A stretch of DNA of 64,000 nucleotides. It comes from an uncultured archaeon (lineage in GTDB: Archaea; Asgardarchaeota; Thorarchaeia; Thorarchaeales; Thorarchaeaceae). Shown in pieces: positions 1 through 64,000 of the stretch. Numbering within the stretch: position 1 is the first letter of the stretch; each line of letters starts with the position of its first letter. The stretch is from positions 10,980 to 74,979 of the forward strand of contig CAYYQL010000011.1 in the NCBI GenBank assembly GCA_964473825.1, in the 5' to 3' direction. Both the position numbers and the translations under genes were made by a program. The notes beneath the pieces are model-generated. The model was not told the origin of the DNA, made no database searches, and worked only from the letters and a program-made list of their open reading frames with translations.

Positions 1-326
1 AAATTTGCATCCAAAGATGCAGGTCTGAACTTCTCCGATTCCTCTGCAACAACCAGACGAAACATGTCATCAAGCATATCCCCATCATACCCCATTCGAA
101 CGATGTGATAGGGACGTTCAGAAATGCTGTTGGATGCCTTCCCGCTGGCAATCAGATACTCATCTAAATCCCGCTTGAAGGTATCAAACTCGTTATCATT
201 ATCGAGAACAAAGAGCGACTGGCTAGGTGCACCAAAGGCAGAAACGACAGAGTCATAGGCTTCAAAACGTGCCTCCTTCTCAGGTGTGAGCTTCTTGACG
301 CCCTTCCACGGAGATTCTTTAGGCAA
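1..326 (-). CDS. Hypothetical protein, N-terminal part (runs off the left edge of the window)
   Basis: Manual translation: open minus frame from TTG at 326 to base 1 (LPKESPWKGVKKLTPEKEARFEAYDSVVSAFGAPSQSLFVLDND...). Absent from the ORF track because no stop lies inside the window. Confidence 0.6.
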   Translation of the reverse strand, partial: MPKESPWKGVKKLTPEKEARFEAYDSVVSAFGAPSQSLFVLDNDNEFDTFKRDLDEYLIASGKASNSISERPYHIVRMGYDGDMLDDMFRLVVAEESEKFRPASLDAN

Positions 327-600
327 GTCTCGACCCCAGCATCATTGTTTTTTCCCCATCTCCCGAACAACAATCATGTTTGGTCGGAATGGGAGTTTCG
401 TGTTCCGAACCCAGAGACGGCATTCTCCCTAGGGATGCCATTCTCGGCTGTTGTGGTCAAACATGGCCACTCATATATTCTTTGCCTAAGTCTATTTTCA
501 AATCATCTGCCATCTTAAACCATTCTCGAGAGGGGCGCCAATCTCCGTACTGATACTCTTCAGCTCAGTTTATCAGTCATAGACACACGTTAACCCATGT

Positions 601-1839
601 GTGAGCACGATGAAACACACGTCAAAACTGATCAAGTCCAGTCGCAGTCGCACCCTTGAGGGAAAGAAGATAGCATTGTGTATCACTGGAAGTGTGGCTG
701 CGTCCGAATCGGTTGCACTGGCAAGAAACCTCATGCGTCATGGCGCAGAGGTCTACTGTGTGATGAGTCATAGTGCTCAGAAGATAGTGCATCCATATCT
801 GTTGGAATGGGCAACTGGAAATGAAGTTATCACCGAGCTGACCGGCCAAATCGAGCATGTGACACTTGCCGGAAAACACCCTGACCATGTCGACCTTGTA
901 TTGATTGCACCGTCAACCGCGAACACCATTGGAAAGATTGCAAACGGAATTGATGATACACCTGTTACCACCCTGGCCTCTTCCGCTATCGGAGCAGGAA
1001 TACCCCTGCTCATCGTACCAGCGATGCATGAGTCGATGTATGACCATCCGGCGGTCACCAAGAACCTAGACTATCTGAGAGAGATAGAAGTGGAGATAGT
1101 AGCTCCCCGGATTGAGGAGGCCAAGGCGAAAATACCTTCTGTTGAAACCATAACGGAGGCGGTGTTCAAGGCTCTGACAATCAACGACCTGGAGGGCTTG
1201 CACTTCATTGTGACTGCGGGTCCAACACGAGGATGGATTGACAGAGTTCGCTTCATTAGCAACCCTTCCACCGGAAGGATGGGGCTCGAGATTGCTAAGG
1301 AGATAATATCACGGGGAGGAACGGTCCGACTCATCCTAGGACCCACTGCACTTCCAATACCCCATTGGATTGAAACAACTAGGGTCGAGACCAGCAAAGA
1401 GATGCTGGATGCAGTGTTGCATGAGATCACCGAAGAAACTGTGGACGTTCTTGTTTCAGCAGCTGCAGTCCTTGACTATGTTCCTGCAGAAAGAGAGGAT
1501 CGAAAACGTCCCTCAGGCAAGTCATATTCCTTGGAGCTTGTGCCGACGGAGAAAGTAATCGAGAAAGCAAGAGAGACAAAAAACGAGCTGTTCATTGTGG
1601 GATTCAAAGTGGAGTCGGATGTCAGTGAAGAAGAGCTCGTTAGGCGAGCAGAAGCCAAAATCGAAACCGGTGTCTGCAATCTGGTCGTTGCCAATGATGA
1701 GAGTAAAGAAGGTGTCGCATTTGGCACGGACACCAACGAAGTGGTCATCGTGTCAAAGGATCATGTGGAGAAGGTGCCCCTCTCGACAAAGAGGGAGGTT
1801 GCCCGGGAAATCCTCACCCAGGTTGTCAGGATGCTCTAG
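601..1839 (+). CDS. coaBC: Bifunctional phosphopantothenoylcysteine decarboxylase/synthetase
   Basis: ITGSVAA, APSTANTIGKIANGIDD, PAMHESMY, VTAGPT...DRVRFISNPSTGRMG, AAVLDY, GFKVE and VAND motifs. Confidence 0.95.
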   Translation: MSTMKHTSKLIKSSRSRTLEGKKIALCITGSVAASESVALARNLMRHGAEVYCVMSHSAQKIVHPYLLEWATGNEVITELTGQIEHVTLAGKHPDHVDLVLIAPSTANTIGKIANGIDDTPVTTLASSAIGAGIPLLIVPAMHESMYDHPAVTKNLDYLREIEVEIVAPRIEEAKAKIPSVETITEAVFKALTINDLEGLHFIVTAGPTRGWIDRVRFISNPSTGRMGLEIAKEIISRGGTVRLILGPTALPIPHWIETTRVETSKEMLDAVLHEITEETVDVLVSAAAVLDYVPAEREDRKRPSGKSYSLELVPTEKVIEKARETKNELFIVGFKVESDVSEEELVRRAEAKIETGVCNLVVANDESKEGVAFGTDTNEVVIVSKDHVEKVPLSTKREVAREILTQVVRML

Positions 1840-1866
1840 AAAAAGGAGAACCACAAGTCAGCCCTT

Positions 1867-2229
1867 TTAGAGAATCTCAAGCAGATTCTCGGCCATACGC
1901 TTCATGTCCACAAATATCAGACCAAGCTGAGCATCCGATTTGGCGAGAACCAATAGGAGCGCGTCTATGCCTACGGAGGTCATAAGGGTGTAACCGTTCT
2001 CACCTTTCACATAGATTTCCTTGAGTTCACCACGATTGAGCTCGGTGGTTGCCTTCTCGCCCAAAGAGAGGATGGCTGCACTTATTGCCGCTACTCGCTC
2101 CTGCTCGCTCTCGGGTAAGGCGGAGGATATCATCAGGCCGTCTTGTGAAACAAGAGCTGCTCCCTCCACTCCGGGGACAGTTTCGAAATCACGGATCACC
2201 GAATTGATTTTATCAACACGACTCGACAT
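1867..2229 (-). CDS. Roadblock/LC7 (MglB/LAMTOR-like) protein
   Basis: 120 aa; VEGAALVSQDGLMISS...ERVAAISAA...VKGENG...AQLGLIF is the typical roadblock pattern. Confidence 0.93.
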   Translation of the reverse strand: MSSRVDKINSVIRDFETVPGVEGAALVSQDGLMISSALPESEQERVAAISAAILSLGEKATTELNRGELKEIYVKGENGYTLMTSVGIDALLLVLAKSDAQLGLIFVDMKRMAENLLEIL

Positions 2230-2326
2230 ATGATGAATCTCCTAATATGCGCAAAAGAAACACTCTTTCATTAGTTATTAAGTACTATTGTCATATTTGG
2301 GTCAGGAAGCAGTTATTTTGCGCATT

Positions 2327-5300
2327 CTACTCGATTTCAAAGAACTCCTTAGGGTCAAACTCTTTGTCTCTCTTCTTTTGTTCCTCTCTCTTTTGGCGTT
2401 CAATCTCTTCACGTCGAGCCCTCTCCTTCCTAGAGAGAGACGGACTGGGAGAAACGCGTGGAGGAGGCGCACTCTTTCCTCTGCGCCTCTTGTAATATGT
2501 ATAAGCAATTACCGCCACGGCAACCAGACCACCTCCGACTGCAAGAATAAGAACAGGCGACGGACGGATGTAGATGAAACTGACCAAGGTGATTGTCATT
2601 GAATCGTACCCGCTCTTCCTTCCATTGAGACCGAGATTGTGGTATCCGACCCGACCGCTTGTCCATTCCTCGGTTAGGGTGAGGACGTAGATACCGTCCC
2701 CAGTTTCTGATAACATGTGTGTGACATCTGTTTCATTCATGTAGGCCTCAATATCAATGCCCTCCAGAGCCTGACCAACCGCATCGCTGATTCGGAGTGT
2801 GATGACAATACGATCCCCCTCCCATGCAATCTCCTGATTTGTGGATATCTCGTCCAATATCAGCGACGGCTGTTCGAACCAAGACACAGCATTCTCCACT
2901 GTCAGATTGGCCTGGAGACCTGCTGGTCGCGTGGTGGAGAGAGCTATCTTGCCAACGCCAACTGTAGAGGCAACAATGACGGGATTAGCTCCATCGGTGG
3001 CGATGATAGAGAAGTTCGCCCATTGACCTGCAAAATGGCCTTGATAGTCAACGGTGGCACTCAGTTCATTTGGTACACTCACCAATGAATGTGCATCATC
3101 GAGGAAATCAATCCCGGAAGATGAGGCTGAGGATACGTACGTAAGAGGCCATGGGAGCCATGAGAGGTCACCGGACACCCCCAAGACCACAAGAGTACCA
3201 CCACCCGTAACATAGTTCAGTATGTCGTTTCTAGATGAGGCAAACTCCGAAGAGAACTCAGAGGTAGTATCAGGTTCCACCAACACACACCTTCTGAGGA
3301 AGAGTAGACGCAGGAAATCTGAGTAATTGGAAACCTCATAATAGTCATGATCCAGCAATAAGGAGTCAAACAGAGTGGGCAGATAATCAGAACCACCAAG
3401 ACCAACAATAGGTCGAGTCCCTCGGCCTGGTGTGTGGCCATCAAGCGAGAGCCCATAGGGATCGACAGCGACAATATGAGGACTGTCAGATGGGTGGTAT
3501 AATACGACACTCGGGTCGCCAAACAGGATGTGTTGGTTCGCGTAATCACGCGGCTCCCCAGTCGGCAATGGGTCCGAGTAGTCTGACGAAACTAGCGTCA
3601 GGGCCTCAGACAACGATCTCCCAACAGGTCTTCCTGCAACGAGAGACTCGGTTACGTACAACGAGAGCATAGCTGCGGGTTGAAAGTAGACAGTACGTGG
3701 AGAACCGAAGACAGCTACAGACCCCCGCTCCATGAGAACCGAAGGAAGGCGAGAACCTCCTAGAAGACAAGCAGTAAGCAGAACGATGGGCGAGCCTATG
3801 TGTCCAACTCGTCCTTCAAGATCAGATGTGGTCTCAATTCGGTGATGACCCTGCTCAGACGCAAACATGACAGGGTTCACAAGCTGGTCCCCGTTAGCAT
3901 CTCTCTGGCTCTCGGTCTCAACACCATAAGGGATGTCTTCATCACGAAGAGAGAAGAGTCCTTCACCTTCAGGCCGATTCGGAGGATCCGTGGGATATCG
4001 CGTCAGAGTGCCGTGTGTACTGAAGGTCCAAAGGGCGAGTTGAGAGTTGACTGCCTCATAGACCTCATTGTAACCAATATGCGAGTCAATGGTGAAACCT
4101 CTATCCTCAAGCATGGAGGTTGAGTTCTCATATTGATAGATTGTATTCAAGTTGTAGTTGTTATCCAGAAGACTGGCACCGTGGGTGTACGCGTACATAC
4201 TGACAAGCGAGGTGTCAGCAGACTCAGAGGTTTCAAAGAGGAATCTGTGGAGCATGCCACGATTGATCATGACAGAAGCCATTGCTGGATTAGGTGCGGG
4301 AATTCGACCCGGAGAGAAGTGACTCTGAAGCGATCTGTCGAAGCTAGTCTTCACTACATCGGTGGGTGAAACAACAACCACATCTTGAGGAGAGGATGAG
4401 TTGTATGCCGCCCTGTCAACTAAGAAGGCTTCAAAAGAGTTCACTGAGAGCTGCATCGAGTATTTGTTGGGAATGCGTTCGTCATACCATCCATTCTCAG
4501 TTCTTGTTGAGTATCGATTAGTCACATAGACATCAATCTCAGGCCCTATCAGGTAAGGAGCCCATGTTTCTTCGGCGCGAGTCATCATAGAGTTGTCGCC
4601 GTCACAAAGAGAAAAGACAGGGCCTCCGCGATAGGCTGCCGACAGTGCAGCTGGAGCAAAGAACTCGGAACCGTCACCACGAGGTACTGTGACAACCACA
4701 TCATTTGAAGCTGACAGGCTCTTTATCCACTGGGTAACAAGCTGGTAGTTGTTCAGATTGTTGACGAAGAAGTTGTTATCCAGTGCATCATAGAGTTGGG
4801 ATGTGTGAATACCCTGAGGATCCACAAGAAAGGCTACCGAGATTCCAAGTCGACTAGCAGCCCAGTCCGTTATCTCGGGAACCGCGTCCCTGTCAACATA
4901 TAGAAGCGGAGCATTCAACAGTGAAGCCAAGACTGCACCATTTGCGGCAGATTCGAGATACGCCTCCAGTAGAGAGGGAGAGGCTTTCATCTGCCAAGAT
5001 AGATTGACGTTGTTGTTCTCAACTGTTGCATCCATCCACGCAACAACGACAGTCCATGTTCCGGCCATTGGGTATTCGATGTCAACGCTTGCCGAACCAG
5101 GACGGGCTAGAATGCTGCCTGATGGGTCCCAAGCAACGAGGCGCCCAGTTGGATCCACCAGCGCCAGATTGAGATCCGCAGCGGTCTTGTCCCAGCCCAA
5201 GTCGATGTGCAGTGATGAAACATCGGCTCCAACAGCAAGCTCGTAGGTGAAACTCGGGTGATACTTCAGGATGAAATCTAGAGACAGGGGATTGTTGATT

Positions 5301-6193
5301 GTGGTCCAAGGATATAGGCGCAACGTCCACTGGCCATCCATTGTCTTTGGAATCCAGAATTGTAGGGGAACAGGAGCATCAAGCTGGGGGCTAAAACGCT
5401 CCCAATACGTCTGGGTCCAGACTGAGTAATCAACCACTCGTCCACTAGGGTCTTTTAGTACGTGAGTAAAGTAGGCACTGCCGGTCCAGTTGATTGACGC
5501 TTCTATCCAACCACAGTCGGACGGCGGAGTGAAGACCACATCTACGGGATCCGTAGAGGGGATGGTCACATCAGGTGTATAGGTGGTCACGGGCTGGTTG
5601 GTAAAGACGTACTCGGTACTATTCCCCAACAGTGCAGTACTCTCGAATGAATCCTTAGCCAGTGCAAAGACGCCAATATCAGAACTCTGCCAGTCAGCCA
5701 CCGCAATCTCAGCCGCAATCTGAGCGGAGGATGACCCCCGAATCCACGGAAATATTGAGGTTCCTGTTCTTTGCTTAATCTCCCTAGCAATGTCTGGAGC
5801 AAGATCGCCAATTATCATCGTCTGCGTCATCCCGCCATCGATCGACACGTAATCGGCCCAGTCCTCAGACAGCCATATCTCCGACTGAGAGTTCTCGCTT
5901 AGGATGAGTGGTGACATGTAGGTGGTACCACCGCTATGGAATACAGAACTGGGCACTGCAGCCATGTACGAGAACTCATCTCTGTAGGAGAATGGATCAT
6001 CAGCCACGTAGGCTATACGTCGAAGAGGTGTCAGTGAAGAAGCATTTGCAGAGAGAGCATAGGGGCTCGAACCGGACGAGCCTTTGTCCATACTCTGAAA
6101 CAGCTGTTGTGGTGCGTTGACCGAAAGTAACAGATTTGGGATACACAGGATTAGTACTAATGCCGCAATAGCTCCGCGATTCGGTTCTCGCAC
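2327..6193 (-). CDS. Large secreted, C-terminally membrane-anchored protein with CWB2-like repeats, PPC-like beta domains and a peptidase C25 (gingipain)-like domain
   Basis: N-terminal signal peptide; AANGAVLASLLNAPLLYV and AALSAAYRGGPV repeats; DLNLALVDPTG/GTWTVVV; FSTHG...LTACLLG...ILFGDPS; TM helix then KRRR and a charged tail. Confidence 0.7.
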   Translation of the reverse strand: MREPNRGAIAALVLILCIPNLLLSVNAPQQLFQSMDKGSSGSSPYALSANASSLTPLRRIAYVADDPFSYRDEFSYMAAVPSSVFHSGGTTYMSPLILSENSQSEIWLSEDWADYVSIDGGMTQTMIIGDLAPDIAREIKQRTGTSIFPWIRGSSSAQIAAEIAVADWQSSDIGVFALAKDSFESTALLGNSTEYVFTNQPVTTYTPDVTIPSTDPVDVVFTPPSDCGWIEASINWTGSAYFTHVLKDPSGRVVDYSVWTQTYWERFSPQLDAPVPLQFWIPKTMDGQWTLRLYPWTTINNPLSLDFILKYHPSFTYELAVGADVSSLHIDLGWDKTAADLNLALVDPTGRLVAWDPSGSILARPGSASVDIEYPMAGTWTVVVAWMDATVENNNVNLSWQMKASPSLLEAYLESAANGAVLASLLNAPLLYVDRDAVPEITDWAASRLGISVAFLVDPQGIHTSQLYDALDNNFFVNNLNNYQLVTQWIKSLSASNDVVVTVPRGDGSEFFAPAALSAAYRGGPVFSLCDGDNSMMTRAEETWAPYLIGPEIDVYVTNRYSTRTENGWYDERIPNKYSMQLSVNSFEAFLVDRAAYNSSSPQDVVVVSPTDVVKTSFDRSLQSHFSPGRIPAPNPAMASVMINRGMLHRFLFETSESADTSLVSMYAYTHGASLLDNNYNLNTIYQYENSTSMLEDRGFTIDSHIGYNEVYEAVNSQLALWTFSTHGTLTRYPTDPPNRPEGEGLFSLRDEDIPYGVETESQRDANGDQLVNPVMFASEQGHHRIETTSDLEGRVGHIGSPIVLLTACLLGGSRLPSVLMERGSVAVFGSPRTVYFQPAAMLSLYVTESLVAGRPVGRSLSEALTLVSSDYSDPLPTGEPRDYANQHILFGDPSVVLYHPSDSPHIVAVDPYGLSLDGHTPGRGTRPIVGLGGSDYLPTLFDSLLLDHDYYEVSNYSDFLRLLFLRRCVLVEPDTTSEFSSEFASSRNDILNYVTGGGTLVVLGVSGDLSWLPWPLTYVSSASSSGIDFLDDAHSLVSVPNELSATVDYQGHFAGQWANFSIIATDGANPVIVASTVGVGKIALSTTRPAGLQANLTVENAVSWFEQPSLILDEISTNQEIAWEGDRIVITLRISDAVGQALEGIDIEAYMNETDVTHMLSETGDGIYVLTLTEEWTSGRVGYHNLGLNGRKSGYDSMTITLVSFIYIRPSPVLILAVGGGLVAVAVIAYTYYKRRRGKSAPPPRVSPSPSLSRKERARREEIERQKREEQKKRDKEFDPKEFFEIE

Positions 6194-6306
6194 TTCTCAT
6201 GTCTCCTTACAGATATTGAAGAGGAGCTCATGAAGTCAAATAGGCTTTTTCTTGAGGTAGTTAAGGCTTGAGTATACCAGAGCATTTCTTGGGTATCCGG
6301 CGAGTT

Positions 6307-7161
6307 CTATATCAAGTCCTCGTCGAAATCATCATCGGTGTCATCCTCGTCCTCTTCCTCCTCCTCGGGGAGAGCGTCGATGACAGAGTCAATAACCTTT
6401 CGTAATCGACGGCGAGTGGACTTGGGAATATCCCACATCTTACTCTCAGCTCTCTCAACGACTTCTCGGGAGAACTCGTAAATCTCAGCTTCAAGATAGA
6501 GCTTGGCGGCCTCAGTGAAGTGTTCAGCTGCCTTCTTCTGGTCGCCCTGTAACTCCGCAATATCCCCCAGAAGAGAGAGTGCATCGGCAGTACCTGCCTT
6601 GTCATCAATCTCCTTATAGACCTTGAGAGCCTTCTTGAACATCTTAACAGCATTGTCCCAGTCTTCTTTGTCTGCGTATGCGTTGCCCATATCCATGATT
6701 ATGCTGGCAACACCTTGCTGGTTGTCGGAGGCCTTGTAGGCCTTCTGGGCTTCTTTGAATAGGTCCATTGCTGAATCAAAATCGCCCTTACCTAGATTCG
6801 CGAGTGCAAGCGCATAGACAGAATCAGCTTTGCCTTCTTCGTTCGACAACTTCTCAAACATATCCAAGGCCGTTTCGCACGTTTCAGCGGCCTTCTCGTA
6901 TTGCTCAAGATTAATCTGGGCCAAACCCAGGTTGTACAGAGCATCACTCATGCCCACATCATCGTCCAGTTCCTTGTAGAGAGCGAGGGCCTTTTGAAAA
7001 CAGTCGTGTGCCTCTTCGTATTCGGCATATGACATGTAGATATTCCCGACTTCATTGTACAACTTGGCTGCATTCTCTTTGCTGCCAGACTCATCCAGAT
7101 TTGCAGCCTCCTCGAGCAGCATTGCCGGGTCCAGATCCTCAAAATCGTATTCCTCACTCAT
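6307..7161 (-). CDS. Tetratricopeptide-repeat protein with acidic C-tail
   Basis: About five 40-aa TPR units (A..YN.LG..Y...GEYE.A...FQKAL..YK); D/E-rich end. Confidence 0.9.
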   Translation of the reverse strand: MSEEYDFEDLDPAMLLEEAANLDESGSKENAAKLYNEVGNIYMSYAEYEEAHDCFQKALALYKELDDDVGMSDALYNLGLAQINLEQYEKAAETCETALDMFEKLSNEEGKADSVYALALANLGKGDFDSAMDLFKEAQKAYKASDNQQGVASIIMDMGNAYADKEDWDNAVKMFKKALKVYKEIDDKAGTADALSLLGDIAELQGDQKKAAEHFTEAAKLYLEAEIYEFSREVVERAESKMWDIPKSTRRRLRKVIDSVIDALPEEEEEDEDDTDDDFDEDLI

Positions 7162-7229
7162 GGGATGTCACATCCATTACGTATGCCTTGAGCCCATCTA
7201 TGTCGCTTTTGATTCTTTCTGATTGTGAC

Positions 7230-7931
7230 TTAGCGACTCATGAGGAGCATTGGGTTCTCAAGAATGGGACGTACACTGTCCCGGACCTTGAACTCCTCGT
7301 CGCCGACTTGAACCTCTAGGAGTTTCCTTAGTTCAAAACGCCTCAGATAACCAACAACATGCGCTCGGTCCATGTTGAGGTCGGCCATCAGTCTGGTTAG
7401 TCCGTCTGATAGACCGCTGTACTCAGCCATCTTCTTGAACACAGAACACCACTGCATCATAGAGAGATACAGTAGAGTACGAAGTACGTTATCGATGTTC
7501 TCTCCGGTCTTGGCCGAACACGGGATTACAGGTAGACCAACGAGAAAGCTCATGCTCTCACGAAGCCTGTCAACGGGGCGCGCAGCATCAAGGTCCTGCT
7601 TGTTAGCAGCAACAACACAGGGAACCCCAGGCAGGAAGAATGCAATCTCTCTGAAGAAGAGCCTAGCCCTGGCATCCGACTCCTCATCGACCGAGTCGAC
7701 GACGAAGATTATACCATCTGCGCCTGAACTCAGAATCTTTCTCATTGTCCTGAATCGAAGGAGCCCTGGTGTTCCAAACAAGAATACACTCATACCATCT
7801 ACGTTGGCCACACCGTGATCCATGGCTATGGTAGTACCATTCCGCTCTATATTGATGCATGCACCATCGGTTATTTTGTGAACAATGGAGCTCTTCCCCG
7901 ATTCATATGGGCCTGTGACTACAATCTTCAT
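7230..7931 (-). CDS. MglA-like small GTPase with a probable C-terminal winged helix
   Basis: KIVVTGPYESGKSS, TTIAMDHG, LFGTPGLLRF, ANKQD, CSAKTGEN. Start moved to ATG 7931 (GGGTG RBS); the ORF-track extension to 8312 looks non-coding. Confidence 0.88.
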   Translation of the reverse strand: MKIVVTGPYESGKSSIVHKITDGACINIERNGTTIAMDHGVANVDGMSVFLFGTPGLLRFRTMRKILSSGADGIIFVVDSVDEESDARARLFFREIAFFLPGVPCVVAANKQDLDAARPVDRLRESMSFLVGLPVIPCSAKTGENIDNVLRTLLYLSMMQWCSVFKKMAEYSGLSDGLTRLMADLNMDRAHVVGYLRRFELRKLLEVQVGDEEFKVRDSVRPILENPMLLMSR

Positions 7932-8181
7932 TTGCTTGCACCCAATCCTGCATTCCGTGCTTTGCGTCCTCGTAATCATATTGACAGTTAATAATGATTT
8001 GGCGTTCCTTCTCTTAGGTGTTACTCGGCTGATTCCCACCGGCCAGGCAACCTGAAAACTTGGGGCCTGCAACGGGAATCGATGGTGTGCCAAGTTAATT
8101 TCGTCAAAACCCGTATCAAAGAAGTTATATCGGCAAAACGCGAAGTGTTCAGTGAGAATAGTACTTGGAGTGAGCTTACTC

Positions 8182-8346
8182 TTGGCAACAACAAAGCAAG
8201 TCAAAGAACCTGAATTCTGGCTGTTCCACGATGCGGAAAAGGAAGAGATCGTCGAGATTCGCAAATTCATTGACCCGGACCTAGACTTAAGTTCGCTGAA
8301 AGGATTCGACAAACTTCTTGATAAGTTGAATCATCTCATCGAATAG
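8182..8346 (+). CDS. Small hypothetical protein (54 aa)
   Basis: TTG start after a GGAGTGA RBS; TTATAT box near 8125; protein-like composition (KEPEFWLFHDAEKEEIVEIRKFIDPDLDL). Confidence 0.5.
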   Translation: MATTKQVKEPEFWLFHDAEKEEIVEIRKFIDPDLDLSSLKGFDKLLDKLNHLIE

Positions 8347-8660
8347 AGCCTGAATGCTCCTGGCCAAGTGAGTTGAGTCTGGCACACCTTCTTTCTTAAA
8401 CAGGCAAGGCATTGCTGAGGAGATTATCTTCTACGTATCTAGCCCCAATGAAAAATAAGTTGCACAGGTATTTGAATCCGTAACAACGTGAATTATGATA
8501 CTGGTCACCATTCTGGGATGGATACATCCGTCAGAAAGGATAGTTCCTAGCTACTCATTGACGGACACTGCCTAAGAAAACCATCACACAAGCGCTATTT
8601 CATAAGTCTTAAAGAGAATTCTAGGCTTGTTATGACCGTTCCACAGAGGAGAGTTTAGTC

Positions 8661-10106
8661 TTGGACATTAAGAAGATCGACAATAATCTCTACGAAATAC
8701 CAAAGGGCACCAAGCCCTGTATGAAAGTGCCTGTACGAATCTACGCATCAGATACTCTGATTGACAAGATGAAACAAGACAACACACTCAATCAGAGCAT
8801 CAATGTTGCTTGTCTCCCCGGCATTCAACAGAAGAGCATCGTTCTTCCTGACGGGCATCAGGGTTATGGCTTTCCGATTGGCGGCGTGGCCGCGATAGAT
8901 TACAATGAAGGAGTCATCTCGCCTGGGGGAGTAGGCTACGACATCAACTGTGGAGTGCGAGTGCTTAGGACCAATCTTAGAGAAGATGATGTTACCCCAA
9001 AGCTGCGAGAGCTGGTGGATAGGCTCTTCGACAAGATTCCAAGTGGCGTTGGTAGTACTAGCAAAGTCAATCTTCGCAGTGAAGGCGGAGTAGATGAGGT
9101 TCTCAATCTTGGAGCAAAATGGAACATAGAGAATGGGTATGGCTGGGAGGAAGACCTCAAGCACACCGAGGCGAACGGGAGTCTAGAGGTAGCAGATGCA
9201 TCCAAGGTCTCAGCTCAAGCCAAGGGACGAGGCAACAGACAGGTAGGTACTCTTGGTTCTGGAAACCACTTCTTGGAAGTTCAGGCGGTAGATGAAATCT
9301 ATGACGAAGAGAGCGCCAAAGCCTTTGGAATTGAGGAGACCGGTCAGATAACGGTGATGATTCACAGTGGATCTCGCGGCCTTGGCCACCAAGTCTGTAG
9401 CGACTACATCAAGACCATGACTAGGGCGATGAAGAAGTATAACATAGATGTGCCCGACAGAGAGTTGTGCAGTGCACCGGTGACCTCTGACGAAGGACAG
9501 GCATATCTCGCGGCAATGAGCGCTGCAGCTAACTATGCGTGGGCTAACAGGCAGACTATGATGCACTGGACCAGAGAAACCTTCGGTAAAGTCTTTGGTC
9601 AGTCACCAGAGGATTTGGACATGCAGCTGATATACGATGTTGCTCACAACATGGCGAAGGTTGAAGAGCACGAGATAGAGGGGAAGAAGAAGAAGGTGGT
9701 CGTCCATAGGAAGGGTGCCACCCGAGCATTCCCGCCACATCACCCTGAAACACCAGAACTCTACAAGAAGATTGGACAACCAGTTCTGATTCCAGGCACG
9801 ATGGGCACCGCTTCCTATATCCTCAGAGGCGATGCACGGGGAATGGATCTGACATTTGGTTCAACTGCTCACGGTGCTGGCCGAGTGATGAGTCGAACTC
9901 AGGCCAAACGTGACTTCTATGGCAAAGATGTACAAAAGAAACTTGCTAGTGAGGGAATCCTCGTGCGTGCACCTAGAGCCGTTGGTATTGCAGAAGAAGC
10001 GCCTGGAGCATACAAGGACGTTGACGAGGTCGTTCGTGTATCACATGAAGCAGGAATCGCAACATTGGTGGCAAGACTAAGACCCATGGGTGTCATGAAA
10101 GGCTAG
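8661..10106 (+). CDS. rtcB: tRNA-splicing/RNA 3'-phosphate ligase RtcB
   Basis: LPDGHQGYGFPIGGV, GYDINCGVR, GTLGSGNHFLE, HSGSRG, YDVAHN, HRKGATRA, HGAGR, EEAPGAYK. Confidence 0.98.
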   Translation: MDIKKIDNNLYEIPKGTKPCMKVPVRIYASDTLIDKMKQDNTLNQSINVACLPGIQQKSIVLPDGHQGYGFPIGGVAAIDYNEGVISPGGVGYDINCGVRVLRTNLREDDVTPKLRELVDRLFDKIPSGVGSTSKVNLRSEGGVDEVLNLGAKWNIENGYGWEEDLKHTEANGSLEVADASKVSAQAKGRGNRQVGTLGSGNHFLEVQAVDEIYDEESAKAFGIEETGQITVMIHSGSRGLGHQVCSDYIKTMTRAMKKYNIDVPDRELCSAPVTSDEGQAYLAAMSAAANYAWANRQTMMHWTRETFGKVFGQSPEDLDMQLIYDVAHNMAKVEEHEIEGKKKKVVVHRKGATRAFPPHHPETPELYKKIGQPVLIPGTMGTASYILRGDARGMDLTFGSTAHGAGRVMSRTQAKRDFYGKDVQKKLASEGILVRAPRAVGIAEEAPGAYKDVDEVVRVSHEAGIATLVARLRPMGVMKG

Positions 10107-11024
10107 TGGCGCCTTTCGATTCGTGCGTGCAAGGTCTGTAAGCACAAGAGCAATTCCTATCAATATCACAAAGAATCCAACGAAGGTGATTGGCAGCGGA
10201 ATCTCATTCAGGAACACTGCTGCCAATAGAGTTGCACCTACGGGTTCACCCAACACTGCAGCAGACACTACATAGGCTGGAACCAGTGTGAGCAGGTAAT
10301 TGTTCACAGAGTGCCCGAGAACTGTAGGAAAGATAGCCAAAGCCAGGAAGAGCATCAGCTCTCTGGGTTCAAGAACAACCACATTGACACCCTGCACCAA
10401 ACAAAGAACGAGAGTGAATCCAGATGCAGCGATGTAGACAATTGAAGTATAGACAGTGATGGGTATACCGCGAGCAAATCTACGCCCTCCTATGAAATAC
10501 AGTGCCAGAAAGAATGCGCTTAGCAGAGCCAGCAGGTCGCCGCTGAGTGCCCCATAACCTGAGGATACAAGGTCACTCCAAGCAAGAAGAATGGCACCTG
10601 ATACAGCAATGAGAATTCCACCCCAAGACTTTCGGCTGAGCCTCTCTTTGAGTACGAAAGTGGAGAGCAGAGCTGTGAAGATAGGTGAACTATCAGTCAG
10701 AACCACGCTTGCAGCTACAGTTGTCAGAAAGAGAGACGTAAACCACGCAGAGAAATGAAGACAGAGAAACAGGCCAATTATCGCAAACCACTTCCAGTGA
10801 TCACGTACCGTTTGCTGAGACTGAGTCGTATAGTCACCTCGCATAAGGCCAATAGATGCCATCAGGATGGCACCAAGAAGTGTTCTCCAGAAGACTATGA
10901 CAAGAGGAGGGGAATGACTCAACCGAATGAGAATGCTGGCACTAGAGACCATAGAAACGGATAGGACCAACAGAAGCACAACTCGTGGACTGTCTTCTGG
11001 CTCGGTTTCGATTTTGTGATTCAT
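10077..11024 (-). CDS. EamA/DMT family 10-TM transporter
   Basis: Two EamA repeats (SPIFTALLSTFVLKERL, GDLLAL, GEPVGATLLAAVFLNE). Start taken at ATG 11024; 3' end overlaps rtcB by 30 nt. Confidence 0.9.
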   Translation of the reverse strand: MNHKIETEPEDSPRVVLLLVLSVSMVSSASILIRLSHSPPLVIVFWRTLLGAILMASIGLMRGDYTTQSQQTVRDHWKWFAIIGLFLCLHFSAWFTSLFLTTVAASVVLTDSSPIFTALLSTFVLKERLSRKSWGGILIAVSGAILLAWSDLVSSGYGALSGDLLALLSAFFLALYFIGGRRFARGIPITVYTSIVYIAASGFTLVLCLVQGVNVVVLEPRELMLFLALAIFPTVLGHSVNNYLLTLVPAYVVSAAVLGEPVGATLLAAVFLNEIPLPITFVGFFVILIGIALVLTDLARTNRKAPLAFHDTHGS

Positions 11025-11037
11025 GTCTGCACACCAA

Positions 11038-11526
11038 CTAAGCAGTAGAGCCCCCGCATAGAACACATACATGGTGATTATCTGATATGGAAGCGACTTC
11101 AGACTCGCAGTGCGTGCACTCTCTCACGACCAGGTTCCTGAAGTCGATGCCTTCCAGTATCGACTGGACATCGATTGTATCTTCGTAGTTAAAGAGGGCT
11201 TTCCCTCTTGCTCCTAGAACCATGCGGGAAAGGCGATCACTGCCTGCCTGTCGGAAAAGCAAAAGGGGTTTACAAAGCTCAATAGCCAGCATTATCTCCA
11301 TTCCGACACCCAGAGAAGGGTTGCTAACTTCACCGACAAGAAAGTCTGACTCTCGTACCCACTGCACATCCCGCAGATATATCTCTCGAGGCTCTAGGGG
11401 AGCAAGAAACTGAGGTGCAAAGACCTCAATGCCCTGCTTCTGGAGAGTTTCCACTACAACACTGTAAAAGTCCCTCTTCTGGAGGTGTTTGTGGATTATC
11501 GGACCGGAGAGATAGGCATGGAGCAT
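11038..11526 (-). CDS. Nucleoside 2-deoxyribosyltransferase/DNPH1(Rcl)-like N-glycosidase with C-terminal Cys motifs
   Basis: AYLSGPI, IYLRDVQWVRESDFLVGEVSNPSLGVGMEI, LSRMV; CTHC...CVLC tail. Start at ATG 11526. Confidence 0.82.
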   Translation of the reverse strand: MLHAYLSGPIIHKHLQKRDFYSVVVETLQKQGIEVFAPQFLAPLEPREIYLRDVQWVRESDFLVGEVSNPSLGVGMEIMLAIELCKPLLLFRQAGSDRLSRMVLGARGKALFNYEDTIDVQSILEGIDFRNLVVRECTHCESEVASISDNHHVCVLCGGSTA

Positions 11527-11539
11527 TGCTGGCCACCAA

Positions 11540-11914
11540 TCAGTCTGAATCGGTTCTTGTCTGGGATCCCGATTGATCCATTCGGCCCATAAGGTCTGAT
11601 ACCTCGGGTACCGTACCGTCATCCTCAACAACTTCCAACTTGCCAGAGCGCCCAAGGGATAACTGAGGTTTGCCTTGCCACTCTTTGGCCCACCCATCAG
11701 TGATTTTAAGAACATCGCCGGTCATCAAATCGGAGCCTTCGCCAAATCCCCATAAGGTCAAGATGATTGTGCCGCTTTCGTCGCCAACCAACAGTTCGGT
11801 CAGCTGTGTCTTCCGTCCTCCCCGTGTGCGTATTATCCGAGGTGGAGCTTTCGAGATAACACGAACAATGACCTCTGACACATTCTCGTTAGTTTCGATG
11901 TCTTCTATCTTCAA
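11540..11914 (-). CDS. ssb: Single-OB-fold ssDNA-binding protein (crenarchaeal SSB/RPA-like)
   Basis: VIVRVISKAPPRII, LVGDESGTIILTLW, GDVLKITDGW...WQGKPQLSLGRSG. Start uncertain (11914 or 11938). Confidence 0.85.
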   Translation of the reverse strand: MKIEDIETNENVSEVIVRVISKAPPRIIRTRGGRKTQLTELLVGDESGTIILTLWGFGEGSDLMTGDVLKITDGWAKEWQGKPQLSLGRSGKLEVVEDDGTVPEVSDLMGRMDQSGSQTRTDSD

Positions 11915-12013
11915 CAGTTGTTCCCTACAGTATCCCAAGAACTCCGTTTAATTGAGTCTTCCGAGACGACCATAGAGAGATTGTAATCTAAGAAAGCGGG
12001 CTGCAAACACTGC

Positions 12014-13819
12014 CTACTCGTCTTCTTCGTCGGGCTCCTTGGGGTTAATTATCTCCTCAAGCTCTGCTAAGGCATCATCATCCACAGTATGGGGGCTATC
12101 GCCCTCGGTTTTGTCATTGGGAGGAGGAGTCTTGTCATCGAGGAGACCCAAGATTCTGTCTAAGTCATGAAGCTCATCTTCGGCAAGTTCATCAGGAGTC
12201 TCAAGTTCTCTTCCGTTCGGGGTCACAGTTTCTTCGCACTTCAACGCATCTAGAGCCGTATCGAGGTCATCGGGATCTGAATTGTCTATCTCCGCACTGA
12301 TTATGTCATCTGCATCTAGTTTCTCAGAAAGGAGCTCCTTGACCAGGTGCATCTCATCAGTTTCCGCTCGGGGGGGTATCTCGCTTGTTTCCTCCATCTC
12401 GGGTTCGGAGGGTACTTCGACGGATATGTCTTCCATTTCGCTTTCGTCTTCGACCTCAATCTCGAACTCTTCGTCAGGAGCCTCAGATGGAGATTCTTCC
12501 TCCTCTTGCACGGGAATTATCTCGTACTCGTTCTTGGCTTCGGATGCAGCCTCGGTCTCTTCAACGAGAACTAGCTCGGTCGATGATGCGCGTATCGGCT
12601 CTGCGATGTCTTCGGAAGCAACAGTTTCATCCACACCCTCTTCAACCTCCTCTTCCTCGGCGCCCTCTTCAGCAACCTCGAAATCTGCCGTGGGTCTTGA
12701 AACAGGAGGCTCATCCATCCCCTCATCAGGCTCTTCAACTTCAAGTCCCTCCTCACCCTCTTCGACCTCCACCTCCTCAATGAGCTCGTCGATTATCTCG
12801 TAATCATCTGTGTCCTCAATGATATGACCCTCCTCGTCGACATACACCTCTTCAACGACCTCAACCGTTTCGTATTCTTCGTCCTCATCTCGGCCTCGAA
12901 GGTCCACCTCGGAGGCCTTCTCAGCGGCCTCATCGCTGAATTTCAAGAGTTCGCGTGCAGGAAGGTCCGGAAGGACTACTCCGACATACTGCGCAGCAGC
13001 ATTCATCAGAATCCGCAGCATCTCATCACGGCGTTCTTTGTCAATGGCCACCATGGGGTATGTTGGAATTCCCAAGATCTTTTGAACTACCTCGGGATTC
13101 ATTGCATTCGGTTTGTCTTGCTTGTTGGCAAGCGCAAAGATTGGAACCTTTGGGGCGTCACGACGGATCAGCTTGAGTATGTCCTTACTGATGATGACAT
13201 TCCTTAGGGTAGAATCGCATACCAAGAAGATCACATCTGCACCGTGGAAGTAGAAGCGCCAGAGTGTTCTGAAACGTTCCTGGCCAGCGAAATCCCACAA
13301 GACCAAGCTGTAGTTGCCAAACCGTATGTTCTCGACAGTTTCCAGGTTCAGAGCTATGGTGGGCACGTACTGCTTCGGAGGGGTATCTCCAAGTAACAAA
13401 TGCAGCGTTGTCGTCTTTCCGACACCACCTTCCCCCACAAGAGCAATCTTTAGACGCGTAGTCACTGAGGGCTCGATGAGAGATTCATAGTGCTCAATCA
13501 GCTTGTCTAGACCCTGTTTTTCAAGGGTTCTCCGTAGTGACTTAACTGCATTTTCCATGCGTTCAAAGATTGAGTGTTCATCCTCACTAGTATCAGTGAC
13601 GAATACCAAGAGAAGGTCTTTGACTAACTCATGACCGTGATATTTGTCATCCCCGATGATCAGGGGAATCTCAGACATCGAACTATCAGCTGACCGTAGA
13701 TCGGACCTGGTTTCAACGAACTCTGTAACTTCTTCTGACAAGACCTGCACGGGCCAATACTGGGTCGAGGCAAGTACTTTGTTGTTGGAAACACGGACCA
13801 GGAATGTATTATGAATCAA
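12014..13819 (-). CDS. Longin-like domain + Arf/Rab-like small GTPase + long acidic disordered tail
   Basis: GEGGVGKTT, YVPTI, WDFAGQERFRTLWRFYF, ANKQD; N-terminal ~120 aa with a longin-like beta/alpha pattern; C-terminal ~320 aa dominated by E/D/P. Confidence 0.85.
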   Translation of the reverse strand: MIHNTFLVRVSNNKVLASTQYWPVQVLSEEVTEFVETRSDLRSADSSMSEIPLIIGDDKYHGHELVKDLLLVFVTDTSEDEHSIFERMENAVKSLRRTLEKQGLDKLIEHYESLIEPSVTTRLKIALVGEGGVGKTTTLHLLLGDTPPKQYVPTIALNLETVENIRFGNYSLVLWDFAGQERFRTLWRFYFHGADVIFLVCDSTLRNVIISKDILKLIRRDAPKVPIFALANKQDKPNAMNPEVVQKILGIPTYPMVAIDKERRDEMLRILMNAAAQYVGVVLPDLPARELLKFSDEAAEKASEVDLRGRDEDEEYETVEVVEEVYVDEEGHIIEDTDDYEIIDELIEEVEVEEGEEGLEVEEPDEGMDEPPVSRPTADFEVAEEGAEEEEVEEGVDETVASEDIAEPIRASSTELVLVEETEAASEAKNEYEIIPVQEEEESPSEAPDEEFEIEVEDESEMEDISVEVPSEPEMEETSEIPPRAETDEMHLVKELLSEKLDADDIISAEIDNSDPDDLDTALDALKCEETVTPNGRELETPDELAEDELHDLDRILGLLDDKTPPPNDKTEGDSPHTVDDDALAELEEIINPKEPDEEDE

Positions 13820-13990
13820 CAGTCTTTCACCAGTGATATGAAGCTAGCCTATCGCTTGGAATCATCTTTCAATATATATGTAAATCAATCCTTGACGGAC
13901 TCAAGGTAACTTGAGCCATTCATACAAAGGATACGAAGATAGTCCGCTATGCTAATATCTCAGAGAGATGCCCGAGAGAGCCGGTGAACC

Positions 13991-14911
13991 ATGTTTCTTC
14001 TCAGACCTGGATCAAGCGATAGGTTCGAAGACCTCGCGATGCTCTACAACGTAGTGAATAGCTATGACAACCCCGATCACCGCAATATTGGGTCAGAATA
14101 TGTCACAGGGCTCTTCTCGCGCCGAGAAGCAACACCTGACAAAAACACCATATTGGCACTAGATGCTGAGGACAGACTAGTGGGTTCGTCTGTGTTCTTT
14201 CCACGAACACCTCACAAGGGTCTCTATTCATTGACAGTACAAGTCCATCCGGACTCCAGAAGGCAAGGCATAGGCACATCGCTGCTGAAAGAGTCAGAGC
14301 TCAAAGCCGAGAAAGCAACCATGTTCGTCGGCAGTATTCCCAGCTTCAGAAAGGGCTCCATCAACTTCGCCACAAAGAGGGAATTCCTGAAAGTCGGCAA
14401 ACTCGAGAAGATGAAACTGAAATCATTGGAGGGTATCAATCGTCCCGAACCAATATCAGACTATTCTCTTCGAGAAGCTCGAGATACCGATTCGTCAGAG
14501 TGGGGTAAATTGCAGAACGAAGCATTCAATGGGCATTTTCGCTACAAGCCAGTATCGGACGAATACTACAACAGAATGACGCAAAGAAGAGCCTTTGTGC
14601 CTGAGCTCAGCTTGGTCATGGTACATGATGGACAGATCATCGCTTACTGCTTAGGACTAGTACAACACAATTCGAATCAGTCCAACGGAGGGCGTCTGCT
14701 GATTCAAGGCCTCGGAGTAAGACGGGACCATCGCGGCAGAGGATTGGGTCTGAATCTGCTGACAGAGGTTCTCGCTCGAGCACGAGGGATGGGTGTTGAG
14801 TATTCGGTCTTGGTTGTAGACAGTGAAGCGATACCAGCTATGTCGTTATACCGGAAGGTAGGTTACAAACGACGATACAGCATACTCTGGTTTCAAAAGA
14901 AACTGGACTGA
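13991..14911 (+). CDS. Tandem GNAT acetyltransferase (MshD-like architecture)
   Basis: Two acetyl-CoA motifs (VHPDSRRQGIGTSLL, VRRDHRGRGLGLNLL) and AMSLYRKVGY. Confidence 0.9.
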   Translation: MFLLRPGSSDRFEDLAMLYNVVNSYDNPDHRNIGSEYVTGLFSRREATPDKNTILALDAEDRLVGSSVFFPRTPHKGLYSLTVQVHPDSRRQGIGTSLLKESELKAEKATMFVGSIPSFRKGSINFATKREFLKVGKLEKMKLKSLEGINRPEPISDYSLREARDTDSSEWGKLQNEAFNGHFRYKPVSDEYYNRMTQRRAFVPELSLVMVHDGQIIAYCLGLVQHNSNQSNGGRLLIQGLGVRRDHRGRGLGLNLLTEVLARARGMGVEYSVLVVDSEAIPAMSLYRKVGYKRRYSILWFQKKLD

Positions 14912-14953
14912 TGGGCTGGTATGTCCCGATTATGAAGTAGTGTACCTTGAGAA

Positions 14954-15229
14954 GGATGCTTGTTTAGGAGCGGGGTTCGCCAGGCCGAAGCCTGAAGAGG
15001 CGAACCTTCCGCATCCGTCAGGTCATATAGACCAACCCAACTACAAGGCGCACGAAACAATATAGAATGCGCAAGTTTGCAAGGGAATCTTGCAAGGGGA
15101 CCAATGCTGGAAACTCTTTTTTTGGGACCAATATTGCGAATGCGAGTTTCCGACGGGGAAATTCGAACGCCCTATATTTGAGCTCTCGAAGTGCGGAACT
15201 CGAAACGAATTCGGAACCGCATCATTCGC
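14954..15229. ncRNA. Candidate structured non-coding element(s), family unknown
   Basis: Several hand-identified helices, including a C(UUCG)G tetraloop hairpin on the minus strand, inside a 555-nt gap with no credible ORF. Confidence 0.35.
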
Positions 15230-15466
15230 AGCACAGCCATTGTATATGAATCTTGTTAGTTCTCAGGCTCTGTGTGAAAAGTCGACGAAAGGACAAGAAT
15301 TAGAAACATTCACACTATACCGTGCACGAATCTCAAAGGCGTCATCGCTTTTTGTGACCGTAATAATCCATGGTTGATGAGTTTTCATACAGCGCCTAGT
15401 TCTCAGATACACGTAAGGCACAACATCTCACCCATCCGAATTCTGATAGAACCAGACAAGAAACAT

Positions 15467-16606
15467 CTAGCGGGGGAAATTGTCACGTAGTAACCTTAGA
15501 TGTTGATGAACCATTTCACGAGCTCGTGAGTCGTCAGGTGTTTTCTCAAGCTCGGTGATAAGGTCTTGGAGGAAGTACTCGGGGAAGAATAGCCGCACCC
15601 GGATGTCGTTAAGCAGAAAGAGCCATTTGTCAAATTCTCCAGAGGGGCCCTTTCGCCTCTTCTCGGAGATCACACGGTATTTTTTCAGATTCTCAATTGC
15701 AGCTCTGAGCTCTTTGGGGGGAATGCCAAGCGACGCTTCCAATTCTGCCACACTTACTGGGCGGGTTCGGACTTCTGTCAAGACATCATAACAATCTGGA
15801 TCTGCAAGAATCTCGGCTATAGCCACCGTATCTTCAGGTGTTTTGGTCCATTCGGTAAGAAACTCAAGAACCTCAGCTTTGTATTGGGCAGCCAACTCAG
15901 GATCAAGAATCTCAGTTGAGGACTCCATGGCCGTCAGGGGTGGTGCTCTGAACACTTCAAGGTCCTTTATCATGAAGACACAGGTTCGCCCAATCTCGTC
16001 GACCCACTCGCTTTTCACCAAGCCCAGCTCCTCAAATGGAGAGAGTATCGAGTCAACACTTACACTGGGAAGGCCCGTGACCATCTTGAGCCACTCTTCA
16101 AGATCCTCTTTGGAAATACCACCCTTCCAGAGCTTTGGAAATACCGCACGAGATACCTCGTCATAGAACAAGCGCGCCAAACGGCTCTCATCGGTCATTC
16201 CCGCAAGGCGAATTATCCGACGATAGGTGTTATCAAGTTCTTCCTTGAGTTCGTCATCCGTCATGGATATGACTGCATTTGTGATGGGAGAAACAACAGA
16301 TGTGATTGCAGCCTCGTATGTCTTGGGATCCTCTGATGGAGTCAGTAAGAGAGAGATACAGTACTGCTCCTCTTCTCGTACAATTCCTGTATAGTAGGAT
16401 GCGACATTATATTCCTCACCGCCAATTCGAATACTGAGCGTAGAAAATCCCGCGGCGGCATCACCCATCGCGTGAGAAGTAAAGATTCTCATGGCTTCGG
16501 TGTTCAAATCTTCGCGATAATAGTCCGCGAAATCATCCGGCACTTTCGCCTTCAGAACGGCACCAATCTTACTGTCCCAATCGATTAGGAGCATAGCAAC
16601 GGGCAT
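15467..16606 (-). CDS. uDENN/longin + tandem winged-helix protein (NPRL2-like architecture)
   Basis: N-terminal LLIDWDSKIGAVLKAKVPDDF fits the uDENN/NPRL2 start pattern; two wHTH-like segments (ISKEDLEEW...FEELGLV; VSVAELEASLG...LKKYRVI). Confidence 0.6.
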   Translation of the reverse strand: MPVAMLLIDWDSKIGAVLKAKVPDDFADYYREDLNTEAMRIFTSHAMGDAAAGFSTLSIRIGGEEYNVASYYTGIVREEEQYCISLLLTPSEDPKTYEAAITSVVSPITNAVISMTDDELKEELDNTYRRIIRLAGMTDESRLARLFYDEVSRAVFPKLWKGGISKEDLEEWLKMVTGLPSVSVDSILSPFEELGLVKSEWVDEIGRTCVFMIKDLEVFRAPPLTAMESSTEILDPELAAQYKAEVLEFLTEWTKTPEDTVAIAEILADPDCYDVLTEVRTRPVSVAELEASLGIPPKELRAAIENLKKYRVISEKRRKGPSGEFDKWLFLLNDIRVRLFFPEYFLQDLITELEKTPDDSRAREMVHQHLRLLRDNFPR

Positions 16607-16723
16607 CTTCTTCTTACTCCCGGTCCCTTAGAGGCCTTGTCAGAGGGGGGTATTTCTCAATAGGATGCATGTTGTCTATCTAAAAAAGCTTGTCACTTTT
16701 TCGACCGCGAATCAGATTTTCCA

Positions 16724-17377
16724 CTAAACAACATGACCGGATAGCTCACGGCGAATCTCTGAAAGAATCTTCGCTACTACCTGTTGCAGAGGCTTCGTTG
16801 CATCGACAACGCAGTAGTTTGCTTCGTCTTCACGACTCATCTCGAGGTAGGCCTGACGAACTTCGACTAACCGATCAAGATGTTCGAACTGCTTGTTTGT
16901 TTCACATCCCCGGCCACCTATACGGTAGAGGCCTTCTTCCGCAGGTATATCTAGAATGAATACGATATCGGGCTCGGGTGGAGATATTTCCACACGGTTT
17001 CTGTGTAAGATAGCTTGCCAAGGAATACCGGTACTGACGGACTGATATGCTCCAGTGGCAAAGTAATACCGGTCCAATATGATGATCTTGTTCTGTCGAA
17101 GTGCAGGACGAATTCGTTCCTTGATGTGCCACTGACGGTCCTTGATGAAGAGGTCAAGCTCCTCCTCTGGGGTCAGTTCTCCTTCAGGTGACCTCCTCCG
17201 TATCTCCTGCCCCCACTGACTCTCATCTGTCGGCTCTCGTAGACGTATATTCATGAAACCTTCTGAGGTCAGTTCTTCAGACAATCTATCTGCAACAACC
17301 GTCTTGCCGGCACCGTCGATGCCTTCTAAGACGAAGAGGAACCCTCTGTCCAGTTGCTTGTAGTCCTCATTATTCAA
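16724..17377 (-). CDS. tmk: Thymidylate (dTMP) kinase
   Basis: VLEGIDGAGKT, REP, LF.KDR, ILDRY, AYQ, PDIVFILD. Confidence 0.95.
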   Translation of the reverse strand: MNNEDYKQLDRGFLFVLEGIDGAGKTVVADRLSEELTSEGFMNIRLREPTDESQWGQEIRRRSPEGELTPEEELDLFIKDRQWHIKERIRPALRQNKIIILDRYYFATGAYQSVSTGIPWQAILHRNRVEISPPEPDIVFILDIPAEEGLYRIGGRGCETNKQFEHLDRLVEVRQAYLEMSREDEANYCVVDATKPLQQVVAKILSEIRRELSGHVV

Positions 17378-17518
17378 TCAAAGTCACCGCAACAGCAAGA
17401 AACAAGGATGTCGCAAGCCTGAAGGTTTTAGGTTCTTCGGTGAGAAGATTCCAGCCGATAAAGAAACATCTCCAAAACGTATATCTTTGAAGCAATTACT
17501 ATGTGCTCATAGGACTTG

Positions 17519-17746
17519 AAGGGGACGTAGTGTCTGAATGTCAATAAGGCGCCTTCTGGGGGAGAATCAATCTCCGTCGAATGGAAAGTCGTCTGGGTGG
17601 CTCTCTTCAAGAAGAAATTGCGAAACAAACTTGCCATCGCGTTCGTTCTTAACTTGGTCCCCTTGCAGAGTTATCCAATCCGGCGACCCATATTCCGAAA
17701 GGCGCCTAATCGATGACATTCGCCACGAAGACCAGATTTTTGGCAA
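17519..17746 (+). ncRNA. Candidate novel structured RNA (~230 nt)
   Basis: Nested helices span the whole element, with G-U pairs favouring the + strand and two extra long-range complementarities. No match recognised to SRP, RNase P or 5S RNA. Confidence 0.5.
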
Positions 17747-17801
17747 CGGTAATGCTTAAATTCAGTATGAAGAGGTTGTAGGTCAACCAATCCTACAACT
17801 G

Positions 17802-18296
17802 GTGAAAAACGTGAGGTCATCTCTAACCATAGGCTTGCTCGTAGTCTTGATTATCAGCATCCCAGTCAAAGATGTAAGAAGAAACGGATTTGCCGCCTCA
17901 GCAAATGGGGACAATGTGAGTCTGAGCATTGACTTTGGCAATGGAACCCTGAGTGCGTATGACAACTTGCAGGGCAGCACAGTACTGAACGTAACGGAGA
18001 GTGTCGTTGCTGTTGAGTACGAATGGTACGGAGATTTGGTGTTTGTAACTTCGATAGCTAATGTATCGAATGATGCAGACCAGGGGCTCTGGTGGCAATA
18101 CTGGATCAACGGAGAGATTGGATCTGTTGCTGCCAATCAATACACAGTTGAGGAGGGTGATCTCATAGAGTGGCGACTGGGCCCCACAGAAGTACCTCCA
18201 GCTGAAACAGACTGGTCACTCCTGATTGGTTTGTCCATCGTTTTGGCGGCAGCACTTCTGTTCCTAATTCTTCTCCGACTATCATCCCGGGGGTAG
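17802..18296 (+). CDS. DUF4430 (transcobalamin-like C-terminal domain) membrane-anchored protein, probable cobalamin binder
   Basis: Signal/TM, IDFGNG, FVTSIANV, WWQYWING...VAANQYTVEEGDLIEW, C-terminal TM. Confidence 0.85.
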   Translation: MKNVRSSLTIGLLVVLIISIPVKDVRRNGFAASANGDNVSLSIDFGNGTLSAYDNLQGSTVLNVTESVVAVEYEWYGDLVFVTSIANVSNDADQGLWWQYWINGEIGSVAANQYTVEEGDLIEWRLGPTEVPPAETDWSLLIGLSIVLAAALLFLILLRLSSRG

Positions 18297-18302
18297 ATTC
18301 CT

Positions 18303-19067
18303 TTGGTCGATAATGCCATGAAGCACGCTGCTATTTGTATGATACTTGCGTTGATGATGATATCATCTGCAGGGAACTATCACGATTGTTTCACCCCCTC
18401 GGACGAGGGAAATACCATCGTGAAGTGGAATGTTATTGAGGGGCCTTCCACACCGGTTGCATGGGGATGGTCAGGATCCGAAAAATGGCGGGTCCAGAGA
18501 GATTCGAAGATTGCATTTGAGGTGACCGCGGTTGAGCCTGAAGTCGACGGCATCCTAACAATAGGGAACTTAACAGTCAATGCAAACAACAGCCAGATTG
18601 GAACAGAGCTGGTATTGGGTGTATGGGGATCGACTCCCTTCTTCCCGGGGCTCATCATTCCCATTGATGACGAGGCAGTTGACCAACTGAACCAGACCGC
18701 TCAGGAGAGTGCTGCAAGGAAGAGTGGAAACTACATGAATGGTTCGATGGCAGTCTATACTGAAGAAGTAATTTCTTCGAACGGGACCTATCAATGTGTA
18801 GTGTTCGACTACGTTCAAGATCCTGTGGCTTTTGGGGAACCGCAGAAGACAGAATTGAAATACGATTTGGAGACCGGCGTTCTCGTATTCTGCAACACAT
18901 CTTACTCATTCGGAACGCCCTACATGCTTACTCTTGAGATATCATCAATAGAACAGCCTACTAGCCTCCGTATTCCATATCTGCAGTTGATCACAACGAT
19001 AGCATTGAGTGGGACTGCGACAGTGATAGTCTTCACCTTTGGTGTATGGTACCTGAAGAGAAGGTGA
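18303..19067 (+). CDS. Secreted, C-terminally anchored hypothetical protein
   Basis: Signal peptide, beta-rich body (YDLETGVLV), TM helix followed by KRR. Confidence 0.75.
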   Translation: MVDNAMKHAAICMILALMMISSAGNYHDCFTPSDEGNTIVKWNVIEGPSTPVAWGWSGSEKWRVQRDSKIAFEVTAVEPEVDGILTIGNLTVNANNSQIGTELVLGVWGSTPFFPGLIIPIDDEAVDQLNQTAQESAARKSGNYMNGSMAVYTEEVISSNGTYQCVVFDYVQDPVAFGEPQKTELKYDLETGVLVFCNTSYSFGTPYMLTLEISSIEQPTSLRIPYLQLITTIALSGTATVIVFTFGVWYLKRR

Positions 19068-19077
19068 CCGGAGAGGC

Positions 19078-19677
19078 TTGGGGATGAAAGAAGAAGAAGA
19101 GGTTCAAATCTCAAGGAGCAGATGGGTTGCCCTAGCTGCCACGATGACCGCACTTGCTCTCGTGGGAAACTACTCATTAGTTGCAATCCCAAGTGTAGAG
19201 TTCGGCACAGCAGTTCTCTTCGTGACGGCGTACGTGTTCGGCCTTGGCATGGGAATTTGGTGTACTCTATTGATGTCATTGGTCTTTGGGATCATGAACC
19301 CTTGGGGCTCATTCATTCCCCAGATATGGATATTCCAAGTCATCGGTTGGACTTATGTCTGTGCCACTGCGGCTCTTCTAGGTAGGAATAGCCCAGTCAT
19401 TGACCATAACCGACCCAGTTTTCTCAAGCTTGCAACGGTGGGTGCGTTCATCACGTTGGTCTTTGACCTTCTGGCAAATGCAGGCTTTTCCCTTGCATTT
19501 GGATACCCATACTTCCTTTCGATTCTGACAGGGCTTCCCTTCACTGCGGTGCATGTCTTTTCAAACGCCCTCATAATCCCTCTGGCAGTTCCTAGACTAG
19601 AACTCGCAATCAAACGAGACCTTGGCGGTGCAATCTGGTCCGCTAAAACAGATCTTCCTGATTCTACCGAAGAGTAA
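19078..19677 (+). CDS. ECF transporter S component (CbrT-like, probably cobalamin)
   Basis: VALAATMTALA (AxxxA), IPSVE, five to six TM, GLPF..VHVFSN; next to a DUF4430 gene. Confidence 0.75.
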   Translation: MGMKEEEEVQISRSRWVALAATMTALALVGNYSLVAIPSVEFGTAVLFVTAYVFGLGMGIWCTLLMSLVFGIMNPWGSFIPQIWIFQVIGWTYVCATAALLGRNSPVIDHNRPSFLKLATVGAFITLVFDLLANAGFSLAFGYPYFLSILTGLPFTAVHVFSNALIIPLAVPRLELAIKRDLGGAIWSAKTDLPDSTEE

Positions 19678-19718
19678 AATACACACAAGACTCACGACAG
19701 AGCGGAGCGTGGCCGCCA

Positions 19719-20357
19719 TTGCACTGGAAAGACATCCTCATTGGACTCTCGGAGCCAGCAGACGGACGGGTGCCCCCCGTCTTTAAGCCGTACCATGCAG
19801 CTGTTGCGGTTATCATGATTGGCAGGCGCCAACCTCTTGGAAGATATGAGCTCTGTGAGAATATGTCAGTGGGTGAGGGCAGCGTGAGAACACTCCTGAA
19901 GAGGCTCTCAGAGAGCGGCCATATCGCTCCAGAAGGGAGGCAGGGACAGAAACTGACAAACACCGGAAAGAATCTCTTCGAGAATATGATCCATGATATT
20001 CCTTTCGGACTCTTTCTTGATGTAGGAAAGTTGACCGTATTCGAGTATTCCTTCGCCAACGTTGCAAGGGACAAGGCGGAATCAGTAACCGACGGAATAA
20101 GGCAGAGAGATGAGGCGATCATCCAAGGCGGAGCAGAAAGCGCAGGTGCAACAACACTCATCATGAAAGATGGGCTCCTCGTCATGCCACCTGATGATTT
20201 CAATACTCTCGGAGCGTATCCCGAGGAAACCCTTCTCATAACTGAGAGCCTGAAACCGCAAGAGAACGATGCAATAGTGATAGGATCCGCAGACAATAGA
20301 AATCTTGCAAGGGAGGTCTCAATGGCTGCGGTCATGACTCTGTTTGAAGTTGATTGA
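19719..20357 (+). CDS. Conserved archaeal wHTH protein (DUF2111/DUF4443-like)
   Basis: PLGRYEL...VGEGSVRTLLKRL, GIRQRDEAI..GA..ATTL, DAIVIGSA. Confidence 0.75.
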   Translation: MHWKDILIGLSEPADGRVPPVFKPYHAAVAVIMIGRRQPLGRYELCENMSVGEGSVRTLLKRLSESGHIAPEGRQGQKLTNTGKNLFENMIHDIPFGLFLDVGKLTVFEYSFANVARDKAESVTDGIRQRDEAIIQGGAESAGATTLIMKDGLLVMPPDDFNTLGAYPEETLLITESLKPQENDAIVIGSADNRNLAREVSMAAVMTLFEVD

Positions 20358-20359
20358 GA

Positions 20360-21175
20360 ATGCAGACAGACCTGTACGGAAATGTGCCTGTAGTAGTGAT
20401 AGATGTTCACGAAACTGGCGGAAAACGGATGAACTCTGTCAAACACCTGATGTCTATGCTGGATAAGGAAGAGATACAGTACACCGTACAGAAAATTCCT
20501 ATTGCCGATGTCTTGGGGCCAGAGGGCATTGCCATCGAGAGAAAGACTGTAAACGACTTTGTCAACACGTTGAAGGGGAGTGCAGCTGGAGTACCCCGAT
20601 TTCAGAAGCAGATGGACGCACTTATGGAATACGAGAAGCCATATCTTCTCATTGAGAACATACTCTCGATAAGAAGAGATCCGGTCAAGGGATGTGTATA
20701 CATACCCTTCAAGAGCAACAAGTCGAAGAACAAACCCTTCATGGTCACGATGGAACGTGTGAGTTACATCCATCCGTCAGCATTCGATGCACTGATAGAG
20801 AGTGTACGTGAGCGAGGCATCGAGATTCTTGAGGGTTTCAATGCACTACACTCTGCAGGCCTGATTTATGGAGCACTATTTCCTAGTGACGAGTACAAGC
20901 ATGAAAAGGGAACCAGACTGCCCGTTGTCAGGACACGTAAGGGACTTGATTCCATGGCTGACGAGCAGGAATTCTTCATAGCGGGCTTCCCAAGTGTCAA
21001 TGTCGTTAGAGCAAAGGCGCTTCTCAAGCTCTTTGGGAATCCCCATGAAGTAGTCAGGAGAATCGATGAATGGGAAGAAGTACCAGGCATTGGCCCCAAG
21101 ACAGTTGCAGCCGCCAGAAAGGTGCTCTTTTCAGACTACCTTGACGAGGAAGACACCGATTCAGCCGATGACTAG
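20360..21175 (+). CDS. xpf: Short XPF/ERCC4 structure-specific endonuclease with HhH2
   Basis: VIDVHE, IADV, IERKTVNDF, LLIE, and C-terminal FPSV..VRAKALL / VPGIGPKT. Confidence 0.85.
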   Translation: MQTDLYGNVPVVVIDVHETGGKRMNSVKHLMSMLDKEEIQYTVQKIPIADVLGPEGIAIERKTVNDFVNTLKGSAAGVPRFQKQMDALMEYEKPYLLIENILSIRRDPVKGCVYIPFKSNKSKNKPFMVTMERVSYIHPSAFDALIESVRERGIEILEGFNALHSAGLIYGALFPSDEYKHEKGTRLPVVRTRKGLDSMADEQEFFIAGFPSVNVVRAKALLKLFGNPHEVVRRIDEWEEVPGIGPKTVAAARKVLFSDYLDEEDTDSADD

Positions 21176-21232
21176 CTCGATAATCTTAAAAGCCAGCTAT
21201 TCTATGCTCATAAAATAGTTGGTGATAATCTC

Positions 21233-22321
21233 ATGGCAGACATTCGTGTCGCAATAGCAGGACTTGGTAATTGTGCCTCCGCATTGGTTCAGGGCGTCCA
21301 CTATTACAGGAACGCCAAGGCAGACGAAGAGATACCGGGACTGATGCACGTTGATTTTGGAGGATACTTCCCGAAGGACCTCAAGTTTGTTGCAGTGTTC
21401 GAAGCAAACAGGAAGAAGATAGGTCTAGATATAGCAGATGCAATTTGGGCTGAGCCCAATTGCTGCGCGAAGTTTGCACCAGATGTGCCCAAGACTGGTG
21501 TGAAAGTCTTGCCAGGACCTATTTCTGACGGGGTGGCCCCCCACATGAGAGAGTCATTCTTCGCATATGATGAAGATGAGATAGAACCTGTTGACGTTGT
21601 TGAGGAGCTCAAGAAGGCCAATGCCGATGTGCTTGTCAGCTATCTCCCCGTAGGGAGTGCTGAGAGCTCGAGATTCTACGCCAAAGCGGCCCTCGACGCG
21701 GGGATAGGACTCATCAATGCAATTCCAGAGTTCATCGTTTCCGATCCAGATGACCCCATCGCGAAGGGGTTCAAGGAGAAAGGATTGCCGTGTGCAGGAG
21801 ATGACATCAAGAGCCAGCTCGGTGCCACGATCTTGCATAGAGTCCTTGCACAACTCTACGACAAGAGAGGGCTCGTACTGGACAACACCTACCAGTTGAA
21901 CATCGGAGGAAACACCGACTTTGAGAACATGCAGGTAGAAGACCGACTCAAGTCGAAGCGAGTAAGCAAGACCGAAGCTGTGACCAGCTGTGTGAAATAC
22001 GAGCTTCCAACCAAGATTGGTCCAAGCGATTATGTTCCATTCTTGGGAGACAACAAAGTGTGCTATATCACCATGCGCGCAAGAGCCTTTGGAGACCTGC
22101 CACTAGACCTTAACCTAAAACTGTCTGTGCAAGACTCTCCGAATAGTGCAGGCGTTATTATTGATGTCATTCGAGCCATCAAGATAGCGATGGACAGGGG
22201 CATCGGTGGCGAACTCTCAAGCATATCATCATATAGCTTCAAGCACCCTCGCTATCAGATTGATGACTTTGAAGCAAGAAACAGAGTGGACGAGTTCATC
22301 GAGGGAAAGAGAGAGCGCTAG
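21233..22321 (+). CDS. ino1: Inositol-3-phosphate (myo-inositol-1-phosphate) synthase
   Basis: GLGNCASALVQG, YLPVGS, GDDIKSQLGAT, QLNIGGNTDF, SKRVSKT, DSPNSAG. Confidence 0.97.
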   Translation: MADIRVAIAGLGNCASALVQGVHYYRNAKADEEIPGLMHVDFGGYFPKDLKFVAVFEANRKKIGLDIADAIWAEPNCCAKFAPDVPKTGVKVLPGPISDGVAPHMRESFFAYDEDEIEPVDVVEELKKANADVLVSYLPVGSAESSRFYAKAALDAGIGLINAIPEFIVSDPDDPIAKGFKEKGLPCAGDDIKSQLGATILHRVLAQLYDKRGLVLDNTYQLNIGGNTDFENMQVEDRLKSKRVSKTEAVTSCVKYELPTKIGPSDYVPFLGDNKVCYITMRARAFGDLPLDLNLKLSVQDSPNSAGVIIDVIRAIKIAMDRGIGGELSSISSYSFKHPRYQIDDFEARNRVDEFIEGKRER

Positions 22322-22358
22322 AGGAAGAACCTCTAGCCGCCCCAATCCTTCCTTTTCA

Positions 22359-23495
22359 TTAGATTTCCGTGAAGGCTTTTACCGCCCGCTCATCAAGCCG
22401 CTTGATGACCTCTACAAGCAGTTTTACAGCGTTTTCCACATCGCTCAGGTCAAGAATGGCATGATGTGAGTGGATATGCCTTGTGGGAATCCCTATGAAC
22501 AGTGAAGGAGCGCCCATGCCTGTGATATGGATGATGCCGGCATCAGTGCCTCCCGCCTTCAAGAACGCAGCCTGATGGCGTATATTGTGCTCTTCTGCGA
22601 TGTCAAGAACAAACTTCCTGAATCGTGGATTGGGAATCATGGATCCATCACCAGCGGATACTGAAACACCCTTTCCCATCTTCTGCACTATACCCTCTGT
22701 ACCAGGCACGTCTCCCGATATGTCTACATCCACCGCAAAACCAATATCAGGAAGCAACATCTGGGCCGCGGTTTGTGCTCCCCGAAGGCCTACCTCTTCC
22801 TGTGTTGTGGAAACACAATAGACCGTATTGGGAATTTCAACCTTCTCCTCCGAGAGCCTCCGCAGCACCTCAAGAATGATGAACACGCCTATCCTGTCGT
22901 CGAAAGCCTTTGCAGCAGCAACGGTTACCTCCCGAGATACCTTCTCATCGTCATCACCATTCTTCTTCTTCTCTTTGAACTTCCGGGCCATGGTCCTGAA
23001 CTCAGCATGGGGTACAGCAGGATCTCCCACTCGAACACCGAGTTCTTTTACCTCATCTGCGGAACGACAGCCGACATCGATGTACATCTTCTCCTTGGTC
23101 ACGACTTTGCTCCGCTCCTCCTGAGAGAGAATGTGTGGGGGAGGGGCACCAATCACTCCAGTGATGAATCCATCACCCTCAGACGGTTTGAGTACTACTT
23201 CATGACCAAGCAGAACCTGATCCCACCACCCACCAAGCTGATGGAACCGGAGGAAGCCATTCTTCTCGACTTTCGTGACAACAAACCCAATCTCATCGAC
23301 ATGCCCTGCCAGCATTATCTTAGGACCCGAGCTGCCCTTCTGAAACACTACAGAGCCCATTCTATCCTGTAGAACGTCATCGGCGTACTTCGCACCATAT
23401 TCTTTGACAACTCTTTGGACCTCGTGTTCGTGACCACTCGGACCGAACGCGTTGCAGAGTTTCTCAAGTAAACCAACATCTAACTCAAAACCCAT
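22359..23495 (-). CDS. M42 family (TET) aminopeptidase
   Basis: GPSGHE, AGHVDEIG, KAFDDRIG, QEEVGLRGA, GGTDAG, PTRHIHS. Start at ATG 23495. Confidence 0.93.
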   Translation of the reverse strand: MGFELDVGLLEKLCNAFGPSGHEHEVQRVVKEYGAKYADDVLQDRMGSVVFQKGSSGPKIMLAGHVDEIGFVVTKVEKNGFLRFHQLGGWWDQVLLGHEVVLKPSEGDGFITGVIGAPPPHILSQEERSKVVTKEKMYIDVGCRSADEVKELGVRVGDPAVPHAEFRTMARKFKEKKKNGDDDEKVSREVTVAAAKAFDDRIGVFIILEVLRRLSEEKVEIPNTVYCVSTTQEEVGLRGAQTAAQMLLPDIGFAVDVDISGDVPGTEGIVQKMGKGVSVSAGDGSMIPNPRFRKFVLDIAEEHNIRHQAAFLKAGGTDAGIIHITGMGAPSLFIGIPTRHIHSHHAILDLSDVENAVKLLVEVIKRLDERAVKAFTEI

Positions 23496-23572
23496 TATGA
23501 TCAACTTCAACGGCGTAGTTATTGACAAGTCGAGTGCTAAAAGACTACACAAATCGGTTTCGGTAGCTACTG

Positions 23573-24112
23573 TTATTGGAGACTGGATTCGGCAAGCAGA
23601 TAGAATGCATGTTCCACATTCTCCCCTGTTAGGGCGCTGGTTTCAAGATAACCGTTGAGACCGTTCTCTTCAACGAACTGGCGGGCCATCTCTGAGGTTA
23701 TGACACGCTCATCCGCAAGGTCAACTTTGTTCGCAAGGAGTATGATGGGAATTCTCTGGCCAAGAGCGTTCTCGGTCTCTTCTATCCAGTTGGGAAGGGC
23801 ATCGTAGGTGTTCTTTCTCGTAACATCGAAGACGAGCAGAGCTCCCTTTGCCCCTTTGTAATAACTGGAACGTATGAAATCGAAGCGCTGCTGTCCGGCC
23901 AGATCCCAGACCAGCAACTTCACCGTAACGCTTCGGCCATTGTCCTTGTCAACAGTGACAGTCTTGACTGCAAACTGACTTCCTATTGTGACAATGTACT
24001 GCTCTGAGAACTTCTGGGTCAGGAACCTATTCACCAGGGCGGTCTTGCCACTTCCGCCTGCTCCAATCATGACTACCTTCCGCATGTACTGAAACGTATC
24101 TGACACAGTCAA
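23573..24112 (-). CDS. Rab-like small GTPase without a C-terminal prenylation motif
   Basis: GAGGSGKT, YIVTIGSQF, WDLAGQQRF, YYKGA, ANKVD, ETSALTG; ends AESSLQ. Confidence 0.92.
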   Translation of the reverse strand: MTVSDTFQYMRKVVMIGAGGSGKTALVNRFLTQKFSEQYIVTIGSQFAVKTVTVDKDNGRSVTVKLLVWDLAGQQRFDFIRSSYYKGAKGALLVFDVTRKNTYDALPNWIEETENALGQRIPIILLANKVDLADERVITSEMARQFVEENGLNGYLETSALTGENVEHAFYLLAESSLQ

Positions 24113-24300
24113 CCCTCAAATCTTGGAATCCATTAGTTCCTGGCCGTTTGGTCTATTCCTGCCCATCACGATGTCATCGATGTGCATTGACGAGTCCGAT
24201 GGAAGCTATTTAGCCTTTATTCGCATTTGAGGGGCTGCTAGGTCGTGCCACCAGACATAAACCATTTGGCGCCCCGTAACGAGAATTGGATGACATCCAC

Positions 24301-24335
24301 AAAGAGATTATATTCGGTAATACCCGGGTAGTACC
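24301..24335 (+). promoter_or_regulatory. BRE/TATA-like box followed by a palindromic operator
   Basis: AAAGAG-ATTATATT (24301-24314), then GGTAATACCC|GGGTAGTACC (24316-24335, one mismatch), then a GGGAGG RBS. Confidence 0.55.
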
Positions 24336-24352
24336 AGCCGGGAGGCCAGACA

Positions 24353-24532
24353 GTGCGACTGATTACAGTCAAGATGAGCGAGATTTACGTAGACGCAGTA
24401 GACAAACTGGTGGACAAGGGTATGTATCCCAGCAGAAGTGAGGCCATTCGAGTCGCCATTCGAGATCTTCTCATGAGAGAGCTATGGGTCGATGGTATGC
24501 CGCATATGGTTCAGAGCAGCAAACAGGACTAA
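24353..24532 (+). CDS. Ribbon-helix-helix regulator, CdrS/aCcr1-like (59 aa; not in the ORF track)
   Basis: Manual translation MRLITVKMSEIYVDAVDKLVDKGMYPSRSEAIRVAIRDLLMRELWVDGMPHMVQSSKQD; GTG start with GGAGG RBS. Confidence 0.9.
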   Translation: MRLITVKMSEIYVDAVDKLVDKGMYPSRSEAIRVAIRDLLMRELWVDGMPHMVQSSKQD

Positions 24533-24631
24533 CTCCTTCCAGCGCAGCGTGCTCACATACCCGCAAGACACTTTAATGTTGCAAACAAGTCCATCCCAGC
24601 CATCACATCATGTTCAGGAGGATGCGATACT

Positions 24632-25150
24632 GTGAATCTAAGAATATTCTTCAAGAGCGTGAAATTCGCGTTCAGAGCAAGAAGAAGGGTCATCTCCTTC
24701 ATAATAATATACGCCATTCTCTATATTCTGGTGGGGAAACAGCTTGCAGGTTCTCCTGTAGGTACTGAATGGCCATGGGTTATCCTGGCATTCATCGTCT
24801 CAACCATCTATGCGATTCTTATCAGTCAATTCAGAAGGAGAGACATTGCAATACTGAAATGCGTGTCATGGGGTAACCAAGACATAATGATTCTCCTAAT
24901 AGGCGAGGTTGTTCTGGTTGCACTGGCGGCGTTCTTTGTAGTGTTCCAGCTCAGCATTGAGATATTGGGCTTGATAGCCTACTTTGGGGACATTACCTTC
25001 CTGCTGGATATCCAGAGTCTGATTGTAGTTCCAGTGGCCCCCATGTTGACTACCCTGCTTCTAGTCGTTGTCCTGCAACTGCCGGGATTGGGACTAGCAC
25101 AGTATCGGGCTATGAAAATACCACCTATGCGAGCTCTCAGGGAGGAATAA
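24632..25150 (+). CDS. Minimal FtsX/MacB-type ABC permease with no extracytoplasmic domain
   Basis: RRRDIAILKCVSW...LIGE and RAMKIPPMRALREE; only 172 aa, 4 TM. Confidence 0.8.
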   Translation: MNLRIFFKSVKFAFRARRRVISFIIIYAILYILVGKQLAGSPVGTEWPWVILAFIVSTIYAILISQFRRRDIAILKCVSWGNQDIMILLIGEVVLVALAAFFVVFQLSIEILGLIAYFGDITFLLDIQSLIVVPVAPMLTTLLLVVVLQLPGLGLAQYRAMKIPPMRALREE

Positions 25151-25153
25151 AAA

Positions 25154-25834
25154 GTGCCAAACGCAATCATCCAAGTTGAAGGGGTCAACAAAGAATATGG
25201 TTCAGGCAAGAAGACAGTTGCAGCACTCAAGGATGTCAATCTGGAAATCAACCGCGGCGAATTTGTGGGCGTTGTTGGGCCGTCCGGCTGCGGCAAATCA
25301 ACACTTCTACACGTGATGTCAGGGCTTGAGGCACCCACCTCTGGCAGAGTGCTACTTGATGGTGTTGACGTCACGCTGATCAGCGAGAGAGACCTTCCAA
25401 AGGTCAGAGCCCAGAAGATTGGTTTTGTGTTCCAAGCATTCCTGTTGATTGAGGATCTGACGGCATTTGAAAACATACAGGCCGTCCTATGGCCCAATGA
25501 AGAAATCACGAAGCAGAAGCAAGAGTCCATGGCACTTCAAGTCCTGAGAGAGGTTGACATGCTGGAGAGAAGGGATCACTTCCCGAAACAACTCAGCGGT
25601 GGAGAACAGCAACGTGTGGCCATAGCTCGAGCCCTAGTCAATCAGCCACCTGTTCTCTTCTGTGATGAGCCAACCGGAAACCTAGACTCGAAATCGGGCG
25701 AGAATATCATGAAAATCATCGCCTCACTGAACAAAGAGAAGGGAATGACGGTAGTATTGGTCACTCACAATGAAGAGCTAGTCAAATATGCCAAGCGGAT
25801 TCTAAGAATGAAGGATGGCGTTGTTCGAGCGTAG
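25154..25834 (+). CDS. ABC ATPase, LolD/MacB/FtsE family
   Basis: GPSGCGKST, IGFVFQ, LSGGEQQRVAIARAL, DEPTGNLD, VTH. Confidence 0.95.
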   Translation: MPNAIIQVEGVNKEYGSGKKTVAALKDVNLEINRGEFVGVVGPSGCGKSTLLHVMSGLEAPTSGRVLLDGVDVTLISERDLPKVRAQKIGFVFQAFLLIEDLTAFENIQAVLWPNEEITKQKQESMALQVLREVDMLERRDHFPKQLSGGEQQRVAIARALVNQPPVLFCDEPTGNLDSKSGENIMKIIASLNKEKGMTVVLVTHNEELVKYAKRILRMKDGVVRA

Positions 25835-25907
25835 CAGCAGCACTCGCTGGCAAAGTCTTAGATGTCAAGATTCGGTCCCGCACGCAGGAAAGGGAGCCCG
25901 TTAATCC

Positions 25908-26744
25908 ATGGAAACCACTAACTGCCGTGAGATGGAGAAGACAGCCAATGAGCGGGCAGCAGAGGGTATGAACAGCGATGCATTTGAACTGTTCCTCAAA
26001 GCTGGCGAATGCTGGATGAGATGGGAGTCTTTCTCAAAGACAGCGGACTGCTACGAGAGGGCCTATGAACACGGCATGTTGGCCCAACGATATACTGAAG
26101 GAGCCAGGATCATGAAAGAGGCGGGGAATGCATGGATTAAGTCTGGCCAGCACGAGAAGTTTGAGATTGATTATCAGATAGCAGCAGAGGCTTACATTCT
26201 GGCTGCAGAGAAGGAGAAGAATCCGAAACTCTTGCTAGATGGAGCGTACTCTGCAATCCTCGGAGGAGACCTGGAGCTAGCACGCCAGCTTATTCATGCA
26301 TCTGCAGAAACAATCCGGGGTGGAGCAAAAGAACTCATCAATCTTGCTTTGATGCTGACGGAGTATCAGTTCGGTGACGCTGACAACTATATTGATGCCG
26401 CCGTTGCCAGAGTTCTTGACAGACACAGGTTTTCAGAAATCACAGAGATGTTTAGGCTTGTCTTCATTGGGTTTGTCAGAACAACACTGGAATCAGAAAT
26501 TGCAGTTTCGCTGGCCGGTCTTGCAGAGAGCACAGGGTTAGATAGTGAAAGAGTCAAGGAGATTGTGCTGAAAGGACTTGAGACAGGGTTGATTCCCGCG
26601 TATTTCGACCGTAAATCCGAGGAACTAGTGATCGATACAGATAGAACCGACATTTCTGATGTTAGAAGAAGGAAGCGCCCGATACTGAGTACAGACTTGC
26701 AGGATCCGGGGGCATGGGACATTGACACAACTCAAGAGGAATAG
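25908..26744 (+). CDS. Helical-repeat (SNAP/TPR-like) protein with a C-terminal PCI-like winged helix
   Basis: A.ELFLKAGEC / TADCYERA repeats; VSLAGLAESTGLDSERVKEIVLKGLETGLIPAYFDRKSEELVI. Confidence 0.7.
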   Translation: METTNCREMEKTANERAAEGMNSDAFELFLKAGECWMRWESFSKTADCYERAYEHGMLAQRYTEGARIMKEAGNAWIKSGQHEKFEIDYQIAAEAYILAAEKEKNPKLLLDGAYSAILGGDLELARQLIHASAETIRGGAKELINLALMLTEYQFGDADNYIDAAVARVLDRHRFSEITEMFRLVFIGFVRTTLESEIAVSLAGLAESTGLDSERVKEIVLKGLETGLIPAYFDRKSEELVIDTDRTDISDVRRRKRPILSTDLQDPGAWDIDTTQEE

Positions 26745-26922
26745 CACTCTGGCGATGTTCAAACAAGGAGAATAGAGCAAGCATTCATTTCGGGTGAAAC
26801 TCTCTTACCGACCGGTGCCAGCAACTGACTCGAAACGCGCAGAAGCCCGTGTAAGAAATCTTTTTCAGTACCTTTATTCAAACTGACAACTCGTCAGCTC
26901 CCTCACTAACAGGTGGTGCCAA

Positions 26923-27141
26923 ATGTCTGAAGGACTCAAGTGGTTACAATGTCCTGTCTGCAAGGAAACAATCTACTGGAAGGTGCCAGCTGATATACTC
27001 AAGGGAGTCGAGCGATTCCCTACTCCTATTGTGATAAAACACGAAGATCATTACCTTATCTGTTACGTTGATAGTCACTATCAGCTTGCTGATACTGAAG
27101 TCGTATCAGCATTCATAGAAGCTCAGGCCAAAGAAACCTGA
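26923..27141 (+). CDS. Small Zn-binding protein (CPxC...H..H), a type common in Asgard archaea
   Basis: LQCPVCKE...HEDHYLICYVDSHY; AGGTGG RBS. Confidence 0.75.
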   Translation: MSEGLKWLQCPVCKETIYWKVPADILKGVERFPTPIVIKHEDHYLICYVDSHYQLADTEVVSAFIEAQAKET

Positions 27142-27168
27142 ACGAACTGATTCTCGTCCATGGTGTCG

Positions 27169-27723
27169 CTAGTCCTCAGTAAGGCGGGGACCAATTCCAT
27201 TATCAAAGGCCCACTCCATTACTTGAGCAGCCTGGGCACTCGATATTCCCCAGACACGCAGATTAGATACCAGATTGTGAATTCCGGAGGCCCAATCGGA
27301 CAGCACCTGCCTGATACGACCCATGATTCCGGGGTCTGTCACGTTCTCCATGAGAAGTAAGAGTTTTGCAACAAGACTCTGTGACAGGACGAGTATGGTC
27401 TCTAAACGTGCAATCCACTCCTCACGTGGTAGGCCACTCAAGGTCTGGACCACCGCAAGGTGGTAATCGTATTGAGTCGTGTAATATCTTAGGCGCCAAC
27501 TCAGTATCTCAACCAGAAGAACACGATGTGCGTTGCTTGGAGCAGTCTTCATGAGTAGTTTCAAGAACCGCTCACACATCTCATCTGCAGATTGACTCGC
27601 ATCGTAGTACAATGCCATTGCCTGCTGATACTCTTGGTTTCTGAGGAGCTCGGCGGCCTCTTCGGTTGCCTTCTTGAATCTATCAAGAATGGCCCGTGTG
27701 GATTTCAGTTCCGAGCTCTCCAA
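27169..27723 (-). CDS. All-helical hypothetical protein (MIT/TPR-like start)
   Basis: AAELLRNQEYQQAMALYYDA; amphipathic helices throughout. Confidence 0.7.
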   Translation of the reverse strand: MESSELKSTRAILDRFKKATEEAAELLRNQEYQQAMALYYDASQSADEMCERFLKLLMKTAPSNAHRVLLVEILSWRLRYYTTQYDYHLAVVQTLSGLPREEWIARLETILVLSQSLVAKLLLLMENVTDPGIMGRIRQVLSDWASGIHNLVSNLRVWGISSAQAAQVMEWAFDNGIGPRLTED

Positions 27724-27750
27724 TTCACCATACCTCTTGTGCGGTTGTAT

Positions 27751-28179
27751 CTAGCTTTCGTCCCAATCAAGAGTCAAATAATCGCTTTCAACATCCAATA
27801 CGCTAGCATGGCTTCGAATCCAGTTAGCAAACTCTTCAATCTTATGATTTGTTTCCACACTGAAATACCCCTCCCAAATGCAGGAATCCTCGAGTGGACA
27901 AAATCCTGTAGAATGAACCATGTCCATGGATCGTTTCTTGATTTCGGAGAAGACCTCTTTTGCAGATTCGGTAAAGCCCTCAAGAGAGAAACTAACACGA
28001 ATGAGGACCACCAACTCTCTGTCTAATCCAATGACACGGAGAAAGTGGCTCCTTGTCCCGATGACCAAAACAGGAGTACTGTCATTGATACCCATTTCTA
28101 GGCCGAAATCTCCAAGTAGAAGCTTGCCCTCTTCAACTCTGGTCACTTTACCCTTGGTGAGCGTCTTCAAGCTTCCCAT
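27751..28179 (-). CDS. Hypothetical protein, AbrB-like N-terminus + ACT-like domain
   Basis: VTRVEEGKLLL...LEMGI; C-terminal beta-alpha-beta-beta-alpha-beta pattern (VHSTGFC...WEGYF). Confidence 0.55.
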   Translation of the reverse strand: MGSLKTLTKGKVTRVEEGKLLLGDFGLEMGINDSTPVLVIGTRSHFLRVIGLDRELVVLIRVSFSLEGFTESAKEVFSEIKKRSMDMVHSTGFCPLEDSCIWEGYFSVETNHKIEEFANWIRSHASVLDVESDYLTLDWDES

Positions 28180-28442
28180 CCAAGAACCCTCTTCAAGAAC
28201 GTTTCACCCAGAGGGGTGATAGCGTAGCCATTTGCATCACCGCTAAGTAGCCCTAGAGTCTTCAACAGAGGAATTTTGACTTCGAGACAGTGCTGAGTGA
28301 CTGAGCTATAGCGCTTTAGCTCGTAGTCGTTCACACAGCCTTGTTTGATCAAAGTAAGAATGTCTATTCCCATGCCACCAATGAGATAGCGAATGCTCTC
28401 AGCACCGAAGCTGGCAATGGTCTTAGTATCGGATGACTCCAT
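28167..28442 (-). CDS. Small winged-helix protein
   Basis: LLKTLGLL...YAITPLGETFLK wing motif. Confidence 0.65.
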   Translation of the reverse strand: MESSDTKTIASFGAESIRYLIGGMGIDILTLIKQGCVNDYELKRYSSVTQHCLEVKIPLLKTLGLLSGDANGYAITPLGETFLKRVLGWEA

Positions 28443-28498
28443 ACTAAATTCTACAAATTCTACACCCTAAAAGGTGTCTAGGATGTATACCTGTCTAC

Positions 28499-29473
28499 TC
28501 ATATGGGAGGCATATGAGAGTCCTTGTATTCGTCAGTTGCTTCCATCCAAATCTTGAACTCCTCCGATGGCGGATTGCTCTGGTATAGCAGTTGCCTTTC
28601 AGCCTCTAGACACTGCACATCTTCCTCCGCTACCTCAGCCATAGTTGTCACGCGATTTCCATTATCCTGCGCCGCATCATACACTGGTTGGAGCCATTCC
28701 TTCCATGACGTGGAACGCTGCAGGTGGTGATCTACAACGAGTGTCGGCACAGCAGATGCCAGTCTACACAGTGATTGCCGGGCCTTAGCTCGATGCTCCT
28801 CCGTGAATACATGCAGATAGATGGGCGGACCTCCTACTATCATCAAATCAGAGTTCATCGAGAGAAGGGTGTCAGCCACATTCTGCTCAACGGGGCCCTG
28901 AACATCAGGAGCAAATACAACCCGCGTAGAATCATACTCAACACAGGTCGCGATAACGTATCCAAGAGGGCTTGATCTAGGGCCATGACTCAAGGGTAGG
29001 GAGTACCGCAGGGTCGTATCCTCAAAACGAAAGTGCTTGCCATCATTCCATTTTATTGTCTTAGCGACATTCTCCACATCTTTCTGGAAGTAGTAGCCTC
29101 TACGGCGTTGTGACGGATTGATATTCTCCCGGTTGTCCTTGGCCAGGACGACGCTGCCTTCAAACATTTGCTGCAATTCCTCCCGTGAACTCAGATTGTA
29201 CCGAAAATTGGTGAAACCCGGCCTGATATGATCGAAGTGATAATGAGATATAGAGAGGATGTCGGCTTTCCGGGCTTCCACGAAGATTCTCTCTAAACGG
29301 CACTTGAGAGCTCTATACTCCAGCGGATGGGGTTCAAGACCCAATCTTTTTGCCAGCGCGGCAGAGGGGTCAAACAGCATACGCAAATTGGGCGTCACCA
29401 TGGCTGTGCATAGGGAGCGCACACCCATCGTTTCTGCAGCTATGGGGTAGACTTCAATATCTCCAACCTTCAA
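28499..29473 (-). CDS. UPF0282 metallo-beta-lactamase-fold protein
   Basis: AETMGVRS, DPSAALA, ISHYHFDH, SQRRR, HG...LGYV, DVQGP, GGPP.YL, DHHL.R. Confidence 0.88.
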   Translation of the reverse strand: MKVGDIEVYPIAAETMGVRSLCTAMVTPNLRMLFDPSAALAKRLGLEPHPLEYRALKCRLERIFVEARKADILSISHYHFDHIRPGFTNFRYNLSSREELQQMFEGSVVLAKDNRENINPSQRRRGYYFQKDVENVAKTIKWNDGKHFRFEDTTLRYSLPLSHGPRSSPLGYVIATCVEYDSTRVVFAPDVQGPVEQNVADTLLSMNSDLMIVGGPPIYLHVFTEEHRAKARQSLCRLASAVPTLVVDHHLQRSTSWKEWLQPVYDAAQDNGNRVTTMAEVAEEDVQCLEAERQLLYQSNPPSEEFKIWMEATDEYKDSHMPPI

Positions 29474-29991
29474 TCATAGGCCTTCCTATAGTAGTTCAGT
29501 TGGTATCCGTGTTTGTTTTGGGCAAGCTCTGCCTCATAGAGGATACCTGTCTCCCGATTCATCTCAAAGGATTCGAACATGTACCAGTCAGAAGGAATGA
29601 ATTCCGACTTCGATGCCAGAATATCAGGTTGAGTGAAAGCACTGAGCTCTCCCTCTCTAGACTCCCGTTGATAGTCAGAAACAACGGCATAACCCACAAA
29701 GATGAGGAAGTGGGCTTTGAGATTGCCTTCCGAGTCAACCAGACGCTCAGAAACAATGCCACGAAATCCATAGTTCATGAGCCTGCTGGTGCCTGTCTCT
29801 TCCCGCACCTCGCGTTCAGCAGCTTCTCTAATATGCTCACCCAGATCAATCTTTCCTCCTACCAAGCTCCAGAGCCCGTCATATGGGGGTTTTCGTCTCT
29901 TGATGAAGAGATAACCATCCTGGTGCTTGAGGATTGTGATGACTATCGGCAACAAGGGAGCATTATCGGACACTGTATCAGACTGCATCAC
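29470..29991 (-). CDS. NUDIX hydrolase
   Basis: Nudix box GGKIDLGEHIREAAEREVREETG. Confidence 0.92.
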   Translation of the reverse strand: MMQSDTVSDNAPLLPIVITILKHQDGYLFIKRRKPPYDGLWSLVGGKIDLGEHIREAAEREVREETGTSRLMNYGFRGIVSERLVDSEGNLKAHFLIFVGYAVVSDYQRESREGELSAFTQPDILASKSEFIPSDWYMFESFEMNRETGILYEAELAQNKHGYQLNYYRKAYD

Positions 29992-30091
29992 TTATGCCAA
30001 GAGGGATGAAGCTCCTATAAACTCTAGCTGAAACGAAGCATGCCGAAAGTTATTAGCAGACGCAAGATACCTCTCCCCCGGGTACTGTGGA

Positions 30092-31540
30092 TTGAGCGAA
30101 CTACTGGAACCAGAAATGCGTGACCGGCTTCTTGCAGAGATTACTCCAAGTGACGAAGAACTGAGAAGACAGAGAAGCATTGTTGAAAATCTTGCCACAG
30201 CCCTGCGAGAGAGGGCTGAAGCAATTGGAGAGAACTATTCTTTCATTGAACCACATGGCTCAACTGGTGAGAAGCAGACACAGCTGAGAGGGGCAGCAGA
30301 TGTTGACCTGTTTGTTGCTCTGGATCCTCAGGACTACGCATCGGTTCTTGAACGGTCTGCAACTGACAGGGAACGAATATTGAGCCATCGATTGGAAGTG
30401 CTTGTTGATGATTGGTTTCGTCCAGCTGCCGAGTCTACTGAAGCCAGCAATATCAAGAAGACCTACTCACAGCACCCATATCTGTCATTGGTCATGGGTG
30501 GACTGGAGGTGGACATTGTTGCCTGTTTTGACTTGCCTCCCCACTATCTCATGAATGAGGGGCCAATTACGGCGGTTGACCGTACTGTTCACCATACCAG
30601 ATACGTATCCAACAGGCTTGACGAGATACTCAGGGGCGATGTACGCCTGCTGAAGTCGTTCACACGGGCAGGTCATGCTTACGGAGACAAGTGTGCAGTC
30701 GGCAGGATGGGACTTACTGGATATTGTCTAGAACTGATGGTCATATGGGGAGAGGGATTAGATGGAGCAATCAAATCACTACAATGCCTCCCGGAGGAGC
30801 CACTTGACCCACAGCATAGGACCCTGAGGGAGCTTAAGAACAAGTCAAGGTTTAGAGATGATTATGTCTTTGTAATCGACCCCACAGACACAGACAGGAA
30901 TGTGGCCTCCAGTTTCTCAAAAAGAAGTGTGGATTGGACAATCATGAGGGTTCACGACCTGCTCGAAACTCCTCTGGATGGTGATTCACAGATCATCTTT
31001 GATATGTTTCTTGAGAAACCTATAAGCACAGCACCGTTACCCAGAGAATTGCAGAATCATTTCATAGGCTTCGAGTTCGAATCCTTGGGCTCTGAGCATT
31101 ACACGGTCCTTCGAGATAAGCTGTATAGCTTGGCAAGCAAGATCAGAGAGAAGGTCGCAAGAGAACGGACAGGGGAGAAGAGGTTTGGCGATTGTGTCTT
31201 CGAATTGTATTTCGAGAAACCGAGATATGCCCTCGGATTCCTAGTAGAGCGGCTCTCTATCGAAAAGAAGTATCGCAGGCGGGGACCACCTACGAACATG
31301 AAGAGTGCTGCTGAGAAGTTCAAGTCTGAGCATCCCGAGGCCTATGAAGAGAGTGGATATCTGTGGATTAAGGATAGGAGGAAATGGATATCTGCAAGAG
31401 AGATAATCATCCACTTGATCACCAAGAACAAAATAGAAGACCTAGAGATTCTCGACGAAACTGGGAATTTGACTAGAAAAGTTGGAAATGTCCTCCAAAA
31501 AGCAGTTCTGAGAGTAGAAGATATGAAAATCGAAGAATGA
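30092..31540 (+). CDS. cca: Archaeal (class I) CCA-adding enzyme
   Basis: GS...TQLRGAADVDLF, YSQHPY, VDIV, TAVDRT..H, DVRLLK.F, GYCLEL, IDPTD..RNVAS, GPP. Confidence 0.93.
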   Translation: MSELLEPEMRDRLLAEITPSDEELRRQRSIVENLATALRERAEAIGENYSFIEPHGSTGEKQTQLRGAADVDLFVALDPQDYASVLERSATDRERILSHRLEVLVDDWFRPAAESTEASNIKKTYSQHPYLSLVMGGLEVDIVACFDLPPHYLMNEGPITAVDRTVHHTRYVSNRLDEILRGDVRLLKSFTRAGHAYGDKCAVGRMGLTGYCLELMVIWGEGLDGAIKSLQCLPEEPLDPQHRTLRELKNKSRFRDDYVFVIDPTDTDRNVASSFSKRSVDWTIMRVHDLLETPLDGDSQIIFDMFLEKPISTAPLPRELQNHFIGFEFESLGSEHYTVLRDKLYSLASKIREKVARERTGEKRFGDCVFELYFEKPRYALGFLVERLSIEKKYRRRGPPTNMKSAAEKFKSEHPEAYEESGYLWIKDRRKWISAREIIIHLITKNKIEDLEILDETGNLTRKVGNVLQKAVLRVEDMKIEE

Positions 31541-31586
31541 CAAGGATTTAATGAAACAATGCTCTGCACCACAATGGTGAACATCT

Positions 31587-32660
31587 GTGGCCTGGGACAG
31601 AATGCTATTACTCTCACATCCGAGCTCGATCCAGCACAACATGCCATTTCCGCGACCTCATCTGGAGTCCTTTGAGAACCCATTGAGAGTACAGATGGCA
31701 GAGCTCTACCTGAAAGAACGAGGAATCTTGGAAAAGATGAATACCCAGCGTGCACCAGAAGTGCCCATCGAGATGGCACTCAGCGTTCATAGTGAGTATC
31801 TGGTTGACTCGGTCAGAATCATGACAGAATTGGGCAGTGGTCAACTCGGAGAGGCATCGTATGCTAGTCCAGAACTCTTACACAGCGCTCTCCATGCCGT
31901 CGGAGGAGCAGTTCGTGCGGCGGAGGCGGTCTATGAAAAGGAAGCCAAACATGCCTTTTCGCTCATGCGTCCTCCAGGCCACCATGCATCGGCCTCCACT
32001 GCAACGGGGCTGTGTTACTTCAACAACATTGCGATTGCAGTGAGAACGCTCCAAGCCAAGGAGGGCGTTGAACGAGTCAGCATCATTGATTTCGATGACC
32101 ACCACGGCAACGGCACAACGGACATATTCTATTCTGACCCAGATGTGCAATATATCTCGATTCATGAGTATGACTACCAGAACTACGGCAGCGGCCACTT
32201 CTCAGAGATTGGATATGGTGACGCGGCAGGCACCAACGTGAACATCCCACTCATCGATTTCTCCCCCGATGCGTCCTACAAAATTGCCTTTGATAGAATT
32301 GTAAAACCTGCGGTCAAATCCTTTGCCCCCGACATCATAGGGGTCTCAGCCGGATATGACCCCCATTATGCAGACCCTGTAGGAAACATGGACGTTGACA
32401 GCTCCACGTTTCATCTCATCGGAAAAGACATCTCAGATCTAGTGCGTGATGTGAAGGCACTGGGCTCATTTTGGGTACTAGAGGGAGGGTACAATCCGTT
32501 TGCAATTGGACCGTCCATTGAGGCATCGCTCCATGGGCTGGCTGGAAAGTCACTGCCCTCGCTCCAAGACCAAGTGGACAGAGAAGTCAACCAACCAATT
32601 GTGGAGAGCAATGAAAGCATCATCGACACCATAATTGAGATGTTCAGTTCTTTCTGGTGA
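31587..32660 (+). CDS. Histone deacetylase/acetylpolyamine amidohydrolase family protein
   Basis: RPPGHHA, GLCYFNNIA, DFDDHHGNGT, SAGYD.H..DP, LEGGY. Confidence 0.93.
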   Translation: MAWDRMLLLSHPSSIQHNMPFPRPHLESFENPLRVQMAELYLKERGILEKMNTQRAPEVPIEMALSVHSEYLVDSVRIMTELGSGQLGEASYASPELLHSALHAVGGAVRAAEAVYEKEAKHAFSLMRPPGHHASASTATGLCYFNNIAIAVRTLQAKEGVERVSIIDFDDHHGNGTTDIFYSDPDVQYISIHEYDYQNYGSGHFSEIGYGDAAGTNVNIPLIDFSPDASYKIAFDRIVKPAVKSFAPDIIGVSAGYDPHYADPVGNMDVDSSTFHLIGKDISDLVRDVKALGSFWVLEGGYNPFAIGPSIEASLHGLAGKSLPSLQDQVDREVNQPIVESNESIIDTIIEMFSSFW

Positions 32661-32732
32661 TTTGGTGTAAGGCACAAGATTTTAAGGTCAGCCTCTGAGG
32701 CCCCGTTGACGAACCCGTACGGTGGTTAAGAA

Positions 32733-33005
32733 TTGGCTAAAAAGAGAAAATCAGGTGGCCGAAGCAAGGGCAAGTCCGGAAAGACAGGCACTGTACAATG
32801 CTCTAAGTGTGGAAGGTTAGTTCCGGCAGATAAAGCAAAGAAATACACACGTCGTGTCTCTCCTGTTGATCCACAGCTGGCCCGGGAATTGCGGCAACAG
32901 GGTGCATTCATTCATACCCGAAAGGTAACGCAATACTACTGCATTAGTTGCGCTGTACACTCTGGAAGAGTACATATCCGAGAAGAGGACAAGCGCAAAG
33001 ACTGA
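32733..33005 (+). CDS. rps26e: Small-subunit ribosomal protein eS26
   Basis: KKRKSGGRSK, VQCSKCGRLVPADKA, YCISCAVHS. Confidence 0.96.
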   Translation: MAKKRKSGGRSKGKSGKTGTVQCSKCGRLVPADKAKKYTRRVSPVDPQLARELRQQGAFIHTRKVTQYYCISCAVHSGRVHIREEDKRKD

Positions 33006-33083
33006 GAACAAATGCACCATGCCCGAAACCTGCACACATAAGGGATTGGCAAGCGAATACTTACGTGGCAGCTGATATTCCAG

Positions 33084-33680
33084 ATGACTCGAGAAAAACC
33101 CATGTTGAGATTCATCCAGCTACTTCTTGACGGCCCAGAAGATGGAAATTTCATTTTGAAGGATCTGCCCGGGTCCGGGAAGAGAATAGATCTTCTCTGC
33201 CGCGACCTTGCTGCATGTTTTGATTGGGGCCCTGAAGACTGGCCCAAAGACCGACTCGAACTCATCGCTCTGTTACCAAGCAATACTACACTCACATTCC
33301 GCTGCCCCGATGGGGAGATTCCTGTTGGAGAGAGAGCCTGGGCAGAAGAAATCAAAGCAGTTCTGGATGGACATGAGAGCAACCTGATAGAGAAGGAATT
33401 GACTGAACTGGAGAGAGTAATCCAGAAGCTTCTCGCAGAGGAGAACAGCAGGCTTTGGGTACTTGAAGAGAATGGAACGGATATCAGATCTCTTACCGAT
33501 CTAGATGCAGAATCGCAGAACAGTTTTATCCTCGGAGACCATCAAGGATTTGGCCATGCTGTCCTACAGACAATCCATCAGTACGAAATCACACCAATCT
33601 CAGTGGGGCCGCGTAGCTACCTTAGCAGTCACTGCATTGCAGCTGTAATCTCGGAATTTGAAGGGATGAAACATAGATGA
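33084..33680 (+). CDS. trmY: tRNA pseudouridine(54)-N1 methyltransferase (SPOUT)
   Basis: LKDLPGSGKRIDLLCR, FILGDHQG, ISVGP..YLSSHCI. Confidence 0.88.
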   Translation: MTREKPMLRFIQLLLDGPEDGNFILKDLPGSGKRIDLLCRDLAACFDWGPEDWPKDRLELIALLPSNTTLTFRCPDGEIPVGERAWAEEIKAVLDGHESNLIEKELTELERVIQKLLAEENSRLWVLEENGTDIRSLTDLDAESQNSFILGDHQGFGHAVLQTIHQYEITPISVGPRSYLSSHCIAAVISEFEGMKHR

Positions 33681-34024
33681 ACCCGTCTTCAGACCAGCCA
33701 AAAGCGATTCATAGATTGGTGAAGAAGCTTACAAAAGAGATGCTGTGGATCTACATGCTACGCCTTCTACAGGAGAAACCACGCTACGGTTACGAAATCA
33801 AGAATCTGGTCACTGAAAGATTTGGATTCTCGCCCGCTACAGTGAGCGGCTATGCAATCATCTATCGCCTTGTGAAGGATGGGCTGATTGAAGCACAAGA
33901 ACGGGATGGCTCAACACGGAAGTATTATGCCATAACCGAGGAGGGACTGCAGGCAATGAAAGATGCAAAGGAGTTCCTTCTCAAAACTCTTGAGACAGTC
34001 TTTGATCTCACAGAAATCACTTAG
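33677..34024 (+). CDS. PadR family transcription regulator
   Basis: LRLL.EKPRYGYEI, Y.L.KDGLI, RKYYAITEEG. Confidence 0.92.
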   Translation: MNPSSDQPKAIHRLVKKLTKEMLWIYMLRLLQEKPRYGYEIKNLVTERFGFSPATVSGYAIIYRLVKDGLIEAQERDGSTRKYYAITEEGLQAMKDAKEFLLKTLETVFDLTEIT

Positions 34025-34932
34025 CGAATGCTGATTCCGGTATAGACCAGTTCTGAACGCTTCTTTACTTGGGCATAGGTCATTTCCGGAGTGCAACCCA
34101 ATCGTTCAATCATGAGACTGGCTGCTGCGGTCCCAAATGCGCCACACTGGAGAAGATTACCGCCATCCAGCAACCTCAGTGCGAAGGCAGCCATGAATGC
34201 ATCTCCCGCACCATATGGTTCGGTGATTGAGGTCTGATAGGCTGGAACAACATAGAAGTCCGCTCCATCATAGATTATACTACCGTCAGAATCCAGAGTT
34301 ACAGCGGCAAGGGGAGCTCCCCATTCCACCAGAGTCTCAGCAGCAACATATGGATCCTTATGATTGGTCATGAGTAATGCTTCAGTGCGGTTGGGTTTGA
34401 CCATATCTACAAAATCTAGAATATGACGGATTGTAGGAGTGTCAACGTGCGCAGCCAATCCTCTGTCAGGACGAACACGGTATAGCTGAGGGTCCCAAAG
34501 AATTCTTGCGTCAGACGAATTGGCAATCCACTCGACGAGTTCTAGGTCTACCTCTTGGAGTACCGGGCTGAGAATGATGCAGTCTGTCCTCAAGAACTCC
34601 TCGGGAATATCACGTATTCTGATGGGGTTGCCAACTCCCACGAGTTCATTCGTTCTGGTTCTGTCCTGAGCAACGTTGAACCTGAACTCGTTCGTTTCGT
34701 TGCATTCAGCCAGATGACGCTCTTCGATTCCACAGGAATCCAGATCAGCAAACATCTGTTCCCTCATATCCGCCGGACTGCAACCAACGAATGCACACTC
34801 ATGAACTCCAAGCTTGACAATGACTTGGGCGGTGTGTATGGCTGGACCAGAAGGGATGACCTGCGTTTGCTCATTTGATTCGTAACTGACTTTGCGGTAT
34901 GCAGGGTTTCCGACGACAACTGCTCTATACAT
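34021..34932 (-). CDS. PfkB/ribokinase-family kinase (candidate myo-inositol kinase)
   Basis: KPNRTEA, VTL...GS, GAGDAF. Start ATG 34932 overlaps the stop of the upstream CDP-alcohol transferase. Confidence 0.85.
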   Translation of the reverse strand: MYRAVVVGNPAYRKVSYESNEQTQVIPSGPAIHTAQVIVKLGVHECAFVGCSPADMREQMFADLDSCGIEERHLAECNETNEFRFNVAQDRTRTNELVGVGNPIRIRDIPEEFLRTDCIILSPVLQEVDLELVEWIANSSDARILWDPQLYRVRPDRGLAAHVDTPTIRHILDFVDMVKPNRTEALLMTNHKDPYVAAETLVEWGAPLAAVTLDSDGSIIYDGADFYVVPAYQTSITEPYGAGDAFMAAFALRLLDGGNLLQCGAFGTAAASLMIERLGCTPEMTYAQVKKRSELVYTGISIR

Positions 34933-35650
34933 TCTGAGCCGCTTCCTGTGACGTAATGATTCTCCTCGCATATGCCAAACGCTGAGCTACTGTGATGTGA
35001 GACAGGATAGCAACAATCACAATGCAGACGGTGAGTATATTGGTGATTTCTACTGTTGCGAAGAATGCGACGACTGCTGGCGGGAACATGTTGAGGAAAT
35101 CCATCCAGATATTCGTGGCGGGGAGTGCAAGCAACAAAATACCTGCGAACTGGAGTAGAAGTTTTTCTTGTCGTTCGGCGATACCTACAGCACAATCATC
35201 CATTCCCCCAATGGATTCTGCCTTTGCACGGGAGTAACTTGCCATCAGCATGCCGAAGAGTGCGACAAAGCCCCAGAACCAAGGAATGAAAGTGTCACCC
35301 GCGGTATATGGCCACCACACAATGTTGGGAGTTCCAGATGGGCCTGCCATAAGTCCAAGCATGAAGAAGAACTCCGCGTATCTATCGAGAGTGTGGTCGA
35401 ATGTAGCACCAAATCGAGATGCGAGATTCGCCGCGCGTGCAACAGCCCCATCAAACATGTCCATAACAACGGTCAGTAACATAACTAGAAAGCCGAGCAG
35501 TAGTGCTCCTGAGTAAAAAAAGTAAGCGCTGGCCATCGCAACCATGAGAGTCAGCCCCGTTATGGCATTTGGTGTTAGACCAGTCCGGGCTAGGGCCCTA
35601 CCCACCGGCATCATTGCGTCCTGATATCTATCTCTCAGTCTTCCCAGCAT
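34925..35650 (-). CDS. pgsA: CDP-alcohol phosphatidyltransferase (archaetidylinositol-phosphate synthase-like)
   Basis: TPNAIT, DMFDGAVAR...SRFGATFDHTLDRYAE, SYSRAKAE, GIAER.E. Confidence 0.9.
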   Translation of the reverse strand: MLGRLRDRYQDAMMPVGRALARTGLTPNAITGLTLMVAMASAYFFYSGALLLGFLVMLLTVVMDMFDGAVARAANLASRFGATFDHTLDRYAEFFFMLGLMAGPSGTPNIVWWPYTAGDTFIPWFWGFVALFGMLMASYSRAKAESIGGMDDCAVGIAERQEKLLLQFAGILLLALPATNIWMDFLNMFPPAVVAFFATVEITNILTVCIVIVAILSHITVAQRLAYARRIITSQEAAQNV

Positions 35651-35727
35651 CTATATCACAGGCCACGTTTTGTCGCCCACTTTCGACTCGCTAATAAAGC
35701 TGTTGAGAAGTCCAATCGAGTAGTAAC

Positions 35728-37398
35728 TTACAGTACTGATTCTAGTCTCTGACTCACCCAATCGGCTCCGAGGAGATTGAGGAGAGGACCTAACCTAGGA
35801 CCCGATTTTCTCGAGATGAGTAGCTGATAGAATAAGGCGAAGGCGCGGCGTGGCTTCATTCCAACGCTCCTTGCAGTCTCAAACACAGCGGTCTGCAGCT
35901 CTTCATCATCTCTCGATGGCCCCCTCAACACCTCAAGCATCTTAGCAAGAAACTCGAGATTTTGATCACTTAGATTTTGGCGCACATCTTTGGGTACTTC
36001 TTCAGTGATTCTGATTTTATCCTGGTCAGATCCAAACTCTCGAACCCAGTTCTTAGCTCGGCTCAGACGTATTGGAATATGTGCTAGCGTCGCAGGAGGG
36101 ATATCATCAATATCATGTTGTTTTCTAATAGCCTCCTTGCATCGCTCCATAACCACTTCCTGTCCCAGTAAGTCCTCCAGCTGTGAAGTGACTATTGCGA
36201 ATTTGTAGGATAGTTTCGGAGTGAACTGCTCGCTAGGCTGTGTAGGTTCACTCAACGGATACAGCAGATCTGCGAGTTCTTTCTCCTCGGGAGTGGAATC
36301 ATCGATTCCATAGAAGACGCGTTCAAAGCGTTCATACTGATCCACAGAATCGGGAATTCGTTCCGGCTGGATGTTGATTGTTCTCTTCAAGTCAGTCTTC
36401 AACATCAGAAATCTGTAGAGCTCAGGAGGAGCAATCTCGAGCCATGTCTTTGGAATGAACACTATCCCCTCAGACGTGGCCATGTCTCGACCACCAATCT
36501 GAACCCATTCGTAGGGAACTTTAACGGGCCCCTTCCACCCGAAGACTCTTCGAGATACTTCAAGACCTGTGTCGTAGGAACCACCCTTGACAGCATGGTC
36601 TTTGCCTGCAGGTTCACATGTGACTCTGAAAAGGTGCCACTTGGCAGGCCAGTCAACTCTCCAAGTCAGTTTAACGCGGACATCACTCAGGGGTAGAGTT
36701 GCAGCATAGCCACATCCTGGACAGGCAAAACTCACCTCGTCGTTGGCTGCATCATATTCCGTGACTCTATTCGGCTCAATTCCACCCTTCACACCACTCT
36801 GCAATCGCCCGCACTTAGGACAGACTACCGAAGCAGGGAACCAAGTCTTCATGGCTTCGAGATACTGCTGCCTCTGCTCATCGTTGAAGTCACGAGATAC
36901 AAATTCTACCATGATGTCACGAATGGTCTCAGTCTTGCCTAGACAGATGCGAACCTCTTCAAGCATTCCTGGAGTTTTATAGAGCTTGGATGTCCAGACA
37001 ATCTCAGGATCGAGTCCGAACTCAGGAAATGTCGCGATTAGCTCATTAGCCCAATGTGCACCATAGCTCTCACAACACCCGAACTCGTCAGGTACGTCAG
37101 AATATGGAACTCCTGCATATTTCTCCAAGGAAAGCGATGTCGAAGGAGGAAAGGACCTCACAGGATCATAGTCGTCAATGACGAACATGGTTCGGGCCTT
37201 CTTACCCCGCTCCAAGAGCCTCCGTTTGATGACATCACATACAATCAGCTCTCTCAGTATGCCTATGTGGATTTGTCCACTTGGACTCTTGCCAGCAGAT
37301 ATCAGATAGCTGTCAACATCGCGAGCAAGAACCCTGTCCACAACGTCCTGAATCCAATGAATTGAGAATTCCTGTTCGTCCGCATTGGGCATTGTCAT
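35728..37398 (-). CDS. lysS: Class I lysyl-tRNA synthetase
   Basis: SPSGQIHIG, DDYD, CPKCG, KL.WRVDWPAKW, EPAGKDH, YEW, MATSEG, GPRLG. Confidence 0.96.
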   Translation of the reverse strand: MTMPNADEQEFSIHWIQDVVDRVLARDVDSYLISAGKSPSGQIHIGILRELIVCDVIKRRLLERGKKARTMFVIDDYDPVRSFPPSTSLSLEKYAGVPYSDVPDEFGCCESYGAHWANELIATFPEFGLDPEIVWTSKLYKTPGMLEEVRICLGKTETIRDIMVEFVSRDFNDEQRQQYLEAMKTWFPASVVCPKCGRLQSGVKGGIEPNRVTEYDAANDEVSFACPGCGYAATLPLSDVRVKLTWRVDWPAKWHLFRVTCEPAGKDHAVKGGSYDTGLEVSRRVFGWKGPVKVPYEWVQIGGRDMATSEGIVFIPKTWLEIAPPELYRFLMLKTDLKRTINIQPERIPDSVDQYERFERVFYGIDDSTPEEKELADLLYPLSEPTQPSEQFTPKLSYKFAIVTSQLEDLLGQEVVMERCKEAIRKQHDIDDIPPATLAHIPIRLSRAKNWVREFGSDQDKIRITEEVPKDVRQNLSDQNLEFLAKMLEVLRGPSRDDEELQTAVFETARSVGMKPRRAFALFYQLLISRKSGPRLGPLLNLLGADWVSQRLESVL

Positions 37399-37441
37399 AT
37401 CCCTAGAATTGGCCGTTCCCTTGGTCTAAAGAAGCTTATCG

Positions 37442-39295
37442 TCACACAGAGAATTCGGAAACTTGGAGTTCCGACTTCCTGCTGAAGATGAAGTAGACGG
37501 GGACCGCTGCAAGAAGCGTGACCAAAATCAAGAACATAATCATGATTGCCATTGCGGCGGGTAGATACAACACTGAGGGAACTGCAGCCTCGGGAACGAG
37601 GAAATACACACTGAACAGTGTCGCAGCAAAGACTGCGGGCACTCCCGACTTGAGGCCCATATCCAGACCCTCTGCAATCATGGTCTTGGCCACAAACTCT
37701 GGACTCGCACCAATACTCTGCATGATCTTGTAGTCACGAAACCTGGCGAATACAGATACTAATAGGTAGTTCATTAGGTTGAACAATGCGCCAACAAGTG
37801 CCATGACGGATAAGGGCTGCAGCAGGAACCATATATCGTGAACAATCCCCAAGTTGGCATCGAGTACCTCATTCTGAAGATAGATGTCAAAGCCATAGCT
37901 CTCAACCAAGTTGCCAATACTGGAGATGGCCTCATCAGAATAGGAGGCAACATGTAGGAGAAGGAGATTGGATCCATTCAGACCTAGAACAGTCTGTAAG
38001 GTGGACAGTTCTACCATTGCAACCATTCCGCCGTTTGCCAGTTCAAAAGCGACAGCTTGAACATCGAACGCAAACCCGCCGAATTCAAGACTCTGCACAA
38101 GAGGATCCTCGTAGAGCTCTTTCGCCATTCTGCCCCCAATCCAAGCTTGATTGATGGCGCTTGGGCGAAACCCTTCAAAATACCAGCTCGATTGAGTCGA
38201 CTCCCAATCGATTCCCATTATGAGAGCTGAGCCAGTTCGGTTTTTGCCAACCCACTCGTACTCATCAGTTGTTGGGTTCCTAATGATGCCGGGTAGCTCC
38301 CTCACCGCAGTGTAGTGGGCCAATCGGGATTCAAATGACTCCACGTATCTATTCTCGTCAAGAGCCTGAATGAGGGGCGCAGGTAGGATTGATTCGTTCC
38401 CAATAAACGAAAATGTTGAGGTGAGTTCTGAGCCAGTCAAGGTGTACGCATCATAGTATTGATGGAGTAGTTCAGGATTTCCAACGGCTATAACATTGGT
38501 TCCCATTGACCGAGTTATGTATGCATCTGTGGTGGTCTCAACAACTCCTCCACCAATCCAGATTACAGATGCAATCGTCACCCCCAAGAACAGAGAGAGA
38601 AGCGTTCGCCTCATGCCTCTCACACGGCGTCCTGTTCCCCTCGTAGCAATCCTAAAAGGTAGACCAAAGGAATCGAACAGCCCAACTTGTCGCACACGAT
38701 TTCCAACATCAGGATTCAGAGTCGAGATGGGCGACTCTTGCACTGCGTCATAGATGGGTTTCTGAGCCGCAAAATACCCAGAGAAGAGATAGATGCCGGC
38801 CAAGAGACCGATTTGTAGGAACGGAAACTGAAAGGTGTACTGAAGGCCCGGTGCTACAGAAGCCAGCCAACTCATCCCGAGAAGATAGAACAGTGTTCCA
38901 AAGGCGGTTCCCAGGACTATGCTTACGAGGAGCAATATCACGGCCTGAGCCATGAAATGATCAAAAATCGTATCCATCAGAGTGCCAATCGATTTCATGA
39001 GCGCAATATCCTTCCTTCTGGTGACCATTTCCATTGAGATTGTACTGGACACGACAACTGCGCCGAGTATGATTACGAGAAGCAAGGTTGTCCAGATGAA
39101 GGCTTCAAAGAACACTCTCAAGGACTGCATTAGGCCAGTTGATGTGTAGAAGAGTGTGATGTCAAGCAGCGAGTTAGCGAAGAGGAATAGAAAAACTGTC
39201 GAAGTCATAGATGAGGTCATAGAGAGAAGAATGACACTCGTTCGAAATGGTCTTCTCTTCAGGTCCTTGCTGGCATAGTCTTGAGCGTTACTCAA
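37442..39295 (-). CDS. ABC permease, duplicated FtsX/MacB type
   Basis: RRKDIALMKSIG and RFRDYKIMQSIGA; about 8 TM with one large extracytoplasmic domain. Confidence 0.88.
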   Translation of the reverse strand: MSNAQDYASKDLKRRPFRTSVILLSMTSSMTSTVFLFLFANSLLDITLFYTSTGLMQSLRVFFEAFIWTTLLLVIILGAVVVSSTISMEMVTRRKDIALMKSIGTLMDTIFDHFMAQAVILLLVSIVLGTAFGTLFYLLGMSWLASVAPGLQYTFQFPFLQIGLLAGIYLFSGYFAAQKPIYDAVQESPISTLNPDVGNRVRQVGLFDSFGLPFRIATRGTGRRVRGMRRTLLSLFLGVTIASVIWIGGGVVETTTDAYITRSMGTNVIAVGNPELLHQYYDAYTLTGSELTSTFSFIGNESILPAPLIQALDENRYVESFESRLAHYTAVRELPGIIRNPTTDEYEWVGKNRTGSALIMGIDWESTQSSWYFEGFRPSAINQAWIGGRMAKELYEDPLVQSLEFGGFAFDVQAVAFELANGGMVAMVELSTLQTVLGLNGSNLLLLHVASYSDEAISSIGNLVESYGFDIYLQNEVLDANLGIVHDIWFLLQPLSVMALVGALFNLMNYLLVSVFARFRDYKIMQSIGASPEFVAKTMIAEGLDMGLKSGVPAVFAATLFSVYFLVPEAAVPSVLYLPAAMAIMIMFLILVTLLAAVPVYFIFSRKSELQVSEFSV

Positions 39296-40037
39296 TTGAA
39301 GACAACTCCCCCTTGGTCATGGTGAACTTCCTTGTACCAGAGTGCGAAATGATATCTTGGTCATGAGTCATAACGATGATGGTCTTCCCTTTTTCATTCA
39401 GCTCGGAGAGCAACGCGCGAATCATCTGTGCACTCTCTGTATCCAAGTTTGCAGTAGGTTCATCAGCAAGAATCACGGGAGGATCATTTGCAATAGCTCG
39501 TGCAATTGCGACTCTCTGTTGTTCTCCAGAGCTCAGCTGCCACGGAAGATGATCAGCACGATCCTCAAGCCCCACCACGCCGAGTAGCCGATGTGCCTCC
39601 TCTCGTAACTCAGATACGGGTTTGTCTTGCAGCTGCATAGGAAACATGATATTCTCGATTGCAGTTAGTGTCGATATCAGATTGTAACTCTGAAAGATGA
39701 AACCAGTGTTTGCAAGACGAAAAGTGGCTCTGAAGGTTTCATCATAGTCGCCTATCGGTACATCCATCACAAGAACTCGTCCAGATGTAGCTAGATCAAT
39801 GCACCCGATGATGTTCAGCAGTGTTGTCTTCCCCGAACCGGACGGACCATGTACCACGACATAATCCCCGCTCTTCACTTGCAGACTCACGTTTTCTAGA
39901 GCTCTGATTTCTCGATTACCAAGACTATACGTTCGAGATACCTCTTTCAGACGAACCGCATAGTCGACGTCATCATGGTCTTCGACATCGAGATCATCTA
40001 CCGCTTCATCGAATCCTAGGAATGCCTCATCAACCAT
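39288..40037 (-). CDS. ABC ATPase, LolD/MacB family
   Basis: GPSGSGKTT, GFIFQ, LSSGEQQRVAIARA, DEPTANLD. Confidence 0.95.
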   Translation of the reverse strand: MVDEAFLGFDEAVDDLDVEDHDDVDYAVRLKEVSRTYSLGNREIRALENVSLQVKSGDYVVVHGPSGSGKTTLLNIIGCIDLATSGRVLVMDVPIGDYDETFRATFRLANTGFIFQSYNLISTLTAIENIMFPMQLQDKPVSELREEAHRLLGVVGLEDRADHLPWQLSSGEQQRVAIARAIANDPPVILADEPTANLDTESAQMIRALLSELNEKGKTIIVMTHDQDIISHSGTRKFTMTKGELSSIE

Positions 40038-40161
40038 TGGGATAGCCTCTATATCTGCTCAATCGATTAGCCTTGAACAGTGATGAATTCACTGGTCTCC
40101 TCACTTGGCCACTTTCCTATAGAAATAAGGGTAGAGATAGGACAAACACCGTACCAAGCTA

Positions 40162-40944
40162 CTATTGGATTATTGAAAGTAAGGTGGGGAGTTCTGCACG
40201 GGCCCAATCAGTCAACACCAGCGGCTTCTCTCTGCCAAATACCCGAATATATCCTAAGATTCCGTCATCCAGAAGATTGCTTGTGTAATAAGAAACCAAG
40301 CTCTTGTCGAGTTCGAGATTTCGACTCAGTTCAGCCTGCGTTATTCGACCGACTGCAAGAATCTCCCGAAGAATCGTTCGAGCGGTTGGGTTTCGTAGGA
40401 CTGATGTCAGGTGAAGCACCTTGGCATCGGACGAGAAGTCCGAGAGGAAGAAATGCTTGGTGTTTCCTGATTTATGAGATTCTACCAAACACTCAGCCTC
40501 TAAGTTACGAAGATGGTATTGCAGAGCGCCCATTGCACAATCTACAGTCCGCTTCAACTCGCGTAGGTGAATGCCTGGTTGGTCAGCTATCTCCGCAACC
40601 ACTCGGTCACGCAGCTTTGCATTATTACGCTCACGCTTCTCTGTTGCTACCGTCCCGATTGCCACAGCAAACAACCCAGACACTGAGGCAGTGCCTCCAG
40701 TCCAAGAGAAAGCATCCATTGTGCTAAACTGCATCTGGACTGTGCTTATCGTCGAGTTCCAGAGACTACTCGGCCCTGAGCTATCGGAGAAAGCGAGATC
40801 TTGAACAGCGAGAGATTGCTCTCCGGATTGCATCTGAACGAGGTAGATACCCACCATTCCGGTTGTAAGCAAGAAAAATGCAACTGCAGCTATGATCTGC
40901 TTCGTCGACCCGCCATTCATGGTATAGACCAGGCTCACTATCAC
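40162..40944 (-). CDS. Membrane-tethered double winged-helix transcription regulator
   Basis: N-terminal TM segments; PGIHLREL...GALQYHL..LE and ITQAELSR.LELDKSLVSYY. Confidence 0.8.
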   Translation of the reverse strand: MIVSLVYTMNGGSTKQIIAAVAFFLLTTGMVGIYLVQMQSGEQSLAVQDLAFSDSSGPSSLWNSTISTVQMQFSTMDAFSWTGGTASVSGLFAVAIGTVATEKRERNNAKLRDRVVAEIADQPGIHLRELKRTVDCAMGALQYHLRNLEAECLVESHKSGNTKHFFLSDFSSDAKVLHLTSVLRNPTARTILREILAVGRITQAELSRNLELDKSLVSYYTSNLLDDGILGYIRVFGREKPLVLTDWARAELPTLLSIIQ

Positions 40945-41012
40945 AGATTACTAGTTAAAGCTTGGTTTCGGTGAAAGGATGTACTAGCTCTGAGAAAAGG
41001 AAGATAGGACTT

Positions 41013-41576
41013 CTAGCCACGTGCAGGATAAGACATTGTTATCTTGAAAGAACAGGCCTCAGCTCCCGTCGACATGCACTTTTCTTCGGCCACCACAAGC
41101 TTCTCATACTCGATCCGATTGAAGTCGGTCAGGTATTCAAGGACAGCCTCGATGAATCCTTTCAGGAAATAACATGTAGGTTCAGCACTGTCAATTCCAG
41201 CAGCGTAAGGGTTGTCTCTAATCTCAATGACTGCCTCCTCGTCAAGAAAGAGCTTGTACAGCTTCTCTATCTTGATATCACCAAAGGGGACAATGAGGGT
41301 CTCCATAGCCATCTTGATGAACTCGATTATCCCTTTGAAGTCCCCGGGAGGGTTCTGATTGCCTATTTTGAAGTATTCGCGTTGTGCCTCTAGACCAGCA
41401 AGTCGCCCCGCGCTATAATAGAGATCTTTTGTCTTCTCTGGAAACATCACCTCGATGCGATTCCCAATTTTCGTCCAGGTCTTGCTAAAGAAGGCGCGCA
41501 TCAGTTCTCTCTCTTTAAGGCGACCTTGCCACCATTCTATGACTTTGTGTTCCTTCGACATACTGGAGCTCACCAA
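41013..41576 (-). CDS. V4R (vinyl-4-reductase) domain protein
   Basis: LYYSAGRLAG, NPYA...EPTCYFLKGFIEA, EEKCMSTGAEACSFKI. Confidence 0.85.
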   Translation of the reverse strand: MVSSSMSKEHKVIEWWQGRLKERELMRAFFSKTWTKIGNRIEVMFPEKTKDLYYSAGRLAGLEAQREYFKIGNQNPPGDFKGIIEFIKMAMETLIVPFGDIKIEKLYKLFLDEEAVIEIRDNPYAAGIDSAEPTCYFLKGFIEAVLEYLTDFNRIEYEKLVVAEEKCMSTGAEACSFKITMSYPARG

Positions 41577-41625
41577 TTAGTGATACTCTTAGCTCGTAGT
41601 TGGTTAAGTTTCTTGTCATGATGTG

Positions 41626-42099
41626 CTAGACAAGACGCACATTCCACGTACACTCATCGGCACCAGTTGCTCGACATGACTCCTCAAAGACCTTTGCGTC
41701 CACTCCCTTGAATTGAAGAATCGACTGAAGGATTCCACTGAAGGCCTCACAGTATCCGAAACCTCGCATTCCCTCCAGATTCACCTCTTGACACCATATG
41801 CAAGAGTCATCCCTGACTCTCACAGATCCTCGAGCAGACTCCATATCCACCTCCGAAGGCTTCTTGTCAAACAGGACCTTGAAAATAACCTCAATGAGCT
41901 TTGAAACGTCTTCTCGAGTCGTGATGGTTTCTTTGGTCTTGTCAACAATCTCTGTTGTAAGATAGATTTGCTGAGCCATTTCACCACCAAGTGCCCTGAG
42001 TCTTTCGTTCGCTTCTTCCACATTGTTTGTGGATTTCAGGATGTCGTCAACCATCTTGGAGTAAATGGATAAGAACAACGGATTCTCTATTTTGGCCAT
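41626..42099 (-). CDS. Bet3/TRAPPC3-like protein with V4R-type Cys ligands (paralog B)
   Basis: KIENPLFLSIYSKMV...ANERLRALG, CIWC, YCEAFSGIL, EESCRATGADEC. Confidence 0.8.
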   Translation of the reverse strand: MAKIENPLFLSIYSKMVDDILKSTNNVEEANERLRALGGEMAQQIYLTTEIVDKTKETITTREDVSKLIEVIFKVLFDKKPSEVDMESARGSVRVRDDSCIWCQEVNLEGMRGFGYCEAFSGILQSILQFKGVDAKVFEESCRATGADECTWNVRLV

Positions 42100-42131
42100 T
42101 GAAATCAAACCTCTTCTAGTAATCTGTACAC

Positions 42132-43127
42132 CTAGATAGTCTTGCCAACCATCTGCATACCATGTCGTCTGTATTGCGCCAGTACTTGGATGACTCGTGG
42201 CAGAGGCACTCCAGTAGCCTTCGCAATCTGCTCGGGAGTCTTTGTGCCATCACAGAGCTCGACAATTGGTGCATCTTCAGGACTTATTTTTGATGCATCC
42301 CCTGTGAACTTCGGCACCTTCACAAACCGGCCAAAACCGCCCTCTTCCTCATCGGCCGTTTCAGACGGGGACCTTCGAGGTGCACTCACTATGCCCTTTG
42401 ATGCGGCCCATTTCAGAAGATCTATGACACGCTCAATCGGCTGGAACATGGATTCTGCTATGTCTCGAACGGAGATGTTTCCATCCACCAACATCAAAAC
42501 ATCAAACCCAAAATTCCTGTAGACCTTCTTCATCTCACCATACAGATTGGAATCCAGAGACAGAGCCTTTGCATAGGCTTCGCCTCTGCCAGGTACTGAT
42601 GATGAATTAAGATGAAAATCACTGGGCGACAGCTCTTCGGGTTCTGCCTGCGCCGCAGGTTCAGATTCTTCAATAGTGGTTGTGCCGGGCTCAGACGGAC
42701 CCGGGCTCGGGGCAGTTACTTCGGTTGATGCCGCCTGGATGGCGATGCTCTCCAAGACCTCTAGGTTCCCCTCAGCAGATTCCTCGAAATCTTCGGGTGG
42801 AGGTGGGAGCTCGATTCCCTCAAGAAGACGAAGAACATTCTTTGTCTTTGCAATTGCAAGACCAAGCTGAAGCTCAGGTACATAGAGGACTGTCAAAATC
42901 CAATTCTCGTCAACAGGAGCCAAGACGACAAGACCTTGTTCGGTGTCAATGGTCATGAGCCTCAAATCAGACTTGTAGAGATTGATGCTATCCTTCACTC
43001 GAGGAAATAGCTCTTCTGGAAAGGAGAAACTGACAAAAGGGCGACCATTCTTGGTCATCAACGAGTATCCCAAGACCTGGTCATCGAAACGCAATTTCGA
43101 CAGAGCTCTTTCTAGATCACTTGCCAA
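42132..43127 (-). CDS. Roadblock-like domain + Pro/Glu linker + tandem winged helix (paralog B)
   Basis: Start at TTG 43127 (AGGTG RBS); VLGYSLMTKNG...LQLGLA; LVDGNISVRDIA; LCDGTKTPEQIA. Confidence 0.75.
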   Translation of the reverse strand: MASDLERALSKLRFDDQVLGYSLMTKNGRPFVSFSFPEELFPRVKDSINLYKSDLRLMTIDTEQGLVVLAPVDENWILTVLYVPELQLGLAIAKTKNVLRLLEGIELPPPPEDFEESAEGNLEVLESIAIQAASTEVTAPSPGPSEPGTTTIEESEPAAQAEPEELSPSDFHLNSSSVPGRGEAYAKALSLDSNLYGEMKKVYRNFGFDVLMLVDGNISVRDIAESMFQPIERVIDLLKWAASKGIVSAPRRSPSETADEEEGGFGRFVKVPKFTGDASKISPEDAPIVELCDGTKTPEQIAKATGVPLPRVIQVLAQYRRHGMQMVGKTI

Positions 43128-43536
43128 TCTTCTACACCTCACATTCGCTGACGAGACTTGTCCTTCAACAATCAGAAAGTCCGTAGTAGTCTGAAAAGCA
43201 TTGTGGTATTCAGCACAAATTCCAGGGAGAGTGACTAGATACGACACGAGCGTTTCCTAGCACATGGATCCTGACTCAGAGGGGGTCTACACGCTATTTT
43301 GGCACGAGAAGCATTAAGAAGTATTCTGGTACGTACGCCGAGTGTTACCGTTCGTCACGAGTCGGAAGAACCTAGACAGTCCAAAAGTATACCTCCAAAA
43401 TGGGTACTTGAATAAGCCTTCTCACTGAACTGCACCTTCATGGTTTCGATTTTGGACACGTTGGGCCAAGCAGACCATCTATCTTTATTTCGAACCGAAC
43501 ACCTATCAAACTCAACACTCTAGCGGTGCGAAAATC

Positions 43537-44106
43537 ATGAAGAACTTCATTGGTGCTTTCCTCGGATTCGTCGTTGGTTCACTTGCACTCTGGGCTTCAG
43601 GACTTGAAATCCCCCAATATCCATCACCTTATGGCATCATTGGCATTCTCTTGGCAGCAGCAACAGCTCTCTTGAACACATTCTCAATTATAGCCTCAGG
43701 AATCGGCATCCTGGAACACATAACTGCTTGGCTACTGATCGGACTGGCCTCCGGACTGCTTTCAAAAGGCAAGTGGAACAACGTGAGGACCTCGGTGTGG
43801 ATTGGCATCATCATTGGGGTTCTGCATGTCGCATCGAAACTGCTACTCAATCCTAGCTTCTGGAATCAGAGCGATAGAAACCTGGTGATCCTCCTCTCTT
43901 TCGTTGTTGTTCTGCCTACTTCACAAATCACACTGGTTTCTTCAATTCCAGTTTCGTATCTAGTAAGAAGAATCAGGGCAGACGAACCCCCGCAGGCACC
44001 CGAAAGGATAGAAACAAGATGTCAGTGCGGTGCGGTCTTTAAGTCAAATCCTATGATATGCTCGGAGTGTGGCATGATTCTGGAGCAGAATAATAATGGA
44101 AGTTGA
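43537..44106 (+). CDS. Multi-pass membrane protein with a C-terminal Zn ribbon
   Basis: Four to five TM; AW..IGLASGLL; CQCG...CSECG. Confidence 0.8.
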   Translation: MKNFIGAFLGFVVGSLALWASGLEIPQYPSPYGIIGILLAAATALLNTFSIIASGIGILEHITAWLLIGLASGLLSKGKWNNVRTSVWIGIIIGVLHVASKLLLNPSFWNQSDRNLVILLSFVVVLPTSQITLVSSIPVSYLVRRIRADEPPQAPERIETRCQCGAVFKSNPMICSECGMILEQNNNGS

Positions 44107-44113
44107 GCGAGTG

Positions 44114-44614
44114 CTAACGTTTTCTGGTGATGGCGCCTCCAAGCAGCCCACCGATTATCGCTGCTATTGAAGGATAGAGCATACCCTCAAGAACAAACTG
44201 CAGAAGCAGTAGCGAAGGTCCACCAAGTATCTGCGATACATCCGAAGTGCTAATGAAGAATACGAGCAGCCATGTTAGGAAGGCGCCGATGACCACAGCA
44301 AACACTGCCGCAAAGATTCCCCCCACAACGTCACGTGCAAGAAGTCCGGCAAGCAATCCACCCGTCCCCCATGCAAGAGCCATGAGTACAGTGCCACCTT
44401 GGGCACCGAATGATAACTGGACGCCCAGATGTGGAGGATAAAGGATTGTTCCGATAACAGCAAGTTTGAGTTCGAGATCTGGGCGATTCATGAAGTCTGT
44501 GACTATGGAGGGGGCAATCACATCATCCGGAATATAGATGCCGAACGAGAGGATTATGAAGACAACAGCAAAAGTTGTAACCAGACCAACAATGGCACCT
44601 ATAGCTTGACCCAA
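44114..44614 (-). CDS. Gly/Ala-rich 4-TM membrane protein
   Basis: AWGTGGLLAGLL and IIGGLLGGA; co-oriented downstream of the Bet3-like gene. Confidence 0.8.
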   Translation of the reverse strand: MGQAIGAIVGLVTTFAVVFIILSFGIYIPDDVIAPSIVTDFMNRPDLELKLAVIGTILYPPHLGVQLSFGAQGGTVLMALAWGTGGLLAGLLARDVVGGIFAAVFAVVIGAFLTWLLVFFISTSDVSQILGGPSLLLLQFVLEGMLYPSIAAIIGGLLGGAITRKR

Positions 44615-44691
44615 CGAATAGCCTCCGAGGAATATCTACTACCTCGTCACTCATCCTCTTCTTTTATACATACGCCATTCTGAACCAGAGT

Positions 44692-45198
44692 TCAGGCAGT
44701 CTTATGGATTGTCCATGTGCAAGTGGAGTCGCCCAGAGCTCTGCATGATTCTTGATAAGCATCGCCCTGAAAGCCGCGAAGATCTAGTACAGCCTGAAAC
44801 ACACCGCTGATCAGATTGCAGTATTGTAGCCCCGGCATGTCAGTGATCTCTACTCCCTCACACAGTGGACAGTCATCATCGGAGAACTTGATTGTCTGCT
44901 TATCATCACTTACCCATGTACTTGTGAAGTCCTGCCCAGAGTTCACCTTGTATGCGAGTTGGAGCGTAGAACCAAACTCATGGAACTCGGATGCATGCTG
45001 ACGGATTCGCTCAGCGTAGTCCATTAGAAGATGCTCTCCAACTTTGAACCCCAAGTCCTTTAACTTATGATTGATCTCATCGACGTTATCACTAGTCTTA
45101 ATGAGGAAGTTCATCATCTCTCGATAGATTGCCTGAAATAGCGGTTTTGAAACCTTGTCAATTTTCAATGCCCAAGCCAGTTTTCCCTTGATACCCAT
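44692..45198 (-). CDS. Bet3/TRAPPC3-like protein with V4R-type Cys ligands (paralog A)
   Basis: KVSKPLFQAIYREMM...INHKLKDLGFKVGEHLLMDY and CPLCEGVEI...LQYCNLISGVFQAVL align by eye with Bet3 motifs (ELF.LTYG, VN..L..MG.NIG.RLIEDF, NPL..FVELP...L.YSN.L.GVL). Confidence 0.85.
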   Translation of the reverse strand: MGIKGKLAWALKIDKVSKPLFQAIYREMMNFLIKTSDNVDEINHKLKDLGFKVGEHLLMDYAERIRQHASEFHEFGSTLQLAYKVNSGQDFTSTWVSDDKQTIKFSDDDCPLCEGVEITDMPGLQYCNLISGVFQAVLDLRGFQGDAYQESCRALGDSTCTWTIHKTA

Positions 45199-45202
45199 AC
45201 TT

Positions 45203-46126
45203 TCACTGTCCTTTTACGAATTTGTCTCGTTTCACATAACGCAGAGTCTTGCCCTTGTACGGCAAAGTGCTCTGCAAAGCCTCAAAATACTGGATGCCCA
45301 GTCGCGCTGCAATCTCATGCAGAGTATTGGCGCCAGTACATAGCTCTAGTACCCGCCGATGCTCCCTTTTCGCCTTTTCTATGGAGCCCTCGTAAAGCGG
45401 AACTTCCACTATCTCTCGAGTGCCCGACTCCTGTTCTTCTGGACACTCAGCTTCCAAAATCCTCTTTGAAACACACCAACGCAATGCTTCGACGACACTC
45501 TCAACATTCTTGCCAAGAATCTCTGCAATCTTGAAGGCGGTTCGCTTCTCGTCCACCATCAGAAGAATGTCCGTTCCTAGACCTGAATGCTCCGCTTTGA
45601 GAAGACGACTCAGCTCCGAGTCCATACTTGCCGCATCATTGTATCGTGGTCCCCGAAATATGAGACACCCGTGACCCATCTCAACCTCGTCGATGGGAAC
45701 CTCTTGAATGCCCTCCTTGCTGGGTTCTGGAGATTCAGGCAGTTGTGGTTCAGGTTCGGCTGCGTCCATCTCTGTTTCAATCGGCTGCTGGGTTGTGGGA
45801 GTGGGAGGAGCAGGAAGCTCTACCTCTTTGAGCAATTCCACAACATCTTGTGTTCGCTTCAGTGCGATACCCAGCTGCAGGTCAGTGAAGTTCACAGCCA
45901 AGACCCAGTCGGGGTTTATGCGTGCAAGAATCACAATCCCCTCTCCAGTCATGACATTCATCATTCTCAGTGAAGAGGAATGAATCTCCATTGTGCCCTG
46001 AATCAGAGGAAGGGCATGTTCGGGAAGTGCAAATGATAGGAATGGAGAGCCATCATCGGTTAGGAGGGCATACCCACTGACTGCTTCATCGAACTTGAGC
46101 TTCGTGAGTACTCTCTCTAGATCCAA
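45203..46126 (-). CDS. Roadblock-like domain + Pro/Glu linker + tandem winged helix (paralog A)
   Basis: DLERVLTKLKFDEAVSGYALLTDDG...LQLGIA; MVDEKRTAFKIA; LCTGANTLHEIA; clear paralog of 42132-43127. Confidence 0.78.
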   Translation of the reverse strand: MDLERVLTKLKFDEAVSGYALLTDDGSPFLSFALPEHALPLIQGTMEIHSSSLRMMNVMTGEGIVILARINPDWVLAVNFTDLQLGIALKRTQDVVELLKEVELPAPPTPTTQQPIETEMDAAEPEPQLPESPEPSKEGIQEVPIDEVEMGHGCLIFRGPRYNDAASMDSELSRLLKAEHSGLGTDILLMVDEKRTAFKIAEILGKNVESVVEALRWCVSKRILEAECPEEQESGTREIVEVPLYEGSIEKAKREHRRVLELCTGANTLHEIAARLGIQYFEALQSTLPYKGKTLRYVKRDKFVKGQ

Positions 46127-46171
46127 CTTGCGAATACCATCCAGTACCTTATAGAGGCGGGTTTTACCTGC

Positions 46172-47278
46172 TCAATAGGACATAAGTAACTTCTTACCAC
46201 GTTTAGAGACTGAAGGATTTGACTCGAGAAAGGCTACCAAGTTATCAGGTGATGGATGAGAGGCGTCTGAAGAGGCCACATACAGAGCAGCGACCCCATT
46301 GGCAAGCGAGAGACGGTCTCGAGCTTCTAGTTCTAAGAGTGTTCCATAGATATCTCCTGCATTCCAAGCATCCCCAGCCCCGCATATGACTCGACTCTCA
46401 ACATCGAATACGGGAACACCTGTAACTGAACCTCCCTCAACGGTTGCGGCATAGTAAGGCGTGTGCAGGTCCACGCGAACCCCGGTCTTCCCGGACACCA
46501 TCTCAGCAGCGATGAGCCATTCCTCAGGGTCGTTGATTGCCCGCATCCACTTCTTGTCGCTAGATAGAACATGAGCAAACCAGCAAATCTCGTTCTCATT
46601 CGCCCCCAAGATGTCGACCAAGCCATTAGCAAGAACCTTGGTCGCAAGCGGTTTCACAATCTCTGGATTGCCAGAAGGGTCGCCCATGTCCATGAATGTA
46701 ACAGCAGCGGACTCCTCCCGAACAAAAGAGAAGAGGTCAAGTGCCAGAGTAGCAGCTTCAAGATTGTGATTGAGACAGAGCAGACCGACCAGCCCAGACT
46801 TGCGAATTGCATTCTTCTCCGACGCTTGGAGGTCTCTGAAAGAGAAATCCGCAGCCGATCCACTGTCGCTCATCATCAGGTTGACTCGGCGCCCCCTGTA
46901 ATCTACTTCCAGAGAAACGGTAGACGAGAGTATTCCATCACTCTTGACATGTGAGAGATCTAGAGCAGGCGGAGCCATCTCGCGAAGTAGACGGGATCCC
47001 TGTGCGTCAGTCTTTACAATCAAAACAGGATCGACTCCAAGGGAGAGTAGTGCAGATGAAGTATTGACAGCATTCCCTCCGCGACGAAGGAACTGAGACG
47101 TGCCAATGAGATTACCCCCTCCTTGAGCCGCAAGCTGCTTCAGTTGGGTATCAAAGCTTGCAAAATCATCTGCTATGACAAAGTGATCAATAAAGAAGTC
47201 TGGCAGCAATACGGGTGGTTTGGTTTCACGGCCTTCTCGTAAGACTTGCACGAGCCGGCCATAATCCAGCTCCTGCAT
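46172..47278 (-). CDS. PfkB/ribokinase-family carbohydrate kinase
   Basis: GGNAVNT, D.GDPS, NENE, GAGDAWNAG. Confidence 0.9.
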   Translation of the reverse strand: MQELDYGRLVQVLREGRETKPPVLLPDFFIDHFVIADDFASFDTQLKQLAAQGGGNLIGTSQFLRRGGNAVNTSSALLSLGVDPVLIVKTDAQGSRLLREMAPPALDLSHVKSDGILSSTVSLEVDYRGRRVNLMMSDSGSAADFSFRDLQASEKNAIRKSGLVGLLCLNHNLEAATLALDLFSFVREESAAVTFMDMGDPSGNPEIVKPLATKVLANGLVDILGANENEICWFAHVLSSDKKWMRAINDPEEWLIAAEMVSGKTGVRVDLHTPYYAATVEGGSVTGVPVFDVESRVICGAGDAWNAGDIYGTLLELEARDRLSLANGVAALYVASSDASHPSPDNLVAFLESNPSVSKRGKKLLMSY

Positions 47279-47301
47279 GTTTCGACCCTCTTCTGGTCGG
47301 T

Positions 47302-47748
47302 CTATATCTTCTTCAGGGCAGCCTCAACCATCTTGGTGAGACGTTCTTCGGGGATATCGGTCTTGTTTGAGACCTTTTCAATATCACAATATGCCAGGTC
47401 TTCTAGACTCTTGATGTCCGCTTCAACGAGAGCTACGGCATCGGACTCTTTCATTGAGGGTAGTGATGAGAGTTCCTTAACAGCCTCTTCGTTGTCCTCG
47501 GATGGAGTCATTGCCTCGATGAGCTCATCAGCGACGGTCTTGAGATCCTCCTCGTACTCCTTCAGTGCTTCAACATTCTCAGGGTAAGCAGTTCTTCGTC
47601 TCAAATCTACCATGAGACCCATGTCTCTAGCCTCTTTCACTGTGAGGTTTGCGTCTTCGATCTCTTTGCTGCTGAAACCACGCCCCCGTCTGGGCTTTCC
47701 TTCTCCGGGGGATCTTACAATCGGCTCAGCGATAATGTCATAATCCAT
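47302..47748 (-). CDS. rpl13e: Large-subunit ribosomal protein eL13 with a C-terminal HhH-like extension
   Basis: RRGRGFSSKEI, ARDMGL.VD.RRRT...ENVEAL; extension LSSLPSM...LVEADIKSLEDLA. Confidence 0.9.
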   Translation of the reverse strand: MDYDIIAEPIVRSPGEGKPRRGRGFSSKEIEDANLTVKEARDMGLMVDLRRRTAYPENVEALKEYEEDLKTVADELIEAMTPSEDNEEAVKELSSLPSMKESDAVALVEADIKSLEDLAYCDIEKVSNKTDIPEERLTKMVEAALKKI

Positions 47749-47891
47749 CTGACCATCACCTGACTCGGCTCCCGACCTCTCGGTGTGCTTATCAAGCTTT
47801 CGAGATAGCAGTAGTCAGAAGTTAGGACCTAATGCAATTCCTTCATTAGAAACGTGTTTGAAGTTTAACCGTCAATCTAGACAAGAAACAC

Positions 47892-48734
47892 TCAGAAGTC
47901 CTCAAGGGATGTCTGCATTATACGCTTCTTGGCTAGCATGCTCTCCAGCTTCATTTCTTGCTTCGCATTAATACGCCCCAGCAGAGAGAGCATCTGAAGT
48001 GCGTTCAGAGGAGCATTGCCGTGGAAATGATTGTTGAAATAGCCGACGACGCTCTCGGCCTGGTTCTCAAGCGCACGCACGCGAGGAACCCATTCTTCTA
48101 GTTCAGTGGTTTTGTAGAGATAGCGGTACCAGGGCTTTTCTCCGTGACCATGCCATCGAACATAGGCAAAATCTGTCGTGATTCTCAGATCAATGGGTAG
48201 CTTCGGTTCATCCACAACTACATGGGCAACGCCATAGTCTTCAAGCAGGCGCCAGGTGGACTGCGTCAACCAACTGTGTTCCCGAAATTCGATTGCATAG
48301 CGGAAGTCAGTATCAAGAGCGGTGAAGAACGCCTCCAGATCCCCCATAGAAGACAGCTTCCAAGGAGGTAGCTGTATCAAAAGGACTGGGATCCTACCTT
48401 TCGCTGGTCGTATCAGTTCATGGTACTTTGCAAGAACCTCACCACCCTCTCCGTCAAGGCGAAGCCGATTATCATGAGTCACCTTCCGCGGAAGCTTGGC
48501 TGTGAAGAATCTGCCCTCATCTACGGAATCTACCAAGTACTTGATGAACTTGGGCTGGGGTAAGGCATAGAAGGTGGAGTTGATCTCTGCAGTATCGAAA
48601 TATGATAGGTATTGTTTAAGCAACGAGGAGGGTGACCGATAGAATATTCCCTTCCAATCATCACCATATGACCAGCCACTTGTGCCAATTGTCAGACCTT
48701 TCTTGATTCGAGTCACACCTAGAATAGGCAACAA
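47892..48734 (-). CDS. DUF72 family protein
   Basis: IGTSGWSY, EINSTFY, K.P..VTH, QLPP, EFR..SW, YVRWHG, YFNN. Confidence 0.93.
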   Translation of the reverse strand: MLPILGVTRIKKGLTIGTSGWSYGDDWKGIFYRSPSSLLKQYLSYFDTAEINSTFYALPQPKFIKYLVDSVDEGRFFTAKLPRKVTHDNRLRLDGEGGEVLAKYHELIRPAKGRIPVLLIQLPPWKLSSMGDLEAFFTALDTDFRYAIEFREHSWLTQSTWRLLEDYGVAHVVVDEPKLPIDLRITTDFAYVRWHGHGEKPWYRYLYKTTELEEWVPRVRALENQAESVVGYFNNHFHGNAPLNALQMLSLLGRINAKQEMKLESMLAKKRIMQTSLEDF

Positions 48735-49042
48735 AGCTGTTTCACTCTTTTGGATTAGGAGTCCTTGATTGGCCTAGACAGATTTACGGTATACTCAGAG
48801 GGTCTTGTGGGTTCTGCTTCTGTCAGAAGGCCTCGTCAGAGTCTTTGGGAAGAATTTGTAGGAAACCATATGGCCATTCCTAATACTGAGTATCCATTTT
48901 CTTTTGACCTCATTCATCTTCTATAGGGTCTAAGCACGCCAGTCCAGGATAGTCCGAGTTGTTTCTCGCTTCGCACTGCCGCTCCCCTATGCATGATGAA
49001 ACTCTTAAGGGCATGAAAGTGCAAAGGAAGTGTGATTGCACA

Positions 49043-49357
49043 ATGAAGGCTGAGAATATCAAGGCTGAGTTCTCCAATCTCGAGATACATCTCGGAGATT
49101 TCGGGAAGACCAAGTTCAAGATGAAGTGCGATGTCGGCTATCAAGACTTGATGCTCACAATGGACGGCGGCAAGACTGTCGCACGAATGCATGCAAGGAA
49201 TATCAACAATGTACACCTTGAGAAGAAGGCAATCCGAATCGCCGCAATAAACTTCGAGATACGAGAAGATAAAGATGAACCAAGTGTCGTCAGTGGTGCT
49301 GTGCGGCTTGAGCTGGGCAATGACTCAGACAAATGGTACGAGGAACTCTGGGGTTAG
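49043..49357 (+). CDS. Hypothetical protein, beta-rich with a C-terminal helix (PH-like fold possible)
   Basis: Start at ATG 49043; alternating beta pattern ending in DKWYEELW. Confidence 0.7.
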   Translation: MKAENIKAEFSNLEIHLGDFGKTKFKMKCDVGYQDLMLTMDGGKTVARMHARNINNVHLEKKAIRIAAINFEIREDKDEPSVVSGAVRLELGNDSDKWYEELWG

Positions 49358-49429
49358 CAGAGAACCTGATTGGCAGGCTTAAAATACAAGATGTGATGGC
49401 ATCCAATTGACCCAAAGGAGTAATGGCCG

Positions 49430-50737
49430 ATGCATGAAGAGATTCGATACATTGAGTTTCAGTTCGCAGATATTCTTGGAAGAATCAAGGGCATGATTGT
49501 TCCATGTGAAGGATTTACGACTGTTGCTGATCTCCAAAAGAGCCCCGCAGTTCTGGCCGGAACAAGCATTGATGGAAGTTCGATAACGGGTATGGCCAGT
49601 GTAGAGTCTTCGGACCTGAGATTGGTAGCTGACCCGGATTCCATTGTTGAGTTGCCCTACTCAATGCAACGCACCGCAGCCGTGATGTGTTCGGTTCAGA
49701 AGAAGATGGAGACCGCAGACTCCGAGTCGTTCCATCCCAAGGATGCACGCAGTGTGTTGGATCGTGTTACTGAAAGACTCCTGCAGGGAGATATGCAGAT
49801 TCGTTTCAAAGTTGAACCAGAGTTCCACTTCATCACAGTAGAGGGGGAACCCTTTGACTGTGGGCAGTACGCGGACATATATCCACAGAACCCCAGTGCA
49901 GACGTTTTGCTCGAAATCGCAACGGCCATTCAGGAAATGGAAATGCCTGTCAGGGTTGTGCATCATGAAGTTGGCGCGGCACAGCTTGAGATTGAGATTT
50001 CGTATGAGGATGCATTGAGGGCAGCAGACAATATCCTCAGGTTCAAGAATCTTGCACGGGCCTTCACCCAAGCACAAGGTTTCGATGTTACATTCATGCC
50101 CAAACCCTTCGCGGGGTCGGCCGGAAACGGAATGCATTGTCATACCCAGCTTTGGAAAGGTGACAAGAATCTGTTCGGAGCACCGAAGGAAGGGGAACTG
50201 TCTGACCAGGCGAGGTCCTTTGTGGCCGGACTGCTGAATCACGCCCCTGCAATCACTGCCATAGCCAATCCCACGGTGAACTCATACAAGAGGCTCGTAC
50301 CTCATCACGAGGCGCCGGTCTATATCTGTTGGGGACCAAAGAACAGAACCGCATTGATCCGTGTACCTCTGTTTACATCTCCCAGCAGTGCAGCCATCGA
50401 ATTCCGCTCGCCCGATCCAATGACCAATCCCTACCTGCTCTTCTCGGCAATCATTGCAGCAGGAATGGACGGTATGGACCAGAAGCTCGACCCATCCGAA
50501 GGGGTGACTGAAGATGTCTTTGCAATGACTGACAAAGAGCGAAGGAAGAAGGGCATAGGTCTTCTGCCCCCCACGCTGAGTGATGCCCTAGATGAGCTAG
50601 ACCGTGACGATGTCTTGCGAGATGCACTTGGAGATGAGCTGATAGAGGACTACCTGGCCATTAAACGGCAAGAGTGGGAAGCCTATATCAGTCATGCAGT
50701 CACAGATTGGGAATGGCTCCAGTATTCGAGAAACTAG
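49430..50737 (+). CDS. glnA: Glutamine synthetase type I family protein
   Basis: DGSSI, EPEF, HHEV...Q.EI, FMPKP...GNGMH.H, NSYKRLVP, NRTALIRVP, E.RSPDP. The amine substrate is not certain. Confidence 0.85.
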   Translation: MHEEIRYIEFQFADILGRIKGMIVPCEGFTTVADLQKSPAVLAGTSIDGSSITGMASVESSDLRLVADPDSIVELPYSMQRTAAVMCSVQKKMETADSESFHPKDARSVLDRVTERLLQGDMQIRFKVEPEFHFITVEGEPFDCGQYADIYPQNPSADVLLEIATAIQEMEMPVRVVHHEVGAAQLEIEISYEDALRAADNILRFKNLARAFTQAQGFDVTFMPKPFAGSAGNGMHCHTQLWKGDKNLFGAPKEGELSDQARSFVAGLLNHAPAITAIANPTVNSYKRLVPHHEAPVYICWGPKNRTALIRVPLFTSPSSAAIEFRSPDPMTNPYLLFSAIIAAGMDGMDQKLDPSEGVTEDVFAMTDKERRKKGIGLLPPTLSDALDELDRDDVLRDALGDELIEDYLAIKRQEWEAYISHAVTDWEWLQYSRN

Positions 50738-50873
50738 TAGTTCTGCTCTAAATCTCATTTCCCTGTGGCTTCCTGTCTCCTTTGCTACTCTCTCTTCTAG
50801 GAATTCTAAATCCACTTGAGAAAGCCATCTGATTCGGTAACTCCATTCAGACTCAAAATTAATATCCTCAGGC

Positions 50874-51680
50874 ATGATAGAATGTAATGGGTCCCCATCC
50901 ATGAAAGAAGAGTGTAAAGCCAGGGCTCTGGGCTCACCTGATGCAGAAGTGGTCCAGACCAAGGAAGTAAAGACAGAGAAGCCCCTCCTAGTATGCTGTT
51001 TTCCGAGTGCAGGAGTGGTTGGCACCATTGCCGCCAATACGATGATTGAGCAGTTCGAGATGGAAGAGATTGCTCATGTTCGTTCGAAGTATATGCCATC
51101 GGCAGCAGTCTTCCTTGACGGGCTCCTTCGACATCCCTTCAGGATACATGCAAAGCCTGAACGCAATCTCATTGTCGTAACAACAGAGCTGCCCATTGCA
51201 GAACAAGGAATGTATGCGGTCAGCTCTGCGCTATTGGACTGGGCAGCAGAGATTGGAGTGAGAGAAACAGTCATTCTTGACGGCATCCCCGTTCAGGGTA
51301 TACCTAGCGATAGGAAAGTACTCTATGCTGCAGAGAAGGAGAAGCTGGCGGACCTAGAGAGTGATGAAAGCATGGAGCTACTGAAGAAAGGGATAATAAC
51401 CGGGATTGCAGGATCCATCCTCTCCGAAACGCTCTGCCGTGAGATGGTGGGTTTCGCCCTCTTGACTCCTGCAATTGCAGTAATCCCGGATCCCGACGGC
51501 GCAGTTCAGTTGCTCAATGCATTGAATCGGCTCTACGATGTTGGAGTAGATGTCTCAGACCTCGAAGAGAGCGGCGACCAGATACGCAAGAAGATGGAAG
51601 AGATGGCACAGCAGGTGGATGGCATGCGTAGAAACCAACCTGAAGTTCAACACACAGGTTATGAACGCCTATATGCTTAG
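50874..51680 (+). CDS. Proteasome assembly chaperone PAC2/PbaA family
   Basis: FPSAGVVGTIAA, PFRI, ILDG, GIITGIAG, PDPDGA. True start probably downstream of 50874. Confidence 0.88.
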   Translation: MIECNGSPSMKEECKARALGSPDAEVVQTKEVKTEKPLLVCCFPSAGVVGTIAANTMIEQFEMEEIAHVRSKYMPSAAVFLDGLLRHPFRIHAKPERNLIVVTTELPIAEQGMYAVSSALLDWAAEIGVRETVILDGIPVQGIPSDRKVLYAAEKEKLADLESDESMELLKKGIITGIAGSILSETLCREMVGFALLTPAIAVIPDPDGAVQLLNALNRLYDVGVDVSDLEESGDQIRKKMEEMAQQVDGMRRNQPEVQHTGYERLYA

Positions 51681-51744
51681 ACTCACGAGTTAGAGGTCGA
51701 AGGCAGGGTTTAGAGCAATAGGCTCGTGGTCAGTAGGCTAGCAC

Positions 51745-52302
51745 TCAGTCTGAGCAAGTCTCGTATGCTTCAGCTGCGCCTATAGCGTTCTTCTCCCCCG
51801 CCTTTCCGGGCCATTTCTCACGGATGACATCTTGTACCGTTTCCAGTTTGACCAATCCGGTGGCCTTAGCGAATGCTCCCAGCATCGTAGTATTCACAAC
51901 AGGAAGACCAGCGACCAAAAGACCGTGCTTGAGTGCGATGCCGGTACCATCATAAGTGAAAACATGCCCCCTACCAAGATCTAACTCGCTTGCCTTGAGT
52001 CTTGTATTGATGATGATCTTTCCGCCTTCTACGAGGCCCTCGGTCACATCAATCAGTTCTATCAGACCTTGGTCCAGCACCGCGACAATATCTGGTGTGT
52101 ATATCTGACTTCTGATGTTGATAGGTTCATCAGAGATTCTTGTGAAGGCTTTGACCGGGGCGCCTCGCCGTTCTGCTCCGAAATAAGGAAACGCTGCGAC
52201 TCCCTTGTAACCGTCCTTATACGCAGCTTTCGCCAGAAGCTCTGCGCTTGTTACGCCACCTTGCCCGCCGCGACCGTGCCAGCGAATCTCAATCATAGGC
52301 AT
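51745..52302 (-). CDS. porG: 2-oxoacid:ferredoxin oxidoreductase gamma subunit
   Basis: EIRWHGRGGQGGVT, FPYFGAERRGAPV, NT.MLGA. Confidence 0.93.
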   Translation of the reverse strand: MPMIEIRWHGRGGQGGVTSAELLAKAAYKDGYKGVAAFPYFGAERRGAPVKAFTRISDEPINIRSQIYTPDIVAVLDQGLIELIDVTEGLVEGGKIIINTRLKASELDLGRGHVFTYDGTGIALKHGLLVAGLPVVNTTMLGAFAKATGLVKLETVQDVIREKWPGKAGEKNAIGAAEAYETCSD

Positions 52303-52446
52303 ATCATATTGACTCCTTAGAGGTGACCAGTTAGGTCAACTAGGAGGGCTCATTGGTGCAACAAAACCTTTTCGTCTTAGGAACTGACGCACAGTGCGAT
52401 AGCCTTATCCGAGGCGCGACCCAGCCGACCACATCCGACGAAATCT

Positions 52447-53265
52447 ATGGTGCAGACAGTGGATGAGAGATTACGTGCAAACAGAGATCTCTGGGGGGAC
52501 CGCGTAGACGCACACAAAGAGTCCGAGTTTTATGATGTGGAGAGCTTTCTCAAGGGGAAACAGACACTTGAGCCAGTTGAGGTGGAAGAAATGGGAGATG
52601 TCAAGGGAAAGAGCCTCGTTCATCTCATGTGTCACTTTGGTCTTGACACACTATCCCTAGCAAGACTCGGAGCCGATGTCACGGGAATCGATTTTTCCAA
52701 GAAGGCCATTGCCCTCGCCCGGCATATTGCAGAACAGATTGGAGTTTCTGCCAAGTTTGTCTGCGCTAATGTCTACGATGCTCCCGAGGCGCTCAACGAA
52801 ACCTTCGATATAGTCTACACAGGGGGAGGGGTGCTCTGCTGGCTGCCAGACATCGAGAAGTGGGCTGAGGTCGTCGCCAGTCTGCTGAACCCTGGCGGAG
52901 TCTTCTACATTCGTGAGTTTCATCCATTCTCTATGATCTTTGATGATGAGAGCGAAGGACTCTCGGTTCGGTATCCATACTTCCAAGGTGACACCGCCAT
53001 CATGTTCCAGAGTGATCACTCGTATGCAGATACTGCGAAGAAGCTTGAAACCAGAATCAGCTACGAGTGGAACCATCCAATATCGGATATTCTCAACTCA
53101 TTGCTAGGAGTGGGCCTTGAGCTGCAGTTCTATAACGAGTTCCCATACTCAACATGGCAGGCCCTTCCCATCATGCAGCGAGATGAACAGGGAAGATGGG
53201 GTGTGCCCGGAATGGAAAGGCACATTCCGTTCATGTTCTCAATCAAGGCAGTCAAGCCAGTCTAG
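52447..53265 (+). CDS. Class I SAM-dependent methyltransferase
   Basis: HLMCHFGLDTLS, GIDFS, FDIVY, WLPD, EFHP, YEWNH. Confidence 0.92.
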   Translation: MVQTVDERLRANRDLWGDRVDAHKESEFYDVESFLKGKQTLEPVEVEEMGDVKGKSLVHLMCHFGLDTLSLARLGADVTGIDFSKKAIALARHIAEQIGVSAKFVCANVYDAPEALNETFDIVYTGGGVLCWLPDIEKWAEVVASLLNPGGVFYIREFHPFSMIFDDESEGLSVRYPYFQGDTAIMFQSDHSYADTAKKLETRISYEWNHPISDILNSLLGVGLELQFYNEFPYSTWQALPIMQRDEQGRWGVPGMERHIPFMFSIKAVKPV

Positions 53266-53276
53266 TAGCTCAAGAA

Positions 53277-54650
53277 TCAGATTGTTTCTCTCTCGTCAAG
53301 GGCCGCAAGAACTCCCTTTGTGGAGTTGGCTGCCTGCTGTAGACCAACTCCAGAACCGGCCGTATCAGTTCCAACTATGTAGAGTCCGTCGATAGGAGTT
53401 TCGGGACCGGGTCTGTCTAGATCTGTCTGTCCGGGAACAAGCGCGGCGCGTGTTGCATACGACGTCTGTACATGTTCCATCTCAATATGCTGGAGTACTT
53501 CTGGATAGTACTTCCCTATACCGTTCTTCTTGACAAGATTGACCACCTCTTTCGTGGTCATACCCTCAGGCAGAATCGTGGCAGCGGCTAGAAGCTCTTT
53601 GCCTTCAGGGGCACAAGAGGAGTCGAAGCTGCTCAATGAGATGAGCCAAGTGTTTGGTTCCGGATAGACAATCACTCGAGATTTGCGATCTCCGATGATG
53701 ACCTCGTCTAGACCCCACCAAGCAGTGACTCCTTGTGTGTGCTTCATTGTGCTCCACTGACCGAAGAATGCCCTTGCTTCTCTATGGGTATCAGATACAA
53801 CATCCGGCATAGACCAAAGGGGTATATTGCTCACAATCAGATCGTGTTCCAGTGTCACAGCACCGGCCTCTAGACCAACAACCTGACCGTTCTCTTCAAG
53901 AATACGCGTGACAGGTGTCTCAAGTACAAAATCACCTGCAATGCAGTCCTTAACACGTTCAACGAGTCCCTTCATGCCTCCGATAACATAGCCCTCATCA
54001 TACTCTTCACTGCCAAGCAGAAGTCTCTTGGCTGAGCCAATCTTGGAGGATTCCTTGTCTGTGTCTTTGAGTGTCCGCAAGGCCTCGTAGGCCGATGCTT
54101 CGTCAATACCCACCCCTGCAGCCATGTAGATAGCGCTCTGCATGACATCGAGGATGACTTGATTCGTTGCACCCTTCGACTTCATGAACTCCAAGAAGGT
54201 GATGTCTTTGTACTTCTTCATCTCTTCCAGTTTCATTGTCTTGATCTTTGCACCGATGCGTGCCAAGCTAAGTCGGCCACGAGGGCCTGTCAGTGGCCAG
54301 CGGAGGGTCTCTCCGATGCTGCTGGGGATAGTGCCAACCTTCTCATACACACGAAAGAACCAGCCCTCGTGAAGGACAAACTCAGGAGGAGGGTCTAGGT
54401 GTGTCCTCATGAAATCAGCAAAGGCTCCTCGTTTCACACGAGTGATGATATGCAATCCTTGATCTACACGATACCCGTCAACGTGATAACCGTACCACAC
54501 TCCACCAATATGGTCTTCTTTCTCGATAATGAGGATCTTCTTTCCTCTAGCGGACAACCCAAGAGCGGTGAGCAAACCGCCAGCCCCTGCGCCAGCAATG
54601 ATAACATCATACTCACTGGCGTCGACTTGATCGATTGTTGTCTGTTTCAT
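53277..54650 (-). CDS. FAD-dependent oxidoreductase (phytoene desaturase/amine oxidase-like)
   Basis: IAGAGAGGL...EK...IGG, VDQG.H, GGM..L, TPIDGLYIVG. Start at ATG 54650. Confidence 0.88.
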   Translation of the reverse strand: MKQTTIDQVDASEYDVIIAGAGAGGLLTALGLSARGKKILIIEKEDHIGGVWYGYHVDGYRVDQGLHIITRVKRGAFADFMRTHLDPPPEFVLHEGWFFRVYEKVGTIPSSIGETLRWPLTGPRGRLSLARIGAKIKTMKLEEMKKYKDITFLEFMKSKGATNQVILDVMQSAIYMAAGVGIDEASAYEALRTLKDTDKESSKIGSAKRLLLGSEEYDEGYVIGGMKGLVERVKDCIAGDFVLETPVTRILEENGQVVGLEAGAVTLEHDLIVSNIPLWSMPDVVSDTHREARAFFGQWSTMKHTQGVTAWWGLDEVIIGDRKSRVIVYPEPNTWLISLSSFDSSCAPEGKELLAAATILPEGMTTKEVVNLVKKNGIGKYYPEVLQHIEMEHVQTSYATRAALVPGQTDLDRPGPETPIDGLYIVGTDTAGSGVGLQQAANSTKGVLAALDERETI

Positions 54651-54705
54651 GGCCGCACAGGCAGTCATTGAGTCACTACTTAAAATTGACTCATGGTCCG
54701 ATTTG

Positions 54706-55815
54706 TCATGTGAGGTCAATCCATCTCTTGTTATCAGCTGATGTATAGGCTGCGTCCACGACACAATGTGCTGCAACAGCGTCTCTGAAGTCTGGAGTGA
54801 ATGACGTGTCTTCTTGGACAGACCTGAGAAATGCGTAGTCGAGAGCCGCGTATCTTTCGGCTCCCACCGATGTCAGCGTTTCAGCTGCATCAGAAGTCAG
54901 TTCATCATCTTCGAATCCCAGACGTTCCAGAAGCACCGTGTTGGCCGTTTCAGGCAGTATTCTGACGGGGCCTCGCCCCTGTAGGTGATACTCCAAGTAT
55001 CTCTTTGCAGACTCCAGACAGACACGAATATAGCCCTTCTCGAAGAAGAACTCGATAAATCGCTCATTGGGACGTTCCACCCAGTGCCAGACGGAATCTA
55101 GCGTTGTGACAGCGCCATTGGTGTGTTTCATGATGATCGAGGCATGGTCCTCAACTTCTCGACCTGAATAGAATCCCGTCGTTGCAGCTAGAGATTCAAC
55201 CTCGCCAAAAAAGCATCGCAGGATGTCTATGTCATGAATACTGTGTTCGATGAGCGTGCCTCCTCCAGATATCGAGTGGTCGCCGCGCCATTTGCTGTAG
55301 TACATGTAGTCCACAGGAAAACGTTGGTCGTCCCGGATATGGGCCACCATAGGAGTGCCGAAGTCATGGCTCTCTATCAAGTGCTTTGCATAGAGTAGAA
55401 ACTGGTCGTATCGGAGAACAAGCCCCACTCCCGTACGAACCTTAGCGTCATTAGTCACAGCCAAGAGATCTCCAGCTTGAAGAGAACTATGGGCAAGGGG
55501 CTTCTCACAAAAGACTGCTTTCCCTGCCTTTGCAGCTGCTTTCACCATATCAGAGTGCATGTTCGTGGGAGTACATATGTATACCAAGTCAACATCATCA
55601 TCTGCAACAAGTTCCTTGTAGTCTGTGAAGACCTTGTCAATATCAAAAAGCTCTGCTGCAGATTGAAGTGATTTCTCATCTATGTCGCAGATTCCAGCAA
55701 TCTCCAGCTCAAGAAGGCCTGACTCTCGAAGAGCAAGAAAAGCAGTGAGATGAGTGCGGCCAATGTTCCCTGTACCAATCAAGCCCAGCTGGATACTGGT
55801 CCGTTCCTTGGTCAA
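54706..55815 (-). CDS. Gfo/Idh/MocA family oxidoreductase
   Basis: GLIGTGNIG, ICTP..H, CEKP, GGG.L.EH.IH.ID. Confidence 0.93.
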   Translation of the reverse strand: MTKERTSIQLGLIGTGNIGRTHLTAFLALRESGLLELEIAGICDIDEKSLQSAAELFDIDKVFTDYKELVADDDVDLVYICTPTNMHSDMVKAAAKAGKAVFCEKPLAHSSLQAGDLLAVTNDAKVRTGVGLVLRYDQFLLYAKHLIESHDFGTPMVAHIRDDQRFPVDYMYYSKWRGDHSISGGGTLIEHSIHDIDILRCFFGEVESLAATTGFYSGREVEDHASIIMKHTNGAVTTLDSVWHWVERPNERFIEFFFEKGYIRVCLESAKRYLEYHLQGRGPVRILPETANTVLLERLGFEDDELTSDAAETLTSVGAERYAALDYAFLRSVQEDTSFTPDFRDAVAAHCVVDAAYTSADNKRWIDLT

Positions 55816-55957
55816 TAGGCTTCCCTTACCAGAATGGCACTACTTCTCAATATATGAGTGTTCTGCGGAAAGACATAGTACCAACTTATATTATGCATCA
55901 AATCCTAGCAATGACCAAACACGTCAATGTAACAAGTATGCATTGGGTGAGCATTGC

Positions 55958-57751
55958 ATGACCTCCCTTCAAGACGTTCTAAAGAAGGCATCCGAGAAGA
56001 TAGAACAAGGAGACAGAGAGGGTGCTGCAGCTCTGCTAGTAGAGGCTGGAGAAATCTTGGCCGCAAGAGGTGTTGTTGATCGGGCTGCTCGCGTCTATAT
56101 CGAGGCGGCAAGAATATACAGAGAATATCAGAGAACATCTGAGTACTACGACGCAGTCGAAAGTGGAACGCTCATGCTGATTCGCCAGGGTGCTAATTCC
56201 AAGACCAATGTCGAAATTGTTCGAATCAACGAAGAGGCCGGCGAGTTTGCGGAGCAGGCAGGGGAGTATCAGCGAGCTGCAGATTTCTTCTTCAGAGCAA
56301 TGGACTTTGCGACTGGTTCCAAGGTCATCAAGCTCACAATCAAGGCGGCTGATGCACTTGAGAACTACGCAGATGAGAAAGAGATGGAGCGGGACTTCGA
56401 TAGGACTCTCAGCCTGTTGAAGAAGGCGAGTAGGCTCTATTACACTGCCGGTGATGACGAACTTGGAAAGAGAATCAATGAGAGAGCCATCAGGCTTGCA
56501 TTGAACTGGGCGGAAGAAGCGCGTCAAAAGGAAGACTGGTTGACAGCTGGTAACCTTCTTGCAGAGGCTGCTCAAATCACCCAGACCGAAGGAGACAGCG
56601 TAGAAGCGACGAGGCTCATGATGGACGCGGGGGGCTTCTATGAGAAGATAGGTCTCCACGAGAAGGCCGGAAACATATTCGATGCAGCTCAAGAAACCTA
56701 CAAGATGGAGAGGCTCTCAAGTGCAAGGAAAAGTGCAATGAGTCAGGCTGCAGAGGCCTACATGAAGATGGACGGTGAGCCTGAAGTTGTTGGACCGCTT
56801 CTTGTGAAAGCGGGAGACATGTTTGATGAGCTGGGAAGGGTCATGAAGGCAAAGTGGTCTTACAAGAAAGCCAGTGAGATCTTCGAAGAGCTGGCTCATA
56901 AGGCAGCCAACGAGGGTGATACCCAGTCAGAGAAGAGCTATCTGCGATATCAGGCCATGTGCCTAGGAAACTGGGGTGTCAAAGAAGAAGCTGAGGATAT
57001 CTATACGGCTGTAATCGATTATTTCACTCAGCAGGCGGAAAAAGAGCAAGAAACTGGCAATCATGAGAGGCAAGCCCTTTCTCTAGAAGAGGCCGCAGAA
57101 GTTATGTATGAGGCGGGGATGAAACAGGAAGCAGAAGCCACGTTGGAAGAAGCTTTGGAGATATATGTCAGATTGGCCAATGAGCACGCTGCCTCTGACG
57201 AACCGGACGAGGAGAGCAGGCTATTCTCCGAGGCTGCGAAATGCGCATCCAAAATGGGAGATAGCGAAAGAAGTGCATCATTCCGCAGAAAGGCAAGCGA
57301 AAGGGCGAGGAGTGCTGCCAAACTCTACCAAGAGATGGGCATTGGCGAGCTAGCTACTATTTGGCTGAGAACAGCCGGCCTTGAGGCTCTGAAGACACAT
57401 GAACCAGAAATGAGAGAAAAGGCCACAGAGTATCTGAAAGAGTCAGCTGAAGGGTTTAGGGCTATAGATGAGGAGATCGAAGCGTTCAGCGATCTCTTAG
57501 CTGTCTTCTCTCTCCTTCTTGAGCACAGACCCGACGATGACAGAATCAAGGATATTCTCTCATCGATGGATGAGATTGCACTGACAACAAGAAACGAGGA
57601 GGCCTCCTTGACTCTGTCGGTGGTAAGACCGCTTCTCGAAGGGAATCATATTGCGGCTCTGCTAGCTCTTCAGGAAAATGAGGAGGAACTAGAATCAAAG
57701 GCAGAAGACCTTCGGAGAATGGTCGAGATTGTCAAGAAGAGACTTCGTTAG
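55958..57751 (+). CDS. Large SNAP/TPR-like alpha-solenoid protein
   Basis: Repeated A..Y.EAA..Y / AG..F..A units over ~600 aa. Start at ATG 55958 with a GGGTGA RBS. Confidence 0.8.
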   Translation: MTSLQDVLKKASEKIEQGDREGAAALLVEAGEILAARGVVDRAARVYIEAARIYREYQRTSEYYDAVESGTLMLIRQGANSKTNVEIVRINEEAGEFAEQAGEYQRAADFFFRAMDFATGSKVIKLTIKAADALENYADEKEMERDFDRTLSLLKKASRLYYTAGDDELGKRINERAIRLALNWAEEARQKEDWLTAGNLLAEAAQITQTEGDSVEATRLMMDAGGFYEKIGLHEKAGNIFDAAQETYKMERLSSARKSAMSQAAEAYMKMDGEPEVVGPLLVKAGDMFDELGRVMKAKWSYKKASEIFEELAHKAANEGDTQSEKSYLRYQAMCLGNWGVKEEAEDIYTAVIDYFTQQAEKEQETGNHERQALSLEEAAEVMYEAGMKQEAEATLEEALEIYVRLANEHAASDEPDEESRLFSEAAKCASKMGDSERSASFRRKASERARSAAKLYQEMGIGELATIWLRTAGLEALKTHEPEMREKATEYLKESAEGFRAIDEEIEAFSDLLAVFSLLLEHRPDDDRIKDILSSMDEIALTTRNEEASLTLSVVRPLLEGNHIAALLALQENEEELESKAEDLRRMVEIVKKRLR

Positions 57752-57961
57752 CCACCTCACCTCCATCGTGAATCATGCGGATTTGAACCGCAGAACGCCA
57801 CAGGTCCCGAATCGGTTATGTTGAATCTCTAGTCTCCAAGAGCGCATCTGTTCGATTGCATTGCGTGCGACAGGGCGTAGATATGGAGACATTCGCATCC
57901 TGCTTATCACCCACTGTAATCGTTATCAAGGATAGTCGGATTCTCTTCCATGGTGTAGACT

Positions 57962-58381
57962 ATGGCGACGAATCATACGACACTATCATTGGACACTCAA
58001 GGCAACTGCCAGATGATTGATATAACAGAACAGCTACAAGGAGAAGTCAGCTCCAGCGGGCTGGTGGATGGAATATGTACCGTGTTCTGTCCAGGTTCAA
58101 CGGGATCAATCATCACAATTGAATATGAAGAGGGGCTACTCAAAGACTTCCCAGAGGCAATGGAGCGACTGGCGCCAAAAGACATTGTCTACGAACATCA
58201 TTTGAAATGGCATGATGGGAATGGTCACTCGCACATTCGCGCCTCAATCGTGGGACCTTCCATGACAATTCCATTTGTGAACAGCCAGCTGACGTTGGGA
58301 ACATGGCAACAGGTGACCTTTGTGGATTTCGATAACAAGCCGAGAAAGAGAACTCTACACGTCATGATGATGGGAGAATAG
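57962..58381 (+). CDS. yjbQ: YjbQ/UPF0047 family protein
   Basis: DIT, GSTG.I..IE.E, YEH...DGNGHSHIRAS, LGTWQ, DFD. Confidence 0.93.
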   Translation: MATNHTTLSLDTQGNCQMIDITEQLQGEVSSSGLVDGICTVFCPGSTGSIITIEYEEGLLKDFPEAMERLAPKDIVYEHHLKWHDGNGHSHIRASIVGPSMTIPFVNSQLTLGTWQQVTFVDFDNKPRKRTLHVMMMGE

Positions 58382-58382
58382 G

Positions 58383-58682
58383 TCACGGTACTTCGTCATC
58401 CGAATTGAGATCCCAAATCATGTCGGCTAGACTCGCTGGTTCAACCGCAGATTCACGGATTTTCATTGCCAGATAATGAATCCTAAGAGCTCTCCTGAGT
58501 CGATGAATCTGAAAAGGTGCATCCCAGCCAGGAGAAGTGCTTCGATAGCCGAAAGTGTCCATGAGCCCGCGGATTGTGTCAAGCTCCTTCTTCACTTGTG
58601 CTTTAACATCGTCTATTTCGCGGTCTATGGTCAGTGAATTAGGCATCGATATATGCACCCCGGCATCCCGGATGGAGGGCAA
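58383..58682 (-). CDS. Hypothetical protein
   Basis: Fills the gap between convergent yjbQ and nob1; helical composition; start uncertain. Confidence 0.55.
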   Translation of the reverse strand: MPSIRDAGVHISMPNSLTIDREIDDVKAQVKKELDTIRGLMDTFGYRSTSPGWDAPFQIHRLRRALRIHYLAMKIRESAVEPASLADMIWDLNSDDEVP

Positions 58683-58725
58683 GTATCTAAAATAGTCTGT
58701 GTATTCCGCGGGTATTACGCGCCAA

Positions 58726-59250
58726 TCAACAAATTCGCTTCCTCTTGCCAGGTCGTCGCTGCATCAAGGTGCCACAGGTGGGACATTCCATCTGACGGGG
58801 TGCAGTTCTCAGTACTTCTCCACAGGCGGGGCATTTGAAGACCCACTCAATCTTCTCTCGAAATCTATGTGTAGGGTCTAAGATTCGAAGGCCCAGAGAG
58901 GCCGCAGTATTGAGAATCGCAAAGTCAGTCGAAACAACTGTGACGTCCTTGGACGTTTCAAGCAGAGACACCGCCAAGGCAAGCAGGTCAAGATCTTGTG
59001 GTGATAGCTCTTCCAGGTCACCAGTCCTCAGCGCTTCTTCTTGAGCTCTAGATCGTGCATCTGGAGAGGCTTCCTCGATTCGAAGACGACCCATTGAGAT
59101 AATCTCGTCTATTCTTCTCCGACTAGGGCGGTTGAGTACTTCATCTATAACTGCCTGTGTTGTTGCTAGGTTCTTGTGGGGGTTCTTATGGGGCCAAGTG
59201 GTAAAGAGTATCCCTGCATCAACAACAAAGAGCTGAACCAACAACTCCAC
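58726..59250 (-). CDS. nob1: Nob1-like PIN endonuclease with Zn ribbon
   Basis: VVDAG, V.DEV, TGD...LS..D.DLLALA, TDFAI.N.A..LGL, CPACG...CPTCG. Confidence 0.88.
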   Translation of the reverse strand: MELLVQLFVVDAGILFTTWPHKNPHKNLATTQAVIDEVLNRPSRRRIDEIISMGRLRIEEASPDARSRAQEEALRTGDLEELSPQDLDLLALAVSLLETSKDVTVVSTDFAILNTAASLGLRILDPTHRFREKIEWVFKCPACGEVLRTAPRQMECPTCGTLMQRRPGKRKRIC

Positions 59251-60120
59251 CTACTGAGTCCTAGGAACAAGTCGGGTGTTGAGGCGGTCATAGTAGTTGT
59301 CATACATGCGTATGAATCGTGTGACGTGTTCTGACTTCTTCATCCACACCGTTTCATGTGGTTCAACTTCCCAACGGTCCTGCCCATCAATCACGACCAG
59401 ACTGCGTACACCTGGTTTCACCATCTCGATCTCAAACAAGCTGTCATCAGGAACCACTAGCGATTTCAGCTCGAATCGAGGGGGACAGACAGGAACGAAG
59501 ATGAATCCATGAACCCTAGGGGTCAGTATCGACCCTCCGGCTGCCAGGGCATAAGCACTTGATCCGCACGGGGTCGCAAGCATTGCCCCGTCAGCCCTTC
59601 CAAAATCGACCCGTGTCCCATCGAGATAGGCTTGGATTGTCAGAAGGCGCCCGGGTACATAAGATGTGACCAACGCCTCATTGAGGGCATGACCAAACTC
59701 TCGATTTCCGCACCCTGTCTTGAGATTGACGCATCTCTCTATGATGCATTCATTCTTCAATATCCGTTCAAGAGAGCTGAGGGCCGTGGTTGTGCTGCTC
59801 TCGGTCAAGAATCCTACTGTCCCCCGATTTATGCAGAACAGGGGGGTCTCACGGTCACTCATGTGACGCACCGTGTGCAGGATCGTGCCATCTCCACCGA
59901 TGGTGATTGTGAAATCCACACTCATGTCCTCAATCAGAGTTGGTGTGGCACCTTTGTCAGCAACGTTGCAGGAGCCTGAATCGACCAATACACGAATATC
60001 ATGATCAATTAGAAATCGGGTAACCTCACAAGCAATCTGTTCGATGTCAACTCTGCCGGGCTTGCAGACAAGACCAACGGTTCGATTCTCGCTTAGGATA
60101 GTGGGATTCTCTTCAATCAT
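59251..60120 (-). CDS. nadK: NAD(+) kinase
   Basis: GGDGTIL, N.G.VGFL, LNE, DG...ATP.GSSAYALAAGG. Confidence 0.93.
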   Translation of the reverse strand: MIEENPTILSENRTVGLVCKPGRVDIEQIACEVTRFLIDHDIRVLVDSGSCNVADKGATPTLIEDMSVDFTITIGGDGTILHTVRHMSDRETPLFCINRGTVGFLTESSTTTALSSLERILKNECIIERCVNLKTGCGNREFGHALNEALVTSYVPGRLLTIQAYLDGTRVDFGRADGAMLATPCGSSAYALAAGGSILTPRVHGFIFVPVCPPRFELKSLVVPDDSLFEIEMVKPGVRSLVVIDGQDRWEVEPHETVWMKKSEHVTRFIRMYDNYYDRLNTRLVPRTQ

Positions 60121-60265
60121 GAGGATACATCCAAACGGAACTTGAATTAGCGGCAATATTACTCTTGCCAGTTCTGAGACCTGTAGAATGCTGTCCCATA
60201 AAGTATATGAATAGAGTCATACGAGGTTCATCAGACTTGTCCTATGTACTGGTTGGTGAACAATA

Positions 60266-60661
60266 TTGAGTATTCGGAAAGCAGAGGCAAAGACGCTGAA
60301 ACCAGGAAGCTACTTTCTAATTGAGGAAGAGCCTTGCCGCGTAATCTCTATAGAGAAATCAAAACCCGGAAAACACGGAGCAGCAAAGGCAAACATAACA
60401 GCAGTAGGCTTCTTTGACGATCGCAAGCGCAATGTGATCATGCCCGCAGACCGCATGGTAGATGTACCAGTCATAGACAAGAGAACAGCCACGGTCATCG
60501 CAGATCTCGGTGAGCATTATCAGCTGATGGATTCTGAAACCTACGAGACTTACAACACCCCTAAACCAGCTGACGAAGAGATCGCCAGCAAGATGGAGCT
60601 GAATGCTGAAGTTGAGGTCTGGGATGTCATGAACAAGAGGGTCATCATGCGCGTCAAGTAG
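60266..60661 (+). CDS. eif5a: Translation factor aIF5A
   Basis: Hypusine loop KSKPGKHGAAKA; QLMD.ETYET. Confidence 0.97.
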   Translation: MSIRKAEAKTLKPGSYFLIEEEPCRVISIEKSKPGKHGAAKANITAVGFFDDRKRNVIMPADRMVDVPVIDKRTATVIADLGEHYQLMDSETYETYNTPKPADEEIASKMELNAEVEVWDVMNKRVIMRVK

Positions 60662-60746
60662 CCATGACCGCCTTCCTTCAGGAACTCGATAGGACACACA
60701 ACTGAGAACTCGCGCTTCGGATTCTCTTGTATCTCACAGTGAATAG

Positions 60747-60834
<88 letters not shown>

Positions 60835-61000
60835 AAAGTAGCGGCACTAGGCCACGAATCCTACCCGCAGGCTGTTTCTTTTTACCTTTTCGGAGCAGAG
60901 AGAGGGATGGCGTATCCCCTTGTTGTATTGGGAGAATTGCTTCTGTTTCCTGATGATTAGCTATGCAGTTGCTGACAGAGGTGGGGTGAATACTCATAAG

Positions 61001-61031
61001 CGTGTTACAAATGAAATCAAGTCGTGTTACA
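61001..61031 (+). promoter_or_regulatory. Direct-repeat operator candidate upstream of nikR
   Basis: CGTGTTACA at 61001-61009 and 61023-61031 (22-bp period). Confidence 0.5.
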
Positions 61032-61046
61032 CAGAAAGGAGCTTGA

Positions 61047-61484
61047 ATGTCAATGAGTATGAAGCGGTTTGGTGTTTCGGTACCGTCTGACCTCTTGCAG
61101 AGATTCGATGAGCTGGTGGAAGAGAAGGGCTATGTTGGCCGATCTGAGGCAATCAGAGATGCCATGAGGAACTACATCACACAGAGTGAGTGGGAGTCAT
61201 ACCAGGCAGGCAAGCATGCAGCACTGAACATCGTATATAGACACAAACCTGCCCTCATGGCAAACCTCATTGAATGCCAGCACTCAGCCAAGGCACATGT
61301 GACATCGACCGTCCACGTACACCTCACCGAAACGCACTGCCTAGAGATTCTTACCATCAGAGGGAATAGAGATGACATTCAGGCACTGGCTGATGAGATT
61401 GGAGGACTCTCAGGCATTGAATATGTGCGTCTGTTTCCTTTTGCATTACTGGATGACGAGGAGAGTCACAGTCACCACCACTAG
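61047..61484 (+). CDS. nikR: Nickel-responsive regulator NikR
   Basis: RFGVS.P..LL..FD, RSEAIRDA.R, QH, HVHL...HCLE. Confidence 0.93.
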   Translation: MSMSMKRFGVSVPSDLLQRFDELVEEKGYVGRSEAIRDAMRNYITQSEWESYQAGKHAALNIVYRHKPALMANLIECQHSAKAHVTSTVHVHLTETHCLEILTIRGNRDDIQALADEIGGLSGIEYVRLFPFALLDDEESHSHHH

Positions 61485-61492
61485 CTGTCCGG

Positions 61493-61843
61493 TCAGCCAG
61501 CGGTCTTAATCCATATCAGCAATCCAACACAGGTCACCCCGACGCTCGCGATAAGAATGACGGCTAGATTCCCGTCTTGATAACAGATCTCAAAGGGTAA
61601 TGTTTCGGAATCGATCTCAAGAATGGTGCCCGTGGAATCGAGCAGAATGGTCCATCTCTCACTCTCTGCAACAACGTGAAACCGAAATCGCCAGACTGAT
61701 CGCTTGTTGAGTCCGACAACAGAACCCGGCAGAACCAGAACCTCCCCGCAGAGTTCCCAGTATCTTTTGTCCTCCACGAAGAAGTCAACTGCAGACATGG
61801 CCACTGACGAGAAACATGGATTGAGTTCCGTTATCCACAACAA
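61493..61843 (-). CDS. Hypothetical membrane-anchored protein (possibly a fragment)
   Basis: Beta-rich segment and C-terminal TM; no clear signal peptide or start. Confidence 0.45.
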   Translation of the reverse strand: MLWITELNPCFSSVAMSAVDFFVEDKRYWELCGEVLVLPGSVVGLNKRSVWRFRFHVVAESERWTILLDSTGTILEIDSETLPFEICYQDGNLAVILIASVGVTCVGLLIWIKTAG

Positions 61844-61933
61844 TGACTCATTGTCTTAGCTGGCAGATGAATAGGACTAGTCTGTTCAAGAGAAAGAGGG
61901 AGAGAGGCTCGAGTGAGCCTTCGCTCATGGCCA

Positions 61934-63190
61934 CTATTCTGCCCTGAAAGCCTCGACTGGCATCAGCTTTGACGCGCGCCATGCGGGATACATGGCGAAT
62001 ATGATGCTCACCGTGACGCCGAAGGTCAGAGCCTGAATAGCCAGGAGAGGTGTCAAAACCGGGGCGATTGTCACTCCATCAGATATTGGTCCTCCTGCAA
62101 ATCCTTTGACAGCCCGTGCAAAGATGTTGGCAAGAAGTGCACCAGCTCCAATTCCAACAAAACCCCCGATAAGCCCGATTATCAATGCCTCGCCCAGGAA
62201 GATGACCAAGATATTCCGCCCCTTTGCTCCCAATGCTTTGAGGATGCCAATCTCTCTTGTGCGCTCCATGAGGGAAACAATCATGATATTCATGATACCA
62301 ATGCCTGCAACCAAGAGGGAGATTCCTCCAACGCCAGCTAAGAGTAGTTCGACAGTAGCTAACGCCGAGGACACGGTGCTGAGGATTGCCGTTGCTGAAC
62401 TCACAGAAACTTCATTGAGAAAGAGCTCTCTGATTCTGTCCGATACTTCTGCAATGAACTCGTCATCATCGCTGGCGAGTTTCACCACAATCTGGCCCAC
62501 TTCATCGGCACCGAAGTATTCGGTTGCAGACTCGATCGGTATGTACATCCCGGTGTCCGATACTCCGAATCCGAATGTACCAATCTCCTCCAGTATGGCG
62601 ACAACCGTGAGCGACTTGTTGACAGGGACCAGCTGTGTTCCATTCCGAATAGCATAGTATACATTGAAGGTTTCACCGAGCTCAACTGGATGTGTACCAT
62701 TCCCCCAGGGGTCGTACAGCGAGTAGCCGATAACGACTTGGTCATCAGCTGGGCTCTCCGGAATACTGCCCAGTGCTGCGGTGAAAGTGGTGTACATCTC
62801 AGTGTAGGCACTGAAATCCACACCCGTTAGACTGAGAGGCTGGTCTCTCAACTTGAACTCGGCAGTCACTGTCTTTGAGATGGACGCTGAAGAGGTGACG
62901 ACTCCTTCGACTTCGTTTATCAGGTCAGTATCGTTGGCGTATAACACGAAGTCGCTCTCGGATCCTCCAAACATACTGAATCCACCAGAGCCCGCAGAGA
63001 CCGTGACAACGTCTGTGGCAAATCCCTCTTGGAACTGACCCGTAATGGCAACCTGAAAGCCCTGAGTGAATGACAGAAGGGCAACAATGGCTCCAATTCC
63101 AATCACGATACCCAGCGTGGTAAGCCCAGATCTGAGTTTCCGGAGCCGTATTGCTCCAAATGAATAAGCGAGAGTGTCACGTGCCTTCAA
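61934..63190 (-). CDS. MacB-type ABC permease
   Basis: RSGLTTLGIVIGIG, ISLLVAGIGIMNIM..S..ERTREIGILKALGA, YPAWRASKL.PVEA.R.E. Confidence 0.95.
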   Translation of the reverse strand: MKARDTLAYSFGAIRLRKLRSGLTTLGIVIGIGAIVALLSFTQGFQVAITGQFQEGFATDVVTVSAGSGGFSMFGGSESDFVLYANDTDLINEVEGVVTSSASISKTVTAEFKLRDQPLSLTGVDFSAYTEMYTTFTAALGSIPESPADDQVVIGYSLYDPWGNGTHPVELGETFNVYYAIRNGTQLVPVNKSLTVVAILEEIGTFGFGVSDTGMYIPIESATEYFGADEVGQIVVKLASDDDEFIAEVSDRIRELFLNEVSVSSATAILSTVSSALATVELLLAGVGGISLLVAGIGIMNIMIVSLMERTREIGILKALGAKGRNILVIFLGEALIIGLIGGFVGIGAGALLANIFARAVKGFAGGPISDGVTIAPVLTPLLAIQALTFGVTVSIIFAMYPAWRASKLMPVEAFRAE

Positions 63191-63876
63191 TGTAGATTCA
63201 CCTCATCAGAATCTAAGAGTCCGTCCCGCAGTCGCAGCGTCCTATCCGTGCGCTTAGCGACCTCCTTATCATGGGTCACTAGCACTGCAGTCATCTGGAA
63301 ACGGTCGTTCAGTTCTATCACCAACTCCATGATGTCGACTGCTGTCTTTGAGTCAAGGTTGCCCGTGGGCTCATCCATCAGAAGAAAGGTGGGCTCGTTC
63401 ACCAAGGCCCGAGCGATAGCAACACGTTGTCGCTCACCACCACTCAGCTCGGTAGGCTTATGGTCCATTCTATCAGCAAGCCCCACTTGGGCCAGAGCCT
63501 CTCGCACTCGATCCTGCCGGATATCTCGGTCCATTCCGTCGATGGTGAGCGGCAGTTCTACATTGCCCTTGGCATCGAGACGAGGGATAAGATTGAAGAA
63601 CTGAAACACGAAACCGACTCTCTTTCGCATCTCAGCTAACTCATTGTCATCCAGACCCGAGATGTCGGTCCCCTCGATAATCAGAGTTCCGTCAGTTGGT
63701 CGGTCCAGCGCGCCTATTAGATTCAAGAGTGTGGACTTTCCACTGCCAGACGGCCCGAGTATTGAGAGTAGTTCTCCTCTGTAAACCTTGAACGAAACAC
63801 CTCTCAGTGCCTTCACTGGAACAGAGCCCAGCATGTAGGTCCTTGTCGCATTTTGTACATCTAGTACTTCTGTCAA
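63187..63876 (-). CDS. ABC ATPase, LolD/MacB family
   Basis: GPSGSGKST, GFVFQ.FNL, LSGGERQRVAIARAL, DEPTGNLD. Start TTG 63876 after GGAGGG. Confidence 0.95.
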   Translation of the reverse strand: MTEVLDVQNATRTYMLGSVPVKALRGVSFKVYRGELLSILGPSGSGKSTLLNLIGALDRPTDGTLIIEGTDISGLDDNELAEMRKRVGFVFQFFNLIPRLDAKGNVELPLTIDGMDRDIRQDRVREALAQVGLADRMDHKPTELSGGERQRVAIARALVNEPTFLLMDEPTGNLDSKTAVDIMELVIELNDRFQMTAVLVTHDKEVAKRTDRTLRLRDGLLDSDEVNLH

Positions 63877-63933
63877 TTGTATCCCTCCTGTACAGTTAGT
63901 GGAGTACAATGGTCTCCAGCCAAGTGTCAGGCA

Positions 63934-63962
63934 GATATCATTAGTGATATCGTATATGATAT
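63934..63962. promoter_or_regulatory. Palindromic operator candidate upstream of the ABC operon
   Basis: GATATCA-TTAG-TGATATC (63934-63951), a third TGATAT at 63957-63962, and an AT-rich TATA-like box near 63978-63988. Confidence 0.5.
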
Positions 63963-64000
63963 TGCGTTACGGATTTGAATATAAATATTCCGCTGGGACT

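Follow-up and report, generated by a model that had tools for sequence, protein, structure and literature searches.

C-rich seeds are known from RoxS and FsrA of Bacillus subtilis, two of the C-rich-seed small RNAs (sRNAs) of the Firmicutes (PMC8464778), which serve as a precedent for the RNA described here. Both are stand-alone noncoding RNAs (ncRNAs) in which an exposed C-rich motif is complementary to a G-rich ribosome-binding region, and RNA-A, an element of the analysed window (the whole 64,000-nucleotide stretch of DNA), resembles them in these respects. It differs from them in being archaeal, longer, and more rigid, in carrying a G-rich tail of its own, and in having only a candidate target; sequence or structure homology to RoxS and FsrA is absent. 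RosA, a sponge RNA of B. subtilis (PMC8464778), and RNA-A are alike in their size of about 200 to 225 nt, in having their own promoter, and in containing a G-rich complement to a C-rich sRNA. However, RosA, to which RNA-A is likewise not homologous, pairs over 10 to 15 nt with a proven effect (PMC8464778), whereas the pairing of RNA-A covers 6 to 10 nt, is backed by neither energetics nor co-evolution, and involves an RNA that itself holds the C-rich motif.

Cobalamin riboswitches (RF00174 and class II; PMC6158498) are comparable to RNA-A in size, in their location upstream of putative corrinoid-uptake genes, in a loop-loop style pairing, and in a T-loop-like motif. Unlike them, RNA-A obtains no model score, has no conserved B12 box and no pairing with a ribosome-binding site or terminator, and is followed by a separate downstream promoter. 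The 6S, SRP, and RNase P RNAs share with RNA-A a single-copy, stand-alone gene, a length of 180 to 340 nt, and a long closing stem; 6S RNA is set apart by the lack of a 6S score for RNA-A and by the head of the latter, which is a multiloop rather than a central bubble. Overall, RNA-A is an uncatalogued family of folded ncRNAs of ~210 to 230 bases, restricted to some Thorarchaeota (Asgard archaea), which, as judged from its sequence, most probably controls, via short base pairing, either a gene in its neighbourhood or a sibling RNA.

Gene, promoter, and distribution of RNA-A

The structured ncRNA gene, recognized by its homologs, covariation, lack of an Rfam match, and lack of a conserved open reading frame (ORF), extends over positions 17509..17725 of the plus strand; the 5' end, at about 17507-11, is deduced from the promoter-like box, and the 3' end is uncertain, at about 17710-40. 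It lies within the 425 nt that separate the divergent gene for thymidylate kinase (tmk; 16724-17377, minus strand) from an operon whose products are DUF4430, an unknown protein, a protein that weakly matches ECF-S, and a winged helix-turn-helix (wHTH) protein of the DUF4443/PH0730-like type, and it is present in a single copy in the 3.27-Mb genome carrying the window. Another gene of the window (12014-13819, minus strand) encodes a protein in which a small GTPase domain is joined both to an N-terminal domain and to an acidic tail of very great length.

Every sequence motif quoted in an earlier note on this DNA was found in its place. That note had left a choice between a divergent cobalamin-responsive leader and an independent, undescribed ncRNA, and the latter reading is supported by a promoter-like box of its own, covarying homologs, and the outcome of the Rfam comparison, in which neither the element itself nor the four homologs scanned matched a known family. 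No match was obtained with the family models of RNase P RNA, SRP RNA, tRNA, and tmRNA, and the genuine RNase P and SRP RNA genes of this genome are located on other contigs. An ORF is not conserved, as the frames of the homologs range from 5 to 60 codons and are broken by frameshifting indels, and no description of RNA-A was found in the literature on Asgard ncRNAs and on this locus. As expected for archaea, a scan for bacterial promoters and terminators yielded nothing. A BRE/TATA-like promoter at 17473..17485 (plus strand) is recognizable in the homologs as an A-rich stretch and a TATA-like box, with the 5' GGGA motif about 34 to 42 nt further downstream in 28/28 homologs examined; the TATA-like box noted earlier near 17480 (17480-85) is kept in all of these. 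RNA-A is predicted on these grounds to be an independent transcription unit without a conserved ORF, and we regard it as highly probable that it represents a stand-alone, single-copy, plus strand ncRNA gene with its own archaeal promoter. On the opposite strand, a strongly conserved 16-nt promoter-like motif (17425..17440, minus strand) precedes tmk in most Thorarchaeota and is probably an extended BRE/TATA element or a factor site.

Homologs detected with a covariance model occur in single copy in 27 of the 86 genomes of the window's Thorarchaeota family, distributed over 6 of its 16 genera, and the model found none in 118 other Asgard genomes, which represent 24 other families of the phylum. 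A motif search had retrieved 19 genomes with zero control matches before the covariance model raised the number to 27; a weak model match in genome G054 (E 0.037) was rejected, as it looks coding and is devoid of RNA-A motifs. The spacers between tmk and DUF4430 fall into two sizes, mostly about 125 to 150 nt or about 415 to 580 nt, and the long ones are those that hold RNA-A. In a 17-mer scan of metagenomes, 5 of 35 matches were true RNA-A homologs, all in the same gene context; the same scan of viral contigs gave one match, attributable to chance, so that RNA-A was not found in viral contigs. The carriers are scattered on a two-gene tree (6 changes), on which a single clade of carriers is not rejected (p-AU 0.09). 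In genome G009 (L208, around 750-900), an RNA-A homolog has an IS-like end in place of its 5' half; this truncated copy is likely a pseudogene and shows a way in which RNA-A can be lost.

Conserved fold of RNA-A

In the consensus, a linker joins the G-rich 5' tail to a long interrupted stem that contains a bulge of 3 nt; the stem leads via an internal loop into a multibranch head, for which a pyrimidine-rich junction and a single-stranded GGUCCCC are predicted. Specifically, the closing stem (17546..17707, plus strand) consists of a variable outer helix, the side hairpin 17561-75, and the helices 17581-84/17688-91, 17588-91/17684-87, and 17593-98/17678-83. The 5' strand of the internal loop (17599..17617), defined by alignment and a pentamer scan, contains a T-loop-like pentamer in every RNA-A homolog and, in other genera, a C-rich CCCAUG block that has diverged in the window. 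The core domain (17618..17668), with the conserved pyrimidine-rich junction at 17639-48 and one or two variable hairpins, is closed by helix 17618-23/17663-68. Readings of parts of the molecule as an Sm-like site or a K-turn were dropped, the former not being conserved and the latter having no G-A pairs.

In a sequence-only alignment of 22 homologs, the four helices (18 pairs) are 98.2% paired, and 9 pairs, amounting to 33 cells, have changed on both sides. At most 1/500 shuffles matched these pairing and double-change values, slid controls were paired to 30 to 43%, and a model-fitted alignment gave the same picture. Kinship can inflate such counts, yet the changes recur in different genera. 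All nine double-sided changes fall within the three inner helices of the closing stem, in which 97 to 100% of the cells are paired; the core helix 17618-23/17663-68, absent from the earlier list of stems, is 98.5% paired and nearly invariant, and its formation is consistent with the data, but no covariation speaks in its favour. The plus strand assignment made earlier is borne out by 13 G-U versus 3 A-C combinations in the three helices, together with the position of the promoter.

The minimum free energy fold of the window sequence reproduces the nested stems that had been listed for it, but only some of them survive comparison with the homologs. Helix ATGG/CCAT (17581-84/17688-91) is kept with compensatory changes. 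The same applies to the 17588-91/17684-87 part of the stem drawn at 17588-93/17682-87, the inner register of which is altered; likewise, the stem drawn at 17594-604/17667-77 is a helix with compensatory changes, but the homologs favour the partner of 17593-98 to be 17678-83 and not 17672-77. The side hairpin 17561-75 is kept in genera g1 and g7 but only there, the inner helices CAAG/CTTG and AAGAA/TTCTT fit the window's genus only, and neither of the two same-genus homologs has the outer helix 17536-43/17714-21. Taken by itself, folding energy is weak evidence for RNA-A: the window sequence folds only slightly better than its shuffles (z = -1.77), 9/200 of which were as good, and plus strand z values over 18 homologs range from +0.4 to -4.6.

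Proposed seed loop, probable sibling RNA-B, and candidate target

The alignment reveals a near-invariant 17-nt block (17656..17672, plus strand) with the GGUCCCC loop, which lies outside the consensus helices and is the proposed seed. Its counterpart is the G-rich 5' tail (17511..17526), the GGGA core of which occurs in all homologs (as GAGGA in one) and which, in genera g7 and g9, folds into a small hairpin with a GGGA loop. Pairing of tail and loop, proposed earlier as the first of two pseudoknots, is possible in 23/23 distinct variants with 5 to 11 bp, reaching 8 or more bp in 19 of them and only 5 to 6 bp in four. Two loop substitutions preserve the pairing as G-U, but none of the 23 variants contains a double-sided change, because both strands are nearly invariant; this pseudoknot can thus form throughout, but compensatory changes do not attest it. 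The second pseudoknot (17631-36/17741-46) is absent from both same-genus homologs. The 11-mer at the start of the 17-nt block occurs in the window's genome only in RNA-A and in a second RNA, RNA-B; it is also found in the RNA-B of two genera without RNA-A, and a third conserved complement of it is not evident across the family.

RNA-B (14965..15235, minus strand) is a structured sibling RNA with two GGUCCC boxes (15124-46 and 15089-104), ~2.4 kb upstream of RNA-A. Its strict pattern was found in at least 62/86 family genomes; its folding z is -3.69 (14930-15400), and it has no match in Rfam. The two RNAs are alike in the genome-unique 11-mer, in flanking the same gene pair, in having their own promoters, and in the short common blocks CGCRUUCG, GGUCCC, and GAGUUC, which occur in the same order. 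They are unlike in distribution, family-wide for RNA-B and patchy for RNA-A, in the number of boxes, at least two versus one, in the position of the tail, at the 3' end versus the 5' end, and in the long stem of RNA-A. RNA-B is the best non-self match of the RNA-A profile, but a weak one (E 1.1 genome-wide; 8.1 without the window's genus); taken together with the ordered blocks, it is likely that the two RNAs are paralogous. The idea that they are mutually antisense was rejected, and the shared motifs are same-sense, since the promoter-like box of RNA-B is on the minus strand. The 3' tail of RNA-B can pair with CCGUC as well as with CGCAU, two separate internal segments, which may give a double pseudoknot, and strongly diverged forms of RNA-B occur in genera g2 and g12. 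Just upstream of its promoter, a 131-bp MITE (15266-15396) has been inserted; it has terminal inverted repeats, a target-site duplication of 9 bp, and six copies in the genome, and the closest relative lacks it at this position.

The candidate target lies between the two RNA genes. A gene for a 379-aa protein (15467-16606, minus strand) has a conserved GGGACC directly before its Shine-Dalgarno (SD) sequence (16617..16629, minus strand); GGGAC(C/T) occupies this position in 20/24 genomes with RNA-A and in 16/25 without an intact copy (36/49). The start of this gene ranks 5 of about 2,800 start regions for complementarity to the RNA-A loop, a rank that is based on rough gene calls and is not blind, the gene having already been picked as a candidate. 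All but one of the cognate duplexes of RNA-A with the 379-aa leader are better than the mean random start region; in genera g7, g9, and g15, complementarity is modest (percentiles 3 to 57%). Across the genome, start codons show no enrichment of GGGACC, and co-evolution was seen for none of the pairs loop-target, tail-loop, and tail-RNA-B, for which no matrix was better than 15 of 120 permutations. Moreover, RNA-A does not explain the GGGACC site, because the site is kept in genera without RNA-A. The 379-aa protein, 80 to 88% identical across the family and thus unusually conserved for a protein without a family name, has only weak, C-terminal wHTH matches, falls into unnamed Atlas clusters, and is predicted with a poor pLDDT of 52.

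Complementarity of RNA-A to 16S, 23S, 5S, RNase P, and SRP RNAs is limited to scattered matches of 8 to 10 nt. In these rRNAs, 13 nt near position 2405 of the match in the 23S sequence of genome G010 (L233) are exactly complementary to consensus RNA-B box 2, probably by chance, as they are not conserved in two other 23S sequences; near position 2600 of the G010 match lies a hairpin-like insertion of 30 nt that the two other Thorarchaeota 23S sequences lack. The 16S rRNA matches of two Thorarchaeota genomes (L230 and L231) span 2.3 to 2.4 kb compared with 1.5 kb in a third, which suggests introns or large insertions.

The main reading is that RNA-A is a self-masking, trans-acting base-pairing sRNA, a sibling of RNA-B, that acts on the leader of the 379-aa gene; we assign it a probability of roughly 0.4. 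The long stem would present the single-stranded GGUCCCC seed, which would pair with GGGACC just upstream of the SD sequence, and the pyrimidine-rich junction may lengthen the duplex across the purine-rich spacer and the start codon, so that translation would be blocked. Pairing of the G-rich 5' tail with the seed could provide a built-in off switch, lasting until the tail is displaced, trimmed, or bound elsewhere. In favour of such an sRNA, the alignments show the covarying stem, the conserved promoter, independence from the operon, the near-invariant loop, the 11-mer common to RNA-B, and the shared blocks; the conserved GGGACC by the SD sequence, rank 5, the better-than-mean duplexes, and the universal tail-loop pairing appear supportive. 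Against it, a seed of 6 to 8 nt does not call for a rigid 200-nt fold in which many positions are invariant, and there are the missing co-evolution, the modest complementarity in g7, g9, and g15, the lack of genome-wide GGGACC enrichment, and the weak similarity of the two RNAs. A wider proposal, in which RNA-A, RNA-B, and the GGGACC leader box form an RNA-only circuit with a common seed that controls the gene in between, the anti-seed tail of RNA-A masking itself, sponging its sibling, or linking oligomers, is doubtful.

Rival functions and the cobalamin-leader question

Somewhat less probable than the base-pairing sRNA, at about one chance in four, is a structural RNA that binds proteins or self-assembles. 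The blocks in common with RNA-B would then be protein sites, RNA-A would be a paralogous scaffold or decoy, and tail-loop pairing may be intermolecular and lead to dimers or rings. Such a role would account for the many invariant single-stranded positions, the conserved 3-nt bulge, and the T-loop-like pentamer of all homologs (a motif of 5 nt and, as such, weak evidence), and it agrees with the finding that no trans-pairing of RNA-A co-evolves. The tail is typically 10 to 20 nt away from a stem of 21 to 41 bp, which presumably makes for a long intramolecular reach. However, no RNA-binding gene travels with RNA-A, and no partner protein was found.

A sponge function as in RosA (PMC8464778), by which the G-rich tail would titrate the GGUCCC boxes of RNA-B and relieve the targets of the latter, is possible at slightly longer odds. 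The tail is complementary to these boxes, RNA-B accompanies RNA-A in every sampled genome, and in genus g3 a deviant tail (GGGGAU) is matched by a correspondingly altered second box of RNA-B (AUCCCC), but three g3 sequences keep GGGGAC. Co-folding of the two RNAs stays within about 1.4 sd of that with shuffled RNA-B in every genome tested and is worse than with shuffles in half, cognate tail-box pairs are no better than noncognate ones (35 and 15 of 120), and the tail has a competing loop within RNA-A itself.

It is improbable that RNA-A is a tRNA-sensing or ribosome-related mimic, T-box-like or L1-stalk-like, with the T-loop-like motifs binding the tRNA elbow and GGU pairing with the CCA end. 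The pentamer points in this direction, as does a stretch of 10 nt that matches, in the same sense, the L1-stalk region in the 23S rRNAs of two Thorarchaeota, but by our estimate chance alone would yield about 0.7 such 10-mers. T-box, RNase P, and rRNA-family models gave no score, there is neither a specifier nor an expression platform, the U before GGU is not conserved, and the gene context is wrong for a T-box.

Even less probable is a divergent riboswitch for cobalamin or another ligand that leads the DUF4430 / ECF-S operon. This reading could draw on DUF4430 as the next gene 3' of RNA-A in 21/26 genomes with visible context, on the weak ECF-S match downstream, and on the switchable pseudoknot and the T-loop-like motif. 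Against it, the operon is equipped with a TATA box (17754-63) and a palindromic operator (17777-97) of its own (together 17754..17797, plus strand), which are separate from RNA-A and conserved at almost every Thorarchaeota locus, whether RNA-A is there or not; the second TATA box, seen earlier near 17755, is thus real but serves the operon, which favours an independent RNA. In the remaining 5/26 genomes, RNA-A and DUF4430 are uncoupled, and RNA-A is followed by DUF4443 or by 2.3 to 2.5 kb of other sequence. The cobalamin covariance models gave no match at RNA-A at E <= 10 and none in the four homologs at E <= 5, and the best RF00174 match of the genome, with 12.7 bits, is not at RNA-A. The supposed B12 box at 17722-33 and the T5 run at 17737-41 are both absent from the same-genus homologs, and RNA-A has no overlap with a ribosome-binding site and no conserved terminator. 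The cobalamin-leader reading fails because of the operon's own TATA box and operator, the five uncoupled genomes, and the negative RF00174 result: RNA-A is not a cobalamin leader and very probably no vitamin B12 sensor.

The operator 17777-17797 stays before the gene of the DUF4443/PH0730-like wHTH protein (19719-20357) when DUF4430 moves away, and this protein may therefore be the regulator acting at it. Two close copies of the operator exist elsewhere in the genome, and its likeness to the IdeR/DtxR box (PMC8464063) is only loose.

A mobile-element remnant, a MITE, or a small-protein gene, suggested by the patchy distribution and a ~70-codon open frame in the window's genome, can be dismissed almost entirely, as RNA-A is present once per genome at a syntenic site without terminal repeats or target-site duplications, unlike the true, six-copy MITE 2.1 kb away, and the frame is not conserved and RNA-A was not found in viral contigs.

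The result averts a false annotation of RNA-A as an "archaeal B12 riboswitch" and offers in its place a covariation-supported Asgard RNA with a defined seed, an anti-seed, a sibling RNA, and one candidate target.
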